Assembly (NCBI RefSeq): GCF_021028975.2
Contig: NC_059427.1
Span: 156,116,001-156,180,000 of the forward strand
Origin: Sphaerodactylus townsendi
Taxonomy: Eukaryota
Direction: 5' to 3'
Length of the DNA stretch: 64,000 bases
The position numbers and the translations under genes are program-made. Numbering within the stretch: position 1 is the first letter of the stretch; each line of letters starts with the position of its first letter. Shown piece after piece: positions 1-64,000 of the stretch. The notes below the pieces were generated by a model, which was not told the origin of the DNA, did not search any database, and saw nothing but the letters and a program-made list of their open reading frames with translations.

Positions 1-1656
1 CTCCATTTAAATCGTGACGCGCAAGGAACTCTTCTGTCGCACCTGGGAAAGGGGTTTCTCGCTCTCTCTTTAAATAAAAAAGCACTAACCTTAAATAGTC
101 ACAGATTAACAGGCTTTAGCTTGACGCGGAGTTCGCACACTGAGGGATGCTTCGAGCCAGATGCCGAATTACAGATATAGGTATAGGAAGGGGCATGTGG
201 ACAGTGATTTTAGAATATAAAGGAGCTGCCCCTTTAATGGAAGTAGGAAAGAAAAGTGTTTATTTAATTCACACGTGATTTCTCCCCTTCCTAAACGGCC
301 GGGGAACCAAAGTAGGCATTGAGTCCGAAGCAGGGGAGTAGCCAGCAATATAAAGGAAGCCCGGCTAAATACATTCCGTGGACGTTTCAGGATTCGGATT
401 TTTTGCGCCTCGAAGTGGTTTTTTTGAAAAAGAAGGGAAAAAGAAACTGGTATTCCGATTTTTTTTTTAATGTATCAGAGCTGGTTAGGGGTGGTGGGCG
501 GGTGTCTGGAATTATTTTGTCCGGGTCTTCCCGCAAATCAGTTTTAACTTCTACATGAATATTTACGGTAACTCGCCCGTCAAGTTCTCCAGTGTCAGAA
601 GTGGAGAGCAGCCGAGAGAAATCCTCCCATGTCATCTCCCCCCACCCTCTAAATATATGTGTATGAAGCCCTGCAATTTCTTTCCTCCGCAAAAACCCCG
701 TTCTCCTTTGTTCTCCCGAGCAGACAGGTTCGACTCGTCCCTAAATCCGGATTCCCTTTTAAGGTCCTTTTGCTAGAGCTTAGCGTCCGAGAGGATCTGC
801 TTTCTGCGGAGGACGCCCCCACCAGTTATCTCTCCGACAGAACCAGCCCTTTCGGGGTCTCTCCCCCCCCCATCAGAGCTTTCTAAATAATCGATTAAAT
901 AGAGCTTTAAACCAGTATTAATCGAATACTCATTACCCTTAAATAACAGGTGAGGGAAAGGGGGACCGCTCCCATTTTTCTTTGTTGAAAGAATTCGGCA
1001 AGAGGGCTGGTCCTTTTTCCCCTGTCTCTCTCTTTTAGTCCAGAAGACTTGGCAAACACTGTTTTTGAGTTTTCCTAGACGGAAACAGTAAGTCCTTAAT
1101 TCAAAGCCCGATTGTTGGTTCGCTTTAAAAATAATAATAATAATAATAAACAGAGGGGGGAGAGAGAATAAACCCCCGTTAAAGGTGGAAGGGGTTAGAG
1201 ATATTTTAAAACTCTTCCACCCCGTCATCTGTAAATATGAGTCTGTTGCGGTTAGACTCATTCGTCTCCTTAAAGAGCCTGTAAACTTTATATGACACAA
1301 TATCTAATAGTAATTTATTGGGAGATATTGTAAATTTTCAACTGTTTTAGTTAATAAAGGAGCTAATTAATGAGAAAATTGCTTAATTTTGCCAGCTGTT
1401 GAAGGGACCCTGGACGCGGCTGTGGGGAGTGGGGGGAAGCTGGGTGTCATTTCTTTAAAAAAAGGGGGGGGTACAATGCTTGGGGTTTCTCAGGCCGGTG
1501 CTTAAAGGCCGTTGTTTTATTTTATAAAATGTTTTATGATTTTTTTTGTAAAAAAAAAAAGCTGATAAAAAAACCCGAAAGGCAGAACTTAATGTTTTGT
1601 TTTGTCTCAAATTGCGGAGGGTGGGTGGCACCCTTTTTCCAACGCAAGTTGGCGCC

Positions 1657-1678
1657 CACGTGACCCCCGCGCACCAAT
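1657..1678 (+). promoter_or_regulatory. HOXC12 proximal promoter: E-box (CACGTG) plus CCAAT box
   Basis: CACGTG at 1657-1662 and CCAAT at 1674-1678 (11-nt spacer), about 80-100 bp upstream of the HOXC12 ATG; a typical USF/NF-Y composite arrangement. Confidence 0.6.
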
Positions 1679-1754
1679 CCGGCGGACCTTTAGGTTTAAC
1701 TATGTTTAATGTCAGATAGCAATAAACTAGAAGCTCTCGGTCAGGCCCGCGGAA

Positions 1755-2319
1755 ATGGGCGAACATAATCTCCTTAATCCTGGGTTTGTGGGACCGTTGG
1801 TGAACATCCACACGGGAGACACCTTCTATTTCCCCAATTTCCGAACCTCCGGAGGACAGCTGCCCGGCTTGCCGTCTCTCTCCTACCCAAGAAGGGACAA
1901 TGTCTGTTCTCTGCCCTGGGCTTCCTCCGAACCGTGCAACGGATACCCCCAGCCCTACCTCAGCAGCCCCGTGTCCATTAACCCTTCCTTCGGCCGAGCC
2001 TGCGACCTAGCTAGAGTGGAAGAGAGCAAGTGCTACTATAGGGAGGCGTGCTCCGAGAACAGCCCCCTCAAAAGGGAAGAGCGGGGAAGGGACTCTGCCC
2101 TGATGCCCCTCGAGGCCGGGATCCCCAATGGAATGAGCGGCAATTTCGGCAAATTTGACTACCCGGCGGCCGAGGCGGTGTCCCACGACCCCCCTTCCTG
2201 CCAGTCCTTAGAGTCAGACTCCAGCTCTTCCTTGCTCAATGAAGGGAATAAGGGCGCCGCCAGCGAGCCGTCCACCCTGATCTCCCCTCTCAACCAAGGA
2301 AGCAATCTTTCCGCTGGGG
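1755..2319 (+). CDS. HOXC12: Homeobox protein Hox-C12, coding exon 1
   Basis: N-terminus [30 protein letters not shown] is diagnostic of HOXC12. Donor GGG|GTAAGA after 2319; 565 nt gives phase 1. Confidence 0.97.
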
Positions 2320-3557
2320 GTAAGAACCGTGCGACCACGAACTCTCTCTCTCTTTCGGTGTGTGCATGTGCTGTGTGGACGTGTGGGGGTGGAGGTGTGG
2401 GTCCACAGGGCAGCGAACGGGTGCTTTGCCTCTTCTTGGTGTCTCTTGCCCAGCTAGGAAAGTCTCTGCTCGCGACTCTGGCTGTTATAAATTCCATGAA
2501 ATTAGCAGCCGAGCTGAAGGCGTGCCTATTTGTGCCGAGGCCGCTAGGGGTAGCCCTCAAATGCCTCGCGCTTTATTAGGTGGTGCTGCTTTTAAAAGAA
2601 AAGCCTATAAACATGTAAATATCCCATAAAAAGGAGATCGCGATGGGCCAGATAGACAGATTCCCTGTTCTACTTCTCTCCCTCTCTCTCCCACCCACCC
2701 CTGCTTTCCCTCATTCTAACAAGCCAGCCGTCCAGACGATTTCCCCACACGCACCCCGGCTGCGTGATTGACGCCAGGTTTGCCAAAGGAATGGGACTGG
2801 TATTTGGGGATTTTGCAGCGGTGCGGCTGGAGGAGTCTCGGGGCCTTGGCTTGCTCGGATGGGCGGCGGAAAGACCTAGGGATAGCTTTTTTGAGGAGGC
2901 TGACCCAGACCCTGCAGAATGGACCTCTCAGGTGAAAATCTGGGATGAATGCCTTTGTGGAGAGGATGCCAAGTCCCCCGCAAAAAAACCCCTTTTGCAT
3001 GTATTTCTTTTTCATTCGAGGGAGCAAAACGCGATGGTCTTCACCCCACCCCCAGCCCCCGTGGTTTTCCCCAACAAAAATTGAGCAAACTCTATTTTTG
3101 TAAAAAATATCTCCGCCCAATACTGAGGCGCCAGAAAAAAAAATCCCTACGATACGGTCCCTACTATGTGTCTGCTCTTCTGTAGAGTGAGGCTTCCATG
3201 AACAATCAGATGCTGTCGGTTCCCGTAGATATTGCTTCACCTAACTCGGAGACTCTATGACTGAGGCTGCTTGGTCTATTAAAGTTTCCCGATTTGCTAG
3301 CTCCAGACCTGATTGCCAAGCGATCCTCTAACCTGCTAGCGAATCCCCCCACCCGCCACCACGCTTTGGTCCCGAGCATCTACAGTTTATGCTTTAGGTG
3401 ACATGCTTGATGGGACCTCTAGATCTTGGGACCAAAAAGGCAGATGCAGAGATTCTTCCTCTTGGGGCTGAAGCATGCCATTCTATTGCATATGTGGGGC
3501 GTTATTCAAGAACGAGCAATTCAAAGGAAAGGAGGAAAATAATTATAATTTTTGAAA

Positions 3558-3583
3558 CTCTCTCTCTCTCTCTCTCTCTCTCT
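3558..3583 (+). repeat. (CT)n microsatellite in the HOXC12 intron
   Basis: Pure CT run about 40 bp upstream of the exon 2 acceptor. Confidence 0.9.
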
Positions 3584-3624
3584 TCCCCATGTGTTAAATG
3601 TCCTGTCAATCACATTGTTCATAG

Positions 3625-3863
3625 GTGCACCCTGGTACCCGATGCATACAAGGTCCCGAAAAAAACGAAAACCCTATTCCAAACTGCAGCTAGCGGAGCT
3701 GGAAGGGGAGTTTATGGTCAATGAATTCATTACCCGCCAAAGAAGAAGGGAGCTTTCAGACCGGTTAAACCTGAGCGACCAACAGGTGAAGATCTGGTTC
3801 CAGAACCGGCGAATGAAAAAGAAAAGACTCCTCCTGCGAGAACAAGCCCTGTCTTTCTTTTAA
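3625..3863 (+). CDS. HOXC12: Homeobox protein Hox-C12, coding exon 2 (homeodomain)
   Basis: Acceptor ttcatAG|GT at 3623-3624. Encodes [30 protein letters not shown]...[22 protein letters not shown]. Spliced CDS 804 nt, 267 aa. Confidence 0.97.
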
Positions 3864-6800
3864 AAGTTCCGACCGAGGTCCACCTTGGGTCACCACCGCA
3901 GAGAACTTGGTCAGTTGATGGGCCCCGGGACTTTTTCACCTGACCTGGTCTGATCTAGCCAGTTTAGATGGCTTCTTTCTTTTCTCTCTTCTCCTTAAAA
4001 CAAAGAATCGGTATCCTTTACGAAACATCCAACAGCAGACCTGTATGCGAGCGTGCTTCTGGGTGGGTGGATGCGTGTATGAGAGAGAGGGTGCGTGGGA
4101 AGATCCTTCTCTTCTACTCTGGACCTGTTGGGAAAGTCCCCAATGTGAATACGCAGAGAAATAAGCCCCTCCGTCAATCAGCCGGGGTGTCTATTGTTCA
4201 AGATTGGTCATCGGTGTTCTGAATGTGAAGTTGAGTCCTGCGACAATCCCCCTCCCCCTCTTTATTTTTGGGATTCGCGTTTGTAAGCCTTCCCAGGTAG
4301 TCTGGCCCCTCTGAGCGGCAGGGCTACTAGTCAGCTTCGGTAGGTAGCCCAGAGCTACCCGCGAATAAGGCTCCTTGGGAGCCAAGTGGCTGACCTGGAG
4401 CAGAGGACCGGTTCAGAGCGTCGGGATTTTTCATCCACCGGAGCAAAAGTTTAAGCTTTTGTGGCGCTCGTCCTAAATCAACTGCAACTGTTCTTAACGC
4501 AGAATGGCTCGCCGGTGTTTTATGTGGGCCCGAGTTTATTTTGCAAGGCGAGCGCGGGTGGGAACGAGGTGATAAATATCCGTGAACGTCCAAAGCGTGG
4601 CGTGTGCGTGTGCATGGGTGTGTGTGTGTGTGTATTCATGTATATACATCAGCTGTGTAATGGTAGAGCTGGCTCTATGTAGGAGACCTGCAGATCACGG
4701 TACAGCAAGCCAGGACCAGGACGAGATGTTGGCCCATTCCCTCCGACCTGGGCTCCCTTGCGAGCCAGAACTGTCTTGGACCCGGAGGGGCTGGCTTTCC
4801 AGGAAACACCCCAGGAGAGGCCGCAGATCCCAAATCCCTCGGAGTCCGATAAAACCCAGGCGAGGAAGACATTTGCCCCTGCGCTCAGACAGATTGCTTT
4901 TCAAACCCGAGCTGAGCAGGTCGCCTGCGCGGTTCCTTTTCCACTCCAGCCCTCCCCCCTCCTCCTCCCCGCGCCCCCAAGACTTCCCAACCATTTCAAT
5001 TTGTGCTCTGGTAATGGCTTCACTGAAGGACTATTTGTGCTGCTTATTATACTATTGTGTTTATTGATGATCTATATGGTGGGGGGGTGGCGACGCCGCT
5101 TTTATGCATCAACTATAGTGGCTGCCCCTTGGAGCTCATTAAGTCATTAATAGCTACCCCCCCCCTTCTAAGAGAAAGATCTTCTAACAGTAATGCTTTC
5201 TTTAACGATTGCTGTTTTCGAAATGAAGGAACAGGGACTTCCGCCTCCCCCTCCCCTTTTAACGCTTCTCGTATTTAGTTAGATTTAAGAATAATTAAAT
5301 TCTTTTTATAAAAACAGCGGCTGATAGACCTGAAGAATCAGGAGTGATCCCCGTGCGTGGAGGTCCGTGTGTCTTGCACACCTACTTTATTTTCATCCCT
5401 GATTCTTCATAGGCAGCAGCTGCCGGCTGTGAACATTTATGGGGTGTGTCGCCTTATTTCCCCCCTTACACATCACATTCTACTTCTGGGGATATACGGC
5501 TCAGCCTTCTTCCAGAGACATCCGCACTTTCTCTTCCAGGGCAGGATGGGAGGGAGGGAGGGAGGGGGGGGAGAGAAGGTCCCCTTGTCGATCATCTGTG
5601 TTGTTTGCACACATGGCCCCGTTTCCTGGAGCAAATAACCCTTCGGTTTCCTAAGAGCCTTGCGCCTTCCCGAAAGTTTTCGGTGATCCCACTTCCTCTG
5701 CGGAGGTAGTGGGAGAAAGGTGATGGAGGCGGGGCGAAATAAACGGGGCAGGATGCATTCTCCACCCCCACCCCGTGGTGTGGGGAAACAAACCAGCTTT
5801 ATCAGAGATTCGGTCCCACCGGGGGCTCAAAGGCGGGATCGGGGCCAGAACCGATTCTCGCTCAACTTGGCAGAATCCATCCTTGCGGATATTTTTAAAA
5901 AAATGATTGCAGTTGTTTTGGGGAGGGGCATAGCCCACTGGACCTGCGTCGGGTGAAAGGGGTCGAGAGGTATAGCACTGAATGCGGGCTGCTACTCTCT
6001 CTGCTTCATTCGTTTTATATCGGGGGGGATTAATTTTACGACAAAGGCAACGTTTTCCGGGCAAGTCTCAATTGTCACCACGTGGCTCCGGGGCTCGGCG
6101 TTCATGGTCATGACCGGTGGCAGGAATGCTTCGCTTTCAGAACCAGAGGGGGTGCCGTCTAGCCTTCGCTGTGCCTCCTCCTCGCCTACCTCTCCCCCTC
6201 GCCCCCCCCTCCCGGCAGTCTCTTCTTTTTTAGTTCGGGTTCCTTAGCCGATGTCAACATTCCTTCGCCTTTTTCCACACACACCCCTTCCAGAGGGGCC
6301 CCACCTTCATCCTTCCACAGGAAACCCCCACTCATTTCAAAATAAAGACCCTCCCATAAGTGTCACCCAGATTAGGAAGATTCAACACCCACACACCCCA
6401 AACAGTTTCTTTTTAAGTAACCAATCAACGCTGTGCAATAAATACAAATGTATGTCTATGTGTTTCAGTTAATGTGAGATGAAGCAAAGAGGTTTATGGT
6501 AGGTGAGAGAGAAATTCAGGTGGAGAAAGTCTAACTATTTCTCCGTTACCCACTCCATTGAAGAGAATTTATTTCCAAGTCCCTTGACCATCACCACACT
6601 ATCATGACCCAGCTTTGTATTGTAAAGGGAGGGAAAAAGAAAGACGTTTTCCGTCAGACATAGGACCCTGAGTCGCTGAAGTATGTGTGGTCTGAGGATC
6701 GTGAAGGTACTAGGCAGGGAGTTTGAGGCACCAGATCAGATTTATCAATATTGTGCCCGATGTTTCGTCATGGTCCCCAGCCCCTACAACTGTCGCCTCT

Positions 6801-8214
6801 TCTTAGGAACCGGTGATATGTTACTCACTGGCTGTTCTTTTTTTATATATTTCACTTTATTAAGGTTGCATTTTGAAGGATGTGGTAGTTGGTTTATGGG
6901 GAGTTTATGGGACACTGTCATAACGCGATGTCGAATTTAAATCCGGTCAACTAAGAATTGAGGGGGGGGGAGAGAAAGAGAGACTGTCTTGTTAATATTT
7001 TACCTGCCGAGAACAATTTCTGTCCATAGTGGGGGGAGGGGAGTGTAGAGAGACTGCTACGCTTTGAAATACAACACACAAACCACCAGCAAGAATCTAT
7101 TATCATAATCGAGAATCGTCTCCTTGTCTTGGTACCTGTGCGAGGCTGACGATTCTCTGTTGTCACATCAATGATAGGAAAGGGAGGAAATGATACCTTC
7201 TTTTTTTAAAATAAAAATTGAAATATATGCAATATCCTCTTTCAGATTGCTTTAAAGTATTATTCCGTGTGACTTCTGTTCGTCTTGTGTTAATTCTCTC
7301 AGTGTCTGTGGCTCCGTTCTCTGCTTGGTATGCCCTAGTCTAGTTTCCCCGTCGCTGTTAAATACGCATCGTTCTCAATATAGTCCATATGTAATGTTTC
7401 TTACCTCAAGCTATTATATGTAGGGCCTATGCAACTGTCTGTCATCGCACGTTTCCCCCGGCTTTATATAGTCATGTAAAAAGTTGTTTCACACTAATAA
7501 TGATGACGATAATGATGATGATAAGTTGAATGTATTATGATGTGATTTCTGTTAATAAATAAAATGGTTCAAACCTCTGGTTGGCGATTTACTGCTTAGG
7601 GTGTCAAATTCGGAGGGAACGGCAAGATTCATAAAAGAGCAGGAAACCAAACAAAATAAAATAAGCCGATGAAACCTTCTGAGACAAATAGATCATGTTT
7701 TGCTTTTTTGAAAAATTAAGTGGATGTATAAAATACCTTGTAAAATGGGAGAGAGAGCACCAGAGAACCGTGATGACTATAATTAAAAGATCCCGAGGAA
7801 ATAAGACGAGTAAATTAATCTCAGATTTTAGTGTTTTAATGAGAATATACGTGGTTGTAGCATTAACTGGGACTCAAAGCGGGATGGTCGAGTTCAATAT
7901 AAGCTGACTACTGATTTATATTTTTATTTTTGCCTTCTGAAAGAGAAGAATGATTGGGGTATTTCGTGTAGAAATATATTTAATACTCTTCCCCCCCCCC
8001 TCATTTAAACACACTCACACTCACACATGAAGCTTACACTCATTTAAATACATGTTTTAAATTGCTTGGATCCTATTCAGTTATCTCATATTCTGTTTCT
8101 CCTGTAAATGTGTGTGTGTGTGGGGGGGGGGGGGGGATCTTCTCCCTCTTGGAGAACTCAACCAGGTGACTGCTAAGAGTATCTAATGAATGGCTTCACC
8201 TACATTAGACCTGA

Positions 8215-8215
8215 G

Positions 8216-8270
<55 letters not shown>

Positions 8271-8308
8271 TCCTTCCTTCCTTCCTTCCTTCCTTCCTTC
8301 CTTCCTTC
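8215..8308 (+). repeat. Compound tetranucleotide microsatellite (CCTG)n(CCTT)n
   Basis: About 14 CCTG units followed directly by about 10 CCTT units. Confidence 0.95.
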
Positions 8309-9754
8309 GGAAGATGCAGCGCCTTTGTTCAGCTGTCTGGTCTTCCAATCAACCTTAACGTTTAGAGGAGGCTAAAGTCATATATTAATACACTACACAC
8401 ACGCGCGCACGCGCGCACGCACACATCAAACCTTTTAAAACATCGATAAAAGGAGAGGGAAAGGAGACTCCTCCTAAAGGCAATCCGAGAAACAACAGAT
8501 GCGGATGTAGAATCCTTCCTAGATCCCTGTGTCTAGATGTGAGAGAAGAGGTGCCTCTCTGGATCCGTTCTTCCTCGTTTTCTCTTCACCTGGATTTTAG
8601 AAAAGGTGACTTGTTGATTTGAACTCCTGCACTCGGACAGGACAGGAAAGAAAGCCATTGCACCAACCTAGTCGCTGATGTAAAGCAAAATACTTCCCTC
8701 CCACGTTCCCTCTGCTCCCCCCACCCGCGCAACGCCCTCTTCTGAACAAATGTCATATTGACGCGCAGGAGAAACGCCTGGGATTTGGCTTTCTGCTCTG
8801 TTCTTCAAATCTTATAGGGTTATGGAGCGCCTGAAATATCAGACAGGCAGTCCCTACAGACCCCGGTCGTACCTGGGACTTTCTGTTTGTTTTCAGGCCT
8901 TAAAAATGCAGATATGGAACACTAGTTAGTTACAAAGAATGCTCCAGGCGGTTGTGCTGGAAAGCGAGAGCGCGCAGTCGAATTCGCTACCATCCGTCAT
9001 GAAAACCTAAAGGTTTATTCTACACTCTCAACCCAGCCAGGAATCTTAAAATAGACAGAATGAGAAAAATGAAACTCATAAGAAATTATCTGGTGATAGG
9101 GAAGCGGAGGATGCAATGAGAGGACGGAGTCAGTTCTTGAAATCAAACATTACTTTTATTTTATTTTTCTTCTCAGCCCCCCCCCCCCACTCCACCTCTT
9201 TCAGGCGTCTGTACACTTTATACATCTACTTCTATATTTGGCCATTGACTGTAAATAAAGACTTTTTCTTCATCATCATCTACTTCTATTTGAACATTTA
9301 AATTGTTCCATCCAGGTACTGGATTTAAGCTTAATAGCTTGGGGGGGGGGGGGAGGGGAATCAAGGAATTTCAAGGGAATTTCCGTCCAAGTTTTAAAAG
9401 TTCGATCCTGCAGCTCATTCCCAAGTGTATGAGGTGCACGTGAGCATCGTTTCATTTACCAGCCGGGGAGACCTGGATCCCGCAAATGTTAGAGGAAAGC
9501 TAATTGCATTGATGCCAAAGTCTTCAGATTTCATGACGTCTTTTAAAAGCGGTGGCATTCAGTGTAATTTTAAATAACGTTATGTTCATTTAAGTTCATT
9601 AGAATTAGTGTGTTTCTTTCCATCGTTTAGACTTACGTAAGCATGCCTGGATCCTAACAGTATCTACCATGCTAAGGGCTTCTGCTTCTGTGAGTTAACT
9701 GTGTTTACGGTTACACTTGTCAGGATCCAGCATTAAGAGCTGAATGGGGACTTA

Positions 9755-9836
9755 CAGTACAATTCTAGGCAAAAACGACTCCCATGTAAATCCACGATGT
9801 GGGTTTGATTGAAGCAACTGCGTAGGGATTGCTCTG
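9755..9836. mobile_element. Decayed ~80-bp palindromic MITE with TTA target-site duplication (PIF/Harbinger-Tourist-like)
   Basis: Imperfect terminal inverted repeats CAGTACAATTCT...AGGGATTGCTCTG and a central hairpin AAATCCAC-gat-GTGGGTTT. TTA flanks both sides (9752-9754 and 9837-9839). Confidence 0.55.
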
Positions 9837-9898
9837 TTAACTCCCTAGCGTTCTGGATGAAGGTAAAAGGTGCTTATTTCAAAAGTAAACTGGACTGC

Positions 9899-10049
9899 GG
9901 CCCCTTTCGCACATGCAGAATAATGCACTTTCAATCCACTTTCAATGCACTTTGCAGCTGGATTTTACTGTGCGGAACAGCAACATCCACTTGCAAACAA
10001 TTGTGAAAGTGGATTGAAAGTGCATTATTCTGCATGTGCAGAAGGGGCC
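9899..10049. mobile_element. 151-bp MITE with 46-bp terminal inverted repeats
   Basis: Left arm 9899-9944 (GGCCCCTTTCGCACATGCAGAATAATGCACTTTCAATCCACTTTCA) matches the reverse complement of 10004-10049 at 44/46 positions. Flanks TGC/TGA may be a decayed 3-bp TSD. No coding capacity. Confidence 0.85.
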
Positions 10050-10129
10050 TGAGAGTTGATTGTCCCTGCTTGTACCACAAACCTGTACAAGCTAGCCTGA
10101 ATGGTGTTAGGCTACCTCTAGCCATTATG

Positions 10130-10240
10130 ATTCACTCTCAGCCCTCTCCCATCATACTAGAAACCTGTTGTACAGGGTTGTTGTAAGGGTTGCTGGGATA
10201 ATGTACCTTAAATGCTTTGAACATGCAGAAGTTAAGTACT
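10130..10240 (+). mobile_element. Decayed CORE/MIR-like SINE fragment
   Basis: CACTCTCAGCC...ACAGGGTTGTTGTAAGGG...GATAATGTA...AATGCTTTGAAC resembles the CORE-SINE/MIR consensus 'cagggttgttgtgaggattaaatgagataatg...aaagtgctt' (recalled). Confidence 0.5.
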
Positions 10241-12290
10241 AGGGTGAGAAGCCTGGAACCGGTTTCGCTCCACTCGGTGGGATTTCTAAACAAACATGCT
10301 CTACCCGGCTCTACATCAGTTGTGCTGTCTTCCATGCGAATCAAGTCAGAACTAGAGAATCCCTCTCTGCAGCTATGGGCAGGTGCGGGCGAGAAAACCA
10401 CAACCCTTTTTTAAAAATGGAGGGTCTCCCTTGACTTCAGCAAACGGTGGATTCCAATTCACAGGCGCAGGAGGCGTTCATTTATTGAGAAGAGGGAGCT
10501 GTACATACATCCCTTCGTTTCCGTGTGAGAAGATGGTTACAACCTCAGCCGTGCAAAAGGGTTCATAGGCATGAGAAGGACCCTGGAATGTGGCCAACAG
10601 GTCTGAATTGTATATAGTGGCATAAATTGTGTAGAAAATTGTGCATCTGGTTCACCTTGAAGAGGGAATGCCCGCTTCCAAGAGGGCTTAAACACTCACC
10701 CAAACAGATAAAACTTATTTATTACCAGTGAGCAGCTCGAACAAATTGTTGCTCGCTGTAAAAAGTGCGTCTTGTTACTGGGCTCGCCTCTTCTTTTTAT
10801 ACCGGGGTGTATTTCATAGCTAGGGCTTTAAAATGAATTCATTAGAAGCGGGAAGTATATCTCTCCCCCCCCTTCCCGAATCTCTCCAAGTGCAAAGAAT
10901 AATTCTGCCTTCGGCGGGGAGGGGGAGACCACCCTGTTAAGCTATATTTCAGCGGAGCAAATTATTGCAAAAATAACGGGAAATATGCATCTGTGCAAAC
11001 CCTTATTCAGTCGGACCGAAGATAATTCATAGCGTTTTTAGCATAGTCCAGAAGAGCGGCCAGAACATGTTTTATGCGTTTGCTGGGATTGAGGGAGAGG
11101 GTGGGGGGTTATAGAATTCATGCATAGAAGTTGAACGTGCATTTAATGCCCATTGTTCAGGGCAAAAGGATCTTGCAAGATCGACTGGACAGCACCTAAG
11201 CCAAAGAGATCCCCCCATTTTCCTTGAAAACCGAAATGGTTTTTTTAGGTGGGGGGGCGCCGCTCACCGCCTTCAGGTCAGCTGAAAAAGTCTCATGGCA
11301 AACCACAGAAATTATTTTAAAAATGACGGATGGTTTCCAGGTGGACCCTGAGCAAAGTTTATTCGAAAAAATAAATCTCACTGGATTCAGCAAGGACTTC
11401 CTCCCAAATAAGTGTGCAAAGGGTTTTTTGTTTGTTTGTTTTAAGGATTCTCTTTTCCCAGTATTGCACTCGACAGGTTTATATGGACGGTTACTCTCAA
11501 AGTGGATCACAGCCCTCCCGATCCAGCAAGAAGGAGAAGAAAGCATAGGCTATAACTCTTAACAGTGCGTGCGGGTGTATGTTTAAATGCCTCTTCACGT
11601 AGATAAGCAAATACTCAACCTACATACAGCGACCCGTCTATATTTATGACGCCTCTGCCTATCTGATCCGTCTGTCTCCGAAAGATCCCCCCATCGCTAT
11701 ATCCATCCTGCGATTCGGTAAACTTAGCCCCTGAAATAAATCCCACATAGCTACTGCCTGCGAATTCATAACCGGCTCTATTGGAAAGCGGATAAAACAA
11801 TTGAAATATCGTGCCTCATCCTTCCCAGGCAGACGGGATGTCTTCCTCTGTGACAAATGGTCCCTCGCTTGGGGGTCAGGGAGCGCTGGTCTTGGACTTC
11901 ACCGAGCATCTCTGGCGTAGCTGCCTGTCTGTCTCCCGGATCGCCTTGGCCTTCATCTGGTCCGCGTCTGCAACCCGCTCCACCCCCGGTCCCACCCTCC
12001 CTGCAGACTTTCCCATGTTTTTCCTTGGGTCATTTGGCAATTCCCGAAAGGCTGTGGAGAAAAAAACCAGAAATAAAATAAGACAAAAATAAAGAGCCGC
12101 ATGTAAAGCAGTCCAATTTTTTTTTAAAGAGTAATTTGGTGAGGCATTTGTGACGCTTATTTTCGGGGGAGGGAGAGCCCTTTGTTTAATAACACCAGGA
12201 TCCAGTCCTAAAGTAGAGTCCCAATATAGTAACGGGCAGGATCCCGCTCCCCAAATTCAGCTCCTCAAAGTCTCCTGGATTCCAAAGGAA

Positions 12291-12365
12291 GGGTTAAGCC
12301 GGTGTTTGATACTGGCAAACTGCAGTCAATGGAATTTAAACGTGCTCAACTTCGGCTTGATCCTG
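12291..12365. mobile_element. Decayed short palindromic MITE, same family as 19612-19684
   Basis: GGGTTAAG...CAATGGAATTTAAACGTGCTCAACTTCGGCTTGATC aligns by eye with GGGTTAAG...CAATAGAGCTTAAAAGCGCTTAACTTGGTCAGATC at 19612-19679. Confidence 0.4.
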
Positions 12366-12813
12366 CTGTAAGAATGATGACAACCGATTGAAAAACTGGC
12401 GACAGGAAAAAATGAAGCGGCTGTGAATCTCACCGACGGCAGCAGGAGAAAGATGTTTGTTATGGTAGGGAATGTTCTTATCCAAATCAACAGGACCTAA
12501 AAGGGTGTAATATTTTGCTCCTAATAACAGTAACTGTAATCGTCCAGTTAGATTTTGGGAGACATGGCCTACCTGTTCTTAAGACCGATCCAAAAAGTAT
12601 GGGCATACAAGAGCTAAGGCATCTTGCTGTATGATGCAACCTGGAAAACGAGCGACTTGTGACTATTCCTTCTGGTATTGGGGCAATTTTCCTCTTTGCT
12701 CCTTCATCCCAAGTGCACTTCTTTGGGAAACCAGGATTACATAAACAGCAGCCAAGTACCATTGCTTAGGGGCCTTTTCCATTAGTAGATCTTTAAAAGC
12801 TCCCCACTATTTT

Positions 12814-12866
12814 GGCCCTGATCCTAAAACAGACCTTGTGAATGAATCTTGGTTAGGAGCAGGGTC
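12814..12866. repeat. Short inverted repeat / internally deleted MITE
   Basis: GGCCCTGATCCTAA (12814-12827) versus TTAGGAGCAGGGTC (12853-12866): 12/14 complementary. Confidence 0.45.
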
Positions 12867-13373
12867 TGTTTTTGGCCCACTCTGTGGCTGCCTCATTAGT
12901 AAAGAGCCACCAAAAATATATATTTGTCTTCACATTATCCAAGAGGAATTCGTTCTTTAATTCTTTAAGTGGGAATCTCCTACAGTGTCGCTAGAAATCC
13001 TTTCTGGTTTGATGCATGAGCATCTCCCACGGTTCCCGGTGATATTACGCTTTTTCAGCTAATATGCGCCATGTGCCAGGCATCCTTTTTACTGAGCATT
13101 TTCTCTCCCTTTTATAAGGGAGAGTTCATAAATACACAATCAGAACAGAGTGGGAATAATTAGTCATGTTTACCAACATATGCTACCCGGCCACCTTTGA
13201 ATCCGTCTCAGGGCCTGGGATTGTAAGGGGGGAGGGGGGGGGCTGGAATAGAATACCAGTAATTAGTTTTAAAGCAAATCATTTCAAATGGAAACTCATA
13301 GGTAAAGTCTAGTGAACTGCAGAAGGGGTGAAAAAAAGGATCTGATTTTTATATGACTTGGAAGGTAGCAAGC

Positions 13374-13533
13374 AGACACAGCAATATTTTATTCTGGAGA
13401 GAATAAATTAATTAATATCTCTGTAGCAACTCACGCAGCGGCTCTATGGTTGACTGCATTTAAACGAGATATATGTATCAAGCCTCGCTGGTGTTGTTAA
13501 CAAGAGTGATAATAAAGATGAAAAGGATCAGAA
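13374..13533 (-). ncRNA. HOTAIR: HOTAIR exon-6-like conserved block (candidate lncRNA segment or CNE)
   Basis: Two motifs, AGACACAGCAATATTTTA...GAATAAATTAATTA and CTGGTGTTGTTAACAAG...ATAAAGATG, match the reverse complement of the human HOTAIR last exon as recalled, in the same order and with similar spacing. Transcription is not shown by the sequence. Confidence 0.5.
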
Positions 13534-15792
13534 AGATTAAAGCAAAAAAAATTATTTCAAGGATCGGTGAGAACTTGGGTTTTCCTATGGGCCTGGCTTT
13601 TGTTCCTCACTGATTATGTTAACTGGCCGAGTTCATTAATAATAAAAAAATTAATTTTTAAAAGTATCTCTCTCACCGAAGTTATTTATGTGTGCATATA
13701 CTGGAAGAAAACCCATAGGGCCCAATCCTGCTACTTTGGAGTTCCATAGATTTCTCAGGTGAGTTTTCTCAAGAGATAACAGCACTCCTGATTTTTTTTA
13801 AAGGCCAGAGGTATGTATGATTTGTTGACCCAAACAAGCTTTTATGTCTCTCTCCCCAAAATGAGTGGTATTTGCTCCCATCATATGGCTTGTTTGCTCC
13901 GAGAGGTGCCCAAGGCAGTATTGGATTTTGTCCTCTGTTCAGAACCTAAAGAGCTGTTCCATTATTAAGAGTGCCATTCCATAATTAAAGAGTGGCTTCA
14001 GAGACATCGCTATCTTTTATGGCAAGGCCAAAAGTCAGAAAAGATTTTTCTCCTGGGCCTAAAATGAATCCCCCCCTCCCTTTCTTTGTTTAAGGTTATC
14101 TGATAGGCAAGCTATACTCTAGTCTCCTTACTATTAAATGTCACCCCCTCCATAGTGATGAGAAGGTCTTTTCTATTGTTTTTACAAAACCAGCCACACC
14201 TGAGAGTCTTTGAGAATCCAACATTCATCTCCTGAAAGGGGGAAGGGGAGGGGGTGTCACTTCATTGCCTCCAAGATGTTACCTTCTCCAAAACACATGC
14301 TTAATGGAGATGATATAATTATTAAAGGGCATGTGCAAGTTAATTTCACTGTGATGAAGAAGTGTTAATCTGTTAAGAGGATTTCCCCCCCTAAGCGATT
14401 TTTATCAGTATTATTAGTATCATTACATGAAATAGGCTGGGGGCGGGGGGGGGGGGTGGTGGACATATAGGGAATTCCAATGAATCGTTGCATTCAGACT
14501 ACCCAAAACTAGGGAGAGTTTTCTGCCTCCTGGAAAGGAAGTGCATGGCATCAAAATGTCTCAATAGCTTGCAAAATCACCCAAGTCCCACTTGTCAACC
14601 TCTTCGGGTTCTGCAAGGCAGAAGTCCTGACCAGAAGCAGAAAGTGGATAAGAGCCATCATGTATCTGGTGTTTTGACTCTCAAAAGCTCATTTTCATAC
14701 CCTGAAAATCCTGTTGCCTTCTGAGGTGCACTCAAATCCAACTAGCTGTTCTAAGTAGTCCATTGGGGTTTTTTTTTTCATGCATACCAACTATGAACCG
14801 TGAGAATACACAGGGTGATTGTCCGGAAGCAAATTTCAAGCCCTGGCACACTGATGCAAGTAGCTGGCCACCCTATAAAGAGGGTTTTTAAAAAGGCATA
14901 TACTCCCCTCTGCGGCTTGGACATGAAATTTACCCTTGGCCTGCCAAGAGGTGGGAATAGATATCTGCATTGACTAAGCAACATCTAAACATTCTCAATC
15001 TGATCCCATGGACACAACACTTGGTAGTACAAATTGGCCTCTGTGCACACATCTTTTGTTTCTCCAGGTGAAGATTTCGCTTCATCTAGCAGAGATCTCC
15101 TTAGAGTTTCTTGTTTACATCTAGGTGGGGGTGTGTGTGAAAGTGTGTCTATCTGACGATCCATTCACAAATGTCCATTACATAAACAGAGGTGCCCAAG
15201 TTGCTAGACACTCCCATAAGGATACAGATAAACAATGATATTGTTCTAGGGATATCTAAGCCAGGAGTCACTTTTAAGTCCCCTTCAAACCAAGAGAGCA
15301 TAATGCACCTTTTTGAATCTCACCCCAGCTGACACCAATTGAACTTTAAAAAAAATACAATTGGACTTTTAAAAAAATGTCTTGCATTGGGTTGTGCCTT
15401 TCATCGTTAAGCGTCTATTTAAATTATATGGGGCAAACCTCATTTCTGAAATTGGTCAGCTGTTGTTTCTGTGGGGCCCTGAATAAGACACAAGGAAGGA
15501 CCCAACAACCCCAGCCTGCCTCTGGTCACTGGAAAGCAAGTGTTGTGGATCCCAGGGAGATTTAGGTCTGAGTTTAAGATTTCTCTGCATGTTTGTTTTT
15601 AAAGGTGCAGAACGGCTTACACTCGAGTAGTTCGGCTTCATTCACTGGTGCAGAGGTTCTTCTTCCCAAACCGCTCCCTGATCCTTATTGACTTAGGTAG
15701 GAAACACAATGGTACATTGTGTAATACACTGCTGAATATTATCTTTTCCCCTCTTTTATTCCCTGTTCTTCCCTTGCGGGATATGAAAGGAT

Positions 15793-15979
15793 NNNNNNNN
15801 NNNNNNNNNNNNNNNNNNNNNNNNNNNNNNNNNNNNNNNNNNNNNNNNNNNNNNNNNNNNNNNNNNNNNNNNNNNNNNNNNNNNNNNNNNNNNNNNNNNN
15901 NNNNNNNNNNNNNNNNNNNNNNNNNNNNNNNNNNNNNNNNNNNNNNNNNNNNNNNNNNNNNNNNNNNNNNNNNNNNNNN
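15793..15979. other. Assembly gap (N run)
   Basis: Run of n. Confidence 1.
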
Positions 15980-16209
15980 AAGGTCTCCCCCCAGCGTCTC
16001 CTTATCTAAGAAAGGACCGAATACACTTAATTCTGAAACAAACACAGGAAAATTGCAAACACGTGCAATGGCTACCTGGTTATTTTTAAATTAAAAGTGT
16101 CTCAATTGGTTTGCCTTCCATTAGAAATGATAATAAGAATATCGAAGTTTCTTCGAATATTTTCGACCATGCCTTGATTTTGCAGAAAACTTTCTAGAGA
16201 TCGCCGTCA

Positions 16210-16370
16210 NNNNNNNNNNNNNNNNNNNNNNNNNNNNNNNNNNNNNNNNNNNNNNNNNNNNNNNNNNNNNNNNNNNNNNNNNNNNNNNNNNNNNNNNNNN
16301 NNNNNNNNNNNNNNNNNNNNNNNNNNNNNNNNNNNNNNNNNNNNNNNNNNNNNNNNNNNNNNNNNNNNNN
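16210..16370. other. Assembly gap (N run)
   Basis: Run of n. Confidence 1.
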
Positions 16371-16928
16371 GGAAATATATATATATTGTTTTTCAGTGGG
16401 TTTCAAATACAGGGAAACGTTCACCGTCCTCAAACAACATACAAGAAGAGCCAGCTGTTCGAATCGGGACAGATAATTTTCATTTAAAGGGAGCACCCTT
16501 CAAAGCCATCCCCCCCACCTTGCCACCCCCCCTAATCCCATCTCAAGGCCACATTCAACAGCAACCCAAGCCCTGCAACGGAGAAGTCTGCTCAATAGCC
16601 CTTTAGTACAGCAAGCTAGAGATGGGGGGGGGGAGGGGAGGGGGAGAGGAACCTTTGTTGATTCCCAGAAATGAATCCTCCCCGCCCCCCACACACACAC
16701 ACATTTTTCTCCCCGCCACCCCTTCCCCGTCCCCTGCTGGAGTTTACAGAAAATTGTACCTCGTTTGCTGCCGCTTAAAAATCAGCCAAGATCTTTAGCA
16801 ATTCAGTGAGACCTTGCCCGGCCGGTGCTAATCTTTATTTGTGTGTGTCGGATGACTTCTGTTTACAACTGTCTGTCTGGGTGGGCGGGGGCCGCCATTA
16901 CAAAGTGAAGGTCAAGTTAGCATCCTAC

Positions 16929-17103
16929 CTTATATGGCGTTCTGCGGTCCTCCATTTTCAAGGGTCTGTCGCAACGGGGCGAGATGACCACCCCCTTTCC
17001 TGATTCACGTAAACATGGTCGGGCTCTTTTCTGTTTGTTGCTTGCCCCCCACCCTGCCCGCCCGCCCGGGCGCCGTGCTGATTTGGGGGCGGTGGGGGGT
17101 TAT
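16929..17103 (-). ncRNA. HOTAIR: Candidate HOTAIR exon-4-like noncoding exon (175 nt) with canonical splice sites
   Basis: Minus strand acceptor cctttcctctttatcttggtctctgcattcAG| and exon end AAAGAGCCCGACCATGTTTAC...TGAAAATGGAGGACCGC...ATATAAG|GTAGGA. Recalled human exon end: AAAGAGTCTGATGTTTAC...TGAAATGGAGGACCGG...TTATAAG|. Confidence 0.55.
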
Positions 17104-19081
17104 CTGAATGCAGAGACCAAGATAAAGAGGAAAGGGGGAATTGGGGGGGGGGAACTGTGTGGGAGTAAGACCAGATCTCCTCCTGACGACTGCTGCTTGG
17201 AAACTTCCCCCCCCCACCTCCCCACCCCCCAAGCTTTGGATTTCAGACTTCAAACAAGTCCTCTTTCAACGAGCTGCGAGCGCGTCTGCCGTGGAGGAAA
17301 TTAAACGTCATAAAGAAAAGCCCAATTAGGGTTGAATGTCTCAACATTACGGTTTCCTCCAGAACACAACGAAGCCCGCTCGGTAAGGGGGGGTGGGAGG
17401 GGGGGACGGGTATGGGAGGGCGCCTTTAGATTACCTCGGCTTAAAAGAGTCTTAAACGTGTAATCCTTAAGTAAAGGAGGGGAGAGGGAGGGGGAGAGGC
17501 AGAAATTAATAAGAAAAAAGATAGATGTGGGGAGAGAAAGAGAGTTTCTTGGAAGGCTTGGTGCCTGTTGTGTGTCTACGTGTGTGTAACGATCGGGTCT
17601 CTGTGTGGGCACTCACTCTCTTTAAGCACAACCCCCGCGCAAACAGGCGCCGATCCTCCCAACGTGCCAGTTAGCCGCGGCCAAGATGACCCCATCGCTG
17701 GATCTCCTTGGGTTCTGAGATCCGGCAAGAATGCCTGGGAAGGTGGGTGGCCGGGGAGAGGCATGGCCGATAAGGTAATCTCCCGACTGGGTCGAAGGGT
17801 GGGCTTTTTGAGGTGGCTGGGGTGGGTGGGTGGGAGGTGGGAGCGATAGAGAGGACGGGGAGGCCGCCCTTGGAGCCAAGAGAGCGCCCCCCTCCTTCCC
17901 AACGGCGAAGCGAGTTCTGGGCGCGGCGCGACCGACATTGGCTTCCTCTAAAGCCGGACAATATGATTCCTTTTGGGGGGGAAATGCAGAGAAGGAAATG
18001 GATTTTTAAAAATCTATTATTGCAAATGGGGACTATGACAATCCGGGCTCGGTTCTGGTCGCCGCCGCCACCCTTCACTGTCTTGATGCAGGCCAATTAT
18101 TTCTTTAAAAAAAAAAACCTGGTCTCACGGTGGCTGCGACCCTTTAAAAAAATAGAAGGAAGAACAGAACAAAACAGAAAACAAAACAAATAAAGGGGAG
18201 GGGAATCCCTCCATCACTTACGCGAGAGCCATTGGCATGGAACTCAATCGGACTTTCTTTCCGGGGAAGTCATTACCAAATGCATAAATAAAACATACAA
18301 ACCTCCCTGCAGACATCAGGGGGACTGGATCTCGACGGCTGGATTATCGGGCCTTTCTTGGGGGTACACTGTGGAATCAGCCTGTAAGAAAGAGATTTCT
18401 GTGTTTTTTTCCTGATGTCTGCAGAGCGCCTGTGGCTAAACGTTTTGGGCTTTATTCCTTAATGATGTTATGATGGGGAAGGGCAAGGAACACGGCAGCT
18501 ATTTAGATCCTGGTCCATTAGATAAGCGAACAGATTTTCCAACGTGACAGTTTCTAAAGCCACTTAATCTATACCGTGTGTGTCTGTGTGTGTTCTCTCC
18601 CGACGAATGCCAGATGTGCCTTTTAAGCTGTCTCCCCGTTTTGAAATTTCCAATTATAACTTTGTTATAATTGGGACCTGTGTGGGACCCTTTTGCCCTG
18701 CGGGACAGCAAGTAAAGTGGAAAGAGGATCACTGGGGGAAAAAAATCAAAACGCAGCTTCCAGAGAGTTTTAGTCTTTTCGTCCTTACCTGAAAAGAGAC
18801 TTTTCAAGCCTTCCCTCCACCGTGAATTTTTGCCGTCCTTTCCTTCAGATGTCACCTGCCTACCATGTTCGCTACCTAAGAGTGGGCATGCCCGCAGAGT
18901 GCACCCCTGAGGCGCACTTGTTTAGACATACTGGAGCTTGCTTCTTAGTAAAGAGATTTAGGATTGTGTCCTCGTTATTAAAGGATAGGATGTGGGGTGG
19001 CGGCACCGCTGCGCAAAGGTGTTGAGATCTTGAGATCTCTGGAAATGTTCCCGGACTAAGCTTTATATTTATATGGTAGGT

Positions 19082-19520
19082 NNNNNNNNNNNNNNNNNNN
19101 NNNNNNNNNNNNNNNNNNNNNNNNNNNNNNNNNNNNNNNNNNNNNNNNNNNNNNNNNNNNNNNNNNNNNNNNNNNNNNNNNNNNNNNNNNNNNNNNNNNN
19201 NNNNNNNNNNNNNNNNNNNNNNNNNNNNNNNNNNNNNNNNNNNNNNNNNNNNNNNNNNNNNNNNNNNNNNNNNNNNNNNNNNNNNNNNNNNNNNNNNNNN
19301 NNNNNNNNNNNNNNNNNNNNNNNNNNNNNNNNNNNNNNNNNNNNNNNNNNNNNNNNNNNNNNNNNNNNNNNNNNNNNNNNNNNNNNNNNNNNNNNNNNNN
19401 NNNNNNNNNNNNNNNNNNNNNNNNNNNNNNNNNNNNNNNNNNNNNNNNNNNNNNNNNNNNNNNNNNNNNNNNNNNNNNNNNNNNNNNNNNNNNNNNNNNN
19501 NNNNNNNNNNNNNNNNNNNN
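19082..19520. other. Assembly gap (N run)
   Basis: Run of n. Confidence 1.
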
Positions 19521-19611
19521 GAAGCACAATTGAAAATATTCTGTTGGGAGACAGGCTATCTAGCTAACAGTATGATTCGATCAAAGAGTCCAGTTGATCT
19601 GGGAAAGGGTG

Positions 19612-19684
19612 GGGTTAAGTGGAGCCCAGTTCTCCCATGGCTGCCAATAGAGCTTAAAAGCGCTTAACTTGGTCAGATCGGGCC
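19612..19684. mobile_element. Decayed short palindromic MITE, same family as 12291-12365
   Basis: GTTAAG...CTTAAC inverted pair, plus similarity to the 12.3-kb copy. Confidence 0.4.
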
Positions 19685-22600
19685 CCCAATAAGCCTTTTG
19701 TTCTCGGCAATTTTGAACTCATCCAGTTCATTCAGAAGATTTTCATCAAGGCTTTCCGGAAGCTGGCCCAGGGCACACGAAATATGGAAAGTGAACCGCG
19801 GCCGGATGCCCGTGTGTTCTAGAGAACCGGAACAAGGGCTGTTCTGGATCTTTCAGAGGTAGTACCTTAAGGAAGGGGACACCTGAAGCCATGTGCTACT
19901 AACCTTCAAAAGGAAAGGAAGGGGAAGATCAATCCTGGTCCCAATTTAAATAATTAGGGTGCTTTGGGCGTTGTATTTAAAATGGCACCGTGGAATGAAT
20001 TTGGAAATCTATTTGCACTTGACTGCTCAACACTTCCTTCATTTCTAAAGATGTAGTCCAGGGGACAAGGCAGGTGACCTAATTTCCAGAGGTCAGTGTT
20101 TGCTTATAATCGAGAAACTCATCCCTTGCTCAAGGACCAGAGACTCCTCCGTGCGCAGGCGCACACTCTCCCATGCAAACAAAGGGACCGATCTTCCCGA
20201 GCATTGTCCAAATGCGCTCTGAAGTAACGCGCGAGTCTTATAGGTGGGCTCTGGGTGGGCCAAATTGTCACCCTTTTAACTATCTCGGGCATGGGGGGGG
20301 GTCATTTTAGTCTGATAAATCTGAGTTGTGGGGCTGAGTCCAACAGGACTGGACTAGGCGGAAGAAAGCTGTTGAAGATACCCCCCCCCCCCGCCCCTAA
20401 AAACGTTGAGATTTCACTTTGATCACGGTGCGCCTGCTGAGATTGAGGCTGCCTGCCGGCTAAAATGAAAGAGATGTCGGTATCAAGGTTGCCCGGCTGT
20501 TTTTAAAAAGGGTCTTCAACCCACACGGCCCAAATTAAACTGGTCTTCTGCAACCTTTCTGCAAAAGCCTCGTTCGCGAGGGCGCCTCCTCATCTTGTAC
20601 AATCTACCTTCACATGGAAGTTTATATTGTGCGAGACGAGATATTTGATCATAAACCGGGCTCGGGTGGGAAACAATCCTTTCATAGGGGAAAGCTGGGG
20701 TTTTATATCCGCCCTTGCGTTTGTCAGAGTTCCTCTGCGGGAAATAAAGCCTTCTAAATATATGCAAGTCTATTGTGTGTTTTATATGAATATGATTTAG
20801 AGTGTTTGCTTGCTTTTAGAGGGTCGCTCCTCCCCATAGGGCTTATATATATTGTATTGGCTCATGAACGGCCCTCTTTGAATTTTACGCAACGCAATGC
20901 GCTTATAATTCCTTTAAAGCTGACCCGTGGCCCAAAAATGGACTTTTCCCCTTCCTTTGCAAAGCAAAACATACGTCCTTTGGCAGAGTCTAGAGAACTT
21001 GGCAAACTCAACTGAACTCTCGAGAACAAACAAATGTGAAATCCTGTCGATTCGATCTATCAGTCAATCAATCATTCATAAATGACTATAATTGCAGTTA
21101 GAGCATGTACATGCATACATGCATACGTACATATGTGATGGAGGGGTTGTAGAAACTTAAGAGATATAATTATTGTCCATTGATTGTCCGCTCATAACTT
21201 CGTGATCACGAAGCCTGACAGAATAACTTGCTATTGTGCGAAACAAAGCTGCAGTCCTGTGTAAGTCTCCTTGGAGCAAGCTCCAGGGAAATGCGAGGGA
21301 TTTACTTCAAAGTAAACCTGTCTACTATTCGGACTGCCAGACTGGGCCCTTCTGAGTTCTGTCGCTCTCTTTCAGCCAGTTCTGTCGCTCTTTCTGTGAA
21401 GTAGAGCCGCATTGGGACAGAGCTACTGAGACCTGAGGGCGTTTCAGTTTTTCTTCCAATAAACCAAGGATCCTCTGCGATCTGCACCATGATGGTAGCT
21501 TATGTTACACGGATACTGACCAGAGGAGAGTTCTATGCGGGACTTCGTCTCAGGACAACCTGATATCAGAGGCGTTCAGGCGCGCAGTGTTTACTTTGCG
21601 TGTGGCTGGGAAGCGGACAGCTTATCAGCTGTTATCTTTATTGGGTCCACATGATTTTGAACTTGCAGCCCGGGTCTGCGGCAGATCTGAAGCCCCTTTC
21701 CCCCGTTTGGAACCGTTCGCAGCATACACACTATACCACACCGTCTTTATTAGGCTGGCTTATATCCAATTAAATTTATCTTTGCCATTGGGGGATAATA
21801 ATATTTTCCAAGGGCTTCCTACTTGTAGCTATTGTCTCCGGCCCCGGATTTCCTGAGCACACTCAGGCCGCCGAGGATAATCTGCTTTATTGGCGTAGGG
21901 CCGTAGTGCCCATTGGCTTGATTTGAATGCATGGGGGTATTTTATTTTTCCTTAGGAAGCTAGCACAGTATTGTTGCACCAACTATAGCATGGCTGTGCC
22001 GTGCCCAGGCTGAGATCCCAATCAAGTTTACATGGGATTCAGTGAGTCTTTACCTCCAAGGAAGTTCATTCAGATGCTCAGGCTAATCTGATATGTCGCA
22101 GGCGTCTGGGGCTGGAGCTATTTAATCAAACCAAGGCACACAAATGTGGGTACTTGAAAATGTCTGGGTGGCTCTTCCGAACACCTTTCAACATTACTTC
22201 CATCCACAACGAGCTTCCCCCCCCCACCCCACCCCCCTCCCCGCATAGGGATTTATGCTTCTGTTTTATACCCGATAGATGGACAGGTTAACTGCTGCAG
22301 CTTCATCCCCATATTCGTGGGAAAACCAACAAGAAAACAAACCACAAGGATATGAACAAGGTGCTGTATTCGAGTACTTTCTCCCATCTTGCCTCCTTGA
22401 GAGCTGTCCGAAATGAGCATTATCTATATAGCTACCGTTAGAATGCTAGGGAGACATAAATTAATGAACTGAAATTGGTTTGCCTATCTGTGTCCCACAA
22501 ACACACACACAAAATCCCACAAATGTATGGAGGCATTCACTAAATGAAGTGATCATAAAAAAGCTGCTCGGAGAAATACGCTGATAATCATATGGAGCCC

Positions 22601-25226
22601 AATGTTCTATATGGTCATTTGAGTTAACCTAGTGAATGACTCTATAGCGATTCTGGAAGACAAGTGTTCAGATGTTTGGTTCCCCCCCTCAAAAAAATTG
22701 CAGTCTTTGCGCTGGATTACAGACATGATTTTCTTTCTCGACTTGCTAACGGAGCAGATCAAATAGTTTACTGATGGCAAATGTTTGAGTGCACACCCTA
22801 ACTTGGACGCACTAGAGAGGTCAGTCTGCATTTGCTTGTACTGTTCGCAAAAAACCCCCCCAATGTTTACATTTCTTTGGCCAAGTCCGCCACACACATA
22901 AAGGACCATAAGCTCATTTTTAGCCACCTAGAGAGTTTTGCCCAAAGGGGTATTTTGTTCCCCCTGCCCGCCCATATTGTAAGGTGTACTTTAAACGTCC
23001 TCATGGTTGTATCAAACAAGAGATCTGGCAGCGTGGGATGGAAATCAATTAATGTATTAACTTATGAAAATCAGTGTTGAAATACACTTGGAGAGCCACA
23101 AGCAGCCTCCCAGATCCATACGCATATGTCTAATTACACAAGTGAAGCCCTTCTTGACAATTGACATAATCCCTGTGCGTTTTGCTGTGTAGTTATTTCC
23201 TTTCCTCTTCTAGTCTTTCTTTCTTTCTTCCTTTCTTTCTTCCTTTCTTCCTTCCTTCCTCTATTAATACCAGGTCTGGTCACCTGGCCAACAACTCCGA
23301 AAACTCTTTCAGTTCACCTTTGTTGGAATGGTTTCATAATACTAGTAACTATGATGACTGTTATCAGTACTATCATCTTTATTATTACCACGGTGGCTAT
23401 TGTTACTGTGACTAGGATTGTTCCTATTTCTATTTTTTTCTCCTTCCATTTTAAATAGACTTTAACAAAAACAACAAAAACCCACAGCCATTCCTGGCTG
23501 GGAAAATGAAATCTATCAACGATTAAAGAACTCAGCAGACCCTTCGGTTTATTTGCCTTATACTCATTGGGCTATTTTTTTTTAAGTGGAGACCAAAAGG
23601 AATGCGAGACTTCCAGCCTTCATTCTTTTGTTTTATGGTAGGCAGGGAAATGACTTTGGTGGTTCAAATTCAAGTGCTGCGCCTCCCCAGCTGTCTTCTC
23701 TGTGCTTCTTCGCAGGAAGCCGACAAATCCTATACTTTAAAGCGGGCTTTAAAAACCACAACTGCACCGAGGCTGGCTTCAGCTTCCATCTACCTATTAA
23801 GAGCAATAAATTATTCGCACACCTAGAGGAGAGAGACCCTACACGTTATACCCCACATGCTTTCAGCAGCAATCCCTTCTGATGGTCGCCAGCGAAAAAG
23901 GGGATTCTGCCCCTCCAAAATTAGAAGGGGGCTCTACATTGTGTGTTGGAGCATCTTTCTGTCCCCTCCACGCCCCCCCCATCCCATCCTTACAGATGTG
24001 CTGAATTCTTTCTCACCCGGGCAGGTTCCAAAGATTTGGAACGGAAAGGGGAGGGGGGGGAGAAATAATGTCCCTGGTAAACAATATCTTTATGATTGTA
24101 ATTCGTATGAATATTGCCCCGTAAAAGGGCGAGTTGAAGGCTGCCTGACAGTTTAATTAAAAGTTTTGTCCAAAAACAACATCCAACTCGTAAAAGCAGG
24201 GGAGACGAGGGAGCCTATCTTGCTAGCACCCCCCCCCCTCCAGTTTTCTTCCTCTTGCTCATTGCAACCAGGGGTGTTTGGAAAGCACAGCAGAGTATGA
24301 AACAGTGATCATCGAGAGTATTTATTATTTGTCCACCGGCTGGAAAGCTTCTTCCCCAGGGGAGAGAATTCCAAACAGCAACGGGCATCCTATTCAGTCG
24401 GACCTTGTGAGGATCGAATCTCCGGTCCAGGTGGACAACATTGCTCGAGTCAAGGTAAAACGATGGAAGCGCCCGTTTCGTTTTGATCTCGCCTGGAGGA
24501 TTTCTAACGAATGCATTAAAAAAACCCAACCATATTGCAGTACCTCCACTGGGGTTTGCAACCTATACTGCATCTACCAGGGTGTCTCTTTCCCCTTTTC
24601 TCTTTCCAAGACACATGGTTCTTGAATCGTAATAAACTTCTTCAGATTGGCACCTTACCTTTTTTTTTACCGTGTTCCCTTTTTGTCTGCCTAGTCATTC
24701 TCATTTCCTGAGGCGTGTGAAAAAAGCTTTCGGCTAAGATAACGATTTTGCCCGCAAGCCAGTTCTACCTACTATTTAGACAATACCTGATGATTCAAAA
24801 GCCACATAAGCAACCTATCACTCCCAAAGATAATTTTTTTTCAGAGTCAGGAGGCGAACGAGGTCACCTCTGATCCTGTGACTTCTCTGGGATCTTGCCT
24901 TTCTGAGACTGCAATTAGTTTTTTTGGGGGAAAAGACGTCTTCAGACTTTTTCTAAGGAAATTCTTAGCACTAGGGTGAACGTTCCTGAGCAATTCTTCT
25001 CTCCCCCCCCCCCCATTAGTGTTGACCAGCCTGTTATGTTCCTGGATTTTGTTATTTGTTCTTGGGAGTTTAATTTACTGCAACACCAATTGACAGGATA
25101 TCGCCAGGGAAGTCATGTTGCCCTCCTGGTGCTGTGTGAATCTGGTTATGAGGCTTTTAAACTGTCCAGTATTTGAGACAGCAAGAAAGTTAAGGCGGGA
25201 GGATTCTATGTAAACAAAGCAAAGGG

Positions 25227-25394
25227 CCTCCCTTATTTCCCCCACCTCTGAGCTACCCCCACCCCATACCCATTTCCGAATCCTCCTGAACAACTGAAAG
25301 GAAAATCCCACTCTCCCCTTATTTCCCCCACCTCTGAGCTACCCCCACCCCATACCCATTTCCGAATCCTCCTGAACAACTGAAAGGAAAATCC
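25227..25394 (+). repeat. Tandem duplication (period 86 bp) of a unit also found at 26727-26808
   Basis: CCCTTATTTCCCCCACCTCTGAGCTACCCCCACCCCATACCCATTTCCGAATCCTCCTGAACAACTGAAAGGAAAATCC at 25230-25308 and 25316-25394, identical. Confidence 0.95.
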
Positions 25395-26726
25395 CCACCA
25401 CCACCACCACCACCACCCCAATTCTTTCACGGAACCCTGCGATTGAACGAAGCGAGAAATATTAGCGAAATGATCACCTGGTTCTTAAAATAAAATCAAG
25501 TCCAGGGTGAGAAGACTGAGATATGTACAAAGATGCAAAAGAACAGAAGTAGGAGACGGATAGTCACGGTTGTTATTGTTATTATTTACCAGATGGTTAA
25601 TATTCTGTCCAGAAGCAAAATCTCTTTGCTGAGCGAGTGTTTGTCCTCAGGATAATTTGAATGATAGGAGAATGGTAACCAGACACTCTCACATACAGAT
25701 ACTTCCAAGGATACACAAGCATTCTAACTACAGTCGGGATTCTTGTTATGTCTGGCCAAGACTGGCACTCCACATGCTTCTTAGAAGAAGACAATTTAGG
25801 CTGACAGTTGCCCAAATGTCTTATAGGGAGTCCTTCTTCCAACTCCAAATCTGGAGAATAGAAAGGTGAAAAGACCCAGAAGCACCAAATGCAAGGACCA
25901 ATAACTTTATTTTTTTAAAAAAAAAAATCTTAGTTTTCTCCACATCTCCCCGTTTTTTTAAAAAAAAGATAACTAGGCGGGCTAAAGGTCGCCAGGCGTT
26001 GTGAACGTACATTGATTGACAATAAACAGCTGCATTAAATATTCAATATACCACTCTAACATAATAAATATTTAACCAAATGTTAAGGGAGGCTTTCGAA
26101 TATTTATCAGTCCTCGACTTAATTGATGGGTTCTATCTGTCCCCTGCTCTGTATCAGTCCTAATTTGAATATCCCGCAGTGGTTGAGGCAGGCCTCAGAG
26201 GGTTCCAGTTTTGGGCTTAGACCACCTCAAAAGTTTCAAAGTTTACTGTGCTATTTGGCAGTGCTGCGGAAAGGAACCTTCTCTTGAACAGACAGGGTTT
26301 CTCCATACCTGATATGCCTATGGAGGCATCAAGTTCAGCCTTACAAAGACGAGTAAGAAATTAAAACCTCTATAGGTTGCATCCACCCATCCATCCGTCT
26401 GTCTGTCTACTATCATTGCCACCATAATCATCCATCTATCAGCTATTTATCTAATTCAAAGTCCCGTCCCCCCACTACATGGAGATAGGTCCGCCTTGTT
26501 AAAGTTAGAACTTGATAAACGTTGGAAAACTTACAGAAGAATCTTTATCCAATCCCCTTGGCTTCTATTAGCTGGATCGACTTTTTTAAAAAAAAGTAGA
26601 AACAAAATATGCCTGATCACGCCTAAAATGTGACTAGCGTGGAAAGGAAGAAAGAAAGAAAACACACACACACAAGTGAATGTTAAAGGGGGGGGGGGAG
26701 AATTACAGTTAACACATTCCTTAGAC

Positions 26727-26808
26727 CCTCCCTTATTTCCCCCACCTCTGAGCTACCCCCAACCCATACCCATTTCCGAATCCTCCTGAACAACTGAAAG
26801 GAAAATCC
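26727..26808 (+). repeat. Third copy of the ~80-bp unit, upstream of the HOXC11 promoter
   Basis: 81/82 identical to 25227-25308 (A versus C at 26762). Confidence 0.95.
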
Positions 26809-26810
26809 AA

Positions 26811-26814
<4 letters not shown>

Positions 26815-26851
<37 letters not shown>

Positions 26852-26903
26852 AGGGAGAGGGAGGGAGGGAGGGAGGGAGGGAGGGAGAAGAGAGAGAGAG
26901 AGA
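26815..26903 (+). repeat. GA/GGA-rich polypurine tract
   Basis: (GA)n, (GGGAGA)n and (GGGA)n run upstream of the HOXC11 promoter. Confidence 0.9.
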
Positions 26904-27009
26904 ACAAGGCATCCTCCGGCAGACTGCTTTGCATGCTCGCAGGGGGGTGTGCCTCGAAGAAAATGAACACAAATCTGCGATTGATTTTCATAATGTTTCT
27001 GCGGTGTTT

Positions 27010-27225
27010 GAAAACCAATCGTTTGAACCTCTGAGATCTTACCTAAGTGAACCACTCCTACGCTTCTAAGTGCTCTAAACTGATATATGACAATATCTAC
27101 TTTGGATCACGTGTCCTGGAGAGAGCGACTAAGACGGATCGCGCGTCATCTCGCCTTCCCAAATTTTTCCCCCTCTGCACCTCGGATCCAAAACGTCTAT
27201 CTATAGGAGCCAGAAACGGAGAAAG
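27010..27225 (+). promoter_or_regulatory. HOXC11 proximal promoter / 5' leader
   Basis: CCAAT at 27015-27019 and CACGTG at 27108-27113, immediately upstream of the HOXC11 ATG. Confidence 0.55.
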
Positions 27226-27904
27226 ATGTTTAACTCAGTGAACCTGGGCAACTTCTGCTCGCAGTCGCGCAAAGAGCGGAGCGCCGACTTTGGGGAGCGA
27301 GCAGGTTGCGCTTCCAACCTCTACCTCCCCAGCTGCACCTATTACGTCCCAGAATTTTCGACTGTGTCATCTTTCCTGCCACAGGCCCCCTCTCGCCAAA
27401 TCTCCTACCCTTACTCCGCCAACCTCTCCCAAGTGCAGCCCGTGCGCGAGGTCTCCTACGGGCTAGACCCGGCCAATAAATGGCACCATAGAAGCAATTA
27501 CGCCTCGTGCTACTCCGCAGAGGAGCTGATGCACCGCGACTGCCTCCCGCCTGCCACCATGACAGAGATGCTCATGAAAAACGAGAGCGCCTACAGCCAC
27601 CACCACCACCCGGCCACCAACCACCCGGCGTCCACGGGCTTCTACTCCAGCATGAACAAGAACAGCGTCCTCCCGCAAGGCTTCGACCGCTTCTTCGAGA
27701 ACGCCTACTGCGCCACCGAGACCCCGACGGAGCCCTGCCTGCAGAAGGGCGACCCCAAGCTGGAGACGGACCCCCAGCCCGGCGCGCTGCCGTCCCGCGG
27801 CGACCAAGGCGTGGACCCGGAAGACGAGGAAGAAAACACCAACCCGGGCTCCTCTGCCTCCTCTTCCTCTGTCAACAAGGAAGGCAGCAAAGCCAGCAAC
27901 TCCA
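27226..27904 (+). CDS. HOXC11: Homeobox protein Hox-C11, coding exon 1
   Basis: [44 protein letters not shown] is the HOXC11 N-terminus. Donor CCA|GTAGGT after 27904; 679 nt gives phase 1. Confidence 0.97.
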
Positions 27905-27914
27905 GTAGGTAGAC

Positions 27915-27964
27915 AGAGAGAGAGAGAGAGAGAGAGGGAGCGAGAGGGAGAGAGAGAGAGAGAG
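27915..27964 (+). repeat. (GA)n-rich microsatellite just 3' of the HOXC11 donor
   Basis: Interrupted AG run. Confidence 0.85.
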
Positions 27965-29308
27965 CGCGAGCAGTAAATGGGAAAGGTTAAGGGACTAGCC
28001 CGCTGTTTTGTCGGTCAAATTTTATGTGGAGTTTTATAAGCATTCAAAGGATTTTATTATAACCTACAAAGCTCTTTCTTGCAACGAGAAGAATTTTTAC
28101 GATGGGAAAGGCTCTTTGAGAAAAATGGAGATGTTAGGTGCAGACACAGTATCTCCGAGTCTGTGAAATTTTTAAAAGCACACCATGGTGACAAATATTA
28201 ACTTTGATCATGAACTTACATGAGCATTTTAAAAGGATTTGGTCCCGGGCTTCTGAGGGTAAAAGGCAATTGGGCAGAACACGGTTTTCGTTTCCTGTCC
28301 TCGCGAGGAGGCACTAAGAGATGCATGCGGGGGGGAGAGGATTTATCTATAGTATATACCTTTATTTTATTCAAAATGTATACCTAGATTGAAATGTTTG
28401 TGTTTTCCGGGTAGGGAGAGACCACCTTGCCGGGCGGTCAACACCCAGTGTTTTGTTTTCCCTAGAAGATTGCATTGGTTTTTATAAATGGAATTTCTGG
28501 CTTTACTTTTCACATCATTTTATTTTGATGCTCAAGGTGTCTTTTTTTTCTTTTTCTTTTTAAAAGAAATTTGCTTAGGGGGGGAAGTTTTTTAAAAAAA
28601 ATCTGAATCAAAGCATTTGGTCTAAGCAAGTGTTCCCTTCTGAGGCCAGGCTATTTTCAATCAGATTCGAACCAAGCTTCCTGCACCATATATGCACTCG
28701 TAGATGGATGCATGGACGGACGGGCAGACAGACAGACAGCAATTCTGCCCGATGCCTTGGCGAGCTCCCTTTTTGACCACTCCGATCTGTTGCTTTGATG
28801 TTTGAGTGCCTTTCCCCTCACTGGGTATGTGTGCGTGCGGCGTGTCTGTGGAGGGTGCCATTCGCGTTAATCAAAAACGTATGCAGAACATAATGCCCAG
28901 TTCCTATAGCTGTAACATTGCTCGTGCTGCCTCTATAGGGCTGCGGATTTCCCCTTTTGAAAAGCCAGCTTTCCCATGGCTGCCGTGCTTCCCTCGCAAC
29001 CCCCCCTCCGCCCCCAGCAGCCATTGTTGATGGCTGCGATGGCCAAGGTTCAAGCATAGAAACCCCCCCCCCCAAATAAAAACCCCTCCAAGCTCATATA
29101 TTCCAAACTTAACAGGGACTGGTTATCCTCATGGCTGTGCTACACGTGCCTGCTAGGCAAAGGCTACGCTTGCAGACGCGTGTGTAGGAAACTGTGACGG
29201 GGAGTGGGAAGGAAGATGCTGGGCGTTTGTGGTTTCATTGGTTTGGTGGATTTCATTCCTTCCTGCTTGCATTTCTCTCTCTTCTTCTTCTCCTCCTTCT
29301 CCCCAAAG

Positions 29309-29541
29309 GTGCCCCCCGCACGAGGAAGAAGCGCTGCCCTTACTCGAAATTCCAAATCAGAGAGCTAGAGAGAGAATTCTTCTTCAATGTCTATATAAAC
29401 AAAGAGAAAAGGCTGCAGCTGTCTAGGATGTTGAACCTCACCGACCGACAGGTTAAAATTTGGTTTCAGAACAGAAGGATGAAAGAAAAAAAACTAAGCA
29501 GAGACCGCCTGCAGTATTTCTCTGGAAACCCCTTATTGTGA
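29309..29541 (+). CDS. HOXC11: Homeobox protein Hox-C11, coding exon 2 (homeodomain)
   Basis: Long pyrimidine tract plus aAG| acceptor at 29307-29308. Encodes [34 protein letters not shown]...[12 protein letters not shown]. Spliced CDS 912 nt, 303 aa. Confidence 0.97.
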
Positions 29542-32500
29542 AACTCTTTTGTAAAAAGAAGAAAAAAAGTATCAAAAATAAACATAAAGAAATGCCCTCT
29601 CGCTTCTTGAAGTACTCTGTGTAGGACGAAGGAGCTCTGCAAAACCAGCTTGGACTGTGGAGGCGACCAGCGACCCTCAGAGTTTTAAGCCTTTCCCTTC
29701 TCTGTCTTTGTATGTTCGGGACCTGGTCGGCTAAACAGAAACAAGGAGTCACACAAGCTACCCTCCCCCTCCCCCCTGACCTAAACGTTGAAAGGACCTG
29801 AAGACTGTATGAACTACACTTTTTTTTAATTTAACGTTTAGTCTCGAAGAATTGGAATTATTATTATTATTTTAATTATTATTCCCCACCCCCTCCGGCC
29901 TCGTCGCCCTCTCGTCTGTCCTCTGTGTTCGACGGAACAGCACAGCGTTGTGTGAGCATCTGGGTTCCCCCTGTCCTGCTTCTGAAACGCAGGTCATGCT
30001 CTGGCTTCTCAAAAGCACCCCCCCCCCAAGACTTTCCCTGGGAGGGGGCGTTGGGCGAGGGTGCTGCAGATGGGTGTGCATGTGGATCTGCCCACACGTG
30101 TTCATCCGTGCACGCATGCACTCCTCTGGGTTCCTCTTCTGTACATGTCAAGGACTGTTGTTGGTTTGAAAACTTATTTAAATAATCTTTCCAGGAATCC
30201 ATTTCACTCGAACGGGGTAATTTTCATTGTATCTTTTATATATTCATGTTCTATGCAGTCCCGGATTTTTGTTTATTTTATTTTATTTTATTTTATTTTT
30301 GCATCTGGGGCAGGGTGAGGGGTGGGGGATGGGCAGGGAGGAAGAGGAATGGACGACAATAAATTTGCAATAACTGTCTCTTAAATAGTATGTAAATGCA
30401 TTTCTCCCCCTCAGAGGTGTCGCCAGCCTCAGCAGCGAGATCAACAGCGCCCCAACAACACCCGCAATTATAAATAAATCTTTGTGTATGTAAAGGAGTG
30501 AATCCCGGGAAACTCTGTGAAATTCTGTGGCAAATAAAGACATTTCAAGCTGTTCTACATTATGATTTTATTTGACCATTTTATTAGTATTTCCCTCTTT
30601 AAAGACTCATTGCGGTCATTGTGGTATGGACTTTCCTATCGAACTTTAAATACCGAAATGCTATGCGTGTGTGTGTATAAACCGAAATGGTGTGCATGTG
30701 TGTGTACATATATATGTTTGAGATATGAGCCAAATTAATACGAACCTTCTGAGTTTAACTAGACATTTGTTGTGGAGTTCATTGTTTTCATCATCGCATT
30801 TAAATTTATAGGAATTTCTTGGCCCAATAATCCGGTTCTGTGCTTGGCTCCAGATGTCTTTGTCTGTTTTCCCAATATACTTAATCTTTTTATTTCGTTT
30901 TCCCTTTCTCCTCCCTTCCCCCAACATCATATTGCAATATGCTAAAAGAGGGTTTGGTGAGGGATTCTGCAGGACTCTCAAAGGGTGGTTAAAGGGCGCG
31001 TCTCGGCCTGAACCAACCCCACAGCCGAAATTTCTGTAATGTCAAGGATAAGCGGCTCTCCCCGCCCCCTCCCTTCCCCGCACAATGCACAAATGCAAAG
31101 TCAAGTACTTAAATCCTTCTTTTAAACCAAACAAGTTCAACTCCCGGACACTGGATAGAAGTGCTATTTTATGTTTACACAAGAAACCCCCGCAATCCTC
31201 CATTTAGCAAACGCTATTGGCTTTCCAAGGGAAAGAAATGTGCAAGACGCCTTAATTGAGCGATTTAATTTGAGATTCAGAATTTAAAATGGTGTGTGGG
31301 GGGGGGGGGTAGGATTGTGGTGTGCGTGCTTCCCTTGACTCTTGATGCCTATTTGTGTGACTCACAGTTTGATGTCTAAAGGTTGTTTTAAGACGAAGGG
31401 GACAAGCAGAAACACAATTGTATTGCCGCCAAGGGCAAGGCAACTAACTTTCTTTTTCTTTTTCTTTTTTGCACGGTTTTGAAACGTAGGATCCAGTTCA
31501 ATGAACATGTTGTCTCTCCTGATTTGATTTGTCAGCAGTGAGGAAACCCACAAAAATGTGCTTAGTTGGCTATGATATTATCTGAAAGGGTGAAATTAAC
31601 AGGAGTGTTTCTCATTACTTAAGATGCGAGATAAGAGTAGACCTTCTGGAAGGAGACTGCTCTCTTGCCCCCCAACCCCTGTTTCCCTCCCTCTTCCAAC
31701 TTTATTTTCCCTTTGTCCTTTTCTTTTTCTTTAATGGAGACGTTTGCGAACACTACCTGCATCCTTTCCTCTCCCTTGGATCCAGCGGCACTTCAGACCT
31801 AACAGTAGGTATCTTCCTAGAATGGAGGGTTCTTAGAAGGGTGGGTGGTTGTCCCAAGGAGGCAAGAAAGGTTAGCTAAGGTGGACCTGACATCTTTCCA
31901 GTGAAGCAGCGTGGGACTCACCACCCCACACAGGGTGGTGGGCATATAGTGGAAGATCGGAGGAAAACAACGACTATGGCTCTCCTTTTAGAGACTAATG
32001 AACCTGGTCAAACCTTTCTAGGATTAGGCAGAACCTCAACCTAGGTGCAATAAGGTGCATATCGCCTGGCCAAAATCCCCCTTAATATCCCGTAACTGCA
32101 GCGGTTGTCTGGACAAAGGGGGCGACCAGTCTAGACATTGTAATAAAGACTGCGCCCTAAACAGCTTAATTTTTCCCTCCTTTAATGACCCCCGTCTGGT
32201 CATAGAAAAAGACTTCCGCAGTAAATAGTAAACAAATAAGGGTGTCTCAGCTTAGCTTTCTTCCAGCTCTTTCCCCCACCCACGCGCTCTCACTTCCCCC
32301 CTCTCCCCCTCCCATTCTTTCCCCCCTCCCCTCCCTTGGCTTTTGCAGGGGCTGCGACACAATGAAACTGGAGGCCTAGTTCAAAGTTTTCTCCAGCTAA
32401 AATGGAATGCCAGTTGTAAAATCCAAGTTTATAGACCATGTGGGACTTTACAAGGGTATTAACCAGCAGTGCGAGGTAGGGATAACCCGTTAATGTTCTT

Positions 32501-35500
32501 TGGGCCATTTTTTCCCCCTCAAAGGGAGGGGAAGAGGGTATTTAGCTGGGGGAGTTGGGGACCTTTCTGCTGAAGAGCAGGGGGCAATTTTTAGCCCTGC
32601 GGTGGAGTTCCAGCTCCCCCCCCTTATCTAAAATGTGGGTATCTCGAGGTGGAGTGCCGCCTGCCTTGTATGCTGGAATTTTGCTTGTTGCATGGGTGGG
32701 GGGGGGAGCGAAACAGGGGGCTCCACAAGAAGGAAAAAATGTGAAGATATGATGTCTTTGAACTTCAAGGGAGTCAAGTCCATCACCTTTAACCCTTTTG
32801 TAATAAACCGGAATCAGAAAGGGCCGCGGTCCCCTTTTCAATGTCTCCGCCCACTGAGTCCCAAAAGCGGGAGAAGGGGGCAAGAGCACTTAAAAGAAAA
32901 ACACCCCCCACACTCACATACACAAAAACAAGATACAAATTTTGAAGCCGGCCTGGTGTTTATGGCACTTAACATTTCACTCAGCCGGGCGGTGGTTTTC
33001 ATGTTATCTGCGAGAAGGTTAAAGCACGCAGCACCCCCGCCCCCAACGCAGGGCGCATACAAGCTTTATTATTGTGATAAACCTTTTGATATCTTAACGC
33101 ATGGAAAGTTTTTATAACTTTGTTTGGCATAAAAGTTTTACAAGCCCCCCCCCCCGTTTCTCTTTCTCTCCTCCTCCTCCTCCCCCTCCCCCCTCCCTTC
33201 GAATTCCGCGCAAGCATGGGAGGCTTTGCATCAGACAACTTTATTTTTTCGCACGGAAGGCCCGTCCGGATCAGCGCGCCCTCATAGGCTGGGGATTTCG
33301 GTGTAAAGCCACGTTAATGATACACAGGCTAATTGCGAAGGACCTCGCTCGCAGCGAGCCAACCTGTTTCCTGTCGCTGCCAGGAACCCTTTCATAGCGT
33401 ATGGGGCGCTGCCAGTAGGTGCCTGGGTTGGCCCATGTAGAGGAAGGTGAGGGACCACCGTGGTCTTCTTAGGATTTCAGAAGACTGCTCCTATATTTTG
33501 ATTGGCGTCCAGGAAATACCTCCTTCGTGCTGGGGTGGGGGCGGGGATGCTGTTCGATTTGTTTCTCCCTTCCCCTTTGAAGATGGATCCCACGAGTGGG
33601 CAGAAAGTTTGGGTGTCTGGGTGTGGGCGAGCTATAGATATCTATACATTTTTTTAAACCGGTGGTTGTACGAGTTTCAGCTTTGCTGGACACGGCTGTT
33701 CGCCTGCACACAGTGACCCCCTCTCCTCGCTTGTCTGCAGGGATCCCCAACTGCGTGTGAATGGCCACCTCCTTTGAGTTTGGGAGTTGAGGGACATAAA
33801 CTTGACTGTGTCGCCAGCTCAGGCGCCCGGGGGCGAGTCCTCGACGGTGACATCACGTAGGCAGACTCGCCCGGGCAGGCAATCCAACCAAAACCCGCAA
33901 AGCAATCGCCTTGGGCAAAGCTGGACCCTGAATTTCCTCCGAGAAGCGACTCTGGCTTCGGAAACTTCGCCGGGACGGAACTGGAAAGCCCCCGAGGAGC
34001 AGAGACAGTGGCTTTGGCAAGTGGACTTGACGCAAGTTGACCATCTCCCTCGAGCCGCCCTTCGCTTGGTGGCGGACTTTGTTCGGGGCTCACAAGTCAC
34101 TTCTGCGGGAGGCACCTCTCGGCTACAACGGAGAGACCTGTAAATAAAAGACTTTCCTCTTCCCATTTTGCCGGAGAGACTCTTGTGGGTCGTTAACTGT
34201 TTTCCTCTCCACCCCCACCCCCCACAATGCATAATTGAATGTACGATTAATTTTACCTCCTGCTTTTTAAAAATACCTCTGATGAGCACAAAATTAGATA
34301 AAAGGGAGGTAGAATATAATGCCTCGTTTGTTTACTTGTGTGATGTTGGGTTTGCGGGCGAAGGGGTGTGGGCGCTTGTGCATTGCATTTGTTTGGACAC
34401 AGGAAACAAGTGTCGCTTGCAGGGTGCAATCTAGTTAACATCATTATATGAATCTGAATGCTTCCCTTCTTCTTCGCGAGCAAAGCAAGAAGGGCCGCGC
34501 TCGGCTTTTCGATTATTGTCCTCACACGGACACGCGCGCGCGCACACACACTCAAAATGGCGCCTCATTAAGGCCCTGTTTATATGCTTTTAATAAAATT
34601 GAGAAACCCCCAAATTATAACATGAAAAAGCAAGAATGCTGTTTGCAGTTTCCTAGGACTTTGGAATCTTTTCCTGCAGCGACGGAAAATTGATCACGGT
34701 TGTAACGGTAGCCGGTTCTAATGCAGTTCTAATTTTTTATTTTTTAATTTTGTCAGAGAAAGAGAGCGAGCGAGAGAGAAATTCATAGGGTTTTTTTCTT
34801 TTAAAAAACTTGTTTATGGAGTAGAAACCCAATGAAAACTTGTAACTTTCTTGAGTGAAAAGAAAATCAGAATTCTCACATATTTAGGCGCGCCTTACAA
34901 TTGATTCAGAGGCACCTGGGCAGACCCTTCCTGCAGCCGTTCTTTTAGGTAAGTTTTCAGCGGAAACCCCTTCGCGTTGGGTCACACGGTAAGGAAAACC
35001 ATTGGACCTTAATCAGGACGAACGTATGCGCGGGTCGCGCTATTCCCTTAAGAACTGGGGAGTTGCTAGAACACTAGACGCCATAGGTCCCTCCTGTGCA
35101 GTGGGAGCGCGCCCGTGTTTTTCAGAAGAAAGCCCTATTTTTGCAAACTCCTGGCGAAATGCCACTTGGCGTGAACGAAGCAGAATCTTCCTCTCAACCG
35201 AGAACCAATCTTTGGAACAGATCGAGGCAGGAAACAAACTCAAAGGGACCTGTAATCACGGTGTTATTTTAACCTCTCGCCCTGGAGAAAGAGATCCAAA
35301 CACCTATGGCCTTGTTAAAAGACACTGGAAGGGGGTGGCGGGCAAAGCACGGGGGAGACTATTTCAAAACAGTCAATCCGTTTTTGCACAGCCTTCACTG
35401 AAACGTACATGGCGATCCATACAGCGGAGAGAGAGGGGGGGAAAATCTAATATTCACAATGGCTTTTGCAACTTTTACAAAACCGATTTAAGTATTTTAT

Positions 35501-35737
35501 CATTGTTCTTTTTCAAACCAACCCCCCCCCCCCCAATATTTCCATTATCCCTTCCCTGGGGAAGTTTCCTTTCTTATATTTCAATGGGATCATTTCAAAG
35601 AACCGATCCCCCTCTGAAATATCTTCAGAATTGCCAACAGACATATTAGCAAATTTCTCCACCTAAATCCTTTATATCCAGTCTGCTTTTCGTGTTTGCC
35701 AAGGAATTTATTTCATTAACTGGCTCTTTAAAACTTG

Positions 35738-35880
35738 NNNNNNNNNNNNNNNNNNNNNNNNNNNNNNNNNNNNNNNNNNNNNNNNNNNNNNNNNNNNNNN
35801 NNNNNNNNNNNNNNNNNNNNNNNNNNNNNNNNNNNNNNNNNNNNNNNNNNNNNNNNNNNNNNNNNNNNNNNNNNNNNNNN
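35738..35880. other. Assembly gap (N run)
   Basis: Run of n. Confidence 1.
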
Positions 35881-38335
35881 GACCTGTCTTCTATGCGCAG
35901 TTCACAATTGCCCCCCATTTTTCCAAGTCTTTCCACTTCACGGTTTCACCTAAAAATTTAACCTTATTAGAAATTGTAACCGTATTATAAAAAAAAATAT
36001 TGAATTGAATATATATAATTATTTTAATTCCTCTAAGATCTGATAGGGACTTTGCTGTCTCCCACTCACCTTAAATGAGCTTAAGTTCAAGTTATTATGC
36101 TAACCATATCACGACCAATGCCACCGTCCCCTTCATCATTAGTAGGGGCCCGCTTGCGCATGTAGGGTTCCCATACAAAGCCGGATATATGCCCGGGCGT
36201 AGATTTACACACAAACACCCTATCCGCATCGCCACACACATACACCCCACACATGTGATGTTGGCACCTTGTATGAATGCGAAGTTTCTCTCTCCTCAAC
36301 TTGGGGTTTTGCCACCTCGGCAGGAAGGCGAGCTGGTAAGCTCAGTACCTCCAGGAACATAATATCATTCCATAATTCTTTGACTTAAGTTACTCCAAAA
36401 GAAGGAAACAGTATAAGAGGGATTGTAAAGTTTGATAGATTTCTTGTGGTGATAGTTTACAGTTTCTAAGCCAACATCTAAAGACGTGGGTTTTATTTTT
36501 GCATCGCTGTTATTGTACTCCAGTGTACTTTGCCATAAATCAGAATTATTTCCGCCACAACACGGGGCATAATACCGGGCAGAAATACAAATTTAAGGTA
36601 ATCATTAAAGTGCTGCCACCAAATACTTCCTAGAAGCGAAAACGAATGCTTGCCATAAAAACGTTACAGGGGGGAGGGGGAATTGGCTAAAAATACAATG
36701 GGCATAAGAGACTTTTTGGGGGCATAACTCACCGTTAAATAATTAGAAAGGAAAAAGGGAACAGGTAAAATATTATGTGCAAGTTTGTGATAGGCTTGGT
36801 ATGAATTATTAGACACGTGCAATTTTTAACAGAAACAAATGCTTTGGGGTTTTGTTTTGTTGGGGTTTTTTTTGCTTTTTAAGGCGAATGGCCGGCCCAT
36901 GGTGGTGTGTGAGGGCGTGCCTGCGTGTTCCGCCCAAGTTTTCCCCTTCCCATCCGCCTGCCCTCTGCCTCCAGCCCGAAAGGCAGTTCGAAGTAAAGCC
37001 AGGGTAAAGTGTGTGGAGGGTTTCTTTTTTGGGGGGTCAACTGAACTGTCTGCCTTTGGCATTCAGGGAGTGCAATCAGACACCGAAGTCAATGGGAGAC
37101 CGTCTGCAGTTGCTCCATACACCCAGACATTGAGACAAAGAGTGGGAAGAAACCCTCACCTTTCTCCCTCCCTCCCTCCCACCCCCCCACCCCCCTCCAC
37201 CACCACGGCTGTTCTTTGGACTTTGGCTTCAGTTAAAGCCCCTTTGACTTCTCTTCAGTCCAGTTTTGACTTCGGTGCAATCATTCTGGGTTAGGTCCCA
37301 GCCCAAGAGAATCAGGCACCCACCAAGCCCACGGGTGAGCCCACATAAATACCACCAGGGGTCACACCCCTCCTGGCTCTTTCCTTTCCTTTTGAAGAGG
37401 TAGGTTGCATGTTGAGTGTGCACTTCGATTTGGCGCAGAGCTGGAGCCCGGAACAAGCTGCCGCGGCCTCCCCTGCCCCGCTCGGGCTTCCTCCTCCTAA
37501 GTTTAATAGCATTTGTTGGTATTTATTTTCTGCAATTAGAGGAAAGCATTTTTCCCAACGGGGGTTCTACTTAGGCTGATGAATTTTATTTCTCTCCCCA
37601 TTAATGACCCATGTTTATCATACTTCTAATTATTTTTAACTTTAAACAATATTCTGTCTCCTGGAGACGGTCCCCGGCGCTCCATCCTCCCCAAGATCTG
37701 CCAGGTTAGAAAAAGATCTGGAAAGAACTAAAGCAACGTGTTTGGTTGCTGTTTCTGCGGCCCCTCTATGGGGGGGGGGGAGGGGGAGAGACTTTGACCG
37801 TCAGCCCACTAGAGATTCTGGCAGTTTTCTATATGTTTGCATAAATAAATAGTTCCGCAGACGTTGATGCCCCTTACAAATATATGAAGCATCCCAAGAG
37901 GAAACTAAGGCCAGTAAACACCACCCGTGCTTTATTATTTTTTTTTAATCTTCACCAGCTTTACACATTTGAAACACTCTTTGTCAAGTCTTCAGGGATA
38001 TGGGTACAACGTCGAATGCGCTGGAAATTTCTTGGCCGTCTGTGGCTGTGTAAAGAGGATAAAAATCAAATTATTTGACAGGTTTCACCACAGTGCGGTT
38101 TATACATTTCTCGTCCTGCTATTTAAGGGGGAGGGGAATATAACACAGGCAAGATTGCACGGCAGTAAATAAGGGTATAAAAGGCATTTTTCTCCCCACT
38201 AAGAGAATCCAGAAAATGAGGTCCAGTTTTTGGGTCTCCCCAAAGAACATGTGTGGAAATGTATAGGGAATTCACAGACTAAAATTATTGAGTTAACCAC
38301 ATGATCTGCAAAAAATAAAGAATGGGGGGGTGAGG

Positions 38336-38340
<5 letters not shown>

Positions 38341-38386
<46 letters not shown>
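38341..38386 (+). repeat. (AG)23 microsatellite
   Basis: Pure AG run. Confidence 0.95.
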
Positions 38387-38391
<5 letters not shown>

Positions 38392-50872: not shown

Positions 50873-51618
50873 TGTGGTGTAAGCAATGCATTCAGAAAGG
50901 GTTTTGCCATGTTGGGGCATTGCCGTTCCTGTTTTATTCCTTCTTGGTTTGGAGTTGGCATCCAGATAATCTTTCATGTGATTTCTGTGCTGGAATATAC
51001 TGTATTTTATCTCAAAGACTTGAGCAAAGGCATGCAGCGGGATCGGTGCCAGAAGAACCTGGCTCGCCTTCCTCCTTCCTGCCTCTTAATTGCGATGCGG
51101 TTGGAAACTGTTCCAGGAGGACCTGGGTTGGATTGCTACAGCGAACACAGGGAAGGTCTAGGTGCCTGCCTAGAGTTGGGTCAGGGTGGGTGTTCAGCGA
51201 AGAGCCAGTTCTTTTTACCAGAAGCTGGTGCGTGGATGGCAGGTATCAATGAACAGAGGCCTACAGGGACTTTTGCCAGGAGAGTTTTTAAAGATTTGCC
51301 TTGGAATGCGCCGGCCTTCAGATGAAACTTGTGCTGGTTGGATAAATGCTGTTTGTCCTGTCTCTGTGCAACTAACACCTTCCCTTCCAGCCCGGCTTAC
51401 ACAGCTCCTCCACTGCCTCTGCAAGCAGACAACCTGGCAACTCACAACCTGGAAGTAGAGTTGAAGAACACAGTGGCCTGCCTTGGCAGAAAATTGCAAA
51501 AACTCTGGTGGGAGAGTTACAAAAATGTGGGGCTCCTGGGTGTGCATTCAGGCAACTGGATTGGGCTGTGATAATCATGTATTTAAACTTCATTTTTTTA
51601 AAAAAAAATCTCTTGGCC

Positions 51619-51650
<32 letters not shown>

Positions 51651-52979
51651 TCTTTGACCCCCAAGATACAATGTAAGATATGGCTCAAGGGACCAACCAT
51701 TTTATGCCTCGTTGGAACGGTTGTTGCCTTTCAGACTCTGCCTTCTTCTTCTTCTTCCTTCTCCCCCGGCCTTCTCGTGGTGGAAACCTGAAAGCGTTTG
51801 GCAAAACACCACAACACAGCGAAATGAATTGGTCCGGAGGTTTAATTGCACTTCGGAATTTATTGTCTCACTTAAAGAGTCTGGAATCCAAAGTCATAAC
51901 ATCTGACAAAATTCTTAGCAACAAGCAGGCGAGGGGAGGGGGGAGACACGAGAGAGAGAGAAGGGGAGGGTACTAAACAGGTACCAACTTCTTCGGAGTA
52001 AATTTAAACTGAAGATGCACTCTAAGCCTGGTTTCCCTCTCTCCTCCCACCCTTTACCCTTGGGTTACATTTAAAGATCACGTCCATAGAAAAATAAACA
52101 TTAAATCCTTAATAGGGGCCCAGCTCGAGGGAGGCAGAGCCCCAAGTCATAGTTTTCAAAACTTGAGAAAATAAATACTGAACCTGAATATTTGAAGACT
52201 ACTATTAGTATTATTATTATTTTCCTCTTGGGTGAAGTTTACTTTTCGCGATATAATAATGCCTTACGTGGGGCTCAGGACAAGGGGGATTAGGCAGCGG
52301 AGTGTTTACTGGCGAAAATAATAAAATATTCCCAGAAGGAGGGGAGGGGAAAAAACCCGTGACAGGTAGAAGAGGGCTAGCAAAGCCACTTAAGCACAGA
52401 TGCGATCTTAAACTCCCCGATCTTAAACTCCTCTACTTGGAAGTAAGCCCCCTCTGATTCTAGCGCCACCTCCTCCCGAGCCTGGATGCGGAGGATCGTA
52501 GCCTTCGAGCCGGCAAACAGGAGCGAGAAAAGAGGGGGTCTCCACAAGGGGAAACTTCAAGGGTTTTGGGGTTTTTTTTATGCTTCGTTTGCTTTCACTT
52601 ATGAAAAGCTGTCAACGCTGCGACGCCTCCAAGCTCGCAGCCGCGGGGCCTGCAGGGGACAGGAAAAAACCGTGCCGGGCGTTCCCAAGAAGAGGGGGGG
52701 AAAGTGGATTTTTTAATCCGAACTTGACGGTGTTTATTGAACCGAGTGGGGACTCGGAGGGAAGGCCTGCGAGCGCGGCCCTGCGCGTCAAGGGTGCCGC
52801 GTTTGTCTGCTAATCCGGGCTGGCGTTTGTTGTTGATCCAAAGGCCCCTCTTGCGCCTTCCCGTTCGCCAGCGACGCACAGGAGCTGTTTATAAAAAGCT
52901 CGGGGGTGCCCTCCTGCCTTCCTTCTCCGCAGCTCCCCGGTGCGAATCCAGCAGCTGCTCTGGAGGCCCCCGCCCCCGC

Positions 52980-53007
52980 GTGTGTGTGCGTGTGTGTGCG
53001 CCTGCAT

Positions 53008-53045
<38 letters not shown>
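52980..53045 (+). repeat. (TG)n microsatellites
   Basis: Two TG runs separated by CGCCTGCATGA. Confidence 0.9.
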
Positions 53046-53046
<1 letters not shown>

Positions 53047-55289
53047 TGTAGGGGGGAGGGTAGGCCTTAGGTCCCTTTGGCCTGGAGTAATTCTGTGCGC
53101 GGTGAGACCGAAAGGTGACTGGGGGCAGCCAGGGGCACTGTAGGAGGGGGCGAAATTGGTGGGAATATCGAGGTGGGGGGATTTTCCCCCACACTTTAAA
53201 AAGGGCGATGTGAAGTTTCAATCCCTCCCCCACCCCCACCCTTCTCCGCCTGAAATTAGAGGAGATTTTTCAGAACATAACATTCAAGGATAAGACGGAA
53301 CTATATAGGAGGCCAACAGGATTTTCTTGGGGGGGGGGGGGTGTTGGAGAAAGACAGGGGAGAAGTGTACGAGTGTGTGAAGAATTGGAAGGGAGGGGAG
53401 GGCTTCATTTTTATTTCCGATACAAGCTTCTGTACAAACATGGCGCTGGTCGCCAAAAGATAACGATTTTGAGTGTCAGGTCTAAACTGAGGATCAATAA
53501 AGTAACCAGTTGAGGTCACAGATTAGGCTGTTGTTATTTTTTTTCCCCCACTCACGTCACAGATGACGAACCGGTTTCTCTTTTATAATACACAATACAT
53601 ATACAAATATGGCTTTTTTTAAAAAAAATCCGCTTTCCCACCCCACCCCCCTCCCCAGCAACCCACCTTTTAAATATTTACCTTTTGCAGGCACTGCAAT
53701 ATTTTTTAAAAACAACAACAGCCATAAGAAATGGTTGGTAGGTCCCATCATTTCGGAATTGACGGTCTTGTGCCAGAGGGACCAGGATTTTGATGGAAAG
53801 AAGGTGTTACTGAGGCTCTGGTCAGAATGCGGAGAAATGTAGCCGTCTGCAGGTAACCACCAAAGCCCTGGTGCCCATGAATCCCCCAGTCCTGCTGGAA
53901 ATCTATCTCCCAACAAGGGATGCCTTAGAATATGATGCAATTCTTCTCCACAAAGGTCAACCCAAGTTTCCGCTGCGCCCCGAGCCCACGGAGAAATCAA
54001 AGTGTGCCTGGGCCATCTTCCCACAGGTCTCCCTCCACGCTCCTGGGGTTCTCGATGCAGCCTTCGGTGTTAAGGGCATGTGCTCCTCGTGTTTGTGGAC
54101 CAACGGCTCCCTTCTCTCCAGTTGCAACTTTGCCAGGGCGCAGGGCCCCTTGAACGAGGCAGCGTTCCCACGGCTGGCCCTATAGGGTTATTGGCAAGGA
54201 ACAACCTGCAGCGGTGGGGGGAATGGATGGGGTTGGCGGAGGGGGTTGGGCGGGATTCACTGTAAATAAAAGACATTTTTCCGCTTCAAGGTATTACTTG
54301 GAGAAACACTAAAAACAGCCCCCCTCTCAGGATTTAATATTTGAATGACCTTGCTCGTTTTCATTAAGGTGACTCTTCGGATGTTCCAGTCACGACTTTG
54401 AAAAGCCATCCTAATCCGTGTGTACATTTTATAGGTTAGATTTCTCGCCTTTACAGAAACAATTCTGTTTTGTCTTATCCTTATTTCTTCCCATCTCTTG
54501 GTTTCCTGCCCGTGTGTGTGTTTCAAAGAGAGTGAAATATTTCTGCATGTCCAAGCAAATATCCTTCAAATATCATTCCGCTGCAAATATTTTTTGGGGG
54601 TGGGGGAGAATTTCTTATCTCTTCGGTGTCACACGTATTTATTCCTGCCTGAATAAAAAGAAAAAGCTGAGTATTCGCTTTCTCGCTAACATTTTTTTTA
54701 AAATTGAAGTCACTGGAGACTTTTGATTGACAGATAAACTGAACTCAAGAAAGGCCAGCGGAGACATTACACTCCTATAAGGGGTATTTCTCTTAAGGCA
54801 CTCTCATAAAGTCCTAGGTTGGAAACAGGATGGGAAGAGATGGCGTGTTCAGGTTTCATACCCAGCAAGACTGCTTTCAGATTTGGGTTTCTGTGGTGGA
54901 GGCGCACAGCAGTACCTCCACATCTAGCTCTATTTAAAGGGTGGCCCTTTATGGACTGAAGGGCTGTCTCCCTACACCGGCTCGAAGAGACTGATATAGC
55001 CCCATCCAGGACCGCTGGATGAAGATGCTGCCAGAAATCTTCAACCCCTGAAAGTCAAATCAACTTTGTCAGAGTCTTTTGGGAGGGGAGGGGGGGAGTG
55101 AGAGGAGACAGGGGGAGGAATATGGAGGCTTTCCAGGATCTCCCCTCTCCCTGCTTCCTTCCCAGCCTTCAGATTTCCAAAGCCTGGTGCAAAATACATC
55201 TGCTGGTGTGCGAAAAAGAGACCTGGGTAGGCTGCGTCTGGTATAAAGTCGACAGTGGACGCTGCATCCCTCCGAAGCCCATGCTCTCT

Positions 55290-55320
<31 letters not shown>

Positions 55321-55374
55321 CCCCCCTCCTCCACCCCCCCCCCCCCCCCCTCCCTCCCCCCCCCCCCCCCCCCC
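55290..55374 (+). repeat. ~85-nt poly-C tract with few interruptions
   Basis: Almost pure C run. Confidence 0.9.
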
Positions 55375-56785
55375 AACTCCTTTCCTGGTACAAATTTACC
55401 GCATCTCCAAATCGTCTCTGCTGTATTAGACTGGAAAATGTTGCATCCCCTTTGACAACGCCACAAACCTCTTTGCTCCGTTTTCCTGGTTTTGCTGTTG
55501 CTTATGTTTGCGTGTATGGGGAGAGGGGATATATCTCCTTCTGCAGATGGCTTTCCCAGAGCACCCTCCTTCCAGACGTCTCCAAGTATGAGCTAGAGAC
55601 CCATCCACTTTACTTCACCAAGGAAAGTTAAAAAAACAAGCAAACAGAGAGAAGCCAAGCTCTGCAATCGATTTGGTAAACAAAGTTTCAATGACCTTAT
55701 TCATTCAAAAAAGGACACTGATCATAACATCAGGAAAAGGTTGTGGTGTGTGTGTGTGTAGGGGGGGGGGGAGATCTTCCAAAATCATTCACTTTTGCTC
55801 GTTATCCACCTAAGCGAAAGGTCCCTCGGTCCCAGCTATGCCTTATAACTGAAAGTTACTTGCACAGTTTTATTTTAATGAACGACACATTTATGAACAA
55901 TCAAATGATCCTCGTAAAATTTTTATTGAAGGACATAAAAGCATCCGCCACTACTTGCCGAACAATGTAGCCTCTCCCAGAATAGAAAGATGAGAGACAC
56001 GAGAGTGTTGTTGTTATTGTTATTGTTATTTCCCACTCGCGTTTCCCCCAGCACATTCCTATCTCGCCATTAATACACATCATTAATAGATTCTACATTA
56101 ATACCCAGACACCCACTTAAAATATACACACATACATACACACATAAGCCAGAAGAGCACATGACACCAGGACTTCTTGCTCTTAAGTAGGCTGACGAAT
56201 GTGCATTGCAGAACTGATGACCCAAAAAAAATCCATTTTTTTCAGGCACAGAAAAAAAGACAGGAAAAAATATATATAAGATCATAGCCAGTCGTGGGTT
56301 GGTGCTAAAGAGGGGGTGAGTTAGCAGCAGAATTCTGGTAGGACCTTGAGGCGACCCCCCGCCCTCCTCTTTTAAAGATATTCCATGTAATGTATCCATT
56401 ATAGAATACACGCTGTAGAAGCAGAGCGAGCTAGCAGACAGAGACAAATTGCGTCAAGAAATAGTTCCTGTGATACCTTGCTACACCAGCTACCTTGCAC
56501 GCTCATTAACTGCAGGGCTATGGCAAAACCAGGTCGCAGAGCCCGCCAGCCAAGGAGCCAGCGAGTCGCCTTTCCGCGGAATGGCACGTAAGATCCAACT
56601 GCTGCTAATAACTGCATTATTTCAAGATCTTCTTTTTCTCTCTCTTTTTTTTTCTAATGAAAACCCAAGTCGCCTAGGGGCTATTTAAGGGCCCCCCCCC
56701 CGAAAAAAATAGAAGGAGAGAGGAGGAAAGGAGGGGAAAAAAGACCTGCGGATTGATCTACACTGTATTTTTGGGTAAATACAAT

Positions 56786-56807
56786 CACGTGAGCGCTGGG
56801 AGCCAAT
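56786..56807 (+). promoter_or_regulatory. HOXC9 proximal promoter: E-box plus CCAAT box
   Basis: CACGTG at 56786-56791 and CCAAT at 56803-56807; the 11-nt spacer is the same as at HOXC12. Confidence 0.6.
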
Positions 56808-56922
56808 GGCAAACTGGGAAAGGCTGAAAAAATAATTACCTGCCCTGATTGTTCTATGAGAAGATAAAAAGTACACATACAGTTCATACAATAATCTTAT
56901 GAATGTAAAAGAGTGGGGAACA

Positions 56923-57457
56923 ATGTCGGCTTCGGGTCCCATTAGCAACTATTATGTAGATTCCTTGATTAGTCATGAAAGCGAAGAACTGTTGGCTTCA
57001 AGGTTCCCAGCTACTGGCTCGCACCCCGCTGCAGCCAGACCTTCAGGATTAGTACCGGAGTGTGCAGATTTTCCATCCTGCAGCTTTGCCCCCAAACCGG
57101 CCGTGTTTACTACTTCGTGGGCTCCCGTGCATTCCCAGTCGTCCGTGGTCTACCACCCGTACACCCACCAGCCTCACATTGGAGCTGACACCAGATATAT
57201 GCGCACTTGGCTGGAGCCTATCTCCGGCGCTGTCTCCTTCCCGGGTTTTCCAGCCAGCAGCCGGCACTACGGGCTTAAGCCCGACGCCTTCCACGGCCGC
57301 AGGGACTGCGGACCGGTGGACGCACGTAGTTATCCGGATTATATGTACGGGTCCCCGGGAGATCTCAGGGACAGAACCCCGCAGACTATACCCTCCCCGG
57401 AATCTGAGGCCATCGCTTCCAACAAACACAAAGAAGAAAAGACCGAATTGGACCCTA
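56923..57457 (+). CDS. HOXC9: Homeobox protein Hox-C9, coding exon 1
   Basis: MSASGPISNYYVDSLISHESEELLASRF...KHKEEKTELDP. Good Kozak context (acaATGt). Donor CTA|GTAAGT after 57457; 535 nt gives phase 1. Confidence 0.96.
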
Positions 57458-59249
57458 GTAAGTCGAAGTCATTCTTGTTTACAGCCGGGATGGCATTACA
57501 GCCGCCCCGCGAAGTACTCAATAAAAAGGAATTACCTTTGCTGTTTAGAATTCTTCTTGGCGTCCCTGCCTCGAAACTCCAAATGTACAGGCTTTTTTCT
57601 TTTTTTAAAAAAAAGAAAACTAACTTAAGAATATCATACGAACTGCTGGTAGTTTTATCTGGTTGGGGTGGAGAGGAGGGGAGGGAGGAGAAGGGAGACA
57701 GTCTCTTTTTTATGATGTGTATTTTGCTATCTGGAAGAGGGAGAATCCTTGGCTTTGATAAAATATTCATAACCTCCCCAGCCCTCTCTTGGGTTCTTCT
57801 GAGTTTTCGAGGAACAAGCCGGGCTGGGGAGGGAATGCAATGGCGTGGGCATGTGAAAAAGAAAATGATTTTCTTTCCTATGTTTTCAAGTGTGTGTGTG
57901 TGTTTGGGGTGGGGGGTAATCTAGCAGAAACCCCACAGTCTCGTCATGATTCATAAAATTTGTGCATCTTGCCAAAGGGGAATGTCCCGTGGAGGTGTGG
58001 AGGGAGAGAGAAGGGAAAGAAAACTAATGTTGATTATCCAAAGCTAAATAACTGGGCTGGGGAAATTACACATAGACCCTGGAGTTTGATAGATCGTGTG
58101 TGTGGGGTTCTCTAGGAAGAGTACTGGACCATGGCATTTTCCCAAAGTATTCTGCAGTTCAACTTGCCAAAGAAAGGAGCAAAAGAATAAACACCCTTGA
58201 ACATAGTTTTCTTGTTGTTGTTAAAAAGCAGCTAGGGCATAGAAAGGACTTGTGCCTTTCATGGTTGTAAAAAGTCACTGTTCTTCTGTACAGTGAAATG
58301 AAATTACTTGTGTGTTTTTTTTAAGTGGGCCGAGTGGGTGATTGTTTCTGAGCAATAGACCTGAGCCCTGACTTTGCAAGCAAAATATGTGGGACTGCAG
58401 CTCCCTACCCTCCAAGAATTAATGCCAGTTCGTGTCTATTTGCACGTGTGCGTCCCTTTCTGTGCACACCCCCCCAGTCCTAAAGTCCCTTTCCCATGCC
58501 AGGTGTTTACGACGCCTTTAGGCCTAACAATCTGATCTAATGCTGATCTGGTCCGCTTAACTTCAGGTTCTTTGTGGATGGACCCAGTTTACACCCTTGT
58601 AGCCGGTAGAGGCTTACAGACACCGGGATTGTAGACTCGGGACACAGACCTAAGGAAGGAGGCACGGTAGCCTTGAATTAGGAACAAATGCTTCCGTTTC
58701 CCTAAACCTCACCAAAGAGTTAATTAGTGGGGAATGTGGTTGTCCAGAGGTTTAGTAAAGGGAAAAGGTGGTTACAGATCGTGTGTCTGCTTGGGGCGTA
58801 TTTTTCTTGGAGCCTGCCTGCTTGTCCTGGGGCATTCCCCAGATATGACCAAAAGAAAAAGGCCGGCAGTTCCAGCCCTAGGAAGGATATAGAGCGAAGA
58901 CTGGAGAGTGATGGTTGTAAACAGAGTTTATGGGCCTGTGAAGTGGTGGGAATTTTGACTTTTTATGACCATGTTCTTGGATGACTCCAGCGAGCTTTCA
59001 CGTGCACCAGTGGCTTGTTATGAAACCCTCCTGGCTCCGGTTTTGTTTTTAAAACTGGGAACTTGCAGGAGACGGTAGTCACCTAGCTGGAACATTAAAT
59101 AATCCCCAGAAAGAGGGTGCAGCTCCAGTCAGCTCAGCTGCAAGGAGAAATGGCCGTTTGCTTTAAGCGTCGAGGTAGACGGCACCTTCCGCCGCCCTTA
59201 AACTACCTTGAAGGTCAGCTCAAAAATGATCAGCTAATAATGTTGCCAA

Positions 59250-59250
59250 A

Positions 59251-59329
<79 letters not shown>
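59250..59329 (+). repeat. (AAAG)20 microsatellite in the HOXC9 intron
   Basis: Pure AAAG run. Confidence 0.95.
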
Positions 59330-59463
59330 CAGGGACGCCTATTCTAACAATGCGAGGGTAGTTATTGTCTATAAATGACTTGTGGGGGGGGGAGTCCACA
59401 GGAGGGGGAGAGGAGCCTCGATACAGATTTATTAAACGCCCCCTCCCCAATCTTCTTTTCCAG

Positions 59464-59711
59464 ACAATCCCGTGGCAAATTGGATCCATGCACGCTCTAC
59501 ACGGAAGAAACGGTGTCCCTACACCAAGTATCAGACGCTGGAATTGGAAAAAGAGTTTTTGTTCAATATGTACCTTACACGGGACCGCCGCTACGAAGTG
59601 GCCCGGGTTCTTAATCTCACGGAGCGCCAGGTCAAAATCTGGTTTCAGAACAGGCGAATGAAAATGAAGAAAATGAACAAGGAGAAAACCGATACTAAGG
59701 AGCAGCAGTGA
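59464..59711 (+). CDS. HOXC9: Homeobox protein Hox-C9, coding exon 2 (hexapeptide and homeodomain)
   Basis: Acceptor cttcttttccAG| at 59462-59463. Encodes [32 protein letters not shown]...[13 protein letters not shown]. Spliced CDS 783 nt, 260 aa. Confidence 0.97.
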
Positions 59712-62449
59712 AATTGGCCGAGTCCCTCCTCGGGAGGAAGGAGAAACCGAGGCGCTGCTGGGTCTGCCTTGGGGGTGCGAAAGGTTGCTGACTTTTTTTC
59801 ATTGTGCAGAGATGAGTGTTTAGAGTTAGTTCAGCACAGCAACCGCTCTGGAACAAGAGACAAAAAAAGCGCTTTTCTAAAAAAACAAAAGAAAAGAAAA
59901 AAGAATAACAAGAATTGCAACTAAAAATAACAAACGTTTCGTTCTTTTCAGAAAACAGCAAAGTACTTGAAATTGTTTTTGTTTTTGTTCTTAGTATTTT
60001 ATTTGGTAACTTAAATTTACCCAGTTTTTTTTTAATTATTATTTCATGACGTCGCGGCTGCGCATTTTGTACAAAAGGAAAGAGGACAAATCGGGGAGGG
60101 GGGAAGAAGACGAAAGGAAGGGGGGTTGATCGCTCCAACAATGTTTCTGTCATAGTGTTGAACGTTTCCGGTGTACTTATTGGTGTCTTTTTTGACTGTC
60201 ACAGAACCGTTCTGTAATGCTGTTATGTTTTGCTGTGGTAGAGCAGCTCTCTGTATATAGCTAACGTCACAAAAATAGAGGGGAAAAAACCGTTTCTTAA
60301 TCGAGGTGTCGTTTTTGTTTGGTTTGGTTGAGACTGCACTGAAAGGAACCAACCCCCCCCCCCCAAAGGGTGGGAAATCCATAGGTAGAAATCAGTAGTG
60401 ATAATCATCTCGGATCACTGGGGGGGGGGGGAATTGGGAGGAATCCCCTTCTTTCAGGAAGCCAGATGGAACAGGAAAAGAATCGAACTTCCGCTCCAAA
60501 CATTTACTCCCTTTCTCAACTCTCTCTCCCCTTCCCTGTACATAGATCTATATCTGTATCTATACAGAAGTAGGCTCGTAAAAGAGAAAGTTCGAATAAG
60601 TGCGATTGTGTGCTGCACACTTAGTCTGGCGTAATTAATTGTGCTAATTTATGACCCCCGGGGCAATCAAACTATATGTACCAGATTAAATATATGTGGT
60701 AGGTACCCTTTGCTTACAGCAACATTCTTACGTGGGTTATCTGTCTTGAGACGGCTCCATTGCAGCATCTCGGGGTTATCAATGAAGTGCCGGGAATCTC
60801 GTTCGTGCCTCGCCTGGGGGAACCACCGTCTCGTTATATTGCAGTGGCAAAGACCCCCCTCCCCCAAATCAATCCATGTGTTTGTGCATATTGGTGGGGG
60901 GGGGAGGGGAGATGGAAAAGAACAACATAAAACAAGGGAAGTTTTTTTCTTTAAAGACTGGGGGAGAAGTGGAGGCCAGGGCTGGAAGACCCGGCCGCCC
61001 ACCCCTCTTGAAAGAAAACCACTTTGCGCACAAAACAGTTTCTCTGACTTGCTCTGGCAAGCAGGAGGCAAGTCTGACGCTGTTTCCAACCAAAAAAAAA
61101 ATCAGATGTTTGCACTGCTTAAGAACGAGCTAAGTGACATGGCGTGAGCGAAGAGGGGGGAGGCTAAGGGCTCTCTCTCTCTCTCTTGTCTGTCTGTTTC
61201 TCTCTCTCTCTCTTTCCTTCCTTCCTTTAAAAAAAAACAATGCATTTTCGCTTTTTCTGCAAGGGGATGCGTCCGCGCTGCTTTCCAAGGGCTTTTGCTC
61301 AATGAAAGTCAAGGCATAAAAAATGAGCAGCTACGAGATGTTTCATAATAAAGGCTCGTTCGACGGGGCTCCTTTCTTTCATGAAACGAGCCCAGCAGCG
61401 TTTTAATCTTTCCTAATGATAAACAGATCGACGTAATCATGGCTTGAGGTTTGTCCACCGGATCCAACTTTCACCAGGAATAAATAAAAAAAATGTTTTT
61501 GAAAAGGGGGGGGCGGGAATCTGGAAGCCATTATCCCCGCCGATGTCGTGCGAAACTGCTCCTCAACTTGATGCCTGGCCCCCGCGTTCGGCCTTTTGAT
61601 TCCATTCGGATTGGGTTGTGATTTTATTTATTTCATTTACCGCAAAGGGGGTTCCTCCCCCCGGGGGGGGGAAATGGGTGGAGGCGATTTGCTACTGTCT
61701 ACAAAATCGGACGAGGTCCTTTGAAAGTCTTCATTGAGAGTCCAGGAAAAGAATGGGCACTGGGAGGGGACAGGAAGGGGATATTGGGGAGGCAGGCATC
61801 ACAGTTAATTATTTTTTTAAAAAAGAACAGCGGTAATTTATTTATCCTGGCTCTTCTTTCCCCCTCCGCCCTGCTTCTTCACAGAACCGAATTTTCAAAC
61901 GAACGATCATGATTTTGAAACCTTTCCGGTTTTGAGCCTAGTTGCGCGCTTGTGTCCCTGAAAGAGGCTAGGAAGGCGAAGAGAAAGAAGGGACGCTTTT
62001 TAAATTCTTTCTTTCTGCCTCTTTTTCTTTCCTGTCTCTATGCAACCCTCATCCCCACCTATACAGTCCACCACGATGCTGGTTTTCCTAACTTTGATTC
62101 TTCGCCCTGTTTGTAGGGAACCCCCCCCCCCCATTCCCGCAAACCTCATTTTCAAGATGAGTAAAGATCCTATCTCTTTCACCTTCCTCCTCCCCTCCCT
62201 CCCCTCCCTCCCCCACACCCTCCCCTCCCGTCTTCACCAGGCCTGATCTCTCATTGGAGCTAATGGGGACGAAAAGAATGTAAGTTATGTTCCCTTTGTC
62301 TCCATAAGACTGTTGTTCTCTTTCCCCCCTCCCCTTCTGCCCTTCCCCTCCTCTCTTTCTGACTTGCTTTGTTTTAAACAGGAATACGGTTTCAGTTCAT
62401 GTGCAAGGCTTTTCACGTGCATCCAGGCTCTCCAAGGACTACACGTGTA

Positions 62450-62614
62450 GCCCATCCTTCAGGAATGTCTCCTCGGAAGTAAACCCATTGCAATCTAAAG
62501 AGGACTGATTCTCAAGCAAGGGTGCATGAGATTGCCAGCCTTTATTGCCCAGGTTACTCCCACTCGCTCCGATGGGTTTTATTCTGAGGCAAGTATGTAT
62601 TGGGATAGTATAGC
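62450..62614. mobile_element. Two adjacent heavily decayed palindromic MITE-like remnants
   Basis: CTCGGAAGTAAACCCATTG...GTGCATGAGATTGCCAGCC and CTCCCACT...ATGGGTTTTATTCTGAGGCAAGTATGTAT resemble a short lizard palindromic repeat (recalled). A related half copy, TACTTGGAAGTAAGCCCC, occurs near 52434-52451. Confidence 0.3.
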
Positions 62615-62833
62615 TTTAAGGCAAGACCCGGATCACTGGATCTCCCGCCCCCGCCCCAGAAAACCATTCCAGCAGGCTTGGCTGGTGTATATTTCTAAAC
62701 AAAGACAAAATCCTACTCCTATACCCCACATTCCTTCCCCAAACTGCAAATGCTTTGTGAATGACCAGGCATATCTGTGTGTTCTTGAGCGCCTATACAT
62801 TGTGTGCGTCTTACGTGTAAATTTCTGTGCATT

Positions 62834-63043
62834 NNNNNNNNNNNNNNNNNNNNNNNNNNNNNNNNNNNNNNNNNNNNNNNNNNNNNNNNNNNNNNNNNNN
62901 NNNNNNNNNNNNNNNNNNNNNNNNNNNNNNNNNNNNNNNNNNNNNNNNNNNNNNNNNNNNNNNNNNNNNNNNNNNNNNNNNNNNNNNNNNNNNNNNNNNN
63001 NNNNNNNNNNNNNNNNNNNNNNNNNNNNNNNNNNNNNNNNNNN
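62834..63043. other. Assembly gap (N run)
   Basis: Run of n. Confidence 1.
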
Positions 63044-63149
63044 AAAAAGAGCTCTTATTCACAGCTTTAAAAACGACCCTTTTGTAGACGACCCACAACA
63101 AAAAAGGCAGGATACAGCGGCTTTGAAAGCAACCCGTAGGTACATTTCC

Positions 63150-63325
63150 GCAGCCCAAAAATGCCAGCTTTATAGCTCTTGTTTGTCTCACTGCTGTGTG
63201 CGTTGAATAGAATGGAACAAAACAGGACCACAGAACCGGCTAGACGTCTGGCCTTAATTGTTTTATGGTTTAAATAAGGTGGGTGCTCCTCTCTTTGAAA
63301 CCGGCTTATTGGAATGTTTTGTCTA
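63150..63325 (+). promoter_or_regulatory. Hoxc8 early enhancer ortholog
   Basis: Ordered sites TTTATAG (63169-63175), TGTTTGT (63180-63186), TTAATTG (63254-63260), TTTTATGG (63261-63268) and CTTTGAA (63293-63299). The core GGCTAGACGTCTGG-CTTAATTGTTTTATGGTTTAAATAAGGTGG matches the known enhancer between Hoxc9 and Hoxc8. Confidence 0.88.
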
Positions 63326-63914
63326 CCAGCAACAAACAACAGACACACCACCCCCTTCCATCCCCCCCTTCCCTTTGGCAGAGGAGAGAGAGGGGGAAAT
63401 CTTTTAAAACATTGCTCGGCGGGTGGGGGGGGGGAGAGGCAGCGGTTGGTAGGAGAGATAAGAGGAACGGCTACATTTCTGTGGTGCATCAACGTAAGTG
63501 TGTGTGCGCTCGCTTGTGTGTATGTACATTGTGGGCATTGTTATGACAGTAGGTGGTGGTTTAAGGTATGTAAGGGGAGGAAGTAACAAAATGAACAACT
63601 GAGCTGTGGTGACATTTTTTTAATGTTAAATTGATTTTTTTAAAAAAAACGGCTGATAAAAAGCTCGCTTGATTGATGAATGGTGATGGGTGGGACATCC
63701 CGTTCAAAATGGCCCTTCTTGAGCGAAATCCGATTTTGGTTCCGTTTGGTTCCCTTCGGGCCGAATCGGATGCACGTATTGGAAAGCTTGTAAGGAGGGA
63801 GGAGTGAAAAGAAAGAAAAAGGAGGGGTGAGATGGGGGGGGGGGGTTTGCGAGGAGCTCTTTCTCCACGTTTTGACCGAAAGGTTTTGTTGAGAGGCTTC
63901 TGCCTTGGGAAAAG

Positions 63915-63933
63915 CTGCCGCTAGATGGCGCTG
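63915..63933 (+). promoter_or_regulatory. CTCF-binding motif between HOXC9 and HOXC8
   Basis: CCGCTAGATGGCGC (63918-63931) fits the CTCF core CCRSYAGRKGGCRS. Confidence 0.7.
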
Positions 63934-64000
63934 TTGCTCAATCTTAGAAGCGATTAGCCGATTTACTTACAAAGCCGCAGGTTAACACATTCAGGACTCT

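Follow-up and report, generated by a model that had tools for sequence, protein, structure and literature searches.

An orthologue of the conserved core of HOTAIR exon 6 in the HoxC cluster of Sphaerodactylus townsendi, putatively a DNA regulatory element

We identify, between HoxC12 and HoxC11 of Sphaerodactylus townsendi, a short noncoding element that we judge from its sequence to be a real orthologue of a known HOTAIR domain, in a lineage where it is apparently undescribed. This domain, “domain B,” comprises 239 bp of exon 6 of mammalian HOTAIR (He, Liu and Zhu 2011, PMC3103462). The S. townsendi element spans ~190 bases and consists of two conserved blocks, A and B, on either side of a diverged spacer, together with a third short motif. 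We lean, by a modest degree, toward reading it as an amniote DNA cis-regulatory element, with putative enhancer activity, that is overlain by the last exon of HOTAIR. Our search for a published report of domain B in a reptile, made on titles and abstract openings with thin coverage of subscription literature and supplementary figures, found none; we expect, however, that public vertebrate alignments probably show this block.

The window analyzed, a 64,000-nt stretch of the S. townsendi genome, contains a posterior HoxC cluster with HoxC12, HoxC11, HoxC10, mir-196 (47535-47608), and HoxC9, all on the plus strand; the Hox names are those we presume from protein likeness and from cluster order. 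HoxC12 (two coding exons, 1755-3863), recognized from its open reading frame and homeobox translations, forms the upstream flank, and HoxC11 (two coding exons, 27226-29541), recognized from its translations and told apart from its HoxD11 and HoxA11 paralogues, forms the downstream flank. Blocks A and B lie between these two genes in the position, orientation, and order of HOTAIR, whose sense strand is the minus strand here. The Rfam models HOTAIR_1, HOTAIR_2, and HOTAIR_3 run opposite to the published transcript, being its reverse complement, which rules out taking a plus-strand match as a sign of plus-strand RNA; annotation pipelines that follow these models would assign HOTAIR to the wrong strand.

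Block B (13466-13531) contains AGATA, the TGTTAACA palindrome, and TAAAGATG as its cores and matches HOTAIR_2 (RF01905) with 47.3 bits and an E value of 1.5e-9 in a local profile search, with 51/69 model positions identical as counted from the alignment. This score is below the Rfam gathering cut-off of 60 bits. In the whole genome (1.8 Gb), block B is nonetheless the top match among the 10 listed for HOTAIR_2, with an E value of 1.3e-4 against 0.58 for the runner-up, in a search that scored 62 of ~195,000 first-look candidates. Chance likeness of AT-rich sequence is ruled out by this search as the origin of block B, and a repeat origin of the element is rejected, with just short chance repeats present in 13200-13700. 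The word TTGTTAACAA, starting at 13494, occurs once in the window. A DNA search gave one genome match for blocks A and B, which is weak evidence of uniqueness, as the method skips common words and missed a paralogue in HoxD of the 32-nt element described below.

Block A (13374-13420), with TATTTTA and AATTAATTA as cores, is by itself at chance level and counts just through its place beside block B. Its match to HOTAIR_1 (RF01904) at 13385-13420 has 26/37 identical positions, an E value of 3.1, and 17.8 bits, below the gathering cut-off of 44, and it is absent from the 36 matches listed at E<=10 in a genome search that scored 81 of ~1.7 million candidates. The expectation of a likeness better than that of shuffled AT-rich sequence is thus borne out by block B and not by block A alone. 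The TAATTAATT word of block A is found in all 9 mammals inspected. TAATTA with TGTTAACA 60-90 nt away is found a single time in the window, where 0.02 such pairs are expected; 2/100 shuffles contain the pair, and the pattern was picked post hoc.

The first-pass annotation had placed the two blocks 73 nt apart at 13374-13414 and 13488-13533, and both are found there, although the B motif it quoted ends at 13520, while the homology runs from 13466 to 13531. The distance of 73 nt falls within the range of 71-90 nt counted in eight mammals (75 in human and rhesus, 71 in dog, 76 in mouse, 77 in rat and horse, 80 in cow, and 90 in dolphin). The human words it quoted, their order, and their spacing of 75 nt all match exon 6 of human HOTAIR as printed in the supplement of PMC3103462, which also gives the sequences of other mammals. 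The spacer itself (13421-13465) is diverged: mammalian spacers are GC-rich, whereas GC is 44% over 13415-13487 here, with nothing unusual in its folding (z -0.12 to -0.94). A third conserved motif with a TTTAT core, recognized by eye against mammalian domain B and carrying no statistic, lies at 13345-13357, 17 nt past block A and at the same distance as in human; it falls outside the range first proposed for the element (13374-13533). Farther out on the other side, 13590-13660 has a T-rich run and two purine-rich words that by eye are faintly like domain A of human exon 6, with different spacing.

The 239-bp mammalian domain starts with block B and also contains block A, so that it takes in both HOTAIR_2 and HOTAIR_1, and the S. 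townsendi element shares its position between HoxC12 and HoxC11, its strand, its order, and its core words. Comparing by eye with the printed sequences of nine mammals, we could align the first ~190 of the 239 nt, whereas the last ~45 nt have no likeness in S. townsendi. On the HOTAIR strand, the columns common to the nine mammals and S. townsendi form short islands, CATCTTTA, CTTGTTAACA, TATCTC, and TAATTAATT, separated by gaps of variable length; two of these islands are palindromes. What survives of the domain is a set of short AT-rich words: TTTAT/ATAAA, TAATTA, and TGTTAACA. The HOTAIR_2 match and this comparison together uphold the orthology to the conserved domain of the HOTAIR last exon that had been proposed from the letters of the sequence.

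A second block of HOTAIR likeness lies at 16921-17036 on the minus strand and corresponds to exon 4, with a HOTAIR_3 match at ~16929-17036, for which a search restricted to 361 nt gave 17.7 bits and an E value of 0.1. Directly after the position where the exon would end, 16929, comes a GT, and a published 32-nt element (16889-16920, minus strand) lies 8 nt farther on, a geometry identical to that of human. The matches to the three HOTAIR models follow the mammalian order, and the collinearity of blocks A and B with the exon-4-like block, as well as their orientation and spacing, proved to be as in mammals, as first suggested; the exon-4 end and domain B are ~3.4 kb apart here versus 2.26 kb in human. 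Further HOTAIR families are absent from the Rfam matches listed in 5000-27000, an interval that holds three stretches of N. Block B (13488-13502) and the exon-4-like block (16993-17010) have a TGTTWAC core in common, and in mammals exon 4 and domain B have, by eye, a common 15-base word with one mismatch. TGTTWACA occurs nine times on both strands of the window against 3.4 expected (5/100 shuffles), and we take it to be perhaps a forkhead-like site, or chance.

The 32-nt element is separate from blocks A and B and is considered here for context. By eye, it is identical to the human sequence of PMC7139118 Table S1 at 30/32 positions, a table whose species include no lizard or snake. Nepal et al. 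(10.1101/250621, PMC7139118) date it, with ~175 nt of flank, to jawed vertebrates and describe limited homology in vertebrates for the remainder of HOTAIR; it bears enhancer marks (10.1101/250621). Like blocks A and B, it is thus a pre-mammalian noncoding sequence of the HOTAIR locus with a proposed enhancer role, and it differs from them in having a HoxD paralogue. In S. townsendi this paralogue lies between HoxD12 and HoxD11 (alignment score 48, with 0/60 shuffles as high) and lacks GT at the donor position. Blocks A and B, by contrast, have no paralogue detectable between HoxD12 and HoxD11 (score 24 against a shuffle mean of 24.0, with 36/60 as high). A blastn search (word size 7) of HoxD and HoxA, covering 40 kb of either cluster, gave none, and neither did Rfam on 6 of the 8 HoxD and HoxA loci. 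In local alignments of HoxD and HoxA against 60 shuffles, the nearest cases were A and B together versus HoxA13-11 (5/60) and A versus HoxA13-11 (4/60). Since the 32-nt element has a HoxD paralogue and the blocks have none detectable, the blocks are a different, HoxC-specific element.

Several other features of the Hox clusters were recorded. A ~155-nt palindromic element at 9893-10054, from which spurious miRNA matches arise, is likely a nonautonomous transposon; 40 kb of HoxD sequence hold four or more relatives of it, with identities of up to 90%. Transposon-like copies occur within Hox clusters of this genome, in which the HoxD12 homeobox is intact, two traits that would suit a lizard. The HoxC11 intron contains a TTTAT-rich element (28017-28057) with look-alikes in the HoxD11 and HoxA11 introns, probably a known paralogous Hox11 intron element.

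The match of a sauropsid sequence to the conserved core of mammalian HOTAIR implies that the element predates mammals; that the genome is a sauropsid's is borne out by its cluster of 37 beta-keratin matches. PMC3103462 found no HOTAIR orthologue in platypus, chicken, or zebrafish, and PMC3541083 describes conservation as much lower in frog; the ~190-base element argues against the proposed marsupial origin for the exon-6 domain-B sequence. A similar case is known from HoxA, where domains of the mammalian lncRNAs HOXA11-AS1, HOTTIP, and HOTAIRM1 are likewise collinear in birds, alligator, and turtle, with equal doubt over whether their function lies in RNA or DNA (Gardner et al. 2015, PMC4378963); HOTAIR is not named among the conserved domains in the relevant section of that paper. 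In HoxA of S. townsendi, at loci L012 (3838-6079) and L014 (6054-6499), HOXA11-AS1 regions 2, 4, and 5 exceed the Rfam cut-offs and HOTTIP_2 reaches an E value of 9e-14; these models, unlike those of HOTAIR, match the anti-Hox strand.

Our preference for a DNA module rests on short words, two of which are palindromes, that are conserved although the gaps between them vary, and on the lack of a fold and of a coding signal. The part that has decayed is the spacer, presumed to be the GC-rich paired fragment proposed for the mammalian RNA, and the element is noncoding (its only frame has 46 codons), single-copy, and kept between distant vertebrates, as are conserved elements of Hox clusters. We envisage that the interval from HoxC12 to HoxC11 holds a compact regulatory module that would act as DNA, its short AT-rich words binding transcription factors of the homeodomain type. 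TTTAT/ATAAA and TAATTA resemble the sites of posterior HOX/CDX proteins and of homeodomain proteins in general and would be bound by them, and the TGTTAACA palindrome may bind a further, possibly dimeric, partner. Such a module could tune HoxC11/HoxC12 or the antisense promoter in tissues of the tail, hindlimb, and genitals, and HOTAIR transcription, whether old or mammal-specific, would cross this older DNA element. The enhancer marks on the nearby 32-nt element favor this view, as does the finding in mouse that Hotair deletion mainly alters Hoxc11 and Hoxc12 in cis (PMC5157951); the same study ascribes these effects to lost termination signals and not to an enhancer, which counts against the DNA reading. 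Also against it are ~2 read pairs over block B, a possible hairpin in block A, and an altered ATAAA word in the chimpanzee row, and AT-rich words are typical sites of RNA-binding proteins as well. The GT kept at the human donor position and absent from the HoxD copy is a further point against DNA action, and it fits an old spliced antisense RNA.

Alternatively, the words could act on RNA: the amniote ancestor would already have made a spliced antisense transcript like HOTAIR, in whose last exon they bind proteins or direct processing, a possibility to which we give clearly less credence than to a DNA element. The exon-4-like end with its GT and 8-nt gap and the order of the three Rfam matches speak for it, as does the host transcript that PMC7139118 gives for the HoxC element in coelacanth; the GT, however, lies next to DNA of deep conservation, which could be why it is retained, and mouse Hotair is dispensable for development (PMC5157951). 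Direct evidence of transcription is slight. We mapped three RNA-seq runs of a relative, of ~16 million reads each, on 12135-13630, a stretch that leaves the exon-4-like block outside, with no HoxC positive control. The runs gave 0, 0, and 6 reads (6 of 16.75 million), and those with zero reads are no test. About two read pairs cover 13435-13630, including block B, with the first mate on the plus strand, which would be HOTAIR-strand RNA in most stranded libraries, strandedness and tissue being not on record for this one; another pair near 12600-12750 is in the opposite orientation. Among these six reads there are none on block A and no splice joints or loose ends, and DNA carry-over is a possible source of the trace. 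We are more doubtful still of the full proposition that a spliced antisense RNA, with the domain-B core in its last exon and the exon-4 donor, dates from the amniote ancestor and persists in lizards, its conserved words acting as RNA. Domain B is known in mammals from transcribed and spliced HOTAIR, whereas its S. townsendi counterpart is known mainly from sequence. The DNA and RNA readings are not exclusive, as the locus may be transcribed while its words are held by a DNA function.

Folding gives little reason to invoke a selected RNA secondary structure, in block A or in the spacer, which we consider very unlikely. Measured against its shuffles, the 241-nt domain has ordinary folding, with z -0.03 for one strand and +0.40 for the other, and the three Rfam models, as shown, contain no base pairs. 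This agrees with the caveat, raised at the outset, that constraint may act on DNA, now the likelier reading. The GC-rich paired fragment proposed as the structure of domain B (PMC3103462), which from the text of that paper is probably the spacer, is not recovered here, where the spacer has 44% GC and z -0.1 to -0.9 (-0.1 to -0.2 on the HOTAIR strand). A 7-bp spacer stem has a 3' arm like the mammalian one by eye, and two of its pairs would look compensatory under one shifted alignment, also by eye. On the minus strand, block A can form an 8-bp hairpin (z -2.9, 2/200 shuffles, chosen from five subwindows), yet 10/363 background windows and 2/41 AT-rich windows fold as well, the signal weakens in wider windows (z -1.4 and -0.9), and mammals keep by eye ~3 contiguous pairs of the stem, one of them broken in horse. 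A published covariation analysis of high power detected no structure conserved in HOTAIR (10.1101/789404). A 2026 preprint (10.64898/2026.05.18.725451) reports covarying pairs in Domain 3 of primate HOTAIR, at positions 1408-1457, seemingly on the 3' side of domain B (950-1190), although the numbering of the two papers may differ. A separate 61-nt minus-strand window at 13089-13149, 230 nt from block A, has a folding z of -4.1 and no family match.

Three further explanations concern signals within the blocks. AATAAA is present on the plus strand in both blocks (13402 and 13511) and at 13641, and the blocks could therefore mark the 3' end, or the termination, of a Hox-strand transcript like AntiHotair and keep it from reaching HoxC11. 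A CpG-richer patch at ~10750-12250 (observed/expected 0.6-0.8), between HoxC12 and the element and in the place of the CpG-island promoter of AntiHotair in mouse, would suit this arrangement, as mouse AntiHotair begins at a CpG island and ends within the Hotair region (PMC5157951). We nevertheless find it improbable: the mammalian consensus has AATCAA and CATAAA in these places and no AATAAA, the window holds 71 AATAAA on the plus strand, and the mouse transcript is estimated to end near the Hotair 3' end, more than 1 kb from domain B (PMC5157951).

It is highly improbable that a micropeptide is encoded on the Hox strand, in a 46-codon ATG frame at 13473-13613, with block B supplying its hydrophobic N-terminal part. 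The ATG is present in seven of the nine mammals, indels in the reptile and dog are of 3 nt, and 8 of the 15 changes between the reptile and the consensus are at third positions (all by eye); human and chimpanzee lack the ATG, however, and a 1-nt gap in dolphin leads to an early stop. Changes among the mammals number ~10/7/6 at codon positions 1/2/3, and the third positions of the core words are nearly invariant, again by eye.

We give equally little weight to the idea that block B is a conserved splice acceptor for the antisense RNA, ending at the CAG at 13488. An AG-free tract of 86 nt, 69% pyrimidine, precedes this AG, and both properties are equaled or exceeded at 6 of the 670 minus-strand YAGs of the interval. 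Cow and dog nonetheless lack the AG, mammals have further AGs within the tract, the human block lies ~400 nt inside exon 6, and read depth crosses 13488 with no joint or loose end, on very few reads.

We see a modest gain in knowledge, since older sequence from the HOTAIR locus, also pre-mammalian, has already been published (10.1101/250621, PMC7139118). With a distant orthologue at hand, the conserved 239-nt domain shrinks to four or five words, each 6-10 bases long; the GC-rich part proposed as structured is not kept in S. townsendi. It has long been disputed whether HOTAIR works through its RNA or its DNA, and such short words provide testable point mutations. If an ancestral spliced RNA proved true, HOTAIR would be more than 300 million years old as a gene, with its conserved function lying in a few short words.

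What the first reader, a model, noticed from the sequence alone, without database searches (positions are those of the whole stretch)
16929..17103. Candidate reptilian HOTAIR exon with both splice sites intact
Seen: on the minus strand (antisense to Hox, between HOXC12 and HOXC11) a 175-nt segment lies between a strong acceptor (cctttcctctttatcttggtctctgcattcAG, AG at 17105-17104) and a donor ATAAG|GTAGGA (GT at 16928-16927). Its 3' part reads AAAGAG..ATGTTTAC...AAATGGAGGACCG...TATAAG. Recalled: human HOTAIR exon 4 ends AAAGAGTCTGATGTTTAC...TGAAATGGAGGACCGG...TTATAAG at its donor, and it is one of the two exons with a mouse counterpart. HOTAIR exon sequence is usually described as mammal-restricted. 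Inference: a donor retained at the homologous position suggests selection on a spliced antisense RNA dating to the amniote ancestor, not only a DNA enhancer.
Basis: partly seen in the sequence, partly recalled or inferred. Interest (0 to 1): 0.82.

Follow-up and report, generated by a model that had tools for sequence, protein, structure and literature searches.

The report
Gecko counterpart of HOTAIR exon 4
A gecko HoxC cluster carries the true counterpart of the end of mammalian HOTAIR exon 4, splice donor included, but that donor sits inside an already published, deeply conserved regulatory DNA element, so its survival does not show that reptiles make a spliced HOTAIR RNA.

Summary
On the minus strand, antisense to HOXC12 and HOXC11, a 175-nt segment (17103..16929) lies between an AG (17105-17104) and a GT (16928-16927).

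Its 3' 107 nt are homologous to mammalian HOTAIR exon 4:
- They match Rfam HOTAIR_3 weakly (17.7 bits), and the match ends one base inside the proposed donor.
- They align base for base with the 114-bit HOTAIR_3 site of a camel.
- They are collinear with a HOTAIR_2 match at 13466-13531.

The GT is kept in two geckos, a python, turtles and the camel. It is lost in four bird assemblies.

The donor lies 8 nt from the 32-nt vertebrate-wide HOTAIR CNE of Nepal et al. 2020 (30 of 32 bases here). Conservation peaks on that element and stays higher on the intron side than in the exon. The exon's last bases form a CArG box, and the paper's own table shows an SRF peak at that spot in human cells.

The acceptor is poor or absent in relatives. 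The exon's 5' part is not conserved, and no conserved RNA fold was found. An AG..GT pair this good occurs about 14 times by chance in the interval.

No RNA evidence was obtained.

Verdict: homology is real and modestly new; selection on splicing is unproven.

The parts
17104..17135 (-). Pyrimidine-rich tract plus the AG of the proposed acceptor (AG at 17105-17104).
   Evidence: The simple acceptor score is 6.2 bits, and 102 sites in the interval are as good. An AG stands in the same alignment column in Gekko japonicus and five turtles, but the -3 base is G in Gekko and three turtles and A in one. The python has no AG in register.
17037..17103 (-). 5' part of the proposed exon: G/C-rich, low complexity, not conserved beyond geckos.
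   Evidence: Identity to Gekko is 62%, and to turtles, python and camel 25-29%. Its length varies between species.
16929..17036 (-). 3' part of the proposed exon, the orthologue of the mammalian HOTAIR exon-4 3' part (Rfam HOTAIR_3).
   Evidence: HOTAIR_3 (RF01906) matches 16930-17036 at 17.7 bits over model positions 1-98. It aligns in register with camel L007 2547-2644, which scores 114 bits. Short islands are shared with python, turtles and camel. No conserved RNA pairs were predicted.
16921..16928 (-). Donor GT plus the 8-nt linker to the CNE. Together with the last 9 exon bases it forms a CC(A/T)6GG (CArG) box followed by a GGAT core.
   Evidence: It is 100% identical in Gekko, python and turtles, 7 of 8 in camel and 1 of 8 in pigeons. 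The simple donor score is 8.3 bits. Nepal et al. put the human splice site 8 nt from the CNE, and their Table S7 lists an SRF peak.
16889..16920 (-). The published 32-nt HOTAIR conserved noncoding element (CNE), lying in the intron next to the donor.
   Evidence: 30 of 32 bases match the sequence printed in Table S1 of PMC7139118, compared by eye. Identity is 87-100% in all species aligned, birds included. The read filter tripped on these places.
16830..16888 (-). Conserved block further into the intron (GC/CACCC-box-like run, then a forkhead-type motif).
   Evidence: It is 100% identical to Gekko over about 95 nt past the donor and 81-83% identical to turtles. Only the first ~20 nt are shared with camel and birds.
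17272..17392 (.). Neighbouring sauropsid CNE, 170 nt from the proposed acceptor. It carries homeodomain-type TAAT and TTTATGA motifs and an alternative minus-strand acceptor at 17285.
   Evidence: Identity is 83-87% to tinamou, pigeons, Galbula and turtles and 72% to python. The acceptor score is 7.2. The camel has an assembly gap there.
13466..13531 (-). Collinear counterpart of HOTAIR conserved region 2 (the long last exon in mammals).
   Evidence: Rfam HOTAIR_2 scores 47.3 bits, E 1.6e-8. The order and orientation are the same as in the camel, with HOTAIR_2 at L007 160-228 and HOTAIR_3 at 2547-2644.

Best explanation
The segment is the gecko orthologue of the 3' end of mammalian HOTAIR exon 4 with its donor. 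It lies on the flank of the known vertebrate-wide 32-nt HOTAIR CNE between HOXC11 and HOXC12. Its conservation is best explained at the DNA level, as a cluster of short transcription-factor-type motifs centred on the CNE. By my own reading of the motifs, these are a forkhead-type site, a YY1-like site, a CArG box, a GGAT core, a nuclear-receptor half-site and a GC/CACCC box. This would be a cis-regulatory module acting on the neighbouring posterior HoxC genes. The GT is kept because it sits inside this block (inferred). It may also serve as a donor if antisense transcription crosses it, as in mammals, but that is not shown for any reptile. Shown: homology, register of the donor, pattern of conservation, loss in birds. 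Inferred: which factors bind, and enhancer function in gecko.
For: Homology: Rfam HOTAIR_3 matches 16930-17036. The camel HOTAIR_3 site (114 bits) aligns in the same register. HOTAIR_2 is collinear. CNE identity: the 32-mer printed in Table S1 of PMC7139118 matches the intron core 8 nt from the GT, as the paper says of the human splice site. Conservation profile: gecko-turtle identity is 25-29% in the exon 5' part, 62-64% in the exon 3' part, 100% over donor and linker, 93-96% in the CNE and 81-83% in the intron beyond. The two geckos are 100% identical for about 95 nt past the donor. A human SRF ChIP peak at chr12:54359673-54359803 is centred next to the CNE end, and the paper describes the CNE as a poised or active enhancer. 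Acceptor quality is not conserved. No conserved RNA pairs were found. AG..GT pairs of this quality are common.
Against: Birds kept the 32-nt CNE but lost the CArG box, linker, GT and most of the exon. The exon side is therefore a separable module, and its retention over about 300 million years in squamates, turtles and mammals needs its own constraint, which could be splicing. The two substitutions seen near the donor are A to C at -2 in one turtle lineage and G to C at +4 in the camel. Each breaks a putative factor motif yet is tolerated by a donor, though two events carry no statistical weight. In mammals the same GT is a real donor. Nepal et al. list host-transcript evidence over the HoxC CNE in coelacanth. 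The factor assignments other than SRF rest on my own knowledge of consensus motifs.
Confidence: 0.6

Rival explanations
1. The segment is a working exon of a spliced HOTAIR-like antisense lncRNA in geckos. The donor at 16928 is used, and it has been kept by selection on the RNA since the amniote ancestor, with secondary loss in birds. This is compatible with an enhancer role as well.
For: The donor is at the exact homologous position and fits the consensus at 7 of 9 positions. It is kept in squamates, turtles and camel. An AG stands in the same column in two geckos and five turtles. The HOTAIR_2 counterpart lies collinear downstream. Exon and donor were lost together in birds while the CNE stayed. 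Nepal et al. found no HOTAIR transcript model in chicken, and list a host transcript in coelacanth.
Against: The donor cannot be separated from the CNE block. The acceptor has an unfavourable -3 G in Gekko and most turtles and is absent in register in the python. The exon 5' part is unconserved. There is no conserved fold. The bird HoxC region is very GC-rich and fast-evolving, so loss there may be neutral.
Confidence: 0.35
2. The AG..GT pair and the resemblance to HOTAIR exon 4 are chance, and the segment has no relation to the mammalian exon.
For: The Rfam score (17.7 bits) is far below the gathering score of 80. Pairs of splice-like sites of this quality occur about 14 times in the interval.
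Against: The segment aligns in register to the camel HOTAIR_3 site, with E 1.8e-22 including the CNE. The same islands appear in python and turtles. It is collinear with HOTAIR_2. It adjoins the published CNE at the published distance from the splice site.
Confidence: 0.02

Closest known systems
HOTAIR conserved noncoding element (Nepal et al. 2020, iScience, PMC7139118)
   Same: The same 32-nt element (30 of 32 bases) lies in the same place between HOXC11 and HOXC12, in the same orientation, 8 nt from the same GT. The paper already lists it in alligator, painted turtle, frog, coelacanth, gar and elephant shark, and notes that its flanks align across vertebrates.
   Different: No squamate is in their table. 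Birds are listed as lacking the HoxC copy for want of assembly, whereas four bird assemblies here carry it. The paper does not discuss retention of the exon side or of the donor outside mammals.
Mammalian HOTAIR exon 4 (Rfam HOTAIR_3, RF01906)
   Same: The position, strand and 3' boundary agree, as do several sequence islands and the donor GT.
   Different: The score is 17.7 bits against a gathering score of 80. The 5' part and the acceptor are not alignable with confidence. Transcription and splicing are untested in reptiles. He et al. 2011 (PMC3103462) found HOTAIR exons only in mammals, and Yu et al. 2012 (PMC3541083) found exons 4-6 in a marsupial.
Serum response element of the c-fos type (CArG box with an adjacent Ets-type GGAT core)
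   Same: A perfect CC(A/T)6GG box is followed one base later by a GGAT core. SRF is bound at the orthologous human site.
   Different: The arrangement is mirrored relative to c-fos (own knowledge). Binding in gecko is not tested. The camel lacks the GGA core, and one turtle lineage has a C in the CArG core.

Membership tests
HOTAIR lncRNA (exon 4 orthologue) | Lies between HOXC11 and HOXC12, antisense to them | tested here: met
   HOXC12 and HOXC11 are on the + strand. The HOTAIR-sense reading is on the minus strand. Its orientation relative to HOXC11 is the same as in the camel.
HOTAIR lncRNA (exon 4 orthologue) | Reaches the Rfam HOTAIR_3 gathering score (80 bits) | tested here: not met
   17.7 bits. 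The match is significant only as a targeted single-family test.
HOTAIR lncRNA (exon 4 orthologue) | Aligns in register with a mammal's exon-4 site and shares its 3' boundary and donor GT | tested here: met
   Camel L007 2547 corresponds to window 16930. GT is present in both. It lies 8 nt from the CNE, as published.
HOTAIR lncRNA (exon 4 orthologue) | Collinear with other HOTAIR conserved regions | tested here: met
   HOTAIR_2 is at 13466-13531 (E 1.6e-8), in the same order as in the camel. HOTAIR_1, 4 and 5 were not found.
HOTAIR lncRNA (exon 4 orthologue) | Acceptor at the homologous position | tested here: inconclusive
   An AG is in register in geckos and turtles but with poor -3 bases, and is absent in the python. 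The camel register depends on the alignment. The mammalian exon start is not available from a tool.
HOTAIR lncRNA (exon 4 orthologue) | Transcribed and spliced in posterior or distal tissues | not testable with these tools
RNA runs X6-X8 of a close relative exist.
HOTAIR CNE / embedded enhancer (Nepal 2020) | The 32-nt element is present in HoxC between C11 and C12 | tested here: met
   30 of 32 bases match the printed sequence.
HOTAIR CNE / embedded enhancer (Nepal 2020) | Enhancer chromatin and factor binding | not testable with these tools
   Only human and mouse data from the paper are available.
HOTAIR CNE / embedded enhancer (Nepal 2020) | Paralogous copy between HOXD11 and HOXD12 | not tested
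   The HoxD cluster is not in the window.

The most novel reading that the evidence does not exclude
Non-avian reptiles make a spliced HOTAIR-like antisense RNA that uses this donor. On that reading the exon 4 to exon 6 core of HOTAIR predates the mammal-sauropsid split, and was lost in birds together with the donor while the embedded 32-nt element stayed.
Probability: 0.35. Interest if true: 0.6.

Novelty: new member of a known kind. Interest (0 to 1): 0.4.

Why it matters
HOTAIR is a textbook lncRNA, and its age and mode of action (RNA versus DNA element) are disputed. One study concluded that it exists only in mammals (PMC3103462). A later one showed that one 32-nt element is vertebrate-wide and enhancer-like (PMC7139118). 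This locus extends the alignable part in squamates and turtles to about 100 nt of exon 4 and its donor, and shows a clean split in birds, where the element is kept and the exon and donor are lost. That gives a direct test: if reptiles splice here and birds do not transcribe it, the RNA is ancient. As it stands, the sequence alone does not decide, and the core conservation is already published.

Tried and rejected
- **RNA reads.** The look-up of sequencing runs gave three RNA raw-read runs of a close relative.
- Local scripts only re-read alignments, loci and the window already in hand.
- **Rfam at gathering thresholds.** It finds only mir-196 in the window.
- **Loci that did not reach the exon.** These were Sceloporus, Anolis sagrei, Galbula and the tinamou. 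Monodelphis gave no DNA and Paroedura was not on record.
- **Conserved RNA structure of the exon 3' part.** None was predicted.
- **Literature.** Searches for a reptile HOTAIR transcript found none.
- **Alternative acceptor at 17030.** It sits at the start of the conserved part but was rejected, with a score of -2.7 and no pyrimidine tract.
- **Weak Rfam miRNA-like hits around 16623-16736 and 17134-17224.** They are G-run/C-run hairpins at E of about 1 and were dismissed.
- **HOXC11 search.** It used exon 1 alone, by reference. The joined coding sequence was not built.
- **Human sequence.** No human contig was fetched. The human 32-mer was only read in the paper's table.

Full report
**Setting.** The window is a HoxC cluster on the + strand. 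It holds HOXC12 (exon 1 from 1755, homeobox exon to 3863), HOXC11 (27226-, homeobox exon to 29541), HOXC10, mir-196 (47535-47608, 87 bits) and HOXC9.
- HOXC11 exon 1, searched alone by reference, is 93% identical to Gekko japonicus and 92% to Paroedura picta. The joined coding sequence was not built.
- Intergenic DNA aligns to Gekko japonicus at about 70-74%. The animal is therefore a gecko that is not close to Gekko.

**Observation.** On the minus strand, AG is at 17105-17104 after a pyrimidine-rich tract. The proposed exon is 17103..16929 (175 nt), and GT is at 16928-16927 in an AAG|GTAGGA context. All of this is as stated.
- The sites alone are not remarkable. A simple weight-matrix scan of the minus strand of 3864-27225 finds 13 donors and 102 acceptors at least as good.
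- It also finds 14 pairs, 50-300 nt apart, that are as good.
- Alternative acceptors stand at 17154 and 17285.

**Homology to HOTAIR.**
- At gathering thresholds Rfam reports nothing here.
- With E-value thresholds, HOTAIR_3 (RF01906) matches 16930-17036 over the whole model at 17.7 bits. E is 6.4 for 4227 families in 23 kb, and 0.067 in a 241-nt search. HOTAIR_2 matches 13466-13531 at 47.3 bits, E 1.6e-8.
- Both hits are reported on the + strand. The camel locus L007, oriented with HOXC11 on +, gives HOTAIR_3 (114 bits, 2547-2644), HOTAIR_2 and HOTAIR_1 on the + strand too, in the same order.
- The Rfam models are therefore written in the Hox-sense strand, and the window's HOTAIR-sense reading is the minus strand.
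- Model position 1 falls at 16930, one base inside the proposed donor.
- Window 16875-16957 aligns to camel 2492-2574 at 87% (E 1.8e-22), in exactly the register that puts camel 2547 opposite 16930.

- Ten-kilobase upstream flanks of HOXC11 were fetched for Gekko japonicus, the python Liasis olivaceus, five testudinoid turtles, three pigeon-family assemblies, one further bird, a tinamou, Galbula, Sceloporus, Anolis sagrei and Camelus ferus.
- Those that reach the site show the donor and its surroundings unchanged in Gekko, python and turtles. One turtle lineage has a C at -2. The camel has one change at +4.
- In the pigeons and the further bird, the GT, the 8 nt after it and most of the exon have diverged in a GC-rich direction. 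The next about 45 nt are kept.

**What the conserved core is.**
- Nepal et al. 2020 (PMC7139118) described a 32-nt HOTAIR conserved noncoding element (CNE). It lies in the intron, eight nucleotides from a splice site, has a paralogue between HOXD11 and HOXD12, and shows poised or active enhancer marks.
- The 32-mer printed in their Table S1 is the intron core next to this donor. By eye the gecko matches 30 of 32 bases, and it starts 8 nt after the exon end.
- Their table lists the HoxC copy in alligator, painted turtle, frog, coelacanth, gar and elephant shark. It lists no squamate, and marks birds as lacking it for want of assembly.
The exon-side extension in squamates and turtles, and the bird pattern, are additions.

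**Pattern of constraint (gecko versus turtles).**

| Segment | Identity |
|---|---|
| Acceptor flank | 50-53% |
| Exon 5' part | 25-29% |
| Exon 3' part | 62-64% |
| Donor plus linker | 100% |
| CNE | 93-96% |
| Next 59 nt of intron | 81-83% |

- Between the two geckos, identity is 100% for about 95 nt past the donor, while the exon's middle is the least conserved part.
- Conservation is thus a peak on the CNE that falls off on both sides. It is not a block bounded by splice sites.
- The conserved islands read as familiar factor motifs. This reading rests on my own knowledge and is not a tool result.
  - Exon side: a forkhead-type TGTTTAC, a YY1-like AAAATGGAGG, and a perfect CC(A/T)6GG CArG box made of the last nine exon bases plus the G of GT.
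  - Linker: a GGAT core.
  - CNE: a TGACCT half-site and a GC/CACCC run.
  - Further into the intron: a second forkhead motif.
- The camel has a different but still perfect CArG box.
- Table S7 of the same paper lists a narrow SRF ChIP peak in human embryonic stem cells at chr12:54359673-54359803, centred beside the CNE end, as the strongest factor-specific peak.
- Every conserved base of the donor therefore has a DNA-level explanation.

**Acceptor and RNA-level signals.**
- An AG stands in the same column in Gekko and all five turtles. The -3 base is G in Gekko and three turtles, A in one and C in one.
- The python has no AG in register and carries a GAAA microsatellite in the exon's 5' part.
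- The camel's register there depends on the alignment, and I have no tool-derived mammalian exon start.
- RNAalifold on the exon 3' part of seven species predicts no conserved pair.

**RNA evidence.**
- The look-up of sequencing runs found DNA-like holders and three 2026 RNA raw-read runs of a species sharing 48% of sampled words. By my estimate that is about 2% divergence.
No read evidence exists.
- Those places are the donor, the linker and most of the CNE. Local scripts only re-read material already in hand.

**Weighing.**
- Homology of the 3' part and of the donor position is secure.
- The claim that the retained GT shows selection on splicing is not. The GT cannot be separated from a known enhancer-like element, the acceptor is weakly conserved, and birds lack the donor.
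- Points for an RNA role:
  - The exon and donor form a module that birds lost while keeping the CNE, so it carries its own constraint elsewhere.
  - The two substitutions seen near the donor spare its critical bases.
  - The same GT is a donor in mammals.
  - A host transcript over the HoxC CNE is listed for coelacanth.
- I give 0.6 to the DNA-level reading as the main cause of conservation. I give 0.35 to real use as a donor in geckos; the two can coexist. For the exact 175-nt exon as drawn, about 0.2.

**Literature.** He et al. [quoted passage not shown] Yu et al. 2012 found exons 4-6 in a marsupial and weak conservation in frog. Searches for a reptile HOTAIR transcript found nothing.

**Earlier scan note.** Note s1-758287, on an exon-6-like block at 13374-13533, agrees with the HOTAIR_2 match.

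Noticed in passing
L013 1584-1626, L014 1638-1682, L015 1491-1535, L016 about 1000-1070: Four bird assemblies carry the HoxC copy of the 32-nt HOTAIR CNE. Nepal et al. 2020 listed it as missing in birds for want of an assembled HoxC cluster. In these birds the adjoining CArG box, linker and GT are gone.
   Followed up: partly
window 17272-17392: A sauropsid-wide conserved element (83-87% to tinamou, pigeons, Galbula and turtles) with TAAT and TTTATGA homeodomain-type motifs and a conserved pyrimidine tract plus CAG on the minus strand. The camel has an assembly gap there, so its status in mammals is unknown.
   Followed up: partly
window 21594-21896, 23503-23882, 24050-24202, 25021-25224, 25983-26136: A further series of conserved noncoding blocks upstream of HOXC11 is shared with snakes, iguanians, turtles and birds. 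Block 23631-23699 is also shared with the camel.
   Followed up: no
window 9894-10052: A long near-perfect inverted repeat matches Rfam MIR3440 (a plant miRNA family) on both strands at 54-57 bits, below its gathering score of 105. It is most likely a hairpin-forming repeat, not a member of that family.
   Followed up: no
window 13000-18900 (runs X1-X3): Three runs of only 1.5-2.5 thousand million letters each hold 85% of the sampled words of this intergenic stretch. By my estimate that is more than plain low-coverage genome sequencing of a gecko-sized genome should give.
   Followed up: no
window 15793-15979, 16210-16370, 19082-19520 and five more: Eight runs of N (143-439 nt) interrupt the window, three of them within the HOXC12-HOXC11 interval. 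They were left as they are.
   Followed up: no
L002 about 150-260 (python): The python has a GAAA microsatellite in place of the G/C-rich 5' part of the proposed exon, and no AG in register with the gecko acceptor.
   Followed up: partly
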